NCBI GenBank assembly: GCA_910584085.1
Contig: CAJTZY010000001.1
Coordinates: forward strand, 51,830 to 115,829
Length of the DNA: 64,000 nt
Direction: 5' to 3'
From: an uncultured Bacilli bacterium
Lineage (GTDB): Bacteria > Bacillota_I > Bacilli_A > RF39 > UBA660
Below are positions 1 through 64,000 of the stretch, piece by piece. Both the position numbers and the translations under genes were made by a program. A model generated the notes under the pieces. That model was not told the DNA's origin. It saw only the letters and a program-made list of their open reading frames with translations, and made no database searches. Each line of letters begins with the position of its first letter. The stretch's first letter is position 1.

Positions 1-42
1 AGCATTGGCTTTAAAAAAAAACAAATCTATTTAATTTATGAT

Positions 43-600
43 TTGATTCATAAAGGTATTGAGGAGCAAATATATACTAAAATTCATTTTCCATATCATA
101 ATATAGAGCATATTGAGAGGGTATTATGTTATTGTATTTGGATATTAAATATGAAAATTAGTAAAAGTGAGATTTTAAAAAATGTTGATATTTTGTTGTA
201 TGCTGCCTTATATCATGACTGTGGGAGAAGTTTAATTGTTTCTAATAAAAAACATGGAATTGTTGGAGCAAAAATTGCTAAAGAAAAATTAAAAAGAAAT
301 TTTAATAATAAAGATTTAAATTCAATAGAACTGCTAATTGAAACTCATGCTAAGCCAAATGATATTGTTGATTTTAAAAACTATAAATTTACTGAAAGTG
401 AAAAAGAAAATATTCAAATTTTATCAAATGTATTAAAAGATGCCGATGCATTAGATAGAAATAGGATTAAGGTATTTAAATTTGCTCAATGTAATCCTAA
501 TTATTTAAGGACTAATGAGGCAAAAGAAATATACCATATTAGTAATATATTTTTAAAAAAGTATGAAGAAGCAAAAAGTAAAACTAGAGGTATTGAGTAG
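43..600 (+). CDS. HD-domain metal-dependent phosphohydrolase (possibly 5' partial)
   Basis: Contains an HD motif (LYHDCGR) and a downstream DADALDR. The layout parallels the HD protein at 30953-31645 (HNIEHIERV vs HGMEHINRV). TTG at 43 is the first start, but the frame has no stop back to nt 1, so the start may lie outside the window. Confidence 0.7.
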   Translation: MIHKGIEEQIYTKIHFPYHNIEHIERVLCYCIWILNMKISKSEILKNVDILLYAALYHDCGRSLIVSNKKHGIVGAKIAKEKLKRNFNNKDLNSIELLIETHAKPNDIVDFKNYKFTESEKENIQILSNVLKDADALDRNRIKVFKFAQCNPNYLRTNEAKEIYHISNIFLKKYEEAKSKTRGIE

Positions 601-780
601 ATTTTGATGTTGAATGAATTGAATAATATTGTATAAATGTATTTAAATGCGTTATAATGTATTTATCAAATACAAATGAACTTATTTTTTTTGCTGATGA
701 GTGCAAAACTCCATCAGTAAACGCACCATAGGGAAATTAGTCGAACTAATCGACTTTAAATATAAAAAAGATTAATTTCA

Positions 781-967
781 AATATGGACTGCACCATATT
801 TAGGAAAAACTTCTATTCTTCGAACAAAAATATTTTTCGAAAAATATGATTATATTGTTATCTTAGAAAAAAGAAATAATTATTATCAATTAGTTACTGT
901 CTATGTAGTTGATAGGAAAGATAGACGAGAAGATTTATTAAAAGAATATATAAAATATAGTTCATAA
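781..967 (+). pseudogene. 3'-terminal remnant of an unidentified ORF
   Basis: The frame reads WTAPYLGKTSILRTKIFFEKYDYIVILEKRNNYYQLVTVYVVDRKDRREDLLKEYIKYSS*. An in-frame stop lies just upstream and there is no start or RBS. Family not recognised. Confidence 0.25.
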
Positions 968-1349
968 GACGGAAAAAGGATTGATCTAAAATCAACCCTT
1001 TTTCTGATGCTCCTTCTGATACTAGTCAGATGAGTAATTAGAATATATCATAAAACTATGATTTTTCCAAATATCTGACATTACTATTTTACGTCATAAT
1101 TTACATTATATGAATATAAATTTTATTGATTCCAAAAGAGTAACATACTACGCTATTGGCAGAGCCAACAACAGTGTGCAAAAGGAAAGCTCCCCCCTTT
1201 GAAATCCTAAAACATAATTAAGCAAGAAATATTATTCAATCAAAATTATGCTTTTTGAATTGCACTAAATCGCAATTATTTATTTTCAAAACTTCGTAAT
1301 GAAAATAAATATATAAAATTCTATCACTACTTTCATTGGAACTTCGTTT

Positions 1350-1650
1350 CAACAAAACGTGCCACAACTTTTATCTTCTTTTTGGTGAAGATTCATAATT
1401 ACGAATTTGATTCCATAAATCTTCTGAATTTTCATATTCCCAATCAGTCATATCTACAACTTCACAATCTGATGCTCTTAAAGTCTAGATTTGTGTGAGG
1501 TAAATCTACAAAAGCTGCTTCTTACATTTTTTTATCTATTTGCATTATTAGTTCATCATCTTTATTTTTTGGAACTGTTGGTTTTCTTGTTATAAATATT
1601 CTTTTACTTTCTGCATCTATCGTAAAAACTTGATAATCTTCATTCTTCAT
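1350..1650 (-). pseudogene. Small ORF broken by a stop and frameshifts
   Basis: The minus strand gives MKNEDYQVFTIDAESKRIFITRKPTVPKNKDDELIMQIDKKM*. It then continues in other frames (EAAFVDLPHTNLDFKSIRL*, ASDCEVVDMTDWEYENSEDLWNQIRNYESSPKEDKSCGTFC*). This reads like one ~110-aa gene that has decayed. Confidence 0.3.
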
Positions 1651-1813
1651 ATACAAACAACCCCCATATTCTTTAAATAAATCTTTAAATAAATATCATA
1701 AAATGAAAAAAACATTTGAAAAACTAAAAAAAATGTAGTATAATGGGTCATACAGTTGAAGATAAATGTACAAATAATATTTAAGTGACAACAAAATAGA
1801 AAACGAGGCAAAA

Positions 1814-2428
1814 ATGAATATTAATCCAAATAGTAAAAAAAACTTTAATGATGAAATAATTCTTAAATTTAATCCTATAATTATAACGGAATACTTAAAA
1901 TGGTTAAGTTATATTTCAGAAAAAGAGGTACAGCAAATTAATGAATTATCAGAAAAACCAATGTATGACTTAAGTAGTGCAGAAATAGAAAATTTAAAAA
2001 GATTTAACGAATCACTAAAACTTATACCGCTTTTAAAACAGTATTTATTAAATAATATTAGCAATAAAGATATGATAACTGTTCATAATTATATAATGGA
2101 ATATAATATAGAAGATATAATGAAATCCAAATTAGATGATAAAGAAATAAGTGAGGCAATGTTAATCATTGATGGTGTATTAAGAAAGCCACATAGTAAA
2201 TTAGTAAAATATGCTTTAAGTAATAGAGAAGAGGAAGTATATAACACATTATCTATGGTAGAAGCTTACGCACTATATTTTATAGATAAGATATATATGA
2301 ATTTAAGTGTTCAAAAAATAGAAAATTTAATTTTAAATAAATACCCTAATGCAATGGAACTTGAAGATTATAGAGCTAAAGAAGAAAAAAGGGTAAATAG
2401 AACACTTGAAATACTTAAAAAATTATAA
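1814..2428 (+). CDS. Hypothetical protein (204 aa)
   Basis: Long ORF in stop-rich AT DNA with an RBS-like acgagg upstream of the ATG. No recognisable motif. Confidence 0.7.
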   Translation: MNINPNSKKNFNDEIILKFNPIIITEYLKWLSYISEKEVQQINELSEKPMYDLSSAEIENLKRFNESLKLIPLLKQYLLNNISNKDMITVHNYIMEYNIEDIMKSKLDDKEISEAMLIIDGVLRKPHSKLVKYALSNREEEVYNTLSMVEAYALYFIDKIYMNLSVQKIENLILNKYPNAMELEDYRAKEEKRVNRTLEILKKL

Positions 2429-2541
2429 TTTAATGGATTAATAATCCTTTTTTTTGTAAACTTAAATTAATTAGTTATAAAAAGTATATCTTAAATATAA
2501 AAATATGCTATAATAGTATATATAATATAGGAGTGAAAAAT

Positions 2542-4308
2542 ATGAGCACATATGATAAATTTGAGTATGAAAATTTTAATGAAGAAACAAAGAGATATTT
2601 AAATAAGGTAATGGATATTTATTCATCAATAATGAATAAAGACATTATTTTAAAAGATTATAATAATTATGAACTTGTAGATTTAGAAAAAAAATTACTT
2701 TCAATTTATTTAGCAAGTTTTTTAGTGGAATGCAATTTAAAACATACACTAGAGGAATTTAATGAGATAAAAATTGATGATTTATTAACTTTTTTTGGGT
2801 TAAATAGAGAAGATATAAAAGAATTGGAAAAGGATGTATATAGGGGCTTTTATAATATATATTTTGACTGGGAATCAGTAAAAAGAATGGATAGTGAGTT
2901 AAGAGAAATTCTTTTAATCGACAGGCTAAACCTTTTCTTTTCCAATTATGATATTAATATAATCACTCCTGAAATAATCTTTTTATGTACAACAACATTA
3001 AATCCACTAAATGATTTTAATAAAGAAAAAAAATTATGTATTTTTAATTTTTCCCAGCATGAAAGTTTTAAAAGGGTTGAAGAATTTGCTTTAAAAACTG
3101 GTAGTTTAAAGAAAATTAATACAGAACATGAAAAAATTAGATTAATTTCCCCAAACGATATTTATAAAAACAAAAAAAATCCTTTAAAAGATTTACAATC
3201 TTTAACAATAAAAATATACAAAGACAATTTTAAGATTGAAGATGATGGTGAAAAAGAAGAAGGAATTTTTAAGAATGTTCATGAAAAAACAGAAGGCTCA
3301 CCAAATGTTGATGATGAAAAAATTTGGTCCTTACTTGATGATATACAAAAAAAGTTTATTGGACAAGAAACTGCTGCAGAATATTTATTTTACAATATAG
3401 TTAATAATCAACAATTAGCTTCAAGAGAAGACGTTAGTGATGGAGAACGTTCTATAATTTTTCTTGATGGACCAACAGGTACTGGAAAAACAGCCATTAC
3501 AAGAGAAATTACTAATAGATTAGGTATACCATTTACATCCTCAACAATTACTAATTACTCAAGTACGGGATATGTTGGCGGTGATATTACAGATACATTA
3601 AAGGATTTACTAAATAAATCGGGTGGCGATTTAAAAAAAGCTGAAAGAGGTATTATTGTATTTGATGAATTTGATAAAATTGCCTACAGTAGGAATAATG
3701 GACTTGAAATGAAGAGGGCTGTTCAACAACAATTACTTGACTTTATGGGTGGAGGAAAGTATAGAGTTTCCATGGGACCTTATGACCCTAATATTGAATT
3801 TGACACTTCTAAATTAACTTTTGTATGTTTAGGTGCTTTATCAGATTTAAGAGAGAAAAAAACAGAAAGAAAACAATCAATAGGATTTACAGATACATTA
3901 GATGATAGAAATTCTGATACATATAGCATAAATCCACAAGATTTAATTAATATTGGTCTTGAAAGAGAACTTGTTGGTAGATTTAATACATATCTTCATA
4001 CTGAAGAATATTCTAAGGAAGATTTATTAAGAATTTTAAAAGAATCAACTATAAGTCCAATGATTGGTTTTGAAAAATGGATAAATTCGAAAGGGAAAAA
4101 ACTTATAGTTGAGGATGGTGTCTATGAAATTATAGCTGAAACTGCTTATGACTTAAATACAGGTGCAAGAGCATTACAAACTATAATAAATAATATTAGA
4201 ACACCCTTTATAAAAGAAGTATTAAGAGGAAAAGAAGATATATTCTTAAGTGTAGATACCATTATTAACATAAAGCAAAATACATTAAATAGAAAGGCTA
4301 GAAGATAA
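2542..4308 (+). CDS. ClpX-like AAA+ unfoldase with a non-canonical ~300-aa N-terminal region
   Basis: The C-terminal half carries Walker A GPTGTGKT, pore-1 loop GYVG, Walker B IIVFDEFDKI, an IGF-type loop (KQSIGFTD), ELVGRF, and sensor-2 TGARAL. All are collinear with ClpX. No N-terminal C4 zinc finger is present. AGGAG at 2529-2533 favours the ATG at 2542 over the GTG at 2533. Confidence 0.85.
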   Translation: MSTYDKFEYENFNEETKRYLNKVMDIYSSIMNKDIILKDYNNYELVDLEKKLLSIYLASFLVECNLKHTLEEFNEIKIDDLLTFFGLNREDIKELEKDVYRGFYNIYFDWESVKRMDSELREILLIDRLNLFFSNYDINIITPEIIFLCTTTLNPLNDFNKEKKLCIFNFSQHESFKRVEEFALKTGSLKKINTEHEKIRLISPNDIYKNKKNPLKDLQSLTIKIYKDNFKIEDDGEKEEGIFKNVHEKTEGSPNVDDEKIWSLLDDIQKKFIGQETAAEYLFYNIVNNQQLASREDVSDGERSIIFLDGPTGTGKTAITREITNRLGIPFTSSTITNYSSTGYVGGDITDTLKDLLNKSGGDLKKAERGIIVFDEFDKIAYSRNNGLEMKRAVQQQLLDFMGGGKYRVSMGPYDPNIEFDTSKLTFVCLGALSDLREKKTERKQSIGFTDTLDDRNSDTYSINPQDLINIGLERELVGRFNTYLHTEEYSKEDLLRILKESTISPMIGFEKWINSKGKKLIVEDGVYEIIAETAYDLNTGARALQTIINNIRTPFIKEVLRGKEDIFLSVDTIINIKQNTLNRKARR

Positions 4309-4309
4309 T

Positions 4310-4645
4310 ATGAAATATGAATATAATGGCAATTTATTAGAAGATGAGAGAATAAATTTAGTAGCAAATGAAATTATAAGTGCCTATCCTCAAATAAGTT
4401 TTGATAATGCTAAAGAAGCAGCTATGCTTGAAGGAAAAATATCTACAGATAAAAATTTTGAAATGGAATTTAATAGATTATATAACATTATAACTATTAT
4501 GAAAAATGATAAAAATATTGTAAGAATTATATATAAAGATTTAGTTAACTTATTAGTGAGTAACAAAGAACATGAAAAAATTAGTTATTATTATGAAATC
4601 GCACTTAATATTTCTAATTTTTTAATGGATAGAGGAGATTTTTAA
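4310..4645 (+). CDS. Hypothetical small protein (111 aa), translationally coupled to the ClpX-like gene
   Basis: The ATG lies 1 nt after the upstream TAA (agataatATG). No recognisable motif. Confidence 0.65.
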   Translation: MKYEYNGNLLEDERINLVANEIISAYPQISFDNAKEAAMLEGKISTDKNFEMEFNRLYNIITIMKNDKNIVRIIYKDLVNLLVSNKEHEKISYYYEIALNISNFLMDRGDF

Positions 4646-4736
4646 TATCTTCTTTTTTATATACAAATATAATAATTTTGTGATTTTATTAAAGTAAGGT
4701 ATAATATAATAAATAATTTTAGTGAATGGGGTATTT

Positions 4737-5819
4737 ATGGATAATAAAGTAAATGAAATTATGAATATAATGGAAAATATAACTTATGGATTTAAAAATA
4801 AAAATGGGGATAATATATTAGATATAGATCCAGACTGGAATTTTGATGAATATTATCTTCAAACACCAGACGAACTTTTAAGGAAAAAATGTGGAGTTTG
4901 CTTTGATCAAGTTGAACTTGAAAGAAAATTGTTTAAAAACAAAAATATAGACTTTAAAACATATTTTATATGTACATATGATGGTGATATGTTACCATCG
5001 CATACATTTTTAGTATATCAAGATAAAGATAAATATTGTTGGTTTGAACACTCTTGGGGAAGATATAGAGGCATTCATAAATATAATACTAATTTGGAAT
5101 TATTATTAGATGTAAAAGATAAATTCAGGAGTGAACACACTTATGTAAGTGGAGAGGCATATACATTTATACATGAATATAGTAAACCAAAAAGTCACAT
5201 TTCATGTACAGAATTTTATAGATATATGGAAACCCAAAAATTAATTAAGTTAAATTCACCATTATACTTTTATCATTTAGTTAATAAAGATGCAAATATA
5301 AATCCTGGATTAATTAGTTTACAGTATATGTATAATAAAAAAATGTACGATTTATTTGATAAGAGTGTATTAAAATACAAAGAAAGAATTATAAACGATT
5401 GGAATATAAATAAGTATAAAGGTAAAGAAAGTTTATCTAGAGAAGATTATATAGATGCTTTAAATATTTTTAGAGGTCATCATGGCTCAAACTACATATA
5501 TTTCTTTAGATATCCACTATATAAAAAATTGGGTAGTAAAATAAATGAACTTTCAAAATATAAAGATATATATCGAATAAATATAAATGATGAAGAACTA
5601 CAAAAAAGGATTTTAGACATATTCTATGGCTTTGATATGAGTAATAGTGATAATAAAATGTTAGATAAAAAATATTATGAAAATGTAACAAAGAATGAAT
5701 ATTTTTCAAACTATGATGATAACGAAGAGATGAATTTTAGTAAACTTAATCATATTGCTATAAGTTTTAGTGGGTGTTATTGCCCAAAAAAATTCTTAGA
5801 AAAAGTAGATTTTGAATAA
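4737..5819 (+). CDS. Transglutaminase-like (papain-fold) cysteine peptidase domain protein with an unknown C-terminal half
   Basis: The N-terminal region has the order Cys (KCGVCFDQ), His (SHTFLVY), then FEHSW, which resembles the transglutaminase-core Cys-His-Asp/Glu arrangement. The ATG at 4737 follows GGGG; the GTG at 4722 is an alternative start. Confidence 0.5.
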   Translation: MDNKVNEIMNIMENITYGFKNKNGDNILDIDPDWNFDEYYLQTPDELLRKKCGVCFDQVELERKLFKNKNIDFKTYFICTYDGDMLPSHTFLVYQDKDKYCWFEHSWGRYRGIHKYNTNLELLLDVKDKFRSEHTYVSGEAYTFIHEYSKPKSHISCTEFYRYMETQKLIKLNSPLYFYHLVNKDANINPGLISLQYMYNKKMYDLFDKSVLKYKERIINDWNINKYKGKESLSREDYIDALNIFRGHHGSNYIYFFRYPLYKKLGSKINELSKYKDIYRININDEELQKRILDIFYGFDMSNSDNKMLDKKYYENVTKNEYFSNYDDNEEMNFSKLNHIAISFSGCYCPKKFLEKVDFE

Positions 5820-5885
5820 AAAATACTCTTTTTCTTTTAATTTACGTGAAATTAATGTATAATGAAAACAGGGGAGTGAGTTGTT

Positions 5886-6977
5886 GTGGAAAATAAATTG
5901 AAGTTAGTTGTACCAGATAATTTTATTGAATTTGGAGTAAAGGTAAATAATCATATCAATCTTATAAGAAATACTCATGAAAATTATATAGTAGATATGA
6001 ATTTAGTACGTTTTAATAATGGTGAAGGAAAATGTTCGTTTAAAGAATCAGTAAGAGATCAAGACGTATACATTATGACTGATATAGGTAATTATGATGT
6101 TACATATGAAGCACAAAGGGGAATACATCATATGATGCCAGATGAACATTATCAAGATTTAAAAAGAATTATAAGTGCGATGGGTGGACATGCTAGTAAG
6201 ATTACAGTAATTATGCCTCTTTTATATCAATCAAGGCAAGATAAAAGAAGCTCAAGAGAATCACTTGATTGTGCAATGGCACTTCAGGAACTTGAAAGAT
6301 TTAATATTAGTGAACTCGTTACATTTGATGCACATAATCCTATAGTTGCTAATGCTATACCTAATAAAATGTCATTTAGTAATGGATATGCAACAAGTGA
6401 TATGATACTTAGTTTGTTAGAAAATGAAAATATAGATATCGATAAACTATTTATTGTAAGTCCAGATGAGGGAGCACGTACAAGGGCTAAGTTTTTAGCA
6501 GATATACTAGGTGGAGTAAAATATGGTAACTTTGATAAAAGAAGAGACTATACAAAAATAGAAGATGGTAAAAATCCCATGGTTTACCATGAATTTATTG
6601 GTCCAGAAAATCTTAACGGTTTAGATATAATCTTAGTAGATGATATGATCGCATCAGGTACTTCATTAATCGATTCTGCAGTTCAAATTAAAAATAGAGG
6701 CGCAAATCACATTTACCTTATGACTACGTTTGCACTATTCACTAAGGGTATAGAAATATTTGATGATGCATATAGGAAGGGAATATTTGATAAGCTATAT
6801 TCAACTAATTTAACATATGTTCCAAATGAATATAAGGAAATGCCTTGGTATTTTAATGTAGACTGTTCACATAAAGTTGCTAAAATTATAAGTGACTTAA
6901 ATGAGGGAAAGTCTATAAGATCACTTTTAAATGGAAAAGAAGAAACTGCACAAAAAATAAAAACTTTAAAAATATAA
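5886..6977 (+). CDS. prs: Ribose-phosphate pyrophosphokinase (PRPP synthetase) family, long form
   Basis: Carries LLYQSRQDKR (Prs RQDR region), DAHN, VSPDEGA, DKRRD, and the PRPP-binding loop IILVDDMIASGTS. GTG start after GGGGAG. Paralogous to 23704-24804. Confidence 0.8.
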   Translation: MENKLKLVVPDNFIEFGVKVNNHINLIRNTHENYIVDMNLVRFNNGEGKCSFKESVRDQDVYIMTDIGNYDVTYEAQRGIHHMMPDEHYQDLKRIISAMGGHASKITVIMPLLYQSRQDKRSSRESLDCAMALQELERFNISELVTFDAHNPIVANAIPNKMSFSNGYATSDMILSLLENENIDIDKLFIVSPDEGARTRAKFLADILGGVKYGNFDKRRDYTKIEDGKNPMVYHEFIGPENLNGLDIILVDDMIASGTSLIDSAVQIKNRGANHIYLMTTFALFTKGIEIFDDAYRKGIFDKLYSTNLTYVPNEYKEMPWYFNVDCSHKVAKIISDLNEGKSIRSLLNGKEETAQKIKTLKI

Positions 6978-7009
6978 AGAACAATAATATATTTTTTGCA
7001 TAAAATGTA

Positions 7010-7038
7010 TTGAAAAATAAAATTAAATTTGTTATACT
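7010..7038 (+). promoter_or_regulatory. Sigma-A-type promoter for tRNA-Cys
   Basis: TTGAAA (7010-7015), 17-nt spacer, TATACT (7033-7038), about 19 nt upstream of the tRNA 5' end. Confidence 0.5.
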
Positions 7039-7056
7039 ATAAAAGTATTAACAAAT

Positions 7057-7130
7057 GGGTCTATAGCCAAGTGGTAAGGCGTGGGACTGCAACTCCCTGA
7101 TCGTTGGTTCAAATCCGACTAGGCCCTCCA
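7057..7130 (+). tRNA. tRNA-Cys (GCA)
   Basis: Hand-folded cloverleaf. Acceptor stem is GGGTCTA/TAGGCCC and the anticodon loop is CTGCAAC. The T arm is GTTGG-TTCAAAT-CCGAC. The CCA end is encoded. Confidence 0.9.
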
Positions 7131-7143
7131 TATTAAAAATATC

Positions 7144-7166
7144 CGAACTCTTGCAGTTCGTTTTTT
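7144..7166 (+). terminator. Intrinsic terminator after tRNA-Cys
   Basis: Hairpin cgaact-cttgc-agttcg followed by TTTTTT. Confidence 0.7.
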
Positions 7167-7412
7167 CTTTATAAGATAATAAGATTAAATTTTCTAAAAA
7201 TTACACCGACCGAAAAGTGACCAAAAATATTGATAATATTTTAATTCAAATTGGTAATAGTAAAAATACTTATTATGTGGTAAAATAGTTACAGAAATTG
7301 ATAAGGTTTATTAGCTTCTTGGTTTAGCGAAAAAAGTTTGAAATAGCTTAACTACTTACTCCAATAGACGAAAATTTTAAGTATTTATGAATTTATATAA
7401 GGAAAATATGAT

Positions 7413-7682
7413 ATGGACATGATAGATTATTTTGATATTGAGTATACAAAAGAAAAATTGAATAAGTGCTTAGAAAATGGAACAGAACCAGAATTATGTA
7501 TAAAAATTGAGGGAAACGATTATATGATTATACCGTTGAGAGACAAAATATCTTTTCAATGGATTGGTAAAACATCTGAATTTTTTTATAAAGATGTAGA
7601 TGAACTATTTTCTAATGAATTAATAAACGGAATTGTTTTAAATAGAGATTGGAATAAAGTTGAAGATATTTATTATTACTAA
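7413..7682 (+). CDS. Hypothetical small protein (89 aa)
   Basis: ORF preceded by aaggaaaa. No recognisable motif. Confidence 0.55.
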   Translation: MDMIDYFDIEYTKEKLNKCLENGTEPELCIKIEGNDYMIIPLRDKISFQWIGKTSEFFYKDVDELFSNELINGIVLNRDWNKVEDIYYY

Positions 7683-7791
7683 ATGAAAATGATATAAATT
7701 TTGAAAATTATTTGGTAATAACTCAATTAGACAGAAGAAACAAGATAGTTTGTCTTTAAAATTTAATGAGTAGTATGAAGGTGGAATAATA

Positions 7792-8163
7792 ATGAAGATA
7801 GATAATTTTTATTTTGTAGTAGATAATATAGAAAAATCCATAAAGTTTTATAGTCAACTTTTAAACGAAGAACCCTCAAATATCACAGAAAATAGATGGG
7901 CAGATTGGAATAATACTAATAATCAAATTTATTTTGGAATTATTAGTGTGGAAGCCGCAGAAAGTAAAAAAAGTATTGGAAATAATGGTGTACTAGGTTT
8001 ATACACAAATGATATAGAAAAATCACTTGAAAAATGCAAAAAATTAGGTGCGAAAATTTTATATGAGCCTGAGGCAATTCCTAATAGTGAAGATAATTAT
8101 AGATGTTTTGCAATTGAGGACTTAGATGGTAATAAAATTGAAATTGCACACTATGATAAATAA
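7792..8163 (+). CDS. VOC (glyoxalase/bleomycin-resistance) family protein
   Basis: N-terminus FYFVVDNIEKSIKFYSQLL and C-terminus FAIEDLDGNKIEIA are typical of paired beta-alpha-beta-beta-beta VOC modules. GGTGGA RBS. Confidence 0.7.
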   Translation: MKIDNFYFVVDNIEKSIKFYSQLLNEEPSNITENRWADWNNTNNQIYFGIISVEAAESKKSIGNNGVLGLYTNDIEKSLEKCKKLGAKILYEPEAIPNSEDNYRCFAIEDLDGNKIEIAHYDK

Positions 8164-8289
8164 AAAAGGTATTGAGAATGGATTTTTAAAAAGTTTTTTT
8201 AGGTGGAAAAATTAATGAAAGAATTAGAAATAATTAGTTTAGATTTTGAAAAAAACTTAAATTAAAATTAAAAAGTACAAATAAGTATT

Positions 8290-8315
8290 AAACATATATT
8301 CTTTATGTTTTTTTT
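8290..8315 (+). terminator. Intrinsic terminator or attenuator hairpin
   Basis: Hairpin aaacata-tattctt-tatgttt followed by a T-run. It lies between a 16-codon mini-ORF (8215-8265) and the ABC exporter genes. Confidence 0.55.
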
Positions 8316-8442
8316 GTGAAATTTATTGACAAAATTTAATAATAAATATACCATGGTATATAGTTTTGTAAAAAAATTCCAAAAATTCTTAAAAACAAAT
8401 AGAATAATATGGGCTAAAGAATATATTAATAGAGGTGATAAA

Positions 8443-10203
8443 ATGTTAAAAATGTTTAAAAATTTTACTAAGAAAGATTGGCTAATGGTAATAATAAGCT
8501 TTGGTTTAATAGTCTTTCAAGTCTGGTTAGATTTAAAATTGCCAGATTATATGAGTAATATAACAAGGCTTATACAAACTGACAATAGTATGATGATAGA
8601 GATCTTAAAACAAGGTGGATATATGCTTTTATGTGCCTTAGGAAGTTTAATTTCAGCTGTTATAGTTGGATACTTAACTTCAAATCTATCTGCAAACTTT
8701 TCTTTAAATTTAAGAAACAAAATATTTAAAAAAGTTAGTAAATTTGGTATGGAAGAAATTAAAAAATTTGAAACAAGTAGTTTGATAACACGTACCACAA
8801 ATGATGTTACTCAACTTGAAATGTTTATTGCTATGGGACTACAAATGCTTATAAAAGCTCCTATCATGGCCTTTTGGGCAGTAAGTAAAATACTTAACAA
8901 AAGTGTTGAATGGAGTCTTCTTACAGGTGCTGGAGTAGTAATATTACTACTTACAGTAGGAACTCTTCTTATAATAGTTTTTCCAAGATTTGAAAAAGTT
9001 CAAAAGTTAATAGATAAAGTAAATAGTGTTACAAGAGAAAACCTAACTGGTATTAGAGTAATAAGAGCTTTTAATGCAGAAAAATTTGAACAAGATAGAT
9101 TTGAAGATGTTAATAATAATTTAACAAATATGCAATTATTTAATCAAAAGTGTTTTTCAATATTAAATCCTATTATGAATTTAGTTATGCACTTTTTAAC
9201 ACTTGGAATATATTTTATAGGGGCTACACTTATAAATAAAGCAGGAATGTTTGACAAAATTACTTTATTTAGTAACATGGTAGTTTTTTCAAGTTATGGT
9301 ATGCAAGTAATAGCTGCTTTCTTAATGTTAGCTATGATATTTATGATACTACCAAGAGCGCAGGTTTCCGCACGTCGTATTAACGAAGTATTAGATAGTG
9401 ATATCGCCATTAAAGATGGAACTATGGATGGTGATACTAAAGAGATAGGAACAGTAGAATTTAAAAATGTATCATTTAAATATCCAGATGCAGATGAATA
9501 CTTACTTAAAAATATTTCATTTAAAGTAAATAAAGGAGAAACTATTGCATTTATAGGTTCAACTGGTAGTGGAAAAAGTACACTAATTAACTTAGTGCCT
9601 AGATTCTATGATGCAACAGATGGAGAAATACTTGTTGACGGAATAAATGTACGTGATTATAAAGAGGAATCACTACATAATAAAATAGGTTATGTACCTC
9701 AAAAGGCTGTTATGTTTACAGGTACCGTAAAATCTAATGTAGGTTATGGAGATAATGGAAAAGAAAAACCAAGTCTGAAAAAAATTAAAGAAGCTATAGA
9801 TATCGCACAAGGAACAGACTTTGTAACTAAAATGGAAGATACATATGACGCGCATATATCTCGTGGTGGGACTAACGTTTCAGGTGGACAAAAACAAAGA
9901 CTTGCAATTGCAAGGGCTATAGCAAGAAACCCAGAAATATATATATTTGATGATTCATTTTCAGCCCTTGATTATAAAACAGATTCAACACTTAGAAAAA
10001 GTTTAAAAAAATATACAAAAGATGCAACAAGCATGATAGTTGCGCAAAGAATAGGTACAATTATCTCTGCGGATAAAATCGTTGTGCTTGATAAGGGAGA
10101 ATGTGTAGGTATTGGTACACATAAGGAACTTTTAAAAAATTGTGAGGTTTATAAAGAAATAGCCTTATCACAATTATCAAAGGAGGAATTAGAAAATGCC
10201 TAG
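8443..10203 (+). CDS. ABC exporter, fused permease/ATPase half-transporter (subunit with a degenerate catalytic residue)
   Basis: Six-TM region, then Walker A GSTGSGKST, signature VSGGQKQR, and Walker B IYIFDDS (Asp where the catalytic Glu is expected). The ATG at 8443 follows GAGGTGA; the TTG at 8326 in the ORF track is probably upstream of the true start. Confidence 0.9.
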   Translation: MLKMFKNFTKKDWLMVIISFGLIVFQVWLDLKLPDYMSNITRLIQTDNSMMIEILKQGGYMLLCALGSLISAVIVGYLTSNLSANFSLNLRNKIFKKVSKFGMEEIKKFETSSLITRTTNDVTQLEMFIAMGLQMLIKAPIMAFWAVSKILNKSVEWSLLTGAGVVILLLTVGTLLIIVFPRFEKVQKLIDKVNSVTRENLTGIRVIRAFNAEKFEQDRFEDVNNNLTNMQLFNQKCFSILNPIMNLVMHFLTLGIYFIGATLINKAGMFDKITLFSNMVVFSSYGMQVIAAFLMLAMIFMILPRAQVSARRINEVLDSDIAIKDGTMDGDTKEIGTVEFKNVSFKYPDADEYLLKNISFKVNKGETIAFIGSTGSGKSTLINLVPRFYDATDGEILVDGINVRDYKEESLHNKIGYVPQKAVMFTGTVKSNVGYGDNGKEKPSLKKIKEAIDIAQGTDFVTKMEDTYDAHISRGGTNVSGGQKQRLAIARAIARNPEIYIFDDSFSALDYKTDSTLRKSLKKYTKDATSMIVAQRIGTIISADKIVVLDKGECVGIGTHKELLKNCEVYKEIALSQLSKEELENA

Positions 10204-12169
10204 ACCAATGAGAAGAGGAGGAATGCCAGAAAAATCAAAAGATTTTAAAGGATCTATAAAAAGACTATTTAATAGTTTAAATAAATGGCGTTATTTATTA
10301 GTATTATCCCTGATACTAGCTATGACAAGTGCTATTCTAGCGCTAGTTGCTCCAAATAAATTATCTGATTTAACCAATACAATAACAATGGGACTTAGTC
10401 CAAATATATCAGAAGATATCGTAAATGATATTATGAAAGATAGTAATATTAGCGATAGTGATAAATATGAGTTTAGTGAATTATTAAAAATGGCAGAAAA
10501 TACTGATGAAATAGATACTGATAAATTATTTACAAAATTAGATGAACTTCCAGAATCTATTAAAAAAATAGTTGAACCTTCCATAAATATGGCTAAAGTA
10601 AAATCAATCGCGCTAATACTTACAATTTTATATCTTATTAGTGCTTTGTTTAACTATGTTGAATCTATTTTAATGACAATAATTGCTAATAACTTTGCAA
10701 GAAAACTAAGAACAAATATTAGTGTAAAAATAAATAAATTACCACTTAAATATTTTGATACACATGAAACTGGAGATGTTTTATCACGTGTTACAAATGA
10801 TGTTGATACAATCGCGCAAAATATGAATCAAAGTTTAGCAACGCTCGTTACAAGTTTAACATTATTTATAGGTTCAATAATTATGATGTTTATAACTAAT
10901 TGGATTATGGCGATAACTGCAATCATATCTAGTTTAATAGGCTTTAGTTTAATGGGCGTAATTCTTGGTAAATCACAAAAATACTTTATTAAGAGACAAG
11001 AGGAGTTAGGAAATTTAAATGGATATATAGAAGAAATATATTCAGGGCATAACGTAGTTAAAGCATATAATGGAGAAAAGCAAGCGAATATTGAATTTAA
11101 TAATTTAAATGAAAAATTATATGAGTGTAATAGAAAAAGTCAATTTTTATCTGGAATTATGCAACCAATTATGATGTTTGTTGGAAATTTCGGTTATGTT
11201 GCAGTATGTGTAGTAGGAGCATTACTTACAGCAAATAACGTTATATCATTTGGTGTCATAGTAGCATTTATGATATATGTTAGACTATTTACAAATCCAC
11301 TTTCACAAATAGCCCAATCTATGACTTCACTTCAATCAACAGCAGCTGCATCAGAAAGGGTATTTGATTTCTTAGATGAAACTGAGATGTCTGATGAGAG
11401 TGAATTTACTAAAAAACTTGATAAGGAAAAAGTTAAGGGTGAAATAGAATTTAAAAATGTTAAATTTGGTTATGATGATAACAGAACTATAATTAAAGAC
11501 TTTAGTGTTAAAGTAAAACCTGGAGAAAAAATTGCTATAGTAGGACCTACTGGTGCAGGAAAAACAACTATGGTAAATTTACTTATGAAGTTTTACGAAA
11601 TAAATTCTGGTGATATATTGATTGATGGGGTATCAACTAAGGAATTAACAAGAGAAAATATTCATGACCTATTTGTTATGGTACTTCAAGATACATGGGT
11701 GTTTGAAGGAACAATACGCGATAATTTAAAATTTAATAAAAAAGATGTTACGGATGAGGAAATTATGCGAGCTTGTAAAACTGTAGGGGTAGATCATTTT
11801 ATTAAAACTTTACCAGGTGTATTAGATGCTAAAATAGGTGATAATGATAGTGTTAGTGGTGGACAAAAGCAATTACTTACAATCGCACGTGGCATGATTG
11901 AAAATGCACCATTTTTAATACTTGATGAGGCTACATCTAATGTAGATACTAGAACTGAGGAATTAGTTCAAAAAGCAATGGATAAGTTAACAAAAGGTAA
12001 AACCTCATTTATAATAGCCCATAGATTATCTACAATTAAAAATGCTGATTTAATTTTAGTTATGAAAGATGGTAATATAATTGAACAAGGTTCACATGAT
12101 GTATTACTTAAAAAGAATGGCTTTTATGCTGACTTATATAACTCACAATTTGATACAATTAGTGAGTAA
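10196..12169 (+). CDS. ABC exporter, fused permease/ATPase half-transporter (canonical subunit)
   Basis: Walker A GPTGAGKTT, signature VSGGQKQL, Walker B FLILDEATS. Overlaps the upstream gene by 8 nt, consistent with a heterodimer. Confidence 0.9.
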   Translation: MPRPMRRGGMPEKSKDFKGSIKRLFNSLNKWRYLLVLSLILAMTSAILALVAPNKLSDLTNTITMGLSPNISEDIVNDIMKDSNISDSDKYEFSELLKMAENTDEIDTDKLFTKLDELPESIKKIVEPSINMAKVKSIALILTILYLISALFNYVESILMTIIANNFARKLRTNISVKINKLPLKYFDTHETGDVLSRVTNDVDTIAQNMNQSLATLVTSLTLFIGSIIMMFITNWIMAITAIISSLIGFSLMGVILGKSQKYFIKRQEELGNLNGYIEEIYSGHNVVKAYNGEKQANIEFNNLNEKLYECNRKSQFLSGIMQPIMMFVGNFGYVAVCVVGALLTANNVISFGVIVAFMIYVRLFTNPLSQIAQSMTSLQSTAAASERVFDFLDETEMSDESEFTKKLDKEKVKGEIEFKNVKFGYDDNRTIIKDFSVKVKPGEKIAIVGPTGAGKTTMVNLLMKFYEINSGDILIDGVSTKELTRENIHDLFVMVLQDTWVFEGTIRDNLKFNKKDVTDEEIMRACKTVGVDHFIKTLPGVLDAKIGDNDSVSGGQKQLLTIARGMIENAPFLILDEATSNVDTRTEELVQKAMDKLTKGKTSFIIAHRLSTIKNADLILVMKDGNIIEQGSHDVLLKKNGFYADLYNSQFDTISE

Positions 12170-12174
12170 AGGTA

Positions 12175-12203
12175 TTTACAAAATAAAAAAAATAGTGTAT
12201 ATT
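12175..12203 (+). promoter_or_regulatory. Sigma-A-type promoter for tRNA-Gly
   Basis: TTTACA (12175-12180), 17-nt spacer, TATATT (12198-12203). Confidence 0.45.
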
Positions 12204-12222
12204 TGATATATCACTATTTAAT

Positions 12223-12296
12223 GCAGGTGTGGTTCAATGGTAGAATGCGGCCTTGCCAAGGCTGAGACGCGAGTCCGATTCTCGTCACTTGCTCCA
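12223..12296 (+). tRNA. tRNA-Gly (GCC)
   Basis: Hand-folded. Acceptor stem is GCAGGTG/CACTTGC and the anticodon stem-loop is CGGCC-TTGCCAA-GGCTG. The T arm is GCGAG-TCCGATT-CTCGT. The CCA end is encoded. Confidence 0.9.
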
Positions 12297-12375
12297 TATG
12301 TAAATTTAGACTGGGTATAAATGCCTAGTTTTTTGTATTATTTGAACTCGCGTCTTAGCTAATTTATTAAATTAC
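12297..12375 (+). repeat. tRNA-Gly 3' flank module (copy Y0)
   Basis: Homologous by eye to 30508-30590 and 27349-27407. Shared blocks include tata.atgccta, a T-run, and g.actc.cgtct.agc.a.tttatta. Confidence 0.7.
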
Positions 12376-12705
12376 AACAAATAAATTAAAAATCAATTAG
12401 TTTTAGATATAGTTGATAGAGATAAAACAATTGTTTTTATTGATTTAGCTGATAGAACTATTGCCGAATATCAGGGTATTCAGAAATTATCTGTTACCCT
12501 AAAAGAATTAGAAAGTGAATTTCTTAATAATCGTGATAGAATTAGATTACTATATAAAAAATAATTAAGAATTGACTTTGCTATTATGATTTGTAGATTT
12601 TTTAAATGAACAAATTTTTGGATGAAAAACGCAATTAATCAAATTACAAAAATGTAGAAAAATTTGAAAAAGACAATGCAATTTAATACAAGCATTGTCT
12701 TTCAA

Positions 12706-13383
12706 TTATGTATGTACCATTTCCGTATTTTCTTTGATTTCATTATCAATGATCCATTTAATATCCTCAATGGATTTATCAATGTTAAAACGCCCATTTC
12801 CAACAGGATAATAAACTGAATAAAATTTATATTTAGTGCCATTAATATCTTTTATAAAACACTTTTTTCTTACTTGTGAAACAGATATTTTTTCATCTAA
12901 TACAATAGAACTAACTTGATTACCAAATAGAACTATAACTTTAGGATTAACAATATTAAATTCTTGTTTTAAAAGATACAAGTACTCTTTGTAAACAAAA
13001 TCTGGTAATTCTCTAGCATCAACTTGAGTACACTTGCCGAGATTAGTTATAAAATATTTATGTTTTTTTACATCATCATAAACTTTATCAGCAAATGCTT
13101 CTGTCCACTCGCTACCTTTCATTGATTTTATATTAGAATATATTTCCTTGTCTAATAAATCTAATTCAATGAATAAATCCCAAATGTTTTTTGTACCAAT
13201 CCAAGGGGATTTTAATCCTCCCCAGTCCTTTGATGAGGCAATATTCCTTCCTGTTGGATTCATAAATACAAAACATATATCAGGATTATTATCACAACCA
13301 CCATTATAAATTGAATCTAATTCTTTAGCACCATATTTTTTTTGAAGTTTATCATATTCCTTTGTCAAATCTTTTAAATTCAT
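12706..13383 (-). CDS. Uracil-DNA glycosylase superfamily protein
   Basis: Motif-1-like FVFMNPTGRN (compare GMNPG/GINPG of the SMUG/MUG classes), ITNLGKC, and a C-terminal YYPVGNG at the motif-2 position. The exact family is uncertain. Confidence 0.55.
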   Translation of the reverse strand: MNLKDLTKEYDKLQKKYGAKELDSIYNGGCDNNPDICFVFMNPTGRNIASSKDWGGLKSPWIGTKNIWDLFIELDLLDKEIYSNIKSMKGSEWTEAFADKVYDDVKKHKYFITNLGKCTQVDARELPDFVYKEYLYLLKQEFNIVNPKVIVLFGNQVSSIVLDEKISVSQVRKKCFIKDINGTKYKFYSVYYPVGNGRFNIDKSIEDIKWIIDNEIKENTEMVHT

Positions 13384-13392
13384 TAAACCATC

Positions 13393-14028
13393 CTATTTTA
13401 CTAATTTTTTAGTTTGGTCTTGTTCTATTGTTGAAATAGTATTTAATATAAATTCAAAAATATCTTTTTGTTCAACATCCATAGTACTTTTTTCTTCCTC
13501 TTCAGTTAATTCCGATTTAAATTTATTTAATGATGAAATAATTTGAATTGAAGCAAGAGGATATCCTTCATCAATAATTTTACTTTGTTTATTTGTAAAA
13601 CAACGATTAGCTTTATATTCAAATGTATATGTATTATTTTGATTAACGATTGCGACGCCTTTTAAAAAATATCCTTTTAGTGTTCCATTTTCTCCGTATT
13701 TATTTACTAAATCAATATAATATTTAATCATTTCTATATCATTTAATCTTTTACCATTAATTCTTCTAACGTGAGTACCTGGTTGGATATTATCAGGAAC
13801 ACTTTCTAAAAATAATCCCTCATCTAATGCTATTGTTGGCATTCCACTCATTTTATGGTATGCACTTGCCTTAATAATCGCATTTTCTATTGGATTTTTA
13901 CCTGTTTCATTAACATCGTATTCAATATTTAAATCTTCCAGTGTTACTATTTCAATACCATGTTCTCTCAATTTGGTTCCATAATATCTAATTTTTGCTT
14001 TATTTGTTGTTGCTAATAAATACTTCAT
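13393..14028 (-). CDS. Ham1/RdgB-like non-canonical NTP pyrophosphatase family protein
   Basis: LLATTNKAKI (ATxNxxK), NETGKNPIENAIIKA (ETG...NA..KA), and ALDEGLF at the DDSGL position. GGAGG precedes the ATG at 14028, so the MINGGNK extension in the ORF track is unlikely. Confidence 0.6.
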   Translation of the reverse strand: MKYLLATTNKAKIRYYGTKLREHGIEIVTLEDLNIEYDVNETGKNPIENAIIKASAYHKMSGMPTIALDEGLFLESVPDNIQPGTHVRRINGKRLNDIEMIKYYIDLVNKYGENGTLKGYFLKGVAIVNQNNTYTFEYKANRCFTNKQSKIIDEGYPLASIQIISSLNKFKSELTEEEEKSTMDVEQKDIFEFILNTISTIEQDQTKKLVK

Positions 14029-14101
14029 TTTATTTCCTCCGTTTATCAAGTTTTGAATATAATAAAATTATACAATAAATAATAGAAATTTACCATACTC
14101 C

Positions 14102-14162
14102 CTGTGATTTTTCATTGAAAATTCAAAAAAATTATAGAGACATTTTCACTGAAAAATCACAG
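14102..14162. promoter_or_regulatory. 21-bp inverted repeat in a divergent promoter region
   Basis: ctgtgatttttcattgaaaat (14102-14122) pairs with attttcactgaaaaatcacag (14142-14162). There is one mismatch and a 19-nt spacer. It lies between the Ham1-like gene (-) and the DUF3800-like gene (+). Confidence 0.5.
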
Positions 14163-14239
14163 AAAAAGATGATATTGAGCATTAGATATTAACTAATTAA
14201 ATCAATTTTGTTATAATATATAAAAGGAAGTGATTCTAC

Positions 14240-14941
14240 ATGATTCAAATGAATGTTTATTTTGATGAAAGCTGTCATTTGTTAAAAGACAACTCAGATG
14301 TTTTAGGAATTGGATGTTTATATTGTCAATCAGAATTTAGAAAAGAAATTATGTACAATATACGAGCTATAAAAAGAAAATATGGGTTTAAAAGAGATCA
14401 TGAAATAAAATGGACTAGAGTTTCCATGAATAAAATAGGATTATATAAAGAACTAATAGACTATTTCTTTCAGGAACCAAAATTACATTTTAGAGGAATA
14501 ATAACTCTAAATAAAAATCAATTGGTTGTTTCTGGTGAAGATGAATATAGACAATGGTATGATAAAATGAATTATTATTTGTTTAATAAAATAATCAATC
14601 GTGGCTATTCATATAGGATTTTCTTAGATAAAAGAGATACAAAAGGAAAAGAAAATTTAGGAAAACTAAGAGAAGTAATCTGCAATAGTAAATATGACTT
14701 TAGTATGGATACAATAACTAGCATCGAAGATATCAATTCAAATAACAATGATTTAATTCAACTTACTGATTTAATAATTGGAGCATTAACTTATTACCAC
14801 AGGGGTTTAACAAGTAGTCCCGCGAAAATGGAAATAATAAAACATTTATCTTTAAAAACAAATGTTTCTGAAACATCAAACTGGAATGAAACAAAGTTCA
14901 ACCTATTAATATGGAGTCCAAATATAAATTATGGAAAATAA
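14240..14941 (+). CDS. DUF3800-like protein
   Basis: N-terminal VYFDESCH (the family's xYxDESG-type start) and C-terminal LIQLTDLIIGAL resemble DUF3800 as I remember it. AAGGAAG RBS. Confidence 0.55.
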   Translation: MIQMNVYFDESCHLLKDNSDVLGIGCLYCQSEFRKEIMYNIRAIKRKYGFKRDHEIKWTRVSMNKIGLYKELIDYFFQEPKLHFRGIITLNKNQLVVSGEDEYRQWYDKMNYYLFNKIINRGYSYRIFLDKRDTKGKENLGKLREVICNSKYDFSMDTITSIEDINSNNNDLIQLTDLIIGALTYYHRGLTSSPAKMEIIKHLSLKTNVSETSNWNETKFNLLIWSPNINYGK

Positions 14942-15569
14942 TAATTTTGACTATAATACTTTTGTAGATGAAACATATGAAAAATTTAAAGAATATTTTA
15001 CCAACAATAAAACTTTAAAATATAATAATGTAGAGTATCCAATTATAATAAATACTAATGATTTAGAATTTGATGATAAACCGAGAATATTTTGGCATAT
15101 TTGTTCTCTAGGTGAAGAAAACGGCATATACTTTGATTCTTATAAAAAGCGATTAAAATTCAGCGTTTTTCCTTGTATAAATCATATTTCTTCAGTTAAT
15201 TGTAAATTACAATGTAATTTAGAAGATGAAAACATTCAATTAAAGGACAACAGAGTTCCTTGCATATATAGAATGAGTAAAATTGATAATCTTAAAATAG
15301 CTATGGATTTATTTAATGAACAAAGCAATCAAATAAAATGGTGGACTAAAAAAGAAACTTCTAATAAAAGTAAGAAAAACAAAAAAATGCTTAAAATAAG
15401 ATATACAAAAGCTTTAGAAGATTATGTTATAATGTTTGAATTTAGATATACTGATGCTAGTAAAAATCAAATTAGTAAATTTCAGTTTGTTACTGCTTAT
15501 CAAATTTTTGATAATAATACAAAAAAAAGATTTGACAATGAATATATAGAATTCTCAAGTAAAACTTGA
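14931..15569 (+). CDS. Hypothetical protein (212 aa), overlapping partner of the DUF3800-like gene
   Basis: The start overlaps the upstream stop by 11 nt (ATGGAAAATAA). Has a Cys cluster (FPCINHISSVNCKLQC). No recognised family. Confidence 0.65.
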   Translation: MENNNFDYNTFVDETYEKFKEYFTNNKTLKYNNVEYPIIINTNDLEFDDKPRIFWHICSLGEENGIYFDSYKKRLKFSVFPCINHISSVNCKLQCNLEDENIQLKDNRVPCIYRMSKIDNLKIAMDLFNEQSNQIKWWTKKETSNKSKKNKKMLKIRYTKALEDYVIMFEFRYTDASKNQISKFQFVTAYQIFDNNTKKRFDNEYIEFSSKT

Positions 15570-15576
15570 GTTTTTT
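15554..15576 (+). terminator. Intrinsic terminator
   Basis: Hairpin ctcaag-taaaa-cttgag followed by TTTTTT, overlapping the stop codon of 14931-15569. Confidence 0.7.
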
Positions 15577-15822
15577 ACAACAAAAAAACCATCCCGCTAC
15601 CAGCAGGACGGACTTTCAAGCTGCGACTTTGGCAGTTGAACAACTAAATTGTAGCATATTTTATTGAATATGTCAAACCATGGAATACGCTACATTAAAT
15701 ATTATGCACATTACTTAAAAATAATATTAAATTGGTTAATATTTTTTATCATCTTTTATTATTGGTTAAATATTTATTTTTTTAATATTGAAATAATTTT
15801 CGACTAACAGTATAAAAAAATG

Positions 15823-15875
15823 TTGACATTTTTAAATTTTAATCATATAATGTAATAAGAAACTGACTAACAGTT
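15823..15875 (+). promoter_or_regulatory. Consensus sigma-A promoter plus likely TetR operator
   Basis: TTGACA (15823-15828), 17-nt spacer, TATAAT (15846-15851). The decamer gactaacagt occurs at 15802-15811 and 15865-15874. The second copy sits in ACTGactaaCAGT just downstream of the -10. Confidence 0.6.
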
Positions 15876-15894
15876 CAAATAAAGAAGGTGGATT

Positions 15895-16497
15895 ATGAAA
15901 AAGGAAATAAGAAAAAAAGAACTCATTAAAATAGCATATAACTTATTTATTACAAAGGGATATGAAAATACATCAGTGGATGAAATTATTGCTAAAGCAG
16001 GAATTGCTAAAGGAACTTATTATTATCACTTTGAAAGTAAGGAACAAATGCTAGAAGAAGTTATAAATATGATGATTGATGAAGGGGTAGAAAGAGCAAA
16101 GCAAGTAGTAAATTCTAATTTAAAATTAGAAGAAAAATTAGTATATACTATTCTTGCACTTCGTGTGACACCTGAAGAACAATCTATGCAAGATGCAATT
16201 CACACAAAAGAAAATATTATATTGCATAAAAAAATTAATGATAAAATTATTGATGTAGCTGTTCCTTTACTTTCTTCTATTGTAAGAGATGCACAAAAAG
16301 AAGGGCTATTTACAAGGAACGATAATATTGAAGAAAGAGTTAGAATGACTTTAATATTAAGTAATGAAATGTTTAATCATAGTGAAATAAATGAAGCAAA
16401 GATTTCCGTATTTATTGATACACTTGAGAATATTTATGGGGCAAAGACTGGGTCGCTTTCATTTATACAAAAATTAATTAAAGGAGAATTAGAATGA
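15895..16497 (+). CDS. TetR/AcrR family transcriptional regulator
   Basis: N-terminal HTH: LIKIAYNLFITKGYENTSVDEIIAKAGIAKGTYYYHFESKE. Confidence 0.85.
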   Translation: MKKEIRKKELIKIAYNLFITKGYENTSVDEIIAKAGIAKGTYYYHFESKEQMLEEVINMMIDEGVERAKQVVNSNLKLEEKLVYTILALRVTPEEQSMQDAIHTKENIILHKKINDKIIDVAVPLLSSIVRDAQKEGLFTRNDNIEERVRMTLILSNEMFNHSEINEAKISVFIDTLENIYGAKTGSLSFIQKLIKGELE

Positions 16498-17255
16498 AAA
16501 AAAATATTATGATAAGTGCTAAAAATTTAGTTAAAAGTTTTAATAGTGGAGATACTAAACAAACCATAATTAATAATTTAGATATAGATATATATGATGA
16601 AGATTTTACAATTATAATGGGTTCAAGTGGTGCCGGTAAATCTACTTTAATGTATCTTTTGTCTGGTATGGATAAGGCAAATTCTGGTAGTATAATATTC
16701 AAAGATAAAGATATTTGTAAAATGAATAATGATGAACTAGCAATATTTAGAAGAAGAAATTGTGGCTTTGTTTTTCAACAAATATACTTACTTGATAAAA
16801 TGAGTTTGATGGATAATGTACTAACATCTGGACTACTTGTAAATAACAATAAAAAAGAAATAGTAGGGAAAGCAAAAGAATTATTTGAAAGAGTCAATAT
16901 TCCGGAAATTACTTATAAAAAGAATATGAATCAGGTATCAGGTGGGGAATGCCAAAGAGCCGGAATTGTAAGAGCAGCAATAAATAATCCTAGCATAATA
17001 TTTGCGGATGAACCAACTGGAGCACTCAATAGTGAAAATTCGAATGCTGTACTTGATGTTTTAACTAATCTTAATAATAATGGTCAAAGTATTATTATGG
17101 TTACCCATGATAAAAAAAGTGCTTTAAGAGGAAATAGAATTATATATTTAAAGGATGGAAAAATATTTGGAGAACTTAAACTTGGTAAGTATGAAACAAA
17201 TGATAATACACGAAATGAAAAATTAGATAAGTTTTTAAAAGAAATGGGGTGGTAA
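16494..17255 (+). CDS. ABC transporter ATP-binding protein (MacB/LolD-like)
   Basis: Walker A GSSGAGKST, signature VSGGECQR, Walker B IIFADEPTGALN. Overlaps the TetR gene by 4 nt (ATGA). Confidence 0.9.
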   Translation: MKKNIMISAKNLVKSFNSGDTKQTIINNLDIDIYDEDFTIIMGSSGAGKSTLMYLLSGMDKANSGSIIFKDKDICKMNNDELAIFRRRNCGFVFQQIYLLDKMSLMDNVLTSGLLVNNNKKEIVGKAKELFERVNIPEITYKKNMNQVSGGECQRAGIVRAAINNPSIIFADEPTGALNSENSNAVLDVLTNLNNNGQSIIMVTHDKKSALRGNRIIYLKDGKIFGELKLGKYETNDNTRNEKLDKFLKEMGW

Positions 17256-17258
17256 CTT

Positions 17259-19568
17259 ATGAAAAAAGCAATTACCCTATCTAAATATTTCTTTAAAAAA
17301 AACATAAAAGATATTATTTCACTTGTAATAATAATACTACTTTCAACAATATTATTCTCTAGTGCTATTATTATAAATTTTAATGTTAGTAAAGACTATG
17401 ATAAAGAAGCAGATAAATTAAATACAGCAAATAGTTTTTTTACAATACCTAGTGTAGAATATACAGATAATATACTTAATGATATAAAAAATATTAAAGG
17501 AATTGAAAGTGTAGAAGTACAAGATGGAATAATGCTTACTATTCCAGTAAATATGGAAGGATCTATCCAGGAACAAAATCAAATATTTTATAATATAGAT
17601 AATGTTTCTAATATAAATAAAAAAGAAATAATAAAAGAAACTACCGATAACGTTAGGTATGGTATATATCTTTCAAATTATACATATATTCATTCAGGAT
17701 TAAACATAAAAGGTGAATATAAATTTAATATAGATAACATTGCCTATTCATTTAATATTAAAGGTGTAGTAAATGAAATGCAATATGGTAATTATACTTC
17801 ATCAGTAATAGGAGAATATTTGAGTAGTGATGCTTATAATTATTTACTCGAAAACAATAAAGAAAAATCTGTTACCATTATTTCTGTAAAATCAAAGAAT
17901 AGTTATTCATCTTATAATAATATATCTAAATATTTGAGTGGTAAAAATATCAATGTTTTAAGCAAAAATTATAAAGAGCAATCTAAAAACCAAAGACTTG
18001 CAATTTCAAATATATTAGTTTTAATACTTATGGTATTTGCAAGTTCAATACTTATTATAAGTTTATTTGTAAGTAAATTTAAAATAGAACAAACGGTAGA
18101 GGAAGAAACTTCTAATATGGGTGCCTTAAAAGCACTAGGATATACAAGTAAAGAAATAATTATGTCTTGTATACTTCCATATATAATAAGTGGATTATTA
18201 TTTACAATACTAGGAATAGTTGCTTCATATTTTGTCTTGCCAATTTTAAGTAAAGTGATAGAAATGCAATCAGGTTTCATTTGGAAAGTAAAAATAGATT
18301 TATCACTAAATATACTAGTATTACTTATCAATATGATTTTAATAACTACATTTACACTTGTTGCTTCCTTGAAAATAAAAAAACTAAATCCTATCAATGC
18401 AATTAGGGGAATAGCTCCTAAAGAAAATAATAAAAATCATTTTGAAATAGAAAAAGCAAAAGGAAATATTCACTTTATCTTGATGTTAAAAAACTTTATG
18501 AATACTAAAAAGCAAAATATATTACTTGGAATTATGTTATTTTTAATAACTATAATATCATCGTTTATAGGTATATTATTTTATAATGTAAATATGAATC
18601 CTATTAACTTTATAAATACTTTGGTAGAAGAGCATCCATCAGTAGTTATTTCATCTAATCTTGATTTAAGAAAGAAATTTGAAACACAAGAAAATGTTAA
18701 AAGTGTTATATATTATGATGAAAATGTTACTTTAAATTATAAAGATAACTCTTATAAAACTTTCGTAGCAGAAAATTTTAAAGATTTATCTAATGACTTA
18801 TGTTATAAAGGAAAAAATCCAATAAATAGTAATGAAGTAGCAATAGGGAGTAAACTAGAAGAAACTTATAATATAAATATTGGAGATTATATTACATTAA
18901 GTAAAAATGGAAAAGAAAATAAGTATAAAGTTGTAGGCTTTATTCAATCTGTCAATTATTCTGGAGAGGTAGTAGAAATGACTTTAGATGGATATAAAAT
19001 ACTAGATAATTCATATTTACCTACTACAATGTATATTTATTTAGATAATGAACAAAGATCAGAAGAATTTATAAATCAAGTTAAAAATGAATATGGTAGT
19101 GATATTATTTCTACAATGAACTACGCTGAATCAATGGAATCAGCTACAACAATGTATGTTTCTCTTGTAAGTATCATTTGTATTATAATTATTATAATTA
19201 CCTTATTACTTATTTACCTAATTTTATATATTGTAATTTCATCAATTATTATGAAAAGAAAACAAGAACTTGGAATATTTAAAGCAATAGGTTATGAAAA
19301 TAAAGAGTTAGTTAAACAATTAGTAGGTGGATTTTTACCTAGTACAATTATAGGATCAATGTTAGGTCTTATAGTTAGTAAGTTTTTTATGAGCGATGTT
19401 TATAACAAAATATTTATGTCAGTAGGGGCATATAAAGTAAGTTTTGAATATCCACTTATAATATTTATAAGTTTAGTGATTTTTCTAATACTTGCAACAA
19501 TTATTATTGCAACAATATTAGCGCATAAAATAAAAAGGATTTCAGTATATTCACTTATCAAAGATTAA
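17259..19568 (+). CDS. FtsX-family ABC transporter permease (769 aa)
   Basis: Two FtsX-type TM bundles separated by large extracytoplasmic regions. Immediately follows the ATPase gene. Confidence 0.8.
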   Translation: MKKAITLSKYFFKKNIKDIISLVIIILLSTILFSSAIIINFNVSKDYDKEADKLNTANSFFTIPSVEYTDNILNDIKNIKGIESVEVQDGIMLTIPVNMEGSIQEQNQIFYNIDNVSNINKKEIIKETTDNVRYGIYLSNYTYIHSGLNIKGEYKFNIDNIAYSFNIKGVVNEMQYGNYTSSVIGEYLSSDAYNYLLENNKEKSVTIISVKSKNSYSSYNNISKYLSGKNINVLSKNYKEQSKNQRLAISNILVLILMVFASSILIISLFVSKFKIEQTVEEETSNMGALKALGYTSKEIIMSCILPYIISGLLFTILGIVASYFVLPILSKVIEMQSGFIWKVKIDLSLNILVLLINMILITTFTLVASLKIKKLNPINAIRGIAPKENNKNHFEIEKAKGNIHFILMLKNFMNTKKQNILLGIMLFLITIISSFIGILFYNVNMNPINFINTLVEEHPSVVISSNLDLRKKFETQENVKSVIYYDENVTLNYKDNSYKTFVAENFKDLSNDLCYKGKNPINSNEVAIGSKLEETYNINIGDYITLSKNGKENKYKVVGFIQSVNYSGEVVEMTLDGYKILDNSYLPTTMYIYLDNEQRSEEFINQVKNEYGSDIISTMNYAESMESATTMYVSLVSIICIIIIIITLLLIYLILYIVISSIIMKRKQELGIFKAIGYENKELVKQLVGGFLPSTIIGSMLGLIVSKFFMSDVYNKIFMSVGAYKVSFEYPLIIFISLVIFLILATIIIATILAHKIKRISVYSLIKD

Positions 19569-19581
19569 GGGGAAAAGAAGA

Positions 19582-19839
19582 ATGAATAAAGAAAAATTTA
19601 TTAAGGAATTAGAGAATGTCACAGGCTTAGATAATAATAAGTGTACTATTATCAATAGCATATTAGAAGACCACTTTTTACTCGGAAAAGGTAACAAAGA
19701 AAAAATTATTAATGATATAATACTTAAGTTACAAATGGATAATGAACAAGCAGAAAAAATATATGAATCAGCAATGTCTATAATTGGAACTGGTATTAAA
19801 GATAAATTAAAACATCCATTTAAAAGTCAAGATAGTTAA
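19582..19839 (+). CDS. Hypothetical small protein (85 aa), HU-like N-terminus
   Basis: MNKEKFIKELENVTGLDNNKC resembles the N-terminal helices of HU-family proteins. Weak call. Confidence 0.4.
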   Translation: MNKEKFIKELENVTGLDNNKCTIINSILEDHFLLGKGNKEKIINDIILKLQMDNEQAEKIYESAMSIIGTGIKDKLKHPFKSQDS

Positions 19840-19910
19840 GTATCAAAGATAAAAAATAAACAAAATCTATTCATATATTCTAAAACGTGATAAACATCAA
19901 AAGAGAACAT

Positions 19911-19960
19911 GTATTCTTCATTATTGGAAAAGTTCGTAGATACATATGGCACTTGTTCCG
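19911..19960 (+). repeat. tRNA-Gly-end-like junction repeat (copy X2)
   Basis: gtattcttcattattggaaaagttcgtagatacatatggcacttgttccg aligns by eye with 30453-30505 (gtattctttcgttattggaaaagaattgtaaatatctacgccacttgctcca). Confidence 0.6.
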
Positions 19961-20190
19961 CTGGAAAATTTGTCTGAACTTTTGGACACTGATTATATAG
20001 AAAATCAATTGAAAAATTGATTTTTTTAAAGCATTCCAAAGAAATGATGGCGTTTATGATTAGGTTAATTATAAAGGATACCATTTGAAAGTTCTTTAAG
20101 GAAAAGATTAAAGTTTATCCGTCAACCTTGTAAAACCAAACACTTTGAGCATAGAAAAAGATGATTGTAATACCATCTTTTTAACCATGA

Positions 20191-22023
20191 TTATACTTGT
20201 TTTATTGAATTTTCATTATTATCTGTTGATTGAGATTCAAATTTATTTGCATAAAAATTGTCAATATTAATGTAAATTTGTTTAACTCTCTCAACTTGTT
20301 CAAAATATTCCAAAACCATAGCATCTTCTGGAGATTTATCAATTTTAGATACAACACCATTTCTTGAAAGATAATCAACTTTATTTACCGCATCTACTAA
20401 ATTTTCAAAATTATCCTCTCCAATGTATTTTATAAGTTCTTCTGGGTCTGCATTAATTTTAGCTTTAATAACTTGAGGTCTAAACTTTTGTATTAGTGGA
20501 TATAATAAATTTTTAGTAATTAATGCAGTATTACTATTACTTGCATCTAATGATGTAAATTCTTCTGATTCTATTAAGTAAATTCCCTTATTTTGAAGAA
20601 ATTTAATTGCTTCTATTGTAAATATATCATTTAATGTTTCATTAAATTTTTCATATTTACGATAAGCCTTGTCGTATGTATTTTTTATAGAATCGTCATT
20701 AACGAAATCATTCAATTGTTCAAAACCGCATCCATTCGGATTCTGATCTATAATGTGTCCATTTTCATGCATAAAGCTGTGAAATAAAAATCCACCATCA
20801 TTAATTCTAATTGTATAAAACATTACTGATACAAACTCATTATTATCATTAGTAGCCCCTTGCCCTAAGATGCCTACTATTTTATTTTTTATATTATTAT
20901 AAATTGTTTCAAAGTTATTTGAATTATTACTAAACATTCTTATTGTGTCTGTAAAATCCTTTCTAGTTGTATAATATTCTCTAAGTGCTTCTTCATATTT
21001 TCTTTTCCTAGTTGAAGAAATATAACTAATCAACTCTTCTGAGAGGATATATTTTCTAATAGAATCTTGATTAATAAAATTTAAATATTTAATAATATCT
21101 TCTTCAGACTCACATTTTAACATATTTTCATTTGGTATAGTAACACCTAAATTTTTCAAATAACTTGATTGCCTAAAAACTATCCAAGCTTTATCAAAAG
21201 ATTTAACTTCAGGAGACATTATTTTTTCCATTTGCTCTTGCTTAAAATATTCAAGCAAAGATGTGTATGAAATATCACTAGGTCCTAATATGGCATCTTG
21301 TTGTTCTTTTAATGTTTTAGAAGCAATGAGATTCTTTAAAAAAGATGGTAATTTAGAAAAAATATCCTCAAACATTTCATCTTTCTTTTTTTGTAAAATC
21401 CTTTCTTTTCTCTTTTTCTCATACTCAACGTACTTTTCATAAGGCAGTAACTGGCTTGACCAATCATTATATTCAGAAAGTAATCTTTCATAAACTGAAT
21501 TATACTGATTAATTTTTTTTAATAATTCTGAATATTCCTTTGTTTCAGTAAAAGCATTAAAATTATCTTCTGTTATCTGTTCATGTTCACTATCCAGAAG
21601 ATAATTAATTATTTTTATTTTATTTTTTAGTAAACTTTCTGAATCTGCATTATTATTATCTTTAAAAGCTCGAAGTGGGGCTAAATAGTCTGCACTTTTA
21701 GAAAATCCAATATATGGAGAATAAATATAATATTCTAAAATTTTTTCAATATCACTATCTAAAGATTCAGTATAATTGCTTTTTTTATATTTTTGAACAT
21801 CTATTCCAATTTCTTCTAAAAATTGAATAGCAAATTTACGGGTTGTACAACATTTTAAATAGTATATATAATTATCTAATCCCTCAATATCATGATAGGG
21901 GATAATAAGGGCGTTATTAATTTTTGAAGAAATAATTGAACGATATTCTTCACCATACACATAACTAAAAGCATCAATAACATATGGCAATAAGCTCTTT
22001 AAAATAATATTTAACTTATCCAT
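20191..22023 (-). CDS. HEXXH zinc-metallopeptidase-like protein (610 aa)
   Basis: Single HEXXH (FMHENGHIID), with a candidate third ligand Glu about 35 residues downstream (KFNETLND). The rest is unrecognised. Confidence 0.5.
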   Translation of the reverse strand: MDKLNIILKSLLPYVIDAFSYVYGEEYRSIISSKINNALIIPYHDIEGLDNYIYYLKCCTTRKFAIQFLEEIGIDVQKYKKSNYTESLDSDIEKILEYYIYSPYIGFSKSADYLAPLRAFKDNNNADSESLLKNKIKIINYLLDSEHEQITEDNFNAFTETKEYSELLKKINQYNSVYERLLSEYNDWSSQLLPYEKYVEYEKKRKERILQKKKDEMFEDIFSKLPSFLKNLIASKTLKEQQDAILGPSDISYTSLLEYFKQEQMEKIMSPEVKSFDKAWIVFRQSSYLKNLGVTIPNENMLKCESEEDIIKYLNFINQDSIRKYILSEELISYISSTRKRKYEEALREYYTTRKDFTDTIRMFSNNSNNFETIYNNIKNKIVGILGQGATNDNNEFVSVMFYTIRINDGGFLFHSFMHENGHIIDQNPNGCGFEQLNDFVNDDSIKNTYDKAYRKYEKFNETLNDIFTIEAIKFLQNKGIYLIESEEFTSLDASNSNTALITKNLLYPLIQKFRPQVIKAKINADPEELIKYIGEDNFENLVDAVNKVDYLSRNGVVSKIDKSPEDAMVLEYFEQVERVKQIYINIDNFYANKFESQSTDNNENSIKQV

Positions 22024-22357
22024 TTAAAACCTCATTTATTAATTTCTGATTAAGCCTTTCGAATGCTTCGAAATTACTAGGATAATTTGATTTACCATGG
22101 TATTCTTTTTTACTATCATCCACATAGGTAATAGACAAATTCCAATATTCTTCATCTATTGTTTTTGTATCAATATATTCCTTTTTCCAGTCATCTATTA
22201 TGCTAAAAAGAGATTCTAAATATTTGAAAACTACATTACTATCTATTGTTTTTGAAATGTCTTTGTATAAAATTTTGCTCTTATTACTAATATAAATATT
22301 TAAACTTTTGCCATTTTTTTCAAAAGTTATATTTTTAACACCCATCATAACCTTCAC
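22016..22357 (-). CDS. Hypothetical small protein (113 aa), coupled upstream partner of the HEXXH protein
   Basis: Its stop overlaps the start of 20191-22023 by 8 nt. No motif recognised. Confidence 0.6.
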   Translation of the reverse strand: MKVMMGVKNITFEKNGKSLNIYISNKSKILYKDISKTIDSNVVFKYLESLFSIIDDWKKEYIDTKTIDEEYWNLSITYVDDSKKEYHGKSNYPSNFEAFERLNQKLINEVLNG

Positions 22358-22415
22358 CTATAATTAATTATATCACAAAATTTACATTTTCCTAAACTTA
22401 TGTTAAAACATCAAA

Positions 22416-22463
22416 TCGTTGGTAGGTGAAAAAAGTTGTAGGTATCTACGCCATATGCTCCAT
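22416..22463 (+). repeat. tRNA-Gly-end-like junction repeat (copy X3)
   Basis: tcgttggtaggtgaaaaaagttgtaggtatctacgccatatgctccat aligns with the 30.5-kb copy. Followed by a terminator hairpin (aatcat..atgatt plus T-run). Confidence 0.6.
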
Positions 22464-22620
22464 TGAGGAATCTACCCGAAACTTTTTTGAGTTTAATATA
22501 GAAATCATTTGAAAGGATGATTTTTTTTGCTTAAAGAAAATGAGACGTTGAAAGTTAATCATTAACTCTCAACATCCCATTTACATAATAATATTGTTGA
22601 AATACACAAACAATAGTAAT

Positions 22621-23688
22621 TTATTTAGTATAAATTTTCTTTTTTACTTTTTCTTCTTCACTCTCACTTAATAGATAGCTATAGTCATAGTTACTTATTC
22701 TTTTTGCACCTCCTAGTTCTGGTAAATCAATTAAACACAACACTTTTGTAACATTTCCTCCTAGGCGTTCTATTAATTTGATGATTGCCTCCATTGTTCC
22801 ACCAGTTGCCATTAAATCATCAATTATTGCCACATTTTGACCAGGTTTTATAGCATCTTTATGAATTTCCAAAGTATCTGTTCCATATTCTAATTCATAT
22901 TCTTGCTGAATAGTTTCTGCTGGTAATTTATTTGGTTTTCTAACAGGAACATATCCTTTATTTAATTTATATGCAACAGGTGCAGCAAACATAATTCCTC
23001 TCGCTTCTGGACCAACAATAATATCTACATTTTGATCAATTTTACTTGCTAGAAAGTCAATTGCAAGATGATAAGCAAATGGATCCTTTAAAATAGTTGT
23101 AACATCTTTAAAGTTAATTCCAGGTTTTGGATAATCACTAATTCTTCTTAGAGTTAATGATAATTTAAGTTTTACGAGATATTCTTTCATTTTTTTATAT
23201 TCTTCATCATGTGGTAGTAATTGATTGCTATCCATTAGACGAAGCATTTCTTCTATACTTACCCAACAGGTATAAGAAACTTCTTCTTTTTGAAGAATTA
23301 TCTCTTCTTTATTTATATTTTGCCTTGCTATAAATACATCGACCAATTCATTACTATCAATATCAGCATATTTTAACCTCTCCTGAATAGTTGTAAAGTA
23401 TTCTACACTTTCTGAATCTAAATCAACTCCTAACTCTTCTTTGGTTTCTCGAAATAAAGCATCTATAGAATTTTCTTTCGTACTTACATGCCCTCCAACA
23501 GAAACATCCCATGTGTTAGGATATAATTTTTTATTTCCACATCGATATTGAAGTAGAATTTCTCCATCATCATTAATAATCCACAAATGGACTGATCTAT
23601 GTAGTCTCCCTTCTTTATGGGCTACATCCTTATCAATAACCCCAATTATTTCTCCTTTATCATTTAATTCATCAATTATTTCTTTCAT
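22621..23688 (-). CDS. Nudix hydrolase / adenine phosphoribosyltransferase fusion protein
   Basis: The N-terminal half has a full Nudix box: GGHVSTKENSIDALFRETKEELGV (Gx5Ex7REUxEExGU). The C-terminal half is collinear with Apt: DYPKPGINFKDVTTIL, IVGPEARG, and the PRPP loop VAIIDDLMATGGT. Confidence 0.85.
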   Translation of the reverse strand: MKEIIDELNDKGEIIGVIDKDVAHKEGRLHRSVHLWIINDDGEILLQYRCGNKKLYPNTWDVSVGGHVSTKENSIDALFRETKEELGVDLDSESVEYFTTIQERLKYADIDSNELVDVFIARQNINKEEIILQKEEVSYTCWVSIEEMLRLMDSNQLLPHDEEYKKMKEYLVKLKLSLTLRRISDYPKPGINFKDVTTILKDPFAYHLAIDFLASKIDQNVDIIVGPEARGIMFAAPVAYKLNKGYVPVRKPNKLPAETIQQEYELEYGTDTLEIHKDAIKPGQNVAIIDDLMATGGTMEAIIKLIERLGGNVTKVLCLIDLPELGGAKRISNYDYSYLLSESEEEKVKKKIYTK

Positions 23689-23703
23689 ATTATTTTATCC
23701 TTC

Positions 23704-24804
23704 CTATTTCTTAATTAATTTTTTTACTTCATTTTTTTCATAATCATCAACTTGTCTTAATGATTGTTCATTGGAAATGGCATTAATCACGTTTGCAAAG
23801 TATTTTGATAAATCAACTTCGTGATACCAATTTTCTTTCTTTATATCCTCTAGAACGTAGGTAACATTCGTTGTATATAAAGTATTAAAAATACCAAGTT
23901 TGTTAGCCTCTTTAAATCTTTTTATACTTTCTTCTCCATCTGTAAATAATGGGAATGTTACCATAATATCAATTTTTTTTGCACCTTTCTTTTTTAATTT
24001 TGATGCAACATCTAAGACAGATTCTCCACTAGCAATCATATCATCAACAATAATTATATGTTTACCAGCTACATCCTCTCCTAAGTACTTGTGTTCAACT
24101 AAAGGATTCTTTCCATTTATCACTTTGGAATAATCTCTTCTTTTATGAAACATTCCAACATTGACTCCTAAGATACTTGCAAATGGAATTGCTCGAGAAA
24201 TAGCTCCCTGGTCTGGTGCGATAACAATAGTTTTATCTCTTTGAAATTCTTCACTCAACAAAAATTCTTTTAAGAGAATGTAAGTAGGTAATAGATTATT
24301 AAAAGTTGTTTTTCTTAAGACATTATTGCACACAACAGGATTATGCGCATCTAAAGTAATGATTCCATCTACATTTTTAGTTTCTAAGTCAATCAATCCT
24401 TCCTTGCAATCAAGAGACTCATCCACACCATTTGGCTTCTTATCTTGTCGTGATTCATATAGTAGTGGAGTTACAACATGAATGGACTTTGCTCTGCCAT
24501 CTATTGCAGAAATAATTCTTTTAATATCTTGAAAGTGATCATCTGGACTTTTCATATAGATTCTTCCTCGAGAATAATAGCAAGACTCTTCTCCGTAGTT
24601 TCCTACATCTGATAAAATAAAGATTCTCTTTTCCATAACATCACCATGCAATGTTGCTTTTCCCTCAGCATTTGAAAATCGGTCTAAGTGTATATCAATA
24701 CTTTTATCATACGGATTACCTCGAATGACTTTTAAATGTTCATTTACAAGTTTTCCAAACTTTTGTATATTTGGCATAATAATAAGTTTTGGCTCTTTAC
24801 TCAT
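23704..24804 (-). CDS. Ribose-phosphate pyrophosphokinase-like protein (second, cassette-borne paralog)
   Basis: Carries LLYESRQDKK, DAHN, APDQGA, HKRRD, and IIIVDDMIASGES. GGGAGGAG precedes the ATG at 24804 (MSKEPK...). Lies 15 nt upstream of the Nudix-Apt gene on the same strand. Confidence 0.8.
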   Translation of the reverse strand: MSKEPKLIIMPNIQKFGKLVNEHLKVIRGNPYDKSIDIHLDRFSNAEGKATLHGDVMEKRIFILSDVGNYGEESCYYSRGRIYMKSPDDHFQDIKRIISAIDGRAKSIHVVTPLLYESRQDKKPNGVDESLDCKEGLIDLETKNVDGIITLDAHNPVVCNNVLRKTTFNNLLPTYILLKEFLLSEEFQRDKTIVIAPDQGAISRAIPFASILGVNVGMFHKRRDYSKVINGKNPLVEHKYLGEDVAGKHIIIVDDMIASGESVLDVASKLKKKGAKKIDIMVTFPLFTDGEESIKRFKEANKLGIFNTLYTTNVTYVLEDIKKENWYHEVDLSKYFANVINAISNEQSLRQVDDYEKNEVKKLIKK

Positions 24805-24935
24805 ATCTTTCTCCTCCCTCAACAACACCATTATATATTAATTTTTTTAAATTTTTTCAAAAAGTATATTAACTAATAGTAGAATTTTCTTGTAATTTTT
24901 GTATGTTTTTGATATAGTAATTTTGAGGTGTTAGT

Positions 24936-26204
24936 ATGAATCATTATGAACTTGGAAATCATATATATAATCTTAGAGTTGCAAGAGGACTTACGCAAAG
25001 AGATATTGCTGAAAAACTATCTATTTCCGATAAAGCTATTTCAAAATGGGAGAACGGAACTTCTCAACCAACGGTTTACAATCTTCAGAAATTAGCAGAT
25101 ATATTTGATATAACTTTGGAAGAATTATTGAAAGTTTCAAAAGAAAATCAAGAGAAGCAAATTACAAAAATTGTAATTACAGGAGGAATATTATCTGGGA
25201 AAAGCACCTGCTGTCATGAAGTAAAGGATCATTTTGAAAAAATCGGTTATAAAGTTGTTATTGTTCCTTCTATGGAATCTATATTAGAAGAGAATGGATT
25301 TATAGATTTTAATAATTATGAAGAACTACTAAAAAGTCGACTAGAGTTTGAGAAAACATTTAATAATTTAATACAAGCTATGGATGCAAATAAAATATTG
25401 GTGCTATATGATGGTGCTAGTCTAGATATTAGAAGCATGTGTACAAAAAGAGAATTCACAACCATTTGCAATACACTATCTATATCTTCAGAAGAGGTTA
25501 GAAATTCATATGATGCAGTATTTCACTTAAAAAGTATCGCAAAATGGGATAACACACTTTTTGATAAATTAAATGATAATAATAAAATAGATTCTTCTCT
25601 AGCAATTACCATAGATGATAAAATTATTGATACTTGGATTGCTCATGCTAATTATAGAATGATTGACTGTTGTATTTCTATAGAAAATAAAGCAAAGAAA
25701 CTGATTCATGAGATTGCAAAATTTTTAAATGAAGATGAAAGGTTTTATATTGAAAAAAAATATTTAATTCATATTCCAGATATATCTTATTTGGATAAAC
25801 TAGGTGGTTGTAGCAAAGTAAAAATGACCTTAACGTATTTAAATAAATCTTCCGAACAGTGTGATATAAAGCTTCTTCTACGAGATGAAGATGGTAAAAA
25901 ATTCTATCAAAAAATCATTAAAGGCAATAATAAAAAAAGTACAATTTCATTAAGTGCAGAGGAATATATCGATGAACTGGATAATAAGATGCTTGATAGA
26001 AACCCAATTGTTAAGTACCGATACAGTTTTATATATCATTCAGTTTACTATAAAATCGATATCTTCGAAGACAAAGCTTTTTCTATTTTAGAAGTGGATT
26101 TATTAAGTAGTCATGAAACCATACAGTTCCCATCGTTTATTGAAGTATTAAAAGATGTAAGTGAGGATCCAAATTATAAAAATTATAATCTTAGTAAAAA
26201 GTAA
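24936..26204 (+). CDS. Three-domain protein: XRE-type HTH, P-loop NTPase/kinase-like domain, CYTH (triphosphate tunnel) domain
   Basis: HTH: LRVARGLTQRDIAEKLSISDKAISKWENG. Walker A: ITGGILSGKST. The C-terminal ~150 aa has the CYTH pattern (YIEKKYLI start, alternating charged strands, ILEVDL, then FPSFIEVLKDVSEDPNYKNYNL). Confidence 0.7.
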   Translation: MNHYELGNHIYNLRVARGLTQRDIAEKLSISDKAISKWENGTSQPTVYNLQKLADIFDITLEELLKVSKENQEKQITKIVITGGILSGKSTCCHEVKDHFEKIGYKVVIVPSMESILEENGFIDFNNYEELLKSRLEFEKTFNNLIQAMDANKILVLYDGASLDIRSMCTKREFTTICNTLSISSEEVRNSYDAVFHLKSIAKWDNTLFDKLNDNNKIDSSLAITIDDKIIDTWIAHANYRMIDCCISIENKAKKLIHEIAKFLNEDERFYIEKKYLIHIPDISYLDKLGGCSKVKMTLTYLNKSSEQCDIKLLLRDEDGKKFYQKIIKGNNKKSTISLSAEEYIDELDNKMLDRNPIVKYRYSFIYHSVYYKIDIFEDKAFSILEVDLLSSHETIQFPSFIEVLKDVSEDPNYKNYNLSKK

Positions 26205-26371
26205 ATAGAATTACAGTTTATATTTTATCAAAAAATGAAAATAAGCAAGTAACATTGCTTATTTTTGGTCTCAGACATGTTATATTATACATGAAGATTA
26301 TATATTCACTAGTTTTGACAATCAATTTAGAACATGTTCTATTAACTTAGTAAATAGATGATATATATATT

Positions 26372-26455
26372 GTCTTCGTATAGAGAAAAGTTGTGTCATC
26401 ACTCTAATATCGCTACATTCAAAAAATCGATTTTTTTGATGCTTTTATTTAACAA
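26372..26455 (+). repeat. Diverged junction repeat (copy X4 plus flank)
   Basis: gtcttcgtatagagaaaagttgt...taatatcgctacattc parallels the X unit with a ~10-nt insertion. The following gatgcttttattta matches 27385-27398. Confidence 0.45.
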
Positions 26456-26602
26456 TTGTATTTTTAACATTTAGAATAATATTTTCTGCATTCATACAAA
26501 TAATCTTATGTACTATATAATATAAATTTTTATATTAAATCTATTTTAGTTACTCTTTTATATCTATGAAAATATTAAATTAGTTCAAGTAAAAAAATGC
26601 TT

Positions 26603-27277
26603 TTAAGCACTTCTTACTTTTTTTAATTTTTTAATACTAGTATATTGCTCATATATATTATCTAGTTCCATTGGATTTTTTACAAATATTTCCCCTGCAT
26701 ATGGTTTAACAAAGTCACCTTTAATTTTTAATTTATCCACTGATATTTGTCCGTTAAATAATCTTATTAATAATATATTTGTTAAACTAGATAAATTTAT
26801 ATATTCGTCAAAACCAACTTTCAATAAAATTGCATTTTTATATAATGTTCTTAGTGTTGTTTGTTCTTCGAATGATGCAAACCAATCGTAATTTAATTTA
26901 TATTTATAAACACAAATATCACCTATAAATAAATCATTTATATCTAAATAATCTAGATTAATGACCTGATTCTTTTTGCCTTTATAGTAAGTATATTGTT
27001 TAGTGAATCCGGAAAAAATATCAAATTGTTCTGAACAAGAATCAGAATAGCTACTACTATCATTGTTATTATTAGAATTAATATTATCGTGATTTTGTTT
27101 TTTATCTTTCATTATGTGTTTATATGCTTCAATTATTTTTTTCATTTTTTCTTCATTATTAATGCCAGGATTTAAATCTGGATGATATTTAAATACCAAT
27201 TTTCTATATGCTTTCTTTATTTCCTCTACTGAGGCATTACTTGATACTCCTAAAATATCATAATAATTTTCTGTCAT
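26603..27277 (-). CDS. J-domain (DnaJ N-terminal domain) protein with an unknown C-terminal domain
   Basis: [33 protein letters not shown] includes the HPD tripeptide. This is followed by an N/S-rich linker and ~140 aa of unrecognised sequence. No Gly/Phe region or zinc-finger region of full DnaJ. Confidence 0.8.
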
Positions 27278-27348
27278 AGCAGTTCCCCTTTCTTAATGGC
27301 GTCTATAATAATACTTTTTTTATCATTTGTCAAATTCTAAAACTTAAT

Positions 27349-27407
27349 TATACATGCCTAACTAAGCACAAACTCAGTTTTTATATGCTTTTATTTACGT
27401 CTCATCA
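27349..27407 (+). repeat. tRNA-Gly 3' flank module (copy Y1)
   Basis: tatacatgcctaactaagcacaaactcagtttttatatgcttttatttacgtctcatca aligns with 30510-30570 and with 12316-12360. Confidence 0.6.
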
Positions 27408-27441
27408 TACTTTTTATTTTCAGAATTTAATTTATTTTTTT

Positions 27442-28329
27442 TCAATTTTTATTTTTTAATATATAATTAATAAATTCATTACAACTATTGCTCAATATAT
27501 TATTTTTTAATGTAATAATACCATATGATATTCTAGGAGTTTTAGGAATTGTTTCAATAATAAATAGTTCTTTATTTTTTAATTCCTTTTCCACATATAA
27601 TTTAGTTACATATCCTATACCATAACCAATTTTTGTAAAATCAATAAGTAATGATGAACTTCCAATATTTAATTTAGAGTCGACTTCCAAATTATTTTCT
27701 TTAAATAATTTTTTCACACTAAAATAGGAATTAGAAGGCTCTTTCTGAAGTAATATTGGATGTTTTACTAAATCAATTAATTTCATAGGTTGTTTTAAAT
27801 TGTTATATAGTTCTTTATTAGCCACAAATTCATAAGAAGTATCTCCAATTTTGATAAAATTTAAATCACTTTCTAAATTATCTGGCAATTTACAAATTAT
27901 TAAATCAAGTAATCCATTTTGTAATAATTTAATATTATCTTTAGTTGTATCAGTATTAATTTCTATTTTTATATTAGGATATTTTTTATAGAAAGTATTT
28001 ATATAATCCATTAATAATCTTACTAAAGTAGTACTTATGCCAATTCTTATTGTTCCACAATAATTATCTTTATAATTTTTTATTTCATTTTCGACATTAT
28101 CTAATATCGTTAATGCATTTTTAATCTCTAAAAATATTTTTTGACCTATTGGTGTTAGAACAACACCTTTTCTTGTTCTACTAAATAATATAACACCTAA
28201 TGAATCTTCTAAATTTTTTATATGCTTTGTTATAGCAGGCTGCGATATATTTAATTCTTCACTAGCTTTTGTTATATTTTGATTAATTGCTACAATATAA
28301 AATATCCTATATAATTCAATGTTTACCAT
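27442..28329 (-). CDS. LysR-family transcriptional regulator
   Basis: N-terminal wHTH: ELYRIFYIVAINQNITKASEELNISQPAITKHIKNLEDSLG. Typical length of 295 aa. Confidence 0.9.
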   Translation of the reverse strand: MVNIELYRIFYIVAINQNITKASEELNISQPAITKHIKNLEDSLGVILFSRTRKGVVLTPIGQKIFLEIKNALTILDNVENEIKNYKDNYCGTIRIGISTTLVRLLMDYINTFYKKYPNIKIEINTDTTKDNIKLLQNGLLDLIICKLPDNLESDLNFIKIGDTSYEFVANKELYNNLKQPMKLIDLVKHPILLQKEPSNSYFSVKKLFKENNLEVDSKLNIGSSSLLIDFTKIGYGIGYVTKLYVEKELKNKELFIIETIPKTPRISYGIITLKNNILSNSCNEFINYILKNKN

Positions 28330-28352
28330 AACATCACCAATTAAATTATATC

Positions 28353-28367
28353 ATAACTTAAAGTTAT
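28353..28367. promoter_or_regulatory. Candidate LysR box (T-N11-A type dyad)
   Basis: ATAAC-ttaaa-GTTAT, a perfect dyad in the divergent intergenic region. Confidence 0.45.
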
Positions 28368-28441
28368 TGCCTATATATAATATTTGTATTTTACATTATA
28401 TAAAAAAATAGTGTATAATGCAATTAGAAAGAGGTGAAAAT

Positions 28442-29464
28442 ATGACAAGACAAGAAATTAGAGAAATTGTAATGAGCGGTAATACGGGAGAATATTCACA
28501 TGTGATAATATGCTGTGATACTTTCGATTATGAGGATTATCCAGTGTATGTTAAATATGAAGAAGATATTAAAAAAGTGGTAGCAGATTATAATGATCAT
28601 AATAAAATGAGTAGCGTTATGGAGGTATATAACTATAATTTAGAATTAGAAAAGCAATTAAATGAAAGAAGAGCTTATCATATAGAACCATTAAATAAAT
28701 ATAAAAAAACTGTTAAAAACAATGAAGAAAAAATGCCAGAGAAAGTGGAAACAGCGAGTTCCCAATATGATAATAATATAAGTGAAAACTTGAAAAAGGC
28801 AATTGATTATGCAGTAAGAATGCATAAAGGACAAACAAGACTAAATGGTGAACCATATATAAAACACCCTCTACACGTTGTTCAAAATGTCTTAAAATAT
28901 AAAAAATCAAAGAATATTGAGGCATTATTAATAAGTGCATGTCTACATGACACAATAGAAGATACTGAAGCTACTTACTATGATATATCTCAAAATTTTG
29001 GATCACAAGTAGCTAGCTTAGTTTTAGAATTAACTACTGATGAAGATATGAAAAATGCACTTGGGAAGCAACAATATTTATCAATAAAAATGAAGAATAT
29101 GAGCAGTTGGGCTCTTGTAATTAAATTATGTGATAGACTCGATAATGTGAATGACCTATTAGATTGTAAAGATGAAAAATTTAAAAACAAATATGTAACT
29201 GAAACAATAGAAATTATGGATTATCTCTTAAAAAACGCAAAATTATCAAATACTCATATAACAATCATAGAACAAATATTATGCTTATTAATTCAATTAA
29301 GTAAAGATGATAATGAAAAGACAACAAAATTAACTGAAATCATTGATAGATACTCAAAATTAAAAATAAGTTTGCATAATCAAGATGAAATATTTTCAAG
29401 ATTAATGAAAATTACTAATTATATGGATGATAATGGTAATATGTGTAAAAAATTAATTTTATAA
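28442..29464 (+). CDS. RelA/SpoT-type HD hydrolase domain protein (small alarmone hydrolase-like) with extra N- and C-terminal regions
   Basis: AIDYAVRMHKGQTRLNGEPYIKHPLHV and ACLHDTIEDT match the (p)ppGpp-hydrolase HD domain. The first ~120 aa are unrecognised. The ATG at 28442 follows AGAGGTGA. Confidence 0.75.
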   Translation: MTRQEIREIVMSGNTGEYSHVIICCDTFDYEDYPVYVKYEEDIKKVVADYNDHNKMSSVMEVYNYNLELEKQLNERRAYHIEPLNKYKKTVKNNEEKMPEKVETASSQYDNNISENLKKAIDYAVRMHKGQTRLNGEPYIKHPLHVVQNVLKYKKSKNIEALLISACLHDTIEDTEATYYDISQNFGSQVASLVLELTTDEDMKNALGKQQYLSIKMKNMSSWALVIKLCDRLDNVNDLLDCKDEKFKNKYVTETIEIMDYLLKNAKLSNTHITIIEQILCLLIQLSKDDNEKTTKLTEIIDRYSKLKISLHNQDEIFSRLMKITNYMDDNGNMCKKLIL

Positions 29465-29662
29465 TTACATTTTTCGAATAATTATACTAGAATAGAATAA
29501 AAAATTATATATAATGTTTATGAAAAAAACTTATTAGTCCGTAAGATGTTGCTTAATTGCTCCATGTAAAAGATAAAAATGATTATGATAGATAATTTCA
29601 CAAAATATATGATTTTATTCTAAAATACGATACTATATTAAAAACAAGGGAGGTTTATAAAA

Positions 29663-30388
29663 ATGACAAGTGAAATTGCAAAAAAATATGAATACTATAA
29701 AAAATATGGAAATATTATTATGGACTATGATGAAATATTAATATTTTATCCAGATTATTTCAAAACGAAAAATGAATTAGAACAATTAAAATTTATTTCT
29801 AAAGAAGAGGCAGATGAATATTTTGAAAGTCATTATAAAAGTTCAATATTATATGAAAAATTAACTGCTCTAGCAATGGCTGAAGATGAAATATATAATT
29901 TTATGAAACATAATATGGAATTTAAATATTCACAATTCAGTTTATTATTCAAAGAATCAGTTTCTTCCGTTATTCAACTTTGTGAATTAATTGATTATAT
30001 AGGTCATTATCCAACAACATGGCCTGTACCAAAAGAAGAAGAAAAAAATCCAAAATTGGAAGGGTTACTTGAACAATATGATATTATCGTTAGATATTAT
30101 TTATATGATGAGCTTGATAAAATGCAAATTACTTCAGATGATGTTGTTAGAATAATTGAAACCTTAAAGTGTAGATTAGCATACGTTAATTCAGTATTAA
30201 AAATAACTTACAATAATGAATGGTTATTAACTAGAAAAACATCTGAAGAAGAAAATGTAGAACTTATTAATCAAGCATTTGAAGATATTAAATGGTTTCC
30301 TTTATCTAATTATCAAACTGAAAATAAATCCAAACGTGAAGAGGGAAAAATGTATTTAAGACTTCAACATAGGAATAATATTATTTAG
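29663..30388 (+). CDS. Hypothetical protein (241 aa)
   Basis: ORF with GGGAGG RBS. No motif recognised. Confidence 0.65.
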   Translation: MTSEIAKKYEYYKKYGNIIMDYDEILIFYPDYFKTKNELEQLKFISKEEADEYFESHYKSSILYEKLTALAMAEDEIYNFMKHNMEFKYSQFSLLFKESVSSVIQLCELIDYIGHYPTTWPVPKEEEKNPKLEGLLEQYDIIVRYYLYDELDKMQITSDDVVRIIETLKCRLAYVNSVLKITYNNEWLLTRKTSEEENVELINQAFEDIKWFPLSNYQTENKSKREEGKMYLRLQHRNNII

Positions 30389-30452
30389 TAAAAGATAAGA
30401 AAACTATTTTAATTTGAATATGTTATATATATTTATAAACAGAAGATTATAT

Positions 30453-30590
30453 GTATTCTTTCGTTATTGGAAAAGAATTGTAAATATCTACGCCACTTGC
30501 TCCATATATGTATTTAACTAAGTCGAAATACTTAGTTTTTATATGCATTTTTGGACTCACGTCTCAGCCAGTTTATTACTTTAGAATTTA
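30453..30590 (+). repeat. Best-conserved duplicate of the tRNA-Gly 3' end plus flank (copies X6 + Y2)
   Basis: 30494-30507 (cacttgctccatat) is identical to 12286-12299, which is the tRNA acceptor 3' strand, CCA and 3 nt beyond. It is followed by terminator hairpin aactaagt-cgaaat-acttagtt plus a T-run, then a flank homologous to 12297-12375. Confidence 0.75.
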
Positions 30591-30597
30591 TGCCAAA

Positions 30598-30846
30598 CGA
30601 AAAGTGAACAGAAGTGTTGATAATATTTTTTATAGACTTGGATATGTAGAAACATTTGTAACAGGTATTGGAAGAATTATGGATAGTTATGAACAATACA
30701 GCAAAAAACCAAATTTTGATTTGATAGAAACCACATTTTCTATTACATTGCCTAATAACTATAAAGCTAACATTGTTACTCCTAGTTTATCTCAAGAAGA
30801 TATAATTATTAATTATTTGAAAGAATATAATAAAATAAATAGATGA
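30598..30846 (+). pseudogene. C-terminal fragment of an AlbA_2/ATPase-like putative DNA-binding protein (often annotated RecG-like)
   Basis: RLGYVETFVTGIGRIMDSY...TFSITLPN resembles the C-terminal part of that family as I remember it. The first 30 codons of ORF 30508-30846 run through the repeat and terminator and are not credible. Confidence 0.4.
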
Positions 30847-30952
30847 TAACTTAGGATAAAAAATAAATTATGAAGATTTATCAAATTTTTTAGTAGTGAA
30901 TACTTATATGATGCAGAAAGTATTTACCATGATTAATGGCATTTCATTTATT

Positions 30953-31645
30953 TTAACTATTTAAATAATCATTTAAATAGTCTGTCCATTCACTAGCATT
31001 TTCCTCATCAAATAAGTGATATAAAAAATCTACAATGATTTGATGTCTATTCTTTGATTCCTCTTTTCCTGCCTCTGTTAACATTAAATCTTTCAATTTT
31101 AATATTTTTTCAAATATATGGCATACACTGCTATCAGCGCACTTTCTTGTATATTTTTCTGCAGTCATATCTTCAATTGGAAATATATCTTTGTTGAAAA
31201 AAGGTCTTCCATTTTTCATACTATAAGTATAAACTCTCAAAATTCCATTAGCACCGAGTGCATCGCACATATCAGCATCAGATACTATTTTACCTTCAAG
31301 AGTTGTTGGACAGCAACCTTTTAATCTTTTACTATAACCAATATTATTAAGAGCAAGACATACTTGATCTTGTATATTTTTATCTACATTACAATCATTC
31401 ATAATCTTTTTAGCATTCGTTAAATTTTCAGCACTATCTATTCCAAATAATTTATAATCATCTACATCATGAAGTAATGCAATTAAAGAAACAATATCCT
31501 TATTTCCATTTTCTTTGTCAGCAAATTTTAAAGATAACTCCAAAACCCTATTTATGTGTTCCATTCCATGACCAGAATTATCTTCACTTAATAATTCACT
31601 TACCTGTGTCTTTACTTTTTCTATCATTATTTTTGTTTTTTCCAT
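30953..31645 (-). CDS. HD-domain phosphohydrolase
   Basis: HGMEHINRV, LLHDVDDYK, and SDADMCDALG. Confidence 0.8.
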   Translation of the reverse strand: MEKTKIMIEKVKTQVSELLSEDNSGHGMEHINRVLELSLKFADKENGNKDIVSLIALLHDVDDYKLFGIDSAENLTNAKKIMNDCNVDKNIQDQVCLALNNIGYSKRLKGCCPTTLEGKIVSDADMCDALGANGILRVYTYSMKNGRPFFNKDIFPIEDMTAEKYTRKCADSSVCHIFEKILKLKDLMLTEAGKEESKNRHQIIVDFLYHLFDEENASEWTDYLNDYLNS

Positions 31646-31773
31646 TTATCTCACCTTAATTATATTATACAATAAATAATAAAATTTTAATATATTGTTA
31701 TTGAATTTTAACAGTAATTCATATATAATATAAATATTCTAAAAAGGAATAGGTTTGTAAAATATAACCGTTT

Positions 31774-31791
31774 ATTGATAAATTTATCAAT
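31774..31791. promoter_or_regulatory. 18-bp perfect palindrome (candidate operator)
   Basis: ATTGATAAATTTATCAAT, between the divergent HD (-) and HAD (+) genes. Confidence 0.35.
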
Positions 31792-31843
31792 ATTACCTGA
31801 AATTTAACATATCAAAATTACAACTATATAAAGGAGGATATTT

Positions 31844-32602
31844 ATGAATTCAAATGATAAAGACATAATTAATATTTTTGATTTTGATGGAACATTAACT
31901 ACAGAAACTTGGCCCAAGTTTTGGGTATGGGTTAAAAAATTTGGATATAGTGGTGAAAGAAGAAATAATGAATTAGAAACTGCACTTTCCCATTATAGAA
32001 ATACGCATAGTGGAAACAAAGTTGAAACATTTTTTGGATTCTTTAATGATTTACTAATTAGTAGTAATAAAACAATTACTCAAGACGAACTTATGGAAGG
32101 AGAAAAATATATCCAATATAGCTTAGGTCTAAAAGAATTTTTATCTAAAACAGATGCCAAAAATTATATTGTTTCAGGTGGTCTAAAAGAATTTTTACAA
32201 AATCTTAAAATAGCCGTAAATTTTTGCGAGGTCTATGGTACTTCTGTAAACATTAATAAGAATGGGGAAGTATCTAGTATAGATGAAATAATGACAGATG
32301 ATAAAAAAATATTAGCAATCTGTGATATATTAAAGAGACATAATAGGAAAGAAAAAGACTGCAGTAATGTATATTATATAGGTGATGGATATAGCGATGC
32401 ACCAGCAATGAAATTTGTGCATGATAATGGTGGAAAGTCAATTTTTGTAGTTCAGCCTAATCAAAATGATGAATTTCAAGAAGAAAACAAGAAAATTTAT
32501 GAAAGATTGAATTATGAAGGGGTAGTTGATTTTTATTGTATGGCGGATTATAGTGATGGAAGCACTCTTTCAAAGGTACTAGAAAGAAAATTAAAAATAT
32601 AG
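31844..32602 (+). CDS. HAD-superfamily hydrolase
   Basis: Motif I IFDFDGTLT and motif IV-like IGDGYSDAPAM. Confidence 0.75.
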   Translation: MNSNDKDIINIFDFDGTLTTETWPKFWVWVKKFGYSGERRNNELETALSHYRNTHSGNKVETFFGFFNDLLISSNKTITQDELMEGEKYIQYSLGLKEFLSKTDAKNYIVSGGLKEFLQNLKIAVNFCEVYGTSVNINKNGEVSSIDEIMTDDKKILAICDILKRHNRKEKDCSNVYYIGDGYSDAPAMKFVHDNGGKSIFVVQPNQNDEFQEENKKIYERLNYEGVVDFYCMADYSDGSTLSKVLERKLKI

Positions 32603-32618
32603 TAATGAGGAAAAGATT

Positions 32619-33065
32619 ATGATTGAAGAAGTATCTTATGATAATAATTATTTTTTAGAACTATGTAAAAAACTAGAAAAGGAACATATTGATGTAATAG
32701 CAGAACAAAGATCTCCAGGTGGCAATTGTTTAAAAAATTTAAATAAATATATCCATGTATTGTTATATTTTGATGATGGCAAAGCAATAGGATCTTTAGC
32801 CATTTCAAAACCTGTTAATAATATAGTTGAAATAGGAAGAGTATATGTTTTACCAGAGTATAGAAATAAAAAAATAGCAAGAAATTTATTTGAAGAAGCC
32901 TTTATAATTATTAAACAAGAAGGAAATAAATCTGCAATATTAAACTCATATAAAAGATTTGAAGCTGCAGTACATTTATATAAAAAATTAGGATTTCAAA
33001 TTGTTGATACGTTTGATGATTTAAAAAATTCCCCATATTCAATTTGTATGAAAAAAGATTTTTAA
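32619..33065 (+). CDS. GNAT-family N-acetyltransferase
   Basis: RVYVLPEYRNKKIARNLFEEA (motif A-like) and LYKKLGF. Confidence 0.75.
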   Translation: MIEEVSYDNNYFLELCKKLEKEHIDVIAEQRSPGGNCLKNLNKYIHVLLYFDDGKAIGSLAISKPVNNIVEIGRVYVLPEYRNKKIARNLFEEAFIIIKQEGNKSAILNSYKRFEAAVHLYKKLGFQIVDTFDDLKNSPYSICMKKDF

Positions 33066-33093
33066 AAATACAGATGTTTTGTAATATTTATTT

Positions 33094-33118
33094 AGTCGAA
33101 CTTTTTAGTTCGATTTTT
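33094..33118 (+). terminator. Intrinsic terminator
   Basis: Hairpin tcgaac-ttttta-gttcga followed by TTTTT. Confidence 0.65.
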
Positions 33119-33243
33119 CAATTTAAAATAATGTATTGATAAATTTTTTCATATATATAAATATTTGATAATAAAAATGAGTATAGAATAATAAAAAAAT
33201 CAAACAAAAATGTTTGATTTAATCGTTTTATTGATGTATATAA

Positions 33244-34137
33244 TTATTTATTTTTCTTTAATTTATTTTGCAAAATATAAATTGCTAACAAAACTACAAT
33301 AGATATAATCATAATTAAATACATATTTGTCTGTGAAACATTATTTCCAAAAAATGATAAATTACAATCTATCCCATCCTTAATTCCCTTAATTGATTCA
33401 GGAGGAACATTGTAACTTGAAAGTTTATTTAATGCAGCACTTAAAGCATGATTTTTAATTAATGATGTTCCATACGTACCTGGCAAAAATAATAATACTC
33501 TTTGAAGTCCAATCCCAAAAGAAGAAATTGGCATATATGCTCCACATATAAATCCATATCCAGCACTTACTATAGTACCAACTGCAGAAACTTGACCTTG
33601 TGATTTAAGATTAAAATTAACTATAGATGATAAAGCACATCCAAATAATGTTAATATGATTATATCAATTAGTAATAACAATATATCACTTATTGTATAG
33701 AACCAACCCTGAGTATAAGTATAAATTAAGCATAAAACTAAAGCTACAATATTGACAATAATAGTTGAAATAAATGAAGCAATAAAATAAGATAAACTAA
33801 CAATACCCTTATTTATAGGAGATACATTAATATCCTTAGCCGCCCCAGAAACCTTATCTGAAACCATTAACAAATTTGAGGTAAATGCAACTGTTATACA
33901 ACTAACTGCTAAAAGTGAGGATAGTATTTGACCACATACTAGTGCATTAATTATTTTATTTGATACATTTATCCCTTCTGGTATTGTTGATGTAAAAGTA
34001 TCTTTAAATATACCTCCCAAAAAAGAAGCATATAAAACTAATAAAATTGCTGGAGTAATTAATGAAGTAAAAAACATTGCTTTATCACTAAAGTATAATT
34101 TAATATTTCTCTTTGTTAAACTTAAAAATTTATTCAT
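33244..34137 (-). CDS. ABC-2 type transporter permease
   Basis: A ~297-aa polytopic membrane protein immediately downstream of, and overlapping, the ATPase gene. Confidence 0.75.
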   Translation of the reverse strand: MNKFLSLTKRNIKLYFSDKAMFFTSLITPAILLVLYASFLGGIFKDTFTSTIPEGINVSNKIINALVCGQILSSLLAVSCITVAFTSNLLMVSDKVSGAAKDINVSPINKGIVSLSYFIASFISTIIVNIVALVLCLIYTYTQGWFYTISDILLLLIDIIILTLFGCALSSIVNFNLKSQGQVSAVGTIVSAGYGFICGAYMPISSFGIGLQRVLLFLPGTYGTSLIKNHALSAALNKLSSYNVPPESIKGIKDGIDCNLSFFGNNVSQTNMYLIMIISIVVLLAIYILQNKLKKNK

Positions 34138-35042
34138 TATTTTCCCTCCAATTCATATCCAGTAGCAGAAAGGAAAACATCATCCATTCGTCCCTTAATT
34201 ATTTCATAGTCTTTAAATATATTTTTATTTTTAATTATTAAATTGGTTGCCTGTTTGGTATTATCAATTTCTATTTTATAAGCATCTCTAACTTTCTTAT
34301 ATGGTAAATTTAACTTTTTTATTTCTTCTTCTGTTATATTATAAATAATAATTGTATCTGAAGCATATTTATTTTTTAATTCTAATGATGTGCCTTCAGC
34401 AATTATTTTTCCTTTATCTAGAATAGTAATGTAATCAGCATCAGCGGCTTCCTCCATATAATGAGTTGTTAAAAATACAGTCATTTTATAATCTTTTCTT
34501 AATTTTCTAATTATATTCCATATTTTCTTTCTTGTTCCAGGATCTAAACCCGTTGTTGGTTCATCCAATATTAATATTTGTGGATTATGAATAATTGATC
34601 TAGCAATATCAACTCTTCTTTTTTGACCACCAGACAATTTAGATATTGGCTTATTCTTTATTTCTTTTAAATCAAATAACTGTTCTAATTCATTATACCT
34701 TTTATCAAATTTGTCTAGAGTAATTCCATATAATCCAGCTCTAAACTTTATATTGTCATAAACTGATAGGGATTTATCTAAGACTGATTCTTGGAACACA
34801 ACCCCAATTTGATTTTTAATATATTCAGAATCTTTTGCAACATCTTTACCACATACAAATATTTTACCAGAATCTATTTTTAAATTTCCACATATCATTG
34901 AAATTGTTGTACTTTTACCAGCTCCATTAATTCCTAAAAATGCAAACAATTCTCCATTTTTTACCTTTAGGCTTAATTTATTAACAGCCTTAACATTTCC
35001 AAATGATTTACATAAATTTTCTATTTTAATAATTTCTTCCAT
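34137..35042 (-). CDS. ABC transporter ATP-binding protein (DrrA/ABC-2 type)
   Basis: Walker A GINGAGKST, signature LSGGQKRR, Walker B ILILDEPTTGLD. Confidence 0.9.
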   Translation of the reverse strand: MEEIIKIENLCKSFGNVKAVNKLSLKVKNGELFAFLGINGAGKSTTISMICGNLKIDSGKIFVCGKDVAKDSEYIKNQIGVVFQESVLDKSLSVYDNIKFRAGLYGITLDKFDKRYNELEQLFDLKEIKNKPISKLSGGQKRRVDIARSIIHNPQILILDEPTTGLDPGTRKKIWNIIRKLRKDYKMTVFLTTHYMEEAADADYITILDKGKIIAEGTSLELKNKYASDTIIIYNITEEEIKKLNLPYKKVRDAYKIEIDNTKQATNLIIKNKNIFKDYEIIKGRMDDVFLSATGYELEGK

Positions 35043-35176
35043 AAATAACTCCTTTGTTTTGTTAATTATATCATAATAAATTAAAATTTAATAATAGATT
35101 ATACTAAATTTGATGATAAAAGAAATTATGTGATAAATACCCACATTGTCAAATTATGTGTTAAAATAATATACAG

Positions 35177-35980
35177 GTGATTCTCTTGAATATTTATAAA
35201 AGTTTAAATGAAATAACTAAATATATAGATGATAATTTAGAAGAAAAAATAGATTATAATGTTTTAGCAAAATTTTTGGGTGTGAATGCTTATACCATGC
35301 AGAGATTATTTACTATGATTGCGGGTATTTCATTATCTGAATACATTAGAAAAAGGAGATTATCTAACGCTGGATATGATTTATATGAAGGAAATTTTAA
35401 AATAATAGATATTGCACTTAAATATCAATATGATAGTCCTACATCATTTTCTCGTACCTTTGAAAAATTTCACGGTGTTAAACCCAGTTTAGTAAATAAA
35501 AAAACAAAACTTAAAAATTTTCCTAGAATAATATTTAATGAAGAAATTACTATTACAACTGAACTTGATTATGAAATAATAACTTTAGATAATATGGATT
35601 TATACGGAATAAGTATTTCTGTTAACAATAAAATAATAGGTGAAAAAGCCCCAATATTTTTTAAAAAAATAGAAAATAAATATAGAGATAAATATGGAGA
35701 AGTTAAGTATGGAATGATTACATATGATGTAGTTAGAGAGGAGAGTCAAAAATATTATTGCCTATATGACAAAGTTATTAAAGAATTTGAACATATTAAA
35801 ATACCACAAAGTAAATGGTTAAAATTTGTAATTAATTCACAAAAATCAGATGAAATACAAGATATGTCACATAAATTTTATAAAGAATTTTTACCGTCTT
35901 GTAAATATAATTTAAAAGAATTACCAGAACTGGAGTATTACCACGATAATATAACTGAATTTTTAATAGCTATATATTAA
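35177..35980 (+). CDS. AraC-family regulator with a GyrI-like effector-binding domain
   Basis: HTH region: LAKFLGVNAYTMQRLFTMIAGISLSEYIRKRRL...SPTSFSRTFEKFHGVKPS. The C-terminal ~150 aa is consistent with a GyrI-like fold. The start is uncertain (GTG 35177 or TTG 35186). Confidence 0.75.
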   Translation: MILLNIYKSLNEITKYIDDNLEEKIDYNVLAKFLGVNAYTMQRLFTMIAGISLSEYIRKRRLSNAGYDLYEGNFKIIDIALKYQYDSPTSFSRTFEKFHGVKPSLVNKKTKLKNFPRIIFNEEITITTELDYEIITLDNMDLYGISISVNNKIIGEKAPIFFKKIENKYRDKYGEVKYGMITYDVVREESQKYYCLYDKVIKEFEHIKIPQSKWLKFVINSQKSDEIQDMSHKFYKEFLPSCKYNLKELPELEYYHDNITEFLIAIY

Positions 35981-36857
35981 TTCTTTTATTCAAAATATTG
36001 ATAAATTTAGATACTGTAAAACTTGGTATAAAATTGCTTTTAATAGCATATCCAAGTTTTCTTTTTGGTATTTTTATGTTCGTTTTTATTTCAAATAAAG
36101 ATTTATTTAACCTATCTTCTATAAATTCTTGTGTCAAAAGTGCAATTCCAAAGTCATTTTCAGCGAGTTTCACTAATAAACCATGACTTGCAACTTCCAT
36201 TTTTGGATTACATGTCAGATTATTATCCTTTAAAAAAGTGTTAAAATTAACCCTTGTAATTGATGGAACTTTTTGCAGTAATATATCTTCATTTAACAAA
36301 GTTTCAACATTATTACAAACTTTATTTTTATATTTTTTACCTCCCACAAAAATATCATTTAAATTTGTTATAACTTTATAATTTATATCATTTATACTAT
36401 AATCTGGAACAGCTGTTATTATAATATCTAATGTTCCATTTCTCAAATTATTGATTAAAGATTCAGTTAAATTATTAGTAATATTAATAACTATATTTGG
36501 ATACTTACTATGAAATTCTTTTAAATATGGCATTAAATAATATTCTGAAATAGTTGTTGTAGACCCAATATTTATGACACCTTCATCTAAATTTTTTAAT
36601 GATGTAAATTTGTTAGTTCCATTAATAAAATAATTCATACCTTCTTTAATAAATTCAAATAATTCTTTTCCTTCATTTGTTAAAACAACCCCTTTTGGAG
36701 TTCTAATAAATAAGGTGCCACCTAGTTCATTTTCTAAAGTTTTAATAGACTGAGTAACAGCAGGCTGACTAATCATTAATTTTTCTGCGCCTTTTGAAAT
36801 ACTTTTTTGATTTGCGACTTCATAAAACACTTTGTATAGTTCAAAATTAATATTCAT
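35970..36857 (-). CDS. LysR-family transcriptional regulator
   Basis: MNINFELYKVFYEVANQKSISKGAEKLMISQPAVTQSIKTLENELG. GAGGAGGA precedes the ATG at 36857. The 409-aa ORF in the track is an unsupported 5' extension. Confidence 0.9.
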   Translation of the reverse strand: MNINFELYKVFYEVANQKSISKGAEKLMISQPAVTQSIKTLENELGGTLFIRTPKGVVLTNEGKELFEFIKEGMNYFINGTNKFTSLKNLDEGVINIGSTTTISEYYLMPYLKEFHSKYPNIVINITNNLTESLINNLRNGTLDIIITAVPDYSINDINYKVITNLNDIFVGGKKYKNKVCNNVETLLNEDILLQKVPSITRVNFNTFLKDNNLTCNPKMEVASHGLLVKLAENDFGIALLTQEFIEDRLNKSLFEIKTNIKIPKRKLGYAIKSNFIPSFTVSKFINILNKRINI

Positions 36858-36874
36858 GTTTTCCTCCTCTTGAC

Positions 36875-36889
36875 ATAAGTATAACTTAT
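36875..36889. promoter_or_regulatory. Candidate LysR box
   Basis: ATAAG-tataa-CTTAT dyad (it also contains the palindrome GTATAAcTTATAC) in the LysR/36964 divergent region. Confidence 0.45.
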
Positions 36890-36963
36890 ACTGCACATAA
36901 GAAATATATATTTGAATTATACCATACTTTATAATATAATACAAATCGAAAGAAGGAGATATT

Positions 36964-38112
36964 ATGAAAAAAGAAACAATCATGAAAATAATCAAATTCA
37001 AAATTGAAGAAGAAAAAACACCAAATGAAGATGAATTAATTGAATCTTTAAATGAAGGTTTTTCTGAACTATATGCTAATGATGTAGATAATATAAAAAT
37101 TGAACAAATTGAAATATTAATTAAAAAATGCTTAGAATTAAAATCAAAATTAAAAAAACAACAACATAGTGGGAAAGAAATATATAAACATTTTTGCAAA
37201 TCTAATAGTTGTAATCATCAAGTAAGGCAATTAAAAACAAAAATTGATGAAGATGATTGGTTTCCAACAAAATATTTAGAATATGACTGTGTATTTTGCG
37301 GACACTCCATTTCTGCAAATAAATCTAATCAAGATTGGTTTTATGAACGCTATTATAATAATTGTGTTTTTATTGAAGATGAAAATATTGATGTTTATAA
37401 ACTTATATTAAAAATATTAAAAGATAAAAAAGATAGTGATAATATTGATTTTGTGGAAGAATTTAAAAAATTAAATCTCGATTCTAGTATATGTACAATA
37501 ATTGATAAAATAAAACAAAACAATATTATGATAATAGATAGTATAGATAAAGATATTGATGATACATTAATTTTACTTGATTATCTTTCAAAAATTGATG
37601 GAATTAGAGTTCGACTTTTCTCAAGAAAAATTTATAGGCAAGATCATACTATATTCAAGATAGGATATTCATTTCCTAAAAAAATGAAACTTAATGATCA
37701 ATATTGTATTGTAGATGAATTAGAGAAAGATGAACAAAATCATATTCCATATAAACTAATCATTAATTTAGCAGATATGGAAGAGTATGAAGTAGAAAGA
37801 ATAATCCCGGCGTGTCTTTTGCCACACAATTGTAAAGACAACAACACTTATAAAATTGAAAAACCTGATTTTGAAAAAATAAAAGAAATGTTTCCAAATA
37901 GTATTATGATAAATATAAAGGAAGTAAATAAAGAAACAATAAAATCACTATTAACGACTATTAATGAACTCACAAACTGTTCATTAAATCAAGATGAAGA
38001 GTATGATAGTGTTAGTAGTAAAGTAAAAAAATTAACATATGATGATAGAAAAAAATGGGAAGAACACCTGAAAGAACTAGAAGAATATGGAAAAAATAAA
38101 AGTTCAAAATAA
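36964..38112 (+). CDS. Hypothetical protein (382 aa) with a zinc-ribbon-like Cys/His cluster
   Basis: AAGGAG RBS. Contains CKSNSCNH...(27 aa)...CVFCGH. The N- and C-termini are Lys/Glu-rich. No family recognised. Confidence 0.7.
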   Translation: MKKETIMKIIKFKIEEEKTPNEDELIESLNEGFSELYANDVDNIKIEQIEILIKKCLELKSKLKKQQHSGKEIYKHFCKSNSCNHQVRQLKTKIDEDDWFPTKYLEYDCVFCGHSISANKSNQDWFYERYYNNCVFIEDENIDVYKLILKILKDKKDSDNIDFVEEFKKLNLDSSICTIIDKIKQNNIMIIDSIDKDIDDTLILLDYLSKIDGIRVRLFSRKIYRQDHTIFKIGYSFPKKMKLNDQYCIVDELEKDEQNHIPYKLIINLADMEEYEVERIIPACLLPHNCKDNNTYKIEKPDFEKIKEMFPNSIMINIKEVNKETIKSLLTTINELTNCSLNQDEEYDSVSSKVKKLTYDDRKKWEEHLKELEEYGKNKSSK

Positions 38113-38187
38113 ACTGATAAAATTGATTATTAAAAAGTCAGTTTTTTTTGATTTTTATTTGATATATTTAATTAGAGGTGAAGACTT

Positions 38188-40038
38188 ATGTGGTTTACAT
38201 CCGAAATTTATTTAACTAAAAAGTATGTAACAAGAGACGAATGGTTACGCTTAATTAATATAATATCAAATTATAACGGAATTTTTAAAAATTGGAAGAT
38301 AATAATTACTAATGATAAAAATCAAATAAGATATTTTGTCAAATCTCGATGTAATCTTCCCACAACAATAAATAATTTAAATTCTCTTCTAATGAAACCA
38401 GTAAAAGATATATTAGAACCAAACTGCAATTATATAGGTTTATTTTTTCCAAAAATTGGTAGTAACATAATAGATTTAATAAATTATAATGAGATTAAAA
38501 ACAAAGGAAGATTAGTATACTTAGAAATAAATTTTTTTAAACTATATAAAGATAAAGTTAAATCAAAAGTTAAGTTTTATTTAAATCAAAATGGAATAAT
38601 AAAAAAATATAAAATTCCATTTGCGATACCTATTAATATATTATCTATAGATTTTGAAGGAAATAAAAGGTACTTTTATAAAAATGTTCCAAAATATTTA
38701 GAAATAAACAAAATACTTCATTTATTAAATACTGATACAAATAATGCATTACTTTCTATAGATACTTTTCCATATTTACAAGGAAATTTTTATCTGAATC
38801 AGAATAATTTTAATTTTGATAAACATTCTATAATATTTGGTTCCTCTGGAAGTGGCAAATCTAAACTTATAAGTTTGCTGATAAGTAATATTAACAAAAA
38901 TGAAATGATGAAAGAAAAATACAAAGTAGTTGTCATTGATCCACATGCATCACTTGAAAATGATATTGGTGGTATAGGCAAGGTTATAGATTTTCAAAAT
39001 AATTTAGATAATATTGATCTATTTATAAATAATATTGATGATATAATTGCAAATACTGAAACCCTATTAGATTTATTAAAACTGCTAATTAAAGACCAAT
39101 ATAATCCAAAACTAGAAAGAGTTTTAAGATATTCTATAAATCTATTATTAACAAATGAATCATTTAATTTTAAAAATTTAAAAAAGGTTATTTTGGATTT
39201 AGAGTATAGAAGCGAATTAATAAAAAAATTAAAATATAAACTATGTGTAAATGTTATTGAATTTTTCCTGTCAGATTTTAACGATTTAAAAACTAAATCA
39301 TATATGGAAGCAATATCTCCTATTATAAGTTTTATAGATGAAATGGAGATGTTACCTATATTTAATTTAGAAAACACAAATGAAAATTTGAAAACAACAA
39401 TACAAGAAAATTTTCTTACATTATTTTCACTTAATAGGACAAAGTTTGGAGATAAAGTAGCTAAAACGATATCAGGATTAATAATGCAACAATTATTAAA
39501 TATAATTGAGAGAAGGGAAATTAATAAACACATAATATTTATAATAGATGAAGTTGCAGTTATCGAAAATCCCATTTTAGCAAAATTTTTATCAGAAGCA
39601 AGAAAGTACAACTTATCTTTAATTTTAGCTGGGCAATATTTTAGTCAAATATCAGATGAACTTAAAAATTCAATATTTGCAAATGTCATTAATTATTTTA
39701 TATTTAGAGTATCAAAATTGGATGCGTCAATATTAGTTGATAATTTTAATATGAAAATACCTTTAGATGATTCAAGGGATAAAAAAGTAAAATTACTAAC
39801 AGAACTTAACAATAGAGAATGCATTGTAAGAATAGACTCTAATGGAATATTGCTCCCAGCTTTTAAAGCAAATACATTAGACTATACAAGCATTCCTAGA
39901 ATAAAAAGAACAATGATAAATAATAATACAGAAAATTTAAATAACAAAAAAAATTATAAACATAGTTTTAGTTTAAATACAAATGTGAGCTTAAGGGATA
40001 TTTTAATATCTAATTCTACAAATAAGAAAGGTGAGTGA
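38188..40038 (+). CDS. FtsK/HerA-superfamily P-loop ATPase (616 aa)
   Basis: Walker A IIFGSSGSGKSK, followed by VVVIDPHASLEN (compare the DPHGEY of HerA/DUF87). Walker B is IIFIIDEVA. The SEARKYNLSLILAGQYFSQI block matches the ARK/GRK..G....tQ block of HerA/TraD-like ATPases. The ~215-aa N-terminal region is unrecognised and has no TM helix. Confidence 0.75.
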   Translation: MWFTSEIYLTKKYVTRDEWLRLINIISNYNGIFKNWKIIITNDKNQIRYFVKSRCNLPTTINNLNSLLMKPVKDILEPNCNYIGLFFPKIGSNIIDLINYNEIKNKGRLVYLEINFFKLYKDKVKSKVKFYLNQNGIIKKYKIPFAIPINILSIDFEGNKRYFYKNVPKYLEINKILHLLNTDTNNALLSIDTFPYLQGNFYLNQNNFNFDKHSIIFGSSGSGKSKLISLLISNINKNEMMKEKYKVVVIDPHASLENDIGGIGKVIDFQNNLDNIDLFINNIDDIIANTETLLDLLKLLIKDQYNPKLERVLRYSINLLLTNESFNFKNLKKVILDLEYRSELIKKLKYKLCVNVIEFFLSDFNDLKTKSYMEAISPIISFIDEMEMLPIFNLENTNENLKTTIQENFLTLFSLNRTKFGDKVAKTISGLIMQQLLNIIERREINKHIIFIIDEVAVIENPILAKFLSEARKYNLSLILAGQYFSQISDELKNSIFANVINYFIFRVSKLDASILVDNFNMKIPLDDSRDKKVKLLTELNNRECIVRIDSNGILLPAFKANTLDYTSIPRIKRTMINNNTENLNNKKNYKHSFSLNTNVSLRDILISNSTNKKGE

Positions 40039-40042
40039 AAGA

Positions 40043-40741
40043 ATGAATGAAAATAAGGCACTAGAAATAATTAATAAAATATTTAAAGTAGTATTTAATC
40101 GTGATAATAATTATACATTAGAGGAGTTGCTAGAAAAATTTGCATTTGATATTAAATTACCAAAACAAGTAAATGATTTTACTACAAATGAGGTAACATG
40201 GGCTGATTCTATCAATAGTGGTAAATTTATTACTAATAAAAATATGGAAAAAAGAGACACTACTATTGGATGGATGCTTGAAAAGCAGGAAATAAATAAT
40301 TTACAAGAATTAATTGATATATGGAATACAATTAATTTAACTACAACTGAAAGAGTATACGATTCCATTAATGTAGTTAAAAGTGATACTATATATAGAT
40401 GTGAAAATGTTTATAGAAGTACTGACTCAAGAGATTCAAAAAATATAATTTATTGTGACTCTTGTGGAAATAGTGAATTTTTACTTGCGTCACAAAGATC
40501 TAATACTTGTAATTTTTGCATAAGATGTGATGATTCAAAAAATTGTAGCAATAGTTATAATGTTATATGTTCTAACAAAGTAATTAATTCTCTATTTATT
40601 CAGGATTGTTTTGATTTATATGAGTGCATATTTTGCTCCCATATAGCATCTAAAAAATTTTGTATAGCAAACATGCAATTTGATGAACAAGAATACTATG
40701 AAATCAAAGAAGCTATTATTGAGTGGATACTAAATTTTTGA
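40043..40741 (+). CDS. Cys-rich repeat protein (about 232 aa)
   Basis: The C-terminal 120 aa has Cys-containing units with ~13-residue spacing: CDSCGNS, CNFCIRCDDSKNCSNS, VICSN, QDCFDLYECIFCSH, KKFCIANMQFDEQEY. The start is 4 nt after the ATPase stop (ATG 40043); the GTG at 40031 would overlap it. Confidence 0.7.
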   Translation: MNENKALEIINKIFKVVFNRDNNYTLEELLEKFAFDIKLPKQVNDFTTNEVTWADSINSGKFITNKNMEKRDTTIGWMLEKQEINNLQELIDIWNTINLTTTERVYDSINVVKSDTIYRCENVYRSTDSRDSKNIIYCDSCGNSEFLLASQRSNTCNFCIRCDDSKNCSNSYNVICSNKVINSLFIQDCFDLYECIFCSHIASKKFCIANMQFDEQEYYEIKEAIIEWILNF

Positions 40742-40796
40742 TAGAAAAAAATACTAGTATGAATATAATACATTATTTCTATTGCCAGTTAATCAA

Positions 40797-40825
40797 TTGA
40801 CAATTTAACTATTTTTTAATATAAT
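40797..40825 (+). promoter_or_regulatory. Perfect-consensus sigma-A promoter
   Basis: TTGACA (40797-40802), 17-nt spacer, TATAAT (40820-40825), upstream of 40852. Confidence 0.65.
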
Positions 40826-40851
40826 TAAATTAGTATTAAGGAGGATAATTA

Positions 40852-42531
40852 ATGAAAAAAAACAAAAAAATAATTTTAATTGCAGTTATCAGTTTGATAG
40901 TTATATTACTTATAGTTGCAGCTTTATTTCTTCTAGGAAATAAAAAAGAATCATCAAAAAATGATGGGGAAGGTAACGTATTTAAGCGTATATATGCAAT
41001 GGATGGTGACATTTATTTTTCAGATGCAAATGGAAATATAACTATATTTAAAGATTTTGATAGAATAGGTAAATTCAATAATGATTTAGCAGTTGCTTCT
41101 AAACTTGTTGACGGTGAGAGAAAATATACAATAATAAATAAGAGTGGAAAAGAAATTGTAAAATTAGGAGAATATGATTCTATAGATGAGATAGATGGAA
41201 TAAACTATTTCAAAGTAGAAAAAGATAACGTATATGGTATTATTGATGATAAAGGGAAAATAATATTACCAATAGAATATGAGAAAATAAGTGTTTTTGA
41301 TGATGTATTTATATTTGAGGTAAGAAAAGATGGAAAATATTATTTACTATCACAAAATGGAAATACAATATACGAGTCAGAACAAACTAGTACAATAACA
41401 TCATATTACAAAAGATTTGATGAAAATTATGATTATCTAGTTAAAATAGGTGAAAAATATTATAATGCTAAAACTGGAGAACAAGTATTCAGTGATAGGA
41501 ATAGTATAAATTTTGAGTATAATGTATTATATGAAAACAAAAAAATTAGCTTATATGATAAAAATTTAAAATTAAAAACTGAAATACCAGATCAAAATGT
41601 AATTAATATGAAGGTTTATAAAACAAAATCAAATCATATTGTAATAATGGAAACAATACAAAATGGTGATAGTTCATATTATAAATATAGAATATATGAT
41701 GAAAATTTAGATTTAAAAAAGGAATTAACATCAACTACTGTAAAAAGCCTTTCATTTAGTCAACTGGGAGATGATTATTTCTTCATAGTTGAAAAAGAGC
41801 CTAATGGAACAAAGGATTCAAAATATACATTAACCTTATTTGATAAAAATTTAAAAGAATCAAAAAGGGAAAGTTCTCGTAGTATAAATGCTATGGTTAC
41901 TTCTAAAGGAGAGGTTGCTTTTATAGAATGTGATTATAGCAAAGATATAGTATCAATATATGATATAAATGGCAAAGAATTAGTAAGTATAAAGGATAGT
42001 AAAATAGAAACAAATTACAAAACAGGTGATTATATTGCATTAACCTTAACTAAAAATTCGCCAAGAACATATAATATCTACAATATAAAGGGGGAACTAG
42101 TTTCAAAAAATGTATCATATAAAGATCCACTTAGTGATAATATAATAAGTTTAAGAAGAGATAGTGGAGATAATTCAGTTATATTTGAAACTGGAGAGGA
42201 AATAACAAACAAAGATTATTACTTTACTATACATGGTGAAAGTATAATTGGAAACAATTCTAAAGAAAAGCAGGTTAAAATATACGATAAGGTAGGTAAA
42301 TTAAAAGCTGAATATTCAAATATCAACCAAATTACTAATTGTAGGGAAAAATATATACTACTAAGAGGAGATAATAAATATACTGTTTATAGTACAATAA
42401 GTAATAAACAAGTATTTGAATTTGATATAAGCTCATATAAAGATCAATATAGTGCCCAAGGTGTATATGTTATTGAACTTGAAGATGCTTTCTATACTTT
42501 TGAAGGTAAAAAAATAATAGATAAAAAATAA
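40852..42531 (+). CDS. Membrane-anchored WG-repeat (KWG-like) protein
   Basis: N-terminal TM helix (IILIAVISLIVILLIVAALFLL). Recurrent units of the type YGIIDDKGKIILPIEYEKI. Paralogous to 60797-62452. Confidence 0.7.
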   Translation: MKKNKKIILIAVISLIVILLIVAALFLLGNKKESSKNDGEGNVFKRIYAMDGDIYFSDANGNITIFKDFDRIGKFNNDLAVASKLVDGERKYTIINKSGKEIVKLGEYDSIDEIDGINYFKVEKDNVYGIIDDKGKIILPIEYEKISVFDDVFIFEVRKDGKYYLLSQNGNTIYESEQTSTITSYYKRFDENYDYLVKIGEKYYNAKTGEQVFSDRNSINFEYNVLYENKKISLYDKNLKLKTEIPDQNVINMKVYKTKSNHIVIMETIQNGDSSYYKYRIYDENLDLKKELTSTTVKSLSFSQLGDDYFFIVEKEPNGTKDSKYTLTLFDKNLKESKRESSRSINAMVTSKGEVAFIECDYSKDIVSIYDINGKELVSIKDSKIETNYKTGDYIALTLTKNSPRTYNIYNIKGELVSKNVSYKDPLSDNIISLRRDSGDNSVIFETGEEITNKDYYFTIHGESIIGNNSKEKQVKIYDKVGKLKAEYSNINQITNCREKYILLRGDNKYTVYSTISNKQVFEFDISSYKDQYSAQGVYVIELEDAFYTFEGKKIIDKK

Positions 42532-42784
42532 ATTAGGTTATTAAATTAATCTAATTTTTTTATAAACTTGCAAATTTCTTTTACACCTGATAAGTTTATT
42601 CATCATTACCTATAAATGTTAAATCACTATTACCAATATATAACTAACATTTTAATATTTATAGTTAAACTTAATAAAATTATTGTTTTATAAAAAAATT
42701 TGACATAATTAATTTAGAAATGTTTAGCTTAGGTACTATTTATTTTAATATTAAAAAAAACATTATTACAATGGTAATTAATGT

Positions 42785-43243
42785 TTAAATAGATTTATTT
42801 TTACAACTAGAAACATTCTCACATCCAGCATTTATATTATAATATAGAAAATTAGTTAATTCACAAATAGTGTATGATAAATTAAACTTTTCAACAATAT
42901 AACTATAATCATCACTTAAAAAATAATCAACAATATCTTTTCCTGTTAAATTATTTTCAGTAAAGCTAGCTTCAAACCACAATTCTAAATTTCTTTTATT
43001 TTTAGAAATTTTTAAATATTTAGTATAAGCAGAATCAAAGCTTTTTACTCCAAAATTTAATGCTATATCAAGTGTATTATCATAATTAAACTCAATAAAA
43101 TTTAAAAAACAATCAAAACCAATATCATAATATTTCTTTTCTTTTATACCATAAATTCTACTTTTCATTTCTTTTACAGCAGTCCTTTTTCCTGCATCAG
43201 TTAAATAATAAATTTTATTTTTAAAATATCCTAATTCTTCCAT
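42785..43243 (-). CDS. Hypothetical protein (about 152 aa)
   Basis: ORF with GGGGG upstream of the ATG at 43243. No motif recognised. Confidence 0.55.
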   Translation of the reverse strand: MEELGYFKNKIYYLTDAGKRTAVKEMKSRIYGIKEKKYYDIGFDCFLNFIEFNYDNTLDIALNFGVKSFDSAYTKYLKISKNKRNLELWFEASFTENNLTGKDIVDYFLSDDYSYIVEKFNLSYTICELTNFLYYNINAGCENVSSCKNKSI

Positions 43244-43552
43244 AAATACCCCCAAATAGATAATATTTTAACACAAAATAAAAATTATGCAACTTTTTCT
43301 TTTCTTTTTTTACAAAAAAAGTACAGTTTTTTGTACTTTTATTAGTTTTTCATAAATTTTTCCACTTTTTCATTAAAAATAGTAATATCTAAATAATCAC
43401 TCTTATTTGTATCAATGACTCCTATATTGTGGTTATCATTAAGTATATTTACATAATCATCTACTTTTTTCTACTATCGAACTTATCTATACTATAATCA
43501 TAATTAGGGAAATCATTTACAGTAAATTTATTTAGTTTTAACTCTTGTGTTT

Positions 43553-44092
43553 TCACTCATTCGTTTCATAATAATATGATGTTTCTATCCCTTTAAAAAA
43601 GCTCTCTAAACTTAAATCATTTGTTAAATTATTTTCAATTAAAGTTTTAATTTCTAATGTATTAATAGGACTTCTCTCCATAGCTTGTAAATAGAGTTTT
43701 TTATCTATATTTTCCCAATTCACAATTCTATTTAAATTCTTTTTTAATATTAAATCTAACCAAATTCTAGTACTACGACCATTTCCCTCTAAAAATGGGT
43801 GAGCAATATTCATTTCAACATACTTATCGATAATTTCATCTAAATTTGTTTCCTTCATAGTTTCAATTTTCTTTAACATTTCTTCTAAATATAAAGAGTT
43901 TCCAAATCTAAAATTACCTTTAGAGATGTTTTCTTTTCTAATAGTACCTGCAAAATCATATAAATCATCAAATAAATATTTATGAATTTGCTGTAATCCA
44001 TTTGTAGTACCAATTTCAACATTATTAACTTCACCACTTAAAAACAATTTTTTTGCATTTTCTAAACTTTTTTTATCTATTTCATTCATCAT
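43553..44092 (-). CDS. Fic/DOC-family protein
   Basis: Canonical Fic motif [12 protein letters not shown] (HxFx[D/E]GNGRxxR). Confidence 0.85.
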
Positions 44093-44292
44093 GTCTACTC
44101 CTTTTCATTTATAATCAAAATAGTTCTTATATGCTTATATTTTACCATAAAATAGTTTAACTTTATACCGCTTATTTCACTTTTTAATTTTATTTTCTAC
44201 TTCTTCTTTTGTCAGATAATTAATGTATCTAATTTTACCACTTTTATCATCTATTTTCCCATAAATATTCCAATCTAAAAACTTAACATAAA

Positions 44293-45038
44293 TTAATTCT
44301 TATTGATAGCATTTATAAATTCTGTAATGTATTTACTATTAGAATTCTTTTTATTAAAAGCTATTCCAATTTGTCTTGATGGTATCTGATAGTCTAGTTT
44401 TAATTCAAACAGTTCCCCTTTCTTGAAGATGACACATCAGATTGTAAAACGAGTGGAAGAGCAGTTAATTCTATAATACTAATTTTTTTCCCTTTTAGAT
44501 CATTATAGAAATTTGCATTTGCTACAAATACATCTTGTGTAGTTTCAATAATCTTATAATCTAAATTTTCATCTATTTGCACAGGCATATTAAATAATAC
44601 CAAATCTAATATATTATCACGCAATTTATTTAAAAGTTCAGATGTTATTCCCCTAATTATTTCTATTTTTATATTTGGATATTTCTCTTTAAATTTTTTA
44701 AATCCCTCCAAAGCATTATGCTTTAGTAAAGTATTGCCTCCACCAATTCTTATTGTTTTTATTTCTTTAGAATCGAATTCATCTAATAATCGTTTACAAT
44801 TATTTAAACATTCTATACTATTTTTTATATTTTGAAACAAATATTCTCCAGCACTAGTTAATTCCATACCTCTAGATGTCCTATAAAATAAAGTCATATT
44901 TAATTCGCTTTCCAATTTTTTTATCGTTTGAGTTATAGCAGGCTGTGAAATAAGCAATATTTCAGATGCTTTGGTAATATTTTTAGCTTTTGCAACATAA
45001 TAAAAGACTTTGTATAACTCAAAATTTATATTTTCCAT
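44293..45038 (-). pseudogene. LysR-family regulator, disrupted (frameshift plus internal deletion)
   Basis: The intact N-terminus is MENINFELYKVFYYVAKAKNITKASEILLISQPAITQTIKKLE. The frame ends at ...SSRKGNCLN*. The expected C-terminus (KGELFELKLDYQIPSRQIGIAFNKKNSNSKYITEFINAINKN*) continues in another frame. About 45 aa are missing relative to the paralogs. Confidence 0.7.
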
Positions 45039-45093
45039 GATATAATCACCTCTTATATCAGATATCAAATACTCGTATTTCAATTATATCGCT

Positions 45094-45106
45094 TTATAAC
45101 TTATAA
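45094..45106. promoter_or_regulatory. Candidate LysR box
   Basis: TTATAAcTTATAA, a perfect palindrome sharing the ATAAC/TTAT core with the boxes at 28353 and 36875. Confidence 0.35.
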
Positions 45107-45119
45107 TGCAACTAGAGGA

Positions 45120-45519
<400 letters not shown>

Positions 45520-46117
45520 GCATTCTATCTGAACCACCGTTTTTATGTTCTATCATTAATTTTAAACACTCTAAAGCGTGAGTTATCTCATTATGGTCAT
45601 AATAGTCCCTTTCTTCAGTATCAATTTTTGGTTTATTTTCAATATACAAAGCTGGATTATATTTAGTCCACTTTTTAAAATAATTATTGACTATTTACAA
45701 TTATTATTAAATTATATATTTGGTATTTATGAATATTAAAAATTTTAATTATTGGGCTAAAACCAATATTGCTGATGGAAATGGATTTATTGTGTTAAAA
45801 TAATTCATGTGATAAAACTTTTTTCGACAATTAGATTTTATCACATATGGCGTTAGAAATTAAAAATTTTAACATTTTTTAATTTCTAAAGATAAAAAAA
45901 GAAGTTGCATGAAATTATTTCATTTCATTACAACTCCAAAATTAAAAATAAATTTTAAAGTTTACGATATTACAGTAATGGTTTCATATTTAATTAAGCA
46001 TAAATTAATTTTGATAATACAATTTTATACAATCAAATTATATAACTTTTATTTCTCATATTTATAATATATTTTAAAAATATATATTCAAGTAACACAT
46101 ATATACTTAAAGTGTTT

Positions 46118-47668
46118 TTAATGTTTTCTATTATATATTTTTACTTCTTTATTTACTTGTTCAGCAAAAATTTTATCACTGTTATCTTCACACTTCATAT
46201 TTATAATATCAACAAGTCCGAAAATAGTACCAGTTTCTTCATCATATTGAACTTTCCCATTCTCATGTCTAACCAATTCTTCAAATGTTTTGTTTTTTTG
46301 TTTAAAAGCATTTAATAATTGAGCAATAACATATTCTTGATTATATGATAAGTTGTTTTTTTGTGAAAATATTAATTTTCTTAAAATTAAATCCATTTGT
46401 TTAAATTCTTTATCTCGAAGATCAATGGCAATTATACGCATATCAGCCTTTGAAAATTCAGTAGTGTAATTGGATGGAATAGATTGGGTTCTATAATAAA
46501 ACGCATTATATCTCACAACATAGGTGTCCGGTCCCGTTTGACGACAATGTTTTAAATAAGCTCCATCTACTTTAACTTCTCTTCTAGCATCAATTACTTC
46601 TGGAATATTATCAATAATAGTTTGTTTTATATCAATTAGTTGTTTTATTTTTTCATAATTATTAGGCAATAAGTATATATCTTTTATATCTTCCATATAT
46701 TTAAAGAAATAGTACTCTAATTTTTTTAAAAAGTAATAATTTGCCTTATCAAATTGTATATTATAATAGTATCTTCCTGGATCACCAGCGTTATGATTAT
46801 CAATATGATATCCCGAATAATACGTACTATATAGAAGAAAAAAAGCTATTTCTTTTTCATGTATCTCATTCCAATCATAATCATATTCAACTTTACCAGA
46901 AAGATAATGATCAAGTTTAAGTAGCTCGTTTCTATATTCAGTGTGTCGTTCTTCAACGATTTTTTTCATTTCACGCATGTCAGATTCAGGAATTCCATCA
47001 ATTTCACCTCTTATGTATTTTAACACATTTTGTTGTGCACCGTATACTGGATATTTCAGAGATAAGTCTGATTCAACAATTTTTTTATAAAAATCTAAAT
47101 TAAAATATATTGAAGAAGATGGTTTAATAAATTCTAACACCAATTTCCTATATTCTATATTTACATCTTTAAATAATTCTACATATTTTTCTATTAATTT
47201 TATATCACTGGTATATGTTAATAAAATAATTATGTCATATACAATATCATCATTTTTATGACTACTAATAATAGAATATATACTTTCATCAAATATTAAT
47301 GGATTTTTCGCTAATCTAAAAAACTCATAATACTCTAACTTAATTTTACTAATTTGTTGAGCAATGCATTCAAGTTGTTTAATAATTTTTTCTCTAAAAG
47401 CAGGGATTTCACCATTTTTGAATTTAATAAAGAATCCAATATTATTTATATCATTACTATCAATTTCAAATCTGGTACAATCAGATACATTTCTAATTAT
47501 ATCACTAAAATTTAATAATATAATTACTTTTTGATTTATAGTTAAATTATTTTTTAATGCATATATTAAAATTTTTTTCAATTTATATGTGACACTTGTA
47601 TCATAATACCCACTATATAAAAAATCATAAAAATACTTATTAAATTCTTGTTCTGTCATATCTGTCAT
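46118..47668 (-). CDS. Hypothetical protein (516 aa)
   Basis: Long uninterrupted ORF. No motif recognised. Confidence 0.7.
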   Translation of the reverse strand: MTDMTEQEFNKYFYDFLYSGYYDTSVTYKLKKILIYALKNNLTINQKVIILLNFSDIIRNVSDCTRFEIDSNDINNIGFFIKFKNGEIPAFREKIIKQLECIAQQISKIKLEYYEFFRLAKNPLIFDESIYSIISSHKNDDIVYDIIILLTYTSDIKLIEKYVELFKDVNIEYRKLVLEFIKPSSSIYFNLDFYKKIVESDLSLKYPVYGAQQNVLKYIRGEIDGIPESDMREMKKIVEERHTEYRNELLKLDHYLSGKVEYDYDWNEIHEKEIAFFLLYSTYYSGYHIDNHNAGDPGRYYYNIQFDKANYYFLKKLEYYFFKYMEDIKDIYLLPNNYEKIKQLIDIKQTIIDNIPEVIDARREVKVDGAYLKHCRQTGPDTYVVRYNAFYYRTQSIPSNYTTEFSKADMRIIAIDLRDKEFKQMDLILRKLIFSQKNNLSYNQEYVIAQLLNAFKQKNKTFEELVRHENGKVQYDEETGTIFGLVDIINMKCEDNSDKIFAEQVNKEVKIYNRKH

Positions 47669-47812
47669 AATTTTTACCCCCCTTCAACAGTTGGCATGTA
47701 TTCTAGCAACTTTTTCTATAGTTGTCAATAATTTTTGTTGAATTTGCAGAATATTCTTTTCTTTTTTTACAATTATGGTGTATAATACCAAGAGAAAGTG
47801 TTGTGTTTATAA

Positions 47813-49654
47813 ATGAATATATTAGATATGATAAAAAATCCAGATGATATAAAGTTACTATCAATACCTGAATTAGAAAAGTTGTCAGAGGAAATTAGAA
47901 AATTTCTCATAAATAATATATCTAAAACAGGCGGACACTTAGCTTCAAATTTAGGATTAGTTGAACTTACTATTACCCTTTTAAAAAACTTTGATTTCAC
48001 TAAAGATAAAATAATTTTTGATGTAGGTCATCAAAGCTATGTTTATAAAATACTTACAGATAGAAAAGATAAATTTTCAACGCTTAGAAAATATAAAGGT
48101 ATCAGTGGATTTCCTAAAAGGAATGAAAGTAAATATGATTACTTTGATACAGGGCATAGTAGTAATTCTATATCTGCTAGTTTAGGTATGGCAAGAGCAA
48201 GAGACTTAAAAAAAGAAAATTATGATATTATATCTGTTATAGGAGATGGGGCATTCACTGGTGGAATGGTATATGAAGCATTAAATGATGTAGGATTCAA
48301 CAATAGTAAAATGTTTATAATTTTAAATGATAATCAAATGAGTATTTCATTAAATGTTGGAGGAGTATCTAAGTGTCTGAATAAAATTAGACTAAATACT
48401 TCATATAATAGATTGAAAGAAAAAGTGCACCATAGATTAGATAAAAGTACAAAAATTGTAAACCTAGCAAAAAAAGTAAAAAATAGTATAAAAAGTTTAT
48501 TTTTTAATCAAATGTTTTTTGAAAGTTTAGGAGTTAAATACATAGGTCCAATAGATGGACATAATATAAAGGAATTAGATAGAACAATTAAAAAAATAAA
48601 AAAATTAAATGAACCAGTGGTTTTACATGTTACAACAACTAAAGGATTAGGTTATTTACCAGCTTTAATAAATCCAGATAGATTTCATGCAATAGGGGCA
48701 TTTGATATAGAAACAGGAAACCCAATTAACAAATCAGGAATAACATACTCACATGCCTTTGGTAAAAGTTTAGTTAAGTTAGCGAGCAAGGATAAAAATA
48801 TAGTAGCAATTACAGCTGCAATGACAGAAGGAACAGGATTAAAGGAGTTTTCAGAACTCTATCCTGATAGAATATTTGATGTAGGAATAACAGAGGGCCA
48901 TGCAGTAACACTTGCAAGTGGAATGGCGATTAGTGGTTTAAAACCTATATTTGCGGTATACTCTACATTTTTACAAAGAGGATTTGATCAAATACTTATG
49001 GATGTTTGTATGCAAAACTCTCCAGTTATCTTTGCAATTGATAGAGCAGGTTTAGTTGGAAGTGATGGGAAAACTCATCAAGGTGTATTTGATATATCAT
49101 ATTTAAATATGATGCCAAACATAGAAATTTTGTCTCCAAAGTCAACAAGCGAAATGGAGCCCATTTTAAAATATGCATTAAAACAAAATAAACCAGTAGC
49201 GATTAGATATCCTAGAGGATGTAATACACTAAATTTAAATAAAATAAAAACTATAAAAACAGGAAAATGGGAAAAAATTAACAGTGGAGAAAAAGTAGTA
49301 ATACTTGCAGTTGGACGTATGGTAGAATATGCAATTAAAGCAAAAGAACTATTAAAAGAAAAATATAATCCAGTTATAATAAGTTCCTTATTTATTAAAC
49401 CATTAGATAATGAATATTTAAATAAAATTATAAAAAATAAATATAATGTATTAACACTCGAAGATAATAATATAATTGGCGGATTTGGACAGCAAGTATT
49501 ATACAATCTTAATAAATTAGGATTTAAAAATAAAATAAAAATAATGGGTTATGAAGATAAATTTATAGATCATGGTAATATTGACGAATTATTAAGTGAA
49601 GAAGAAATGAATATAAAAGATATAGCAGATGAAATAAAGAAATTATATAAATAA
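47813..49654 (+). CDS. dxs: 1-deoxy-D-xylulose-5-phosphate synthase
   Basis: GGHLASNLGLVELT, FDVGHQSY, GHSSNSIS, GDGAFTGGM, and full-length collinearity with DXS. Confidence 0.95.
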   Translation: MNILDMIKNPDDIKLLSIPELEKLSEEIRKFLINNISKTGGHLASNLGLVELTITLLKNFDFTKDKIIFDVGHQSYVYKILTDRKDKFSTLRKYKGISGFPKRNESKYDYFDTGHSSNSISASLGMARARDLKKENYDIISVIGDGAFTGGMVYEALNDVGFNNSKMFIILNDNQMSISLNVGGVSKCLNKIRLNTSYNRLKEKVHHRLDKSTKIVNLAKKVKNSIKSLFFNQMFFESLGVKYIGPIDGHNIKELDRTIKKIKKLNEPVVLHVTTTKGLGYLPALINPDRFHAIGAFDIETGNPINKSGITYSHAFGKSLVKLASKDKNIVAITAAMTEGTGLKEFSELYPDRIFDVGITEGHAVTLASGMAISGLKPIFAVYSTFLQRGFDQILMDVCMQNSPVIFAIDRAGLVGSDGKTHQGVFDISYLNMMPNIEILSPKSTSEMEPILKYALKQNKPVAIRYPRGCNTLNLNKIKTIKTGKWEKINSGEKVVILAVGRMVEYAIKAKELLKEKYNPVIISSLFIKPLDNEYLNKIIKNKYNVLTLEDNNIIGGFGQQVLYNLNKLGFKNKIKIMGYEDKFIDHGNIDELLSEEEMNIKDIADEIKKLYK

Positions 49655-49759
49655 ACTTACACAAAATGTATCAAAAATAAGGTTGTTTTTTTAATATAAA
49701 TATGATAAAATGTTTCTTGTTTCGTGCTTAAACGCACACCTAGAATGGAGATGTAGATA

Positions 49760-51169
49760 ATGAAAAAAACTAAAATAATTTGTAGTATAGGACCTGCAAG
49801 TAGAAAGTATGACGTAATGAAATCAATGGTAGAAAATGGTATGAATGTTGCCCGTATTAATTTTTCTCATGCAGATGAAACTGAAAAAAAGGAAACAGTA
49901 GAACTAGTCCATAGAATTAATAAAGAATTAAAAACTAATATAGGTATATTATATGATACTAAAGGACCAGATTTTAGAACAGGCGTTGTAAAAGATGATG
50001 AAATAGTTTTAAAAGAGGGAAAAACTATAAGAATAGTTAAAGATGATATAGTTGGAACTGAAGAGGCTATTACAGTAAATTATAAAAATGCATTAGATCA
50101 AATAAATATAGATGATATTGTATTACTTGAAGATGGACTTATGAAACTATTAGTTACTGATAAAGATAAAATGGGAATTACTTGTAGTATAGTAGTAGGT
50201 GGAAATCTTGGAAGTAGAAAAGGTGTTAACGTACCTGGTGTAAATTTAAATATGCCTTTTATAAGTAATCAAGATAGAGAAGATATTATATATGCTTGCA
50301 ATCATGATGGAGATTTTCTCGCACTTTCATTTGTTTCAAGTAAAGAAGATATACTAGCAGTAAAAGAGATACTAAAAGAAGAAAATAGTGAGATGCAAAT
50401 AATATCAAAGGTTGAAAGTAATACTGCTCTTGAAAATTTAGATGAAATTATTGAATATAGTGATGGTATTATGGTAGCCCGTGGAGATCTAGGCGTAGAA
50501 GTTCCTATGAAAGAATTACCTATAATACAAAAGCAAATGATAGAAAAATGTAGAAAGGCAGGAAAATTCTGTATAGTTGCAACTGAAATGTTAGCGTCTA
50601 TGTATAAAAATGCTAGACCAACACGTGCAGAAGTTACAGACATCGCAAATGCAGTATTAGATGGAACAGATGCAGTAATGCTTAGTGGAGAAACTACTAT
50701 GGGTAAATATCCAATAGATGCAGTAAAATATATGGCTGAAATAGTAGAGAATACTGAAAAATATTTAGATTATGAAAAAATAGTTAAACCTGAATATGAG
50801 GCAGATATAACGGATACTATTGCTAGAAGTGTAGTAGATGCTTCAAATATGTTAGATGTTAAAGTAATACTTGCTGCAACCTTATCTGGATTTACAGCAA
50901 AGAAAATAAGTAATTTAAGACCAAAAACAATAATACTAGCAGAATGCCCAACAGAAAAAGTAGCTCATTCATTATCACTCAGATTTGGTGTTTATACAAC
51001 ATTACTTCCTGTATATGAAAGTACAGATGAGTTAATAGATGAGGCTATTATAAAAGCTAAAGAAATTATGAATTTGAAGGAAAATGATTTAATTGTTATT
51101 ACAGGGGGATTCCCTAATAATACTACTGTTAAGACTACTAACTTTCTTAAAATAGAAACTATAAAATAA
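49760..51169 (+). CDS. pyk: Pyruvate kinase
   Basis: KTKIICSIGPAS, NVARINFSH, TKGPDFRTG, MVARGDLGVE, and VMLSGETTMGKYP. Confidence 0.95.
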   Translation: MKKTKIICSIGPASRKYDVMKSMVENGMNVARINFSHADETEKKETVELVHRINKELKTNIGILYDTKGPDFRTGVVKDDEIVLKEGKTIRIVKDDIVGTEEAITVNYKNALDQINIDDIVLLEDGLMKLLVTDKDKMGITCSIVVGGNLGSRKGVNVPGVNLNMPFISNQDREDIIYACNHDGDFLALSFVSSKEDILAVKEILKEENSEMQIISKVESNTALENLDEIIEYSDGIMVARGDLGVEVPMKELPIIQKQMIEKCRKAGKFCIVATEMLASMYKNARPTRAEVTDIANAVLDGTDAVMLSGETTMGKYPIDAVKYMAEIVENTEKYLDYEKIVKPEYEADITDTIARSVVDASNMLDVKVILAATLSGFTAKKISNLRPKTIILAECPTEKVAHSLSLRFGVYTTLLPVYESTDELIDEAIIKAKEIMNLKENDLIVITGGFPNNTTVKTTNFLKIETIK

Positions 51170-51192
51170 GATATCACGTTGATATCTTTTTT
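51169..51192 (+). terminator. Intrinsic terminator after pyk
   Basis: Hairpin agatatca-cgt-tgatatct followed by a T-run. Confidence 0.7.
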
Positions 51193-51349
51193 CTAAATAT
51201 ACAAAAATTAAAAAAATGAATAGTAAAAATAACAGAAATTATAAAAAATAGTAACAGAAATTAAAATACTGTAAAAATAGATGTACAAAAAATGAAAAAG
51301 GTGATTTGAATATAAAATAGTAATATGTTATAACCTTGTTGGTGATTAC

Positions 51350-52243
51350 ATGAACTATTTAAAAAATATAAAAGAATTAATAGAAAATGATATAGTATTA
51401 AGAAAGAAAAATAGAATATATGAAGAAAATCATAGATTAAATACATATTTTGAAATAGGAAGACTTATAGTAGATGCGCAGGGTGGAGAGAGTCATGCAA
51501 GATATGGGAACAATTTAATAAATAATTGGAGTGATATACTAACTAAAGAATATGGAAAAGGATATGACTCATCAAATTTAAGAAGAATGAGGCAACTTTA
51601 CTTAACCTTTCAAAAATGTGCTACAGTGTGGCACAAATTGACCTGGAGTCATTTAAAAAGTGTTTTAAGTTTAAACCCTATTTCGAAAAGAAATTATTAT
51701 ATTAATTTATGCATAAAACAAAATTTAAGTGTAAGAGATTTAAAAGAAAAAATAAAAAATGGTGAATATGAAAGATTAGAGTATAAAGAAAATATAGAGC
51801 TTATAGATGAAAAACAAGAATTAACAATAAAAGATATGATAAAAAAACCAATACTTATTAAAACTGATAAAAGGGTTGATAAGCTAAGTGAAAAGGCTTT
51901 AAAACAGTTTATCTTAGAAAAAATAGAAGAATTTTTAATGGAACTTGGTGTAGGTTTTACATATGTAGATAGTGAGTATAAATTAGTAAACTATAGATGT
52001 GACCTATTATTTTTTAATACGGAATTAACTTGTTATACAGTTATAGAATTAAAGATAAGAAAGTTAAAACCAACGGATATTGGGCAAATCAAATATTATA
52101 TGAACTATATAGATAAAAATATGAAAAAGGATTATATGAATAAGACAATAGGTATTATATTATGCAGGGAAGATAATGAAATAGTGGTGAAATATGTAAC
52201 GGATGAGCGAATACTTATGACAACCTATAATTTGATTAAATAA
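51350..52243 (+). CDS. DUF1016/YhcG-like PDDEXK nuclease-domain protein
   Basis: C-terminal CDLLFFNTELTCYTVIELKIRKL (D...ExK) with GQIKYYMNYID. The N-terminal region is typical of the YhcG family as I remember it. Confidence 0.6.
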   Translation: MNYLKNIKELIENDIVLRKKNRIYEENHRLNTYFEIGRLIVDAQGGESHARYGNNLINNWSDILTKEYGKGYDSSNLRRMRQLYLTFQKCATVWHKLTWSHLKSVLSLNPISKRNYYINLCIKQNLSVRDLKEKIKNGEYERLEYKENIELIDEKQELTIKDMIKKPILIKTDKRVDKLSEKALKQFILEKIEEFLMELGVGFTYVDSEYKLVNYRCDLLFFNTELTCYTVIELKIRKLKPTDIGQIKYYMNYIDKNMKKDYMNKTIGIILCREDNEIVVKYVTDERILMTTYNLIK

Positions 52244-52288
52244 AGTTCTATCCTTTAAAATTCATCATATACTTTAATAGGTGATACC

Positions 52289-52831
52289 ATGAAAAAAAAT
52301 AATATTGGGACAATCTTTTTTACAAAACTACTTCTTTCAATTGTACTAACTTTAATAATCTTAATATTAATGAAATCTAGTAGTAGTTTTAAAAACACAT
52401 TTTATAAACAAGTTTATAATAATAACATATCATTTACACGTTTAAAAGAACTTTACAATAAATACATAGGTGATTCTAATATACTTGACAAAGTAGTGAA
52501 AACAGAAACAGTATTCAATGAAAAATTAACATATAAAAAACAAGAGAAATATTTAGATGGTGTTAAATTAGAAGTAGGTAGTAATTATTTAGTTCCAATA
52601 GAAGAAAGTGGTATTGTAGTATTCATAGGCGAAAAAGAAGGATATGGAAACACAGTAATAATACAAAGAGTAGATGGAGTAGATGAATGGTATGGAAATA
52701 TTCAAAATGTAAATGTAAAGCTTTATGATTATGTAAAGAAGAATACTTTATTAGGCGAATCAAATAATAATTTATATCTAGTATATAAAAAAGATGGAAA
52801 TATATTAAATTATGAAGACTATCTTAAGTAA
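52289..52831 (+). CDS. Membrane-anchored M23/LytM-like protein (SpoIVFA-like position)
   Basis: N-terminal TM helix and a degenerate LytM-like C-terminus (GIVVFIGEKEGYGNTVIIQRVDG...Y). It lies directly upstream of the M50 protease gene, as spoIVFA does in Bacillus. Confidence 0.5.
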   Translation: MKKNNIGTIFFTKLLLSIVLTLIILILMKSSSSFKNTFYKQVYNNNISFTRLKELYNKYIGDSNILDKVVKTETVFNEKLTYKKQEKYLDGVKLEVGSNYLVPIEESGIVVFIGEKEGYGNTVIIQRVDGVDEWYGNIQNVNVKLYDYVKKNTLLGESNNNLYLVYKKDGNILNYEDYLK

Positions 52832-53561
52832 AATGTATTATCACCCATTATTTTTAGTAACAATTTTAATATTTACATTAATGGGTGAATTTAGATTTAT
52901 AAGCTATTTTATGCTTATAATTTCTGTACATGAATTAGGGCATATATTAGTAGCCATATATTTTAAATGGAATATAGATAAAATAATATTATTACCGTTT
53001 GGCGCACTTACAAAATTTAATGAATTAATAAATAAACCATTAATAGAAGAATTTTTCATTGCTATAGCTGGAGTGATATTTCAAACATTATTTTTTATCT
53101 CAACAAAAAATAAAATAGATTATAAATATTTTAGTACAATAAACTATTTTATATTAATATTTAATTTAATACCGATATATCCCCTGGATGGTTCAAAAAT
53201 ACTAAATATACTATTTAATAAAATAACAACATTTAAAAATAGTATCTTACTTACTACAATAATTTCATATATATCAATAATATTTTTTGCAATTACATTT
53301 TTTAGGATAAATAAACTAATAATATTAGTTCTTATATTTTTAACTTTAGAGGTAAATAAATTATATAAAGAAAGAGAGTATATATTCAATAAATTTTTAC
53401 TTGAAAGATATCTAGGAGAATTTAAGTTTAAACACAAAAAAACAATAGATAATGTGAATTTAATGAAAAAGGATTATAGACACCTTTTTTATATTGATAA
53501 CAAATATATAACAGAAAGTTACTTTTTATCAAAAATGTTTGACATTAAGAGCAATTTGTGA
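52812..53561 (+). CDS. spoIVFB: M50 site-2 metalloprotease (SpoIVFB-like)
   Basis: HELGH in a TM helix and the NLIPIYPLDG motif. Position upstream of rplU matches the Bacillus spoIVFA-spoIVFB-rplU order. No C-terminal CBS domain is evident. Confidence 0.75.
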   Translation: MKTILSKMYYHPLFLVTILIFTLMGEFRFISYFMLIISVHELGHILVAIYFKWNIDKIILLPFGALTKFNELINKPLIEEFFIAIAGVIFQTLFFISTKNKIDYKYFSTINYFILIFNLIPIYPLDGSKILNILFNKITTFKNSILLTTIISYISIIFFAITFFRINKLIILVLIFLTLEVNKLYKEREYIFNKFLLERYLGEFKFKHKKTIDNVNLMKKDYRHLFYIDNKYITESYFLSKMFDIKSNL

Positions 53562-53567
53562 TATTAT
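53539..53567 (+). promoter_or_regulatory. Sigma-A promoter of the rplU operon
   Basis: TTGACA (53539-53544), 17-nt spacer, TATTAT (53562-53567). Confidence 0.6.
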
Positions 53568-53574
53568 TTTAAAC

Positions 53575-53650
53575 GTGTAGGGCCTCACTCTACAACCACT
53601 CAGAAAAGGTTTTAAAGTTTAACTACCTTAATGGTGAGTCTTAGATTATA
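53575..53650 (+). ncRNA. L21-leader-like structured 5' UTR
   Basis: A relatively GC-rich segment (gtagggcctcactctacaaccactcag...ccttaatggtgagtc) with cctcac/gtgagt pairing, between the promoter and the rplU RBS. Firmicutes rplU operons carry a ribosomal-protein leader here. Confidence 0.45.
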
Positions 53651-53663
53651 AAGGAGGTAAAAA

Positions 53664-53966
53664 ATGAAAGCAGTTATAGAAACTGGTGGAAAACAATACT
53701 ATGTTGAAGAAGGTACAGTTCTTTATATTGAAAAATTAGATGCAGAAGCTGGAGATAAAATTAAATTTGATAAAGTTTTAATGGCTAATGGAACTTGTGG
53801 AATGCCTACTTTAGCAGGAGCAAGCGTTGAAGGTGAAGTTGTTAAAAACGGTAAAGGTAAAAAAATTATAGTTTATAAATATAACCAAAAGAAAAATTAT
53901 CGTAGAAAACAAGGACACCGTCAACCATATACTAAAGTCGAAATCAAAAAAATCGTGGTTAAATAA
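53664..53966 (+). CDS. rplU: 50S ribosomal protein L21
   Basis: [17 protein letters not shown]...[11 protein letters not shown]. Confidence 0.95.
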
Positions 53967-53969
53967 TTT

Positions 53970-54272
53970 ATGATAACTATAGAAGTTAAAAATAACACAG
54001 ATCATATTAATTATATAAAAATAAAAGGACATGCAGGGTATGCTGAAAAAGGATACGATATTGTATGTTCATCAGTATCATCTATTGCAATAACAACGGT
54101 TAATGCTATTATAAAAATAGATGAGAGTGCAATTACATATAGTGAGGAAGATGGATTGCTTGAGATAAATATATTAAGGTATGATAAAATAGTAAATATA
54201 TTAGTAGAAAATATGATAAGTATGTTTGAAAGTTTAGAAAAAGATTATAAAGATTATATTAAAATTAGATAG
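53970..54272 (+). CDS. prp: Ribosomal-processing cysteine protease Prp
   Basis: [18 protein letters not shown] (His/Cys dyad region). Located between rplU and rpmA. Confidence 0.85.
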
Positions 54273-54286
54273 GAGGTGCTCATCAC

Positions 54287-54574
54287 ATGAAATTGATGAC
54301 ATTAAATATCCAATTATTCGCACATAAAAAAGGTCAAGGATCTACAAAAAATGGTAGAGATTCTGCTGGTAGAAGATTAGGTGCTAAGGCTTCTGATGGT
54401 GAATATGTAACTGGTGGATCTATTATATATAGACAAAGAGGGACTAGAATTTATCCAGGAGTAAATACTGGTATCGGAACTGACGACACTGTTTATGCTA
54501 AAATAAGCGGATATGTAAAATATGAACGTTTAGGAAAAGATAGAAAACAAGTTAGTGTTTATGAAACTATATAG
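54287..54574 (+). CDS. rpmA: 50S ribosomal protein L27 (with a Prp-cleaved N-terminal extension)
   Basis: [26 protein letters not shown]. The extension ends at the F/A cleavage-type site. Confidence 0.95.
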
Positions 54575-54648
54575 AGGAATTCCTCTATTTTTAATTTGCA
54601 ATTTTTTTTAAAAGTGTTATAATAGGTTTCAAGTTTAGGGGGAATCTT

Positions 54649-55458
54649 ATGTACTTATATGAAAATAGAAATAACAAAATTTATGTTTTTGAATTAGAAC
54701 CGGATTATATAAAATTGATGAATTATAGAATTCATGAAATGAAACAATATAACGATAACGTACTATTTGTAGCAGAAGCAGACGCACATACGCCAAATAA
54801 AATATTAGAAAGCGATATAAATGAAGTAAATGTAAATGATTTAAATATTCAAAATTCTCCATTTATACCATTTACAGGGGGCTTGGTTGCTTATAATAAT
54901 AGATTTCATTCATTTAGATATGATTGTGAAAATAAAGAAGTCATGAGTGCATACTATAATGGTCTTTATAGTAATAAAAAGGTAATTAAAGTTTATAAAG
55001 AAAATCTTGTTGCTGAACCACCAGAAGAGGCAAAAAGCATATTAGAACAATATGATATTAATTTTAGAGGAATTGGTATGGAGGGAACTATAAAAAATGA
55101 ACCAATTATTCCTACATATAAGAGAGTAAAACAAGTTATAAAATATTTGATTATAACGGATAAATATGAATTGCAAAGTTTATCAAAACATACTGCTATG
55201 AGAAATATAATAGCAGTTCCAAAATCATTATATTTATTACAAATGTTAGAACAGGGAAATATTAATCCTATTTCAGATGAAAATTTAGAAGAACAATTAA
55301 GACTATTTAATTTAAATTTATATCCTGCAAGAATTATTCCATATGAATATTTAGAGGGCGCAATTAAATGTGGTTTAATTGATGATTCAATGGAACAAGT
55401 GCAAGATAAAATTGAAGATAGTCAAAAAATATTAAAAAAAATAAGAAATATAATATAG
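54649..55458 (+). CDS. Hypothetical protein (269 aa)
   Basis: ORF with GGGGGA RBS. No motif recognised. Confidence 0.6.
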   Translation: MYLYENRNNKIYVFELEPDYIKLMNYRIHEMKQYNDNVLFVAEADAHTPNKILESDINEVNVNDLNIQNSPFIPFTGGLVAYNNRFHSFRYDCENKEVMSAYYNGLYSNKKVIKVYKENLVAEPPEEAKSILEQYDINFRGIGMEGTIKNEPIIPTYKRVKQVIKYLIITDKYELQSLSKHTAMRNIIAVPKSLYLLQMLEQGNINPISDENLEEQLRLFNLNLYPARIIPYEYLEGAIKCGLIDDSMEQVQDKIEDSQKILKKIRNII

Positions 55459-55535
55459 AAATAAGAGTCAAAATGGCTTTTATTTTTTTTGTAGATAAAT
55501 GCAAAATAATTTGATATACTAGTAATGGTGATAAT

Positions 55536-56288
55536 ATGATCGCACTTATAACAGGCGCAAGTAGTGGAATAGGACGTGATATGGCCTATGTATTAAGTAA
55601 TAAAGGATATGATTTAATCTTAGTTGCTAGAGATAAAGAAAAACTAAGTAAATTAAAAGAAAAACTTAAAACTCATGTAGATATAATTTCTATGGATTTA
55701 GAAAGTATTCAAAACTGTAGAGAATTATATAAAAAAGTAAGTGATAAAAACATTGATATACTTATAAACAATGCTGGATTCGGGCTTATTGGGATGTTTA
55801 ATAAAACGGATTTAAATAGAGAACTTTCTATGATAAATTTAAATATTACAGCAGTCCATATTTTAACTAAATTATTTCTATCAGACTTTATAAAAAAAGA
55901 TAAGGGATATATATTAAATGTAGCAAGTTCTGCATCATTCCAGCCAGGACCACTTATGGCTACATATTATTCAACTAAATCATATATATATAATTTAACA
56001 CTCGCAATATATGAAGAATTGAGACATATAAATAGTCATGTCCATATAAGTTGCTTATGTCCAGGACCAGTTGATACAAATTTTAATCAAGTGGCAAATT
56101 GTGAATTTAAAATAAAATCACTAAGTAGTGAGTATGTTGCAAAATATGCAATAGGTAAAATGTTTAAAAATAAATTATTAATTATTCCAGGATTTAAAAT
56201 AAAATTATTATATATATTTGGAAGACTAGTACCAAATAAATTAAAGTTAAAAATAACATACAATATACAATATAGAAAAACTAAATAA
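55536..56288 (+). CDS. Short-chain dehydrogenase/reductase (SDR)
   Basis: TGASSGIG, NNAG, and the catalytic YxxxK (YYSTKSY). Confidence 0.9.
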   Translation: MIALITGASSGIGRDMAYVLSNKGYDLILVARDKEKLSKLKEKLKTHVDIISMDLESIQNCRELYKKVSDKNIDILINNAGFGLIGMFNKTDLNRELSMINLNITAVHILTKLFLSDFIKKDKGYILNVASSASFQPGPLMATYYSTKSYIYNLTLAIYEELRHINSHVHISCLCPGPVDTNFNQVANCEFKIKSLSSEYVAKYAIGKMFKNKLLIIPGFKIKLLYIFGRLVPNKLKLKITYNIQYRKTK

Positions 56289-56340
56289 TGATTGAACTAT
56301 TTAAAAAAAAATGATAATATATATATTAGAGAGTGATTAT

Positions 56341-56727
56341 ATGAAACGAGGATTTACATTAATAGAACTATTAGGTGTTATGATAATACTAGCTCTTTTA
56401 GTTATTTTTACTTTTCCTAATATAGTTAATTTTATAAAATCATCAAGTGAAAAAAATGATAATATGAATCTAAACTTGATATATAATGCAGCAGATTTAT
56501 ACATTAAAGAAAATAAAAATAATTTTCCTAAAGTTAATGGAAATAGTTATTGTATCACACTTGAGGACTTGGTGGATAGTGGAAATTTAAAAACACCAAT
56601 AGTACTTTCAGATAGTAATGATGATATAACAAGTTTAAAGAGCGTTCAAGTAATTTATCAGGATAAATTTACTTATGAATTAAAAGATAGTGATAAATGT
56701 GTAGAAAATAAAAATAATTTAGATTAA
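56341..56727 (+). CDS. Prepilin-type N-terminal cleavage/methylation domain protein (type IV pilin or ComGC-like pseudopilin)
   Basis: MKRG/FTLIELLGVMIILALL has the class III signal with the conserved Glu at +5. The ATG at 56341 is preferred over 56311. Confidence 0.8.
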   Translation: MKRGFTLIELLGVMIILALLVIFTFPNIVNFIKSSSEKNDNMNLNLIYNAADLYIKENKNNFPKVNGNSYCITLEDLVDSGNLKTPIVLSDSNDDITSLKSVQVIYQDKFTYELKDSDKCVENKNNLD

Positions 56728-56740
56728 TTTCGGAGGGTTT

Positions 56741-57445
56741 ATGAAAGGTAAGTTAATAGTAATAGAGGGTACAGACTGTAGTGGTAAAGAAACACAAACA
56801 AAATTATTGGTAGAAAGATTAGAGCATGAGAATATAAAATGTGTAAGATTCAGTTTTCCAAACTATGATAGTCCTACAGGAAAAATAGTTGGCGGTCCTT
56901 ATTTAGGTAAAGAATATATATGTGATGGTTGGTTTAGTGAAGGTGCAGTTAATGTAGATCCAAAAGTTTCATCCCTTTACTATGCAGCAGATAGAAAATA
57001 CAATATATCTAAAATAGAAGAATTAATTAATAGTGGTATAAATGTAATATTAGATAGATATATATATTCTAATTTAGCTCATCAAGGTGGTAAAATTAAA
57101 AATGAAAAAGAAAGACTTGATATGTATAAATGGTTAGAAAAGTTAGAATTTGATTTATTAGAACTTCCGCATGCTGATATTAAAATTTTTCTTCATATAC
57201 CATATTCTGTTTCATTAGAATTAAAAAGTAACAGATTAGAAGGATTAGATGAACATGAAAAATCAAAAGAACATTTACTAATGGCTGAGGAAGCATATAA
57301 AGAGATTGCTTCACTTTATGATTTTAAAACAATAGAATGTAGTCATAATGAAAAACCAAAATCAATAGCTGATATAAATAATGAATTGTATGAATTTATA
57401 TATAATAAACTAACAACTAAAAGTAATAGTTATGTACTAAAATAG
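56741..57445 (+). CDS. tmk: Thymidylate (dTMP) kinase
   Basis: GKLIVIEGTDCSGKETQ P-loop, DRY motif (LDRYIYS), and a lid region. Confidence 0.85.
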   Translation: MKGKLIVIEGTDCSGKETQTKLLVERLEHENIKCVRFSFPNYDSPTGKIVGGPYLGKEYICDGWFSEGAVNVDPKVSSLYYAADRKYNISKIEELINSGINVILDRYIYSNLAHQGGKIKNEKERLDMYKWLEKLEFDLLELPHADIKIFLHIPYSVSLELKSNRLEGLDEHEKSKEHLLMAEEAYKEIASLYDFKTIECSHNEKPKSIADINNELYEFIYNKLTTKSNSYVLK

Positions 57446-57640
57446 ACTGAGTCTATTTTTTTTTGATTATGATAAAATTTTGCTATAAATTTTTCTTATA
57501 TATATATCAAAATAGTAAAAAATATGTTAAAATTAGTATAGTATGATATGGAAGATTTTGTGAAATTTAGTAATAGTTTTCATAATAGATAATTTAGAAT
57601 TAAAAAGTATATTTTAGGTATTAGATAAGGAGAAAGAATT

Positions 57641-60600
57641 ATGAAAGAACAAATAAATAATATAGTATATAATAAAAGTAAATTAATAAGAATTTTAATA
57701 TTTACATTAATATTTATAATTGGTTTTACAGGAATGTCCGTGAGTGATGTTAACGCATGTACAGGTGTTGATTGTAGTTCAGGTGGTGTAGGTGATGATA
57801 AAAAACCAACACCGCCACCAGATTCCAATCCAGGTACTGGGACGACTTGCTGTGAAAGTACTTGTATAGATGGAAAACTAGTGATTACTTATGATGGTGG
57901 ATGTTGCTCTTCTAGTGATAGTTACTCTAGTAGGCATGAATCTGGTTCTTTTACTAGGAGTGGATATCGTTTTACTGTTCAATGTAAAAATAAAAATAGT
58001 AAAGTAAATGGACGTCAAAAAACTGTAATGAATGAAGATTTTTATTATAATGATCCTTATCGTTTAGCTAGTATGTCATGGAATAATATTAGATTTTATT
58101 ACATAAATGATCAAGTAGTCCGTTATTTGCTTGGTGTAGGAAATGATGAAGAACTTAATGATTATATAGATTGTGCAATTTTAGCCGAACCTAGATTTAC
58201 GTTAAAATTACCATATAATGAGACAACAACACACAAAGTTTGTGGCGAAGATGACCATGAAAGAACATATGTTGATCTTGATGGAACATCAACAAAAGAA
58301 CCTAAATATGATAATACTAAATATTCTATAAAAGAATTTTTTCCATATGTTGATGCCTATGCAACCTTATATGCTAAGTATGGATATAGTGATGATGGTG
58401 TTGTACATTCTAGTGCTTGGAATTCAAACATCATATATAGTAACTATCTTGATTATGGGACTTCGCCAATTTATGATAAAAATAGTGTAGTAAATGAAAA
58501 TAAAATGAGAATATATAATTATTTGACTACTACTTTGACATATGGTACTTCTAATAAAGAGTGTTATAATTTGACTAAGGAACCACCTAAAGAATGTTTT
58601 GATAAAAATTATAAGATCACTAATTGGTTATCTACAGATTACTATCATGGTTGGATTTTACTTAAAGATATTATTAACACTGAGAGAATAATTATACAAA
58701 AAGAATCTGTATATCCTGATTCCCTACCTTCAACCTCTTCAGGTTCACTTCCAAAGCAAAGTTTGAGTGGCGCACAATTTATTTTAAAGAAAAAAATAAA
58801 AGATGGCGTATATGAAGAAGTAAAAGTTGATGAAGATAATGATTGGGTGGAAAAAGCTGATGATGGTAATTGGTATAAAATTGGAAAAAATAAAGAGAAG
58901 GCTAATGGAAAAGTTAGTACATATACAGTAACAACTGATGGTTCTGGACTCGCTTCATTTATAATTAGGGAAATAGGTACATATAAGGTTGAAGAAACAG
59001 TGCCATTAAAGGATCATATTATAACCGATGCTGAAAAGAACAAACTGAAAAATCGTGAGTTTATAATTGATAAACTTGTTATTACAAATAAGCATAAAGT
59101 AACTGTAACAAATACTTATGGTAAAAAAACGGTTATAGAGAAAAGAGATAAGGATACAAAACAACTAATTGAGACGGGTAAAGCTACATTTGATATTTAT
59201 AGTGATTCTAACTGTAGTAATTATATGAGTAGTGTATCAACAAATAAAGGGAAAGCAGAAATAATAATTCCTCCTGCCGGAACTATTTATATAAAAGAAA
59301 GAGTTGCTCCTACGGGATATAAAGTTAATGATACATGTATAAAAGCTAATTCAGAAACAACTGTTGTATATGACGAAAGTGATTGTATGCAAATATGTAA
59401 TTCAGTAGTTAATGGAACAATGGATGATAGAATATGGGCGTATAGATTTTTTAGTAACTCAATTTCAACAGCAAAAAATTATAATAAATTTTTAGATTTA
59501 AATAATAAAGATTGTACAGATATATGTAAAGGTCCTAAAAACTGTGGTACTTCAACAAACAATGTACAAACTAATTGTCTTAGTGGAACATATGACTATA
59601 ATAAAGTTTCAGGATTTTCACCAACTGATTTATCTTGTTATAATACTGTTTATACGACAAGTTCAGGAGCTACAGCGTACTGTTTAGTAGCATTTAAACT
59701 TGATAATAATTTAGGCGCTTCAACTTGGAATGTAAAATCAGGTATGATGCCAATACAAAAACTAAATATAAGTGATGCGGTTGCTACTACTGGGACATTA
59801 ACTAGAATGTGTTATAAGTATTCAACTTCTTCTAATGAGATGAGTGGTGAAAAACCAACTTATTATGATTCAAATAGGGGTGAATTAAAGGATAACTATA
59901 GTGATTATATTGATACTATTATCTTTGATGGAAAACAGTTACAATTAGCTGATGACGTTAATGAGACTATGAGTAATACAAGTACTTGGTACTCATATAA
60001 GGGCATAGCGAAGTATAATTTAAATCCACTATATGCTAAAATAGGTGAAGGAAAAATTAGTTATACTAAACAGGATCAATATAAATTTATTGGATATGGT
60101 GTAGTAAGTAAATTTGGGGCTAAAACACAATATACAATACCATTTACTGTAAATTTCAAAGGTAATTTCCCTGTAAAAGTAAGTAATGAACAAAAAACTT
60201 CAAATAAATGTACAGTAAAACCTACTCAACAAGTTGTAATAGATACAGATAAATTACAAATGGAATTTAGAATTATCGATACAAGTAATCCATTCCCAGG
60301 AAAAACGGGAGTAGGTAGAAAAATAGGTTTAAATTGGCAATCTAAGGTTAATTTAGACTTAGATAATGATGGAGTTCAAAATACAAATGACGATATTAAT
60401 GTGTTAAAAGAGAAGATTGAAAGTGGTGGAATAAAGAGTGTAGAAGATTTCAAATATGATGTATATCCTGATGGTAAACTTGATGATAAGGATGTACAAT
60501 ATATGGAATGGGTAAAAAATGACTGGAAGAACAGTGAATATTATAAAGATGATAGTTATGATAAAACCCTTATGGCGTTTGTTATGAGTACAACTAATAA

Positions 60601-60781
60601 TAGTTATAATAAAAGTAAAAAGGAACCAAAATATACATTTAAATTAACTCCAGATATAATAGAAAAAATTAGAAAATATAATGAAGGTAAAACATATGAT
60701 GATTTTAATTTAAAATGTGATGAAGATGGTAATTGTAAAAATAGTGTTTTCTTTAATACTGTAGGATTAAAACTTAATTAG
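57641..60781 (+). CDS. Large secreted Cys-rich protein with Cna-B/SpaA-type Ig-like domains and a dockerin-like Ca-binding repeat pair
   Basis: Signal peptide: ...GFTGMSVSDVNA/C. Two prealbumin-like domain signatures: LSGAQFILKKK...YKVEETVPLKDH and ATFDIYSD...IYIKERVAPTGYKV. The C-terminal NLDLDNDGVQNTNDDINVL and YDVYPDGKLDDKDVQYM resemble the two dockerin EF-hand-like segments. No LPXTG motif. Confidence 0.7.
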   Translation: MKEQINNIVYNKSKLIRILIFTLIFIIGFTGMSVSDVNACTGVDCSSGGVGDDKKPTPPPDSNPGTGTTCCESTCIDGKLVITYDGGCCSSSDSYSSRHESGSFTRSGYRFTVQCKNKNSKVNGRQKTVMNEDFYYNDPYRLASMSWNNIRFYYINDQVVRYLLGVGNDEELNDYIDCAILAEPRFTLKLPYNETTTHKVCGEDDHERTYVDLDGTSTKEPKYDNTKYSIKEFFPYVDAYATLYAKYGYSDDGVVHSSAWNSNIIYSNYLDYGTSPIYDKNSVVNENKMRIYNYLTTTLTYGTSNKECYNLTKEPPKECFDKNYKITNWLSTDYYHGWILLKDIINTERIIIQKESVYPDSLPSTSSGSLPKQSLSGAQFILKKKIKDGVYEEVKVDEDNDWVEKADDGNWYKIGKNKEKANGKVSTYTVTTDGSGLASFIIREIGTYKVEETVPLKDHIITDAEKNKLKNREFIIDKLVITNKHKVTVTNTYGKKTVIEKRDKDTKQLIETGKATFDIYSDSNCSNYMSSVSTNKGKAEIIIPPAGTIYIKERVAPTGYKVNDTCIKANSETTVVYDESDCMQICNSVVNGTMDDRIWAYRFFSNSISTAKNYNKFLDLNNKDCTDICKGPKNCGTSTNNVQTNCLSGTYDYNKVSGFSPTDLSCYNTVYTTSSGATAYCLVAFKLDNNLGASTWNVKSGMMPIQKLNISDAVATTGTLTRMCYKYSTSSNEMSGEKPTYYDSNRGELKDNYSDYIDTIIFDGKQLQLADDVNETMSNTSTWYSYKGIAKYNLNPLYAKIGEGKISYTKQDQYKFIGYGVVSKFGAKTQYTIPFTVNFKGNFPVKVSNEQKTSNKCTVKPTQQVVIDTDKLQMEFRIIDTSNPFPGKTGVGRKIGLNWQSKVNLDLDNDGVQNTNDDINVLKEKIESGGIKSVEDFKYDVYPDGKLDDKDVQYMEWVKNDWKNSEYYKDDSYDKTLMAFVMSTTNNSYNKSKKEPKYTFKLTPDIIEKIRKYNEGKTYDDFNLKCDEDGNCKNSVFFNTVGLKLN

Positions 60782-60796
60782 ATTGGAGGAATTTCT

Positions 60797-62452
60797 ATGA
60801 ATAATAATATGAATGATTTGGTATCAACAGGTGATACCCCTAAGACTTTCAATAATGAAAAAAAGTTGGGATTTAAACTTCTGATAAGTATTTTAATTAT
60901 TTTAACTCTAGTTATTTTAGGAATACTATTAATAAATGGTTCAAATAATAATGACATAGATACTAATATTGACACTGCTTTTTTTATAAAAGGTGATAAT
61001 AGTGAGCATGCGCTATTTAATATAAATGGTGAAAGGTTAACAGATTTTATTTATAAAAAAGTTTGGGATTTTTATCAGGGATCAGCTCTCGTTTTAGACA
61101 ATAATAATAAATATGGTATTATTTCTACTACAGGAGAAATTTTAGTGGATTTTGAAAATTATGACACAGTAGAGGATAGTGATTCATTTTTTACAGCAAA
61201 AAAATCTAATCAACAATATATATTAAATAGACAAGGTAAAGTAGTACTTGATTTAAAAAATAAAAGTATGGATGATGTAAATATATCCGGTAGTCATATT
61301 ATATTAGATTTAGGTAAACAAGTTCAAATTATAAATAATGATGGTAAAGTTATATTGGGAATTTCAAAGAAATCGAGTAATGAAAAAGTTGAGACTAAAG
61401 TTTATGAATATAAAGATGGAGACATTGAATTTAGCTATTTAACAATTTTTTACAATAATAAGAATTATGTTTTGATAGATAAAAATCAAAATACTAAGCT
61501 TATAGGTAATTTTGATGGTAAGGAATATTGCATTAAGGTAAGTACAGATGATGGAAATAAAGTTATTATGGCTGAATGTGAAAATGCCACTAGTAATTTT
61601 AAAGGAATATACAATAATAAAATATATAATGTTGATGAAAACTGTATTGCTTTTTCAAAAATTAATCATAATGATTTAACATGTATAGGTAATGATGGAC
61701 ATGAATACTTATTAAATGATAATTATAATATAGGCATGGATCTATCTAAATCAGTATATAAAAATAAAAATGCGTATGCGGTTAGGAATGAAAAAGGTGG
61801 AGTAGATTTTCATTATAATGGAAAAGTAAAAACAGTAAATGATATTAGCCTTCTGTTCCCAAGAGAAATACGAGTTAATTCCTATGATGATGTTTACAAA
61901 AGTTTTGAACAAGACTTAGAAAATAACTATAAAATATCAATTATTGATAAAGAAAATAATACTAATAAAATGGTACTATATAATTTAAAGGGAGAACGAT
62001 TAAAAAGTTTATATTCAAACGATAAAAATGGTAATTATATAGTTGTAGAGAATAATCTTTATTATTTATACAATGAAGAAAATCAAAAAATAACAGATGG
62101 CTATTATACAATATTATTTGAATCTAGTTTTTACAAAGCAACAAAGAGAACAAATGGATTAAATTATAAATATGGTGTTCTTGATAAGGATGGAAAACTT
62201 ATTGTCCCTTGTGAATATAGCTCAATAAATATTTCTAAAAAATCAAACATTAATATTGCAACTTTAATAAATGAGGATATAATAACATTATATAATTTAA
62301 ATGAAAATAAAAAAATAATAACAATAGATATAAAAGATTATATTAGTTTTGATATTGCTAATGATAAATATATTTCATTAACAGATAACAACAGAAAAAC
62401 AAAATATTACTCTTATTTAACAGGTAATTTATTTTATGAGACGCAAGGGTAA
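60797..62452 (+). CDS. Membrane-anchored WG-repeat (KWG-like) protein
   Basis: TM helix LLISILIILTLVILGILLI. Repeats of the type YGIISTTGEILVDFENYD and YGVLDKDGKLIVPCEYSSI. Confidence 0.7.
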   Translation: MNNNMNDLVSTGDTPKTFNNEKKLGFKLLISILIILTLVILGILLINGSNNNDIDTNIDTAFFIKGDNSEHALFNINGERLTDFIYKKVWDFYQGSALVLDNNNKYGIISTTGEILVDFENYDTVEDSDSFFTAKKSNQQYILNRQGKVVLDLKNKSMDDVNISGSHIILDLGKQVQIINNDGKVILGISKKSSNEKVETKVYEYKDGDIEFSYLTIFYNNKNYVLIDKNQNTKLIGNFDGKEYCIKVSTDDGNKVIMAECENATSNFKGIYNNKIYNVDENCIAFSKINHNDLTCIGNDGHEYLLNDNYNIGMDLSKSVYKNKNAYAVRNEKGGVDFHYNGKVKTVNDISLLFPREIRVNSYDDVYKSFEQDLENNYKISIIDKENNTNKMVLYNLKGERLKSLYSNDKNGNYIVVENNLYYLYNEENQKITDGYYTILFESSFYKATKRTNGLNYKYGVLDKDGKLIVPCEYSSINISKKSNINIATLINEDIITLYNLNENKKIITIDIKDYISFDIANDKYISLTDNNRKTKYYSYLTGNLFYETQG

Positions 62453-62621
62453 AATTAACTAGAATATCAACTTTCTATTGTATGTAGTATTATTATCAAA
62501 TAAAAAAATGAAAAGTAAAACTTTCATTTTTTTCATTTTTAAGCGTATTTTTATAAAGAATGTATAAGTTGAAAAAAATAATAAAATATGTTACAATTAT
62601 TTAGTTAAGAAGGTGTTAAAT

Positions 62622-64000
62622 ATGATTCAAACCTTAAAGAAGTGTTTAATTAGATTTAAAAAATATTTGAAGACTAATATATTAGTGGTAACTTTTATAA
62701 TAACATCATTAATAAATGGATATTTAATTAGATTTTTTACGGTAGCAAACTATTTCGCTATTAAACCTATTTTAGCTGATATAGTAGTATTGCTTATAAT
62801 AACCGCATTTGGTTACTTTTTTAAACCAAAAAATCAATTTAAATACTTTTTTACGTGGAGTATAATATTATCCGCTATCTGCATAATAAATACAATATAT
62901 TATAGTAATTATATATCTTATGCATCAGTTTCACTCATTAAAACAGCAACAGAACTTGGATCATATAAGGGTGCAGTTGAAAGTGTATTTGAACCAAAAG
63001 ATTTAGTATATTTATGGCAATTGTTTACACTTATATTTGTTCACATACAATTAAAAAGAAAAAAATATTATGATAAAGTAAGACAAGTGGAAAATGGAAA
63101 AGTTAGATTTTTAAACACTGTAGTGTTTTCTTTAATCACACTTGGATTTTTTATTTCAATGTTAACATCTACTGATATAGGTAGATTAAATAAACAATGG
63201 AATAGAAACTATATAGTTATGGAATTTGGCATATACACATATCAAATAAATGATATATTTACATCAGTAAAGACATCAGTAAATGAAATGTTTGGATATG
63301 ATGAGGCATATAAAACGTTTAGAGAATATTATGAAAGTGAAGATGTAAAAGTAGAACATCAAAATAATGATTATACAAATCTTTTTAAAGGAAAAAATGT
63401 TATAGCAATTCATGGAGAAAGCTTACAATCATTTACAATGAATTTAAAATTTAATGGAGAAGAATTAACCCCTAATTTAAATAAATTAGCGCATGAGGGA
63501 ATTAATTTTTCTAACTTTTATGCACAGGAAAGTGTAGGAAATAGTAGTGATAGTGAGTTTACTTCTTTAACTTCACAACTTCCATCAAGTAGCGGCACAG
63601 TATTCATGAATTATTTTAATAGAGATTATGAAACTATATTAAAACTATTAAAAAATGAGAATTATCACACATTTAGTATGCATGGAAACAATGGAAGTGC
63701 TTGGAACAGAAATATAACTTATAACTATTTAGGCTATGATGAATTCTATTATCACACTAAAGATTATGTTATAGATGAAGAAATTGGATTTGGATTATCT
63801 GATAAATCATTTTTTAGACAATCTATAGAAAAAATCAAAGACATAGATTCAAAATATAGCAATTGGTATGGAACACTTATAATGCTTTCAAATCATACTC
63901 CATTTGAAATAGGCGATAATACTGATTATTCTGTAGATTATATACATGAAGAAATTAATCCGGAAACCGAAGAAGTAGAAAAAGTAGTGGAAGAATGGCT
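62622..64000 (+). CDS. LTA synthase (LtaS) / sulfatase-family membrane protein, 3' partial
   Basis: N-terminal multi-TM region followed by a sulfatase-type domain (VIAIHGESLQSF, ESVGNSSDSEFT, LSNHTPF). Not in the ORF track because the frame runs off the window end. Confidence 0.8.
   Translation, partial: MIQTLKKCLIRFKKYLKTNILVVTFIITSLINGYLIRFFTVANYFAIKPILADIVVLLIITAFGYFFKPKNQFKYFFTWSIILSAICIINTIYYSNYISYASVSLIKTATELGSYKGAVESVFEPKDLVYLWQLFTLIFVHIQLKRKKYYDKVRQVENGKVRFLNTVVFSLITLGFFISMLTSTDIGRLNKQWNRNYIVMEFGIYTYQINDIFTSVKTSVNEMFGYDEAYKTFREYYESEDVKVEHQNNDYTNLFKGKNVIAIHGESLQSFTMNLKFNGEELTPNLNKLAHEGINFSNFYAQESVGNSSDSEFTSLTSQLPSSSGTVFMNYFNRDYETILKLLKNENYHTFSMHGNNGSAWNRNITYNYLGYDEFYYHTKDYVIDEEIGFGLSDKSFFRQSIEKIKDIDSKYSNWYGTLIMLSNHTPFEIGDNTDYSVDYIHEEINPETEEVEKVVEEW

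Follow-up and report, generated by a model that had tools for sequence, protein, structure and literature searches.

The arrangement of a LysR-type regulator gene facing three closely spaced genes on the opposite strand raises the question of whether these genes act as one system, and what that system does. In the 64,000-nucleotide stretch of DNA analyzed here (the window), the initial annotation had described a LysR-linked three-gene unit, encoding a zinc-ribbon protein, a HerA-like ATPase and a Cys-rich repeat protein, and had proposed a role in defense. Its open reading frames and motifs were all found in place, but the LysR-linked unit did not hold. We consider the chances slightly better than even that the region comprises two independent units, the mechanism proposed below included: an inserted cassette of the LysR gene and the gene for a 382-aa protein, and a conserved module of the ATPase gene and the gene for a 232-aa protein, with a regulator of the AraC/GyrI type.

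The divergent LysR-type regulator (295 aa; 35970..36857, minus strand) was supported by Pfam HTH_1 (6e-19) and LysR_substrate (7e-23), and the 3' end of its gene overlapped the stop of the AraC-family gene by 11 nt. A 409-aa TTG reading frame listed at 35970-37199 was rejected as an over-extended call of the LysR gene. The dyad reported at 36875-36889, in the divergent promoter region between the LysR gene and the 382-aa gene (36964..38112, plus strand), was read from the sequence as a LysR box: it is a perfect dyad, ATAAGTATAACTTAT, fits T-N11-A and is kept in relatives. ATAAG-N5-CTTAT and a downstream promoter-like block were retained in loci L006, L008 and L011, whose 382-aa proteins were only 29-77% identical despite the conserved box. 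The LysR gene accompanied the 382-aa gene in L006-L011. The 382-aa protein is an orphan: 5.8 billion proteins yielded only 7 relatives, and it had no match in Pfam, NCBIfam, PADLOC or PDB. Its annotated Cys/His cluster was upheld for CNH...CxxC, with C83, H85, C109 and C112 invariant across 6 aligned relatives, but the first Cys of CxxxxC was not conserved. The four invariant residues probably form a CHCC zinc site.

Junction alignment delimited a 2.1-kb insertion holding the LysR and 382-aa genes (35981..38112), bounded exactly by the AraC stop codon on one side and, on the other, by the hairpin that lies ahead of the ATPase promoter. In relatives, ACTGAC...GTCAGTTTTTT came immediately after the AraC TAA, whereas in the window this hairpin followed the stop of the 382-aa gene. 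Other cargo occupied this spot in L006, L070, L076, L081, L082 and L088, and the spot is an insertion hot spot. The LysR regulator would have its own conserved T-N11-A operator, divergent from the gene for the zinc-site protein, and the cassette has landed in a variable position.

A single LysR-controlled system of zinc-ribbon protein, ATPase and Cys-rich protein would fit the co-directional arrangement of the three genes, with short gaps, in the window and in L006. However, the LysR and 382-aa genes were missing from all 80 other species loci holding the ATPase and 232-aa genes; LysR-type genes in those loci were limited to paralogues of 33-43% identity, located elsewhere in five of them. Whereas the ATPase and 232-aa families each exceed 1000 members, the 382-aa family counts 7. 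Units of LysR and 382-aa-like genes also occurred in other contexts without the ATPase, beside NUDIX genes, and the 382-aa gene is separated from the ATPase gene by a conserved hairpin and a distinct promoter-like block. Co-occurrence of the three genes had been chosen beforehand as the test, and it did not extend to the 382-aa protein, which already refutes the three-gene reading and leaves it next to no credibility. Because the 382-aa protein has so few relatives, travels in its own LysR-linked cassette elsewhere and is part of an insertion here, LysR is linked to the 382-aa gene and not to the ATPase. The 382-aa protein is cargo of the cassette, not a partner of the ATPase.

In uncultured gut Bacilli (RF39-type), the ATPase and 232-aa genes lay side by side at 80 of 80 species loci, which goes beyond chance. 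In every locus looked at, including ~37 distant loci from environmental metagenomes, the 232-aa gene lay directly 3' of the ATPase gene, and the adjacency persisted in distant ATPase subfamilies that share only ~30-35% identity with the ATPase of the window. The 232-aa gene was present in at least 410 species genomes. The annotated position of this gene (40043..40741, plus strand) was confirmed, its ATG at 40043 falling 4 nt past the ATPase stop. Its ribosome-binding site, AAAGGTGAG, is located within the 3' end of the ATPase gene, and the two genes are translationally coupled. The pair is strongly conserved and undescribed.

The conserved order was an AraC/GyrI-like regulator gene, a hairpin with an extended -10 element, the ATPase gene and the 232-aa gene; the ATPase-adjacent regulator kept among relatives is therefore the AraC/GyrI-like protein and not LysR. 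The regulator gene (35177..35980, plus strand), which had been left outside the annotated unit, encodes a protein of Rob-like architecture with a GyrI-like/Cass2 effector domain (Pfam HTH_18, GyrI-like and Cass2). Its start is uncertain, being either GTG 35177 or that of a 264-aa call at 35186. Of 81 relatives' loci, 64 held an orthologue, in 58 cases immediately 5' of the ATPase gene, and 10 of ~12 more distant gut loci shared this arrangement; the gene was absent from environmental relatives' loci.

Downstream, alignment of upstream regions revealed a repeat of AAACTGA in direct and inverted orientation, with a T-run behind it (38111..38150, plus strand). The repeat was nearly invariant in ~70 of 75 aligned regions, including insert-bearing loci and two loci without AraC. 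The RNA hairpin it encodes folded at -5.7 to -8.4 kcal/mol (z-scores -1.2 to -2.4) and was not picked up by a generic terminator scan; it probably serves the upstream gene as a weak intrinsic terminator, and the repeat is possibly also an operator. Conserved columns in the 75 upstream regions point to a putative extended -10 promoter, TGATATATT (family consensus TGnTATACT), with the ribosome-binding site GAGGTGA (38160..38181, plus strand). A generic promoter scan, with 54 sites against 59.9 expected, was uninformative in such AT-rich DNA. In gut Bacilli, expression of the operon is probably gated by the AraC/GyrI regulator, which would sense a small molecule. This suggestion comes solely from gene adjacency, because the hairpin separates the AraC gene from the operon and persists in the two AraC-less loci.

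The ATPase (616 aa; 38188..40038, plus strand) contained all of the annotated motifs, GSSGSGKS, VIDPH, IIDE and SEARKYNLSLILAGQ. Over 79 sequences of 23-78% identity, G218, G221, G223, K224, D251, P252, H253, D454, E455, R472, K473 and Q483 were invariant. Its assignment to the HerA/DUF87/TrwB branch was borne out by Pfam DUF87 (38.5 bits; cut-off 23.2) and TrwB_AAD_bind (28.6; cut-off 20.5), as well as by Foldseek matches to HerA, TrwB and the DptH C-domain. In the AlphaFold model (pLDDT 89.6, pTM 0.82), the N-terminal domain (1 to ~205) is rich in beta structure, an all-alpha insert (~286-400) interrupts the RecA-like core, and the C-terminal tail (566-616) is poorly ordered. No transmembrane-like segment was present in the 382-aa, 616-aa or 232-aa protein, in agreement with the annotation of the ATPase as soluble.

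The partner of the ATPase was likewise correctly described as unassigned: the tightly coupled 232-aa protein belongs to no described family, with no family or PDB match in Pfam, NCBIfam, PADLOC and PDB searches. It had 1114 homologue clusters, nearly all of 231-234 aa among the 120 listed, and 15 of 31 family members gave a weak match to phrog_15341. A conserved N-terminal domain (~1-103) is followed by a Ser/Cys/Asn-rich repeat region (~104-213) and a C-terminal helix. The term Cys-rich repeat did not apply across the family, since Cys and Ser exchange: most cysteines of the 232-aa protein were serine in relatives, and the repeat region held 5 to 14 Cys and 12 to 27 Ser, with a sum of ~27-32 in ~110 residues. 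Only C168, C195, C198 and C207 were invariant, the latter three forming a CxxC...C knuckle. Nor was there support for the annotated ~13-residue unit; the sole off-diagonal match in a profile self-comparison was weak (E 0.064) and offset by 57 residues (3 x 19). Periodicity of the sequence and this one match suggest that the repeat region may be a beta-solenoid; the structure model of the protein failed (pLDDT 37).

Similarity to type IV coupling proteins raised the possibility that a conjugative element or phage module left the ATPase behind as a coupling-protein or VirB4-like remnant, with the 232-aa protein as cargo or accessory factor. The pair would then translocate a protein or DNA-protein complex, or represent a domesticated mobile-element function. 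TrwB was among the best fold matches (TMt 0.63-0.67, rmsd 5.5-7 Å), and the Pfam TrwB_AAD_bind match was joined by TraG-D_C just under its cut-off (21.7 bits against 22). The best fold matches overall were proteins of large Bacillus phages (phage G gp156, phage JL 'MsbA-like' and phrog_5156; E 2.6e-20, TMq 0.53-0.59); the family HMM matched phage G gp156 at 7e-17, and phrog_5156 gave a match at 2e-17. In some distant loci several 232-aa paralogues surrounded one ATPase, reminiscent of substrate sets. However, the ATPase lacks the N-terminal membrane anchor of TrwB, VirD4 and TraD and has an extra 200-aa beta-rich N-domain missing in TrwB. The TraD model TIGR03743 reached 18.6 bits where its cut-off is 366, and T4SS equivalog models were also far under theirs. 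As annotated, no relaxase, T4SS, NurA or Sir2 gene was found near the locus, and none was among the commonest families in relatives' flanks; relaxase, VirB4 and other T4SS families were absent from the commonest families in all three flank surveys, and an integrase was seen in one locus only. The phage proteins are longer (800-900 aa), with extra N-terminal regions and no 232-aa-like neighbor, in phage G included. Tblastn with either protein of the pair found no relatives in phages, and the 232-aa family was not found in viral and plasmid collections. A conjugation or phage remnant is therefore improbable.

For the conserved ATPase/232-aa module, our best guess is that the ATPase works as a ring translocase powered by ATP and that the 232-aa protein is its obligate partner. 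The ATPase may assemble into a ring, by analogy with its structural relatives, and the ring would hydrolyze ATP; the Walker A lysine, Walker B Asp-Glu and SEARK-motif Arg-Lys are invariant. Its substrate would most probably be nucleic acid, and the 232-aa protein might serve as adaptor, substrate selector or effector. The HerA-NurA DNA end-resection complex of archaea and bacteria offers one parallel, as a soluble ring translocase (a putative ring here) with an obligate partner encoded alongside. HerA 4d2i gave the best E-value among the HerA, TrwB and DptH matches (2e-13), and some distant relatives of the pair adjoin recA and recX. In contrast to HerA-NurA, no NurA, Mre11 or Rad50 gene lay near the pair in the window and flank surveys, the partner is a repeat protein without a nuclease motif, and the ATPase bears a TrwB-like all-alpha insert.

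Characterized bacterial two-gene modules with HerA-type ATPases are mostly anti-phage systems. The pair could accordingly be a new two-gene system against phages or plasmids, in which foreign DNA would be sensed or threaded by a HerA-like hexamer, with the repeat protein as sensor or effector, by analogy with Sir2-HerA (Nezha) and DUF4297-HerA. These systems share with the pair a HerA/FtsK-superfamily P-loop core with a beta-rich N-terminal domain and a tight operon of two genes with a non-ATPase partner, and their HerAs were among the top Foldseek matches (E 1e-12 to 1e-10), although TM-scores were only 0.33-0.47 and rmsd 12-17 Å. The best PADLOC profiles were also defense-associated ATPases: Mad8 of the eight-gene MADS system (3.6e-16, residues 207-505) and HerA (8.5e-11, residues 185-259). 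The C-terminal ATPase domain of DptH/DndH, from phosphorothioate-dependent restriction, gave the highest TMt of all matches (7es4, 0.68). Neighborhoods varied between species, and a few flanking genes matched candidate defense models (PDC-S04, S05, S23, mad2/3 and a type II nicking endonuclease), with SLFN/AlbA and PBECR-type neighbors in L005.

Against this, the PADLOC and NCBIfam matches were limited to the P-loop region and fell far under family cut-offs (HerA_antiphage 13.9 bits against 800), and no PADLOC system was matched. The likeness to DptH/DndH and Mad8 was confined to the ATPase domain, and no dptFG, dnd/ssp or mad1-7 gene, the mad methyltransferase included, was adjacent in the window. 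In place of Sir2 or DUF4297, the partner here is the 232-aa protein, in which no effector or known enzymatic domain is recognizable. It was also more conserved among relatives than the ATPase (74-88% against 52-79% identity), the reverse of an arms-race pattern. Unlike the known systems, the pair was missing from mobile elements: no 232-aa relatives were found in phage, plasmid or IMG/VR collections (2.9 million viral contigs), and a plasmid search with the ATPase returned remote matches only. The flank survey gave scattered candidate-defense matches only, with no enrichment of the pair in defense islands. Thus, there was no positive evidence for the defense role initially proposed, because no PADLOC system or 232-aa relatives in mobile-element collections were found, flanks were mostly metabolic or detoxification-type, the site was fixed and divergence was neighbor-like. 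A defense role is possible but unsupported, and we regard it as unlikely.

The ATPase/232-aa module is instead a chromosomal, vertically inherited function conserved within its lineage. A role of stress or DNA-maintenance type is more likely for it than that of an anti-phage gene set in a mobile island. Within one species, its locus occupied the identical site in 23 contigs, which came from different samples. Identity was 68-75% among shared flank orthologues, 72% between the ATPases and 82-84% between the 232-aa proteins; by these values, the pair diverges at the rate of its neighbors. Flanks differed in almost every species, with 764 flank genes falling into 538 clusters of which only AraC recurred, a pattern that also fits an accessory module in variable genome regions. 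The commonest flank families were GNAT, HD, NUDIX and methyltransferases, with no defense genes among them, and most flank genes were small and of metabolic or detoxification type. In environmental relatives, the pair was found beside the housekeeping genes recA, recX, rny, dnaG, an aminoacyl-tRNA synthetase gene and the L21 gene.

All of the open reading frames described in the initial annotation were present in the window: a LysR-type gene on the minus strand (35970-36857), identified by profile search (Pfam) as a standard LTTR, and, on the plus strand, genes for a 382-aa protein (36964-38112), a 616-aa ATPase (38188-40038) and a 232-aa protein. The ATG of the 232-aa gene, at 40043, starts 4 nt past the ATPase stop, and its ribosome-binding site, AAAGGTGAG, lies within the final ATPase codons. 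Immediately 5' of these genes and outside the unit first delimited, an AraC-family gene (35177-35980, plus strand) encodes a 264-267-aa product with a GyrI-like/Cass2 effector domain. No transmembrane-like segment was found in the 382-aa protein, the ATPase or the 232-aa protein; the maximum Kyte-Doolittle 19-mer of the ATPase (1.52) fell on the Walker B strand. The chromosomal DNA is AT-rich, with 22-30% G+C across the window, and a generic promoter/terminator scan was uninformative in this DNA of 24% G+C. Two further reading frames were set aside as artefacts: a 409-aa TTG frame (35970-37199, minus strand), which is an over-extended form of the 295-aa LysR gene, and a 205-aa frame antisense to the ATPase gene (38994-39611, minus strand), which matches 82 loci by shadowing the conserved ATPase gene.

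The initial annotation had read the 382-aa, ATPase and 232-aa genes as one LysR-linked unit, and this reading did not survive comparison across genomes. Both the 382-aa gene and the LysR orthologue were absent from 80 of 80 fetched loci of relatives, in which the only LysR genes were 33-43%-identical paralogues located elsewhere in five loci. Relatives with long contigs showed the order AraC/GyrI, ATPase, 232-aa gene, with neither LysR nor the 382-aa gene. Family sizes, counted in a collection of 5.8 billion proteins, were more than 2000 for the ATPase, 1114 for the 232-aa protein (nearly all 231-234 aa among the matches listed) and 7 for the 382-aa protein. The 382-aa relatives adjoined a divergent LysR gene in every case. 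They occurred either at the same AraC/ATPase spot (L006 and L007 of the relatives' loci) or in unrelated surroundings with a NUDIX gene and no ATPase. Neither the 382-aa nor the 232-aa protein matched a family in Pfam, NCBIfam or PADLOC, and a 382-aa family profile gave nothing meaningful against solved structures.

The region between the LysR and 382-aa genes was kept even at 29-35% protein identity, including the dyad ATAAG-N5-CTTAT. In the window this dyad (36875-36889) fits T-N11-A, and both the arrangement and the box were kept in L006, L008 and L011. A divergent target together with a T-N11-A dyad is what would be expected of a LysR-type divergent regulatory unit, which these two genes are predicted to form. 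DNA alignment located the junction: in relatives the AraC stop codon TAA runs directly into ACTGAC...GTCAGTTTTTT, and in the window the hairpin common to relatives sits after the stop of the 382-aa gene instead. The segment 35981-38112 is therefore a 2.1-kb insertion. The partner of the LysR gene is the 382-aa gene, not the ATPase. Constructs for experiments should consequently carry AraC, ATPase and 232-aa genes, or the last two alone, and not 36858-40741 with LysR.

To the 5' side of the ATPase gene, four elements were common to about 70 of 75 aligned loci: a repeat block (AAACTGAC-AAAACTGATT...AAAAAGTCAGTTTTTT), the sequence TGnTATACT, the ribosome-binding site GAGGTGA and the start codon. 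The repeat folds into a weak hairpin followed by a U-run (-5.7 to -8.4 kcal/mol). Most simply, the hairpin is a terminator for whichever gene lies 5' of it, and it could double as an operator. TGnTATACT looks like an extended -10 element, and the ATPase operon would have a separate promoter 3' of the hairpin. The AraC gene was upstream of the ATPase in most of the 80 fetched loci, and its 264-aa product was matched by HTH_18, GyrI-like and Cass2 profiles in the window and in relatives. An N-terminal double HTH followed by a C-terminal GyrI-like domain marks it as a Rob-like AraC/GyrI regulator, which probably controls the ATPase operon in gut Bacilli. One gut species has another AraC/Cass2 paralogue about 6 kb from the ATPase and 232-aa genes (L175:12701-15278; same genes in L176-L182); it adjoins a 570-aa ABC exporter, and MFS, APH-like and GNAT genes are close by. 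Pairing of AraC/Cass2-type regulators with genes for efflux or detoxification is typical of these genomes.

The ATPase passed the Pfam thresholds for DUF87, the HerA central domain (38.5 bits against a cut-off of 23.2), and for TrwB_AAD_bind. Matches in other libraries were partial and far below family cut-offs: the best in PADLOC were mad8 (3.6e-16) and HerA (8.5e-11), and NCBIfam scores were 47 bits against 600 for CedD, 18.6 against 366 for TraD and 13.9 against 800 for HerA_antiphage (NF042943). The match to phrog_5156 was 2e-17. Among 79 ATPase sequences of 23-78% identity, G218, G221, G223, K224, D454, E455, R472 and K473 were invariant, the last two belonging to SEARK, as were the DPH motif and two core residues, one Gln and one Asn. 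The AlphaFold model was confident (pLDDT 89.6, pTM 0.82). In it, residues 1 to about 205 form a beta-rich N-terminal domain, which is followed by a RecA-like core carrying a helical insert (about 286-400) and by a disordered tail. When this model was compared with solved structures by Foldseek, Sulfolobus HerA had the best E-value (2e-13); the HerAs of Sir2-HerA and DUF4297-HerA complexes were also found, with target-normalised TM-scores of 0.63-0.67 for TrwB and 0.68 for the DptH C-domain. The best viral fold matches were 800-900-aa proteins of large Bacillus phages (E 2.6e-20). With its Walker A motif, Walker B DE, arginine finger and RecA-like core, this soluble protein belongs to the HerA/FtsK superfamily, within which it is a new family between the HerA and coupling-protein branches. 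By analogy with its fold relatives, it would assemble as a hexameric ring and translocate a polymer. The tail (residues 566-616, window 39883-40038) was poorly ordered in the model (pLDDT 49-72) and ends in the motif F...L..I....ST.RK, which is kept in the gut clade and some other subfamilies and missing from a short subfamily ending near residue 570. This motif may be a partner-docking or regulatory peptide.

The partner is the more conserved protein, with 74-88% identity among gut species versus 52-79% for the ATPase. A diverse alignment divided it into a conserved N-terminal half, Ser/Cys/Asn-rich repeats and, at the C-terminus, a block that hardly varies, EC.FC......C.AN.Q...EY..K.....W. 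Only four cysteines (C168, C195, C198 and C207) were invariant; the others swap with serine (5-14 Cys versus 12-27 Ser) at a near-constant sum. The sole off-diagonal self-match was weak, at an offset of 57 residues (3 x 19). An AlphaFold model built with 16 close homologues had a pLDDT of 37, and the family profile gave nothing meaningful against solved structures. A weak match to phrog_15341, a phage family of unknown function, was seen in 15 of 31 diverse members. From its sequence pattern, the repeat region is probably a beta-solenoid capped by a small Cys knuckle. Two other interpretations of the repeats were considered. Cysteines acting as metal ligands throughout were rejected, given the free Cys/Ser exchange and the four invariant positions, and a DNA mimic with a Qnr/MfpA-like acidic helix, an idea taken from the GyrI-type regulator, was unsupported, the net charge of the repeat region being about zero.

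Screening one genome per species revealed 232-aa relatives in 410 genomes, all uncultured low-G+C gut Bacilli labelled as Bacilli, Tenericutes, Mollicutes, Erysipelotrichaceae, Candidatus Coprovivens or Firmicutes CAG:582. Candidatus Coprovivens belongs to the order RF39, family CAG-1000 (PMC8035907). The ATPase gene was directly 5' of the 232-aa gene in 80 of 80 fetched loci. When metagenomes were queried with a distant ATPase subfamily that shares only about 30-35% identity with the ATPase of the window, a clear 232-aa homologue was found directly 3' of the ATPase in about 37 loci of 23-59% G+C; the pairing far predates the gut clade. In a second gut-type group, 10 of about 12 loci likewise had AraC/Cass2/GyrI upstream. 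The neighbours of the most distant group were housekeeping genes (recA, recX, RNase Y, aminoacyl-tRNA synthetase, dnaG, L21 and signal peptidase), and in loci more distant still, the ATPase was accompanied by several 232-aa-like genes or by tandem-duplicated ones. Both L138 and L139 adjoin a YGR210-type Obg-like GTPase, which suggests an archaeal origin for them. More broadly, we infer that the environmental loci are CPR-like or archaeal, based on sample names, a 794-kb contig, an archaeal-type SAM synthetase and the YGR210-type GTPase neighbours. Distant partner forms (L138:5386-10358, L139:189-5521, L161:346-9094 and L143:5086-8134) included a whole-protein tandem duplication of 518-528 aa, as many as four 570-620-aa paralogues around one ATPase, and a convergent 295-aa protein in which the repeat domain occurs twice, both times very Cys-rich.

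We compared the pair with known systems that use related ATPases. HerA-NurA end resection differs in having NurA encoded beside the ATPase, usually together with Mre11 and Rad50; neither NurA nor Mre11 or Rad50 was found in the window neighbourhood or among the commonest flank families of relatives. Relaxase and T4SS genes were likewise missing from those commonest flank families. Likeness to type IV coupling proteins (VirD4/TrwB/TraD), which carry an N-terminal transmembrane anchor and are associated with such genes, was confined to the domain-level TrwB_AAD_bind match. Phage G gp156 is a distant relative that matches the ATPase family HMM, and no 232-aa-like gene was found near gp155/gp156. 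No member of the 232-aa family turned up in 50,697 phage records, 72,556 plasmids or 2.9 million viral contigs, and the ATPase had only remote matches in plasmids. A conjugation- or phage-derived translocation function for the pair is, in our judgement, improbable. Another phage candidate, Campylobacter phage CPt10_1641, a CxxC-repeat protein beside a 728-aa P-loop protein, was rejected as the same pair because the P-loop protein fails the HMM of the ATPase family and the repeats are similar in composition only. An association with ABC transporters, prompted by the window and L143, was also discarded: an ABC ATPase lay within three genes in 5 of 81 gut and 0 of 47 metagenome loci.

Two-gene HerA-type modules are often anti-phage systems, and the initial annotation had proposed a conflict or defence role. 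The partner had no Pfam, PADLOC or NCBIfam match that would indicate a Sir2 or DUF4297 effector; Sir2-HerA and DUF4297-HerA systems have an adjacent effector and a HerA captured by the anti-phage equivalog model. The resemblance to MADS, an eight-gene system (mad1-mad8) that includes a methyltransferase, was limited to the partial mad8 ATPase-domain match; in place of a mad operon, the neighbours here are AraC, LysR, the 382-aa gene and the WG-repeat protein. In favour of defence in general, flanks were non-syntenic between species and a few neighbours matched candidate defence models, as scattered single matches. At odds with a simple core-gene picture, the flanks differed in almost every species (764 genes forming 538 clusters), with AraC alone recurring and none of the window's own neighbours beside the pair in other loci; the nearest flanking genes were mostly GNAT, HD, NUDIX, Fic and methyltransferase. 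Against defence were the phage, plasmid and viral collections lacking the 232-aa family, a fixed site, neighbour-like divergence and housekeeping or metabolic flanks. In one species, 23 contigs from different samples carried the pair at the same site (PP2C-like, APH-like, AraC, ATPase, 232-aa, GDPD). In species pairs with shared flank orthologues, median flank identity was 68-75%, compared with 72% for the ATPase and 82-84% for the 232-aa protein. These results point to a chromosomal module that is passed on vertically. No clear genomic hallmark of a defence system emerged, and a partner this well conserved does not look like an arms-race effector. We consider an anti-phage system rather unlikely; if the pair is an immune system, it would be an unusual one, being vertically fixed.

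The most economical reading is a bicistronic operon that would encode a HerA/TrwB-type ring-forming, ATP-hydrolysing motor and an obligate non-enzymatic partner. The motor's substrate would probably be nucleic acid, and in gut Bacilli the adjacent small-molecule-sensing AraC/GyrI regulator would probably control expression. A separate LysR cassette and an AraC-linked bicistronic operon, combined with a lineage-conserved cellular role, is the account towards which we lean with modest confidence. More tentatively, the pair may be a previously unrecognised cellular machine, in which a HerA/TrwB ring motor and a Ser/Cys-rich, solenoid-like, Cys-knuckle partner act outside defence, conjugation and end resection and are maintained by selection across several lineages with small genomes (RF39-type gut Bacilli, CPR-like environmental bacteria, perhaps archaea). 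Such a machine might, for example, be induced by xenobiotics or stress and remodel nucleic-acid or nucleoprotein complexes. The family libraries and literature searched gave no description of this module of a HerA/FtsK-type ATPase and a dedicated partner; both proteins are unnamed, and the partner belongs to no family. If not immune, the pair represents a new partner class and a new role for HerA/FtsK-type motors. RF39-type Bacilli, which are uncultured and have reduced genomes, are widespread in the gut communities of humans and animals. A pair kept at 74-88% protein identity in at least 410 of their species, and traceable into distant environmental lineages, likely matters for their biology.

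The genes 3' of the pair in the window encode a WG-repeat membrane protein, Fic, a truncated LysR, a CoaE fragment, dxs and pyk. The first, a 559-aa protein (40852-42531) with WG-containing beta-repeats and an N-terminal membrane anchor, is preceded by a perfect sigma-70 consensus (TTGACA, 17 nt, TATAAT; 40797-40825), and its gene was beside the pair in no other locus. Three LysR-type paralogues in the window, all on the minus strand (27442-28329, 35970-36857 and 44400-45083), share a near-identical N-terminus, NINFELYKVFY.... The first is divergent from an HD_4 gene. The third is probably a pseudogene, because it is truncated (212-227 aa) and adjoins the Fic gene and the 94-aa CoaE fragment.

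A hot spot for variable cargo lies where the AraC stop codon meets the AAACTGA hairpin. In the window the cargo is LysR and the 382-aa gene (35981-38112), and other inserts were found at L006:842-4016, L070:5925-8159, L076:3257-4336, L081:6607-8153, L082:7072-8160 and L088:5254-8150. The L088 insert carried a radical-SAM gene, a methyltransferase-like gene (named from sequence) and a membrane-protein gene. The remaining five shared a 309-322-aa transglutaminase-core-like gene (L006:3017-3946, L070:7150-8088, L076:3330-4259, L081:7132-8100 and L082:7154-8095), with an additional 344-aa gene in L070. Every time, this gene was on the ATPase strand and immediately 5' of the ATPase, and was followed by the hairpin; in some lineages the module could include it as an optional third component. 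No integrase or transposase adjoined the hot spot, which illustrates, on a small scale but cleanly, how these genomes gain genes at a specific site.
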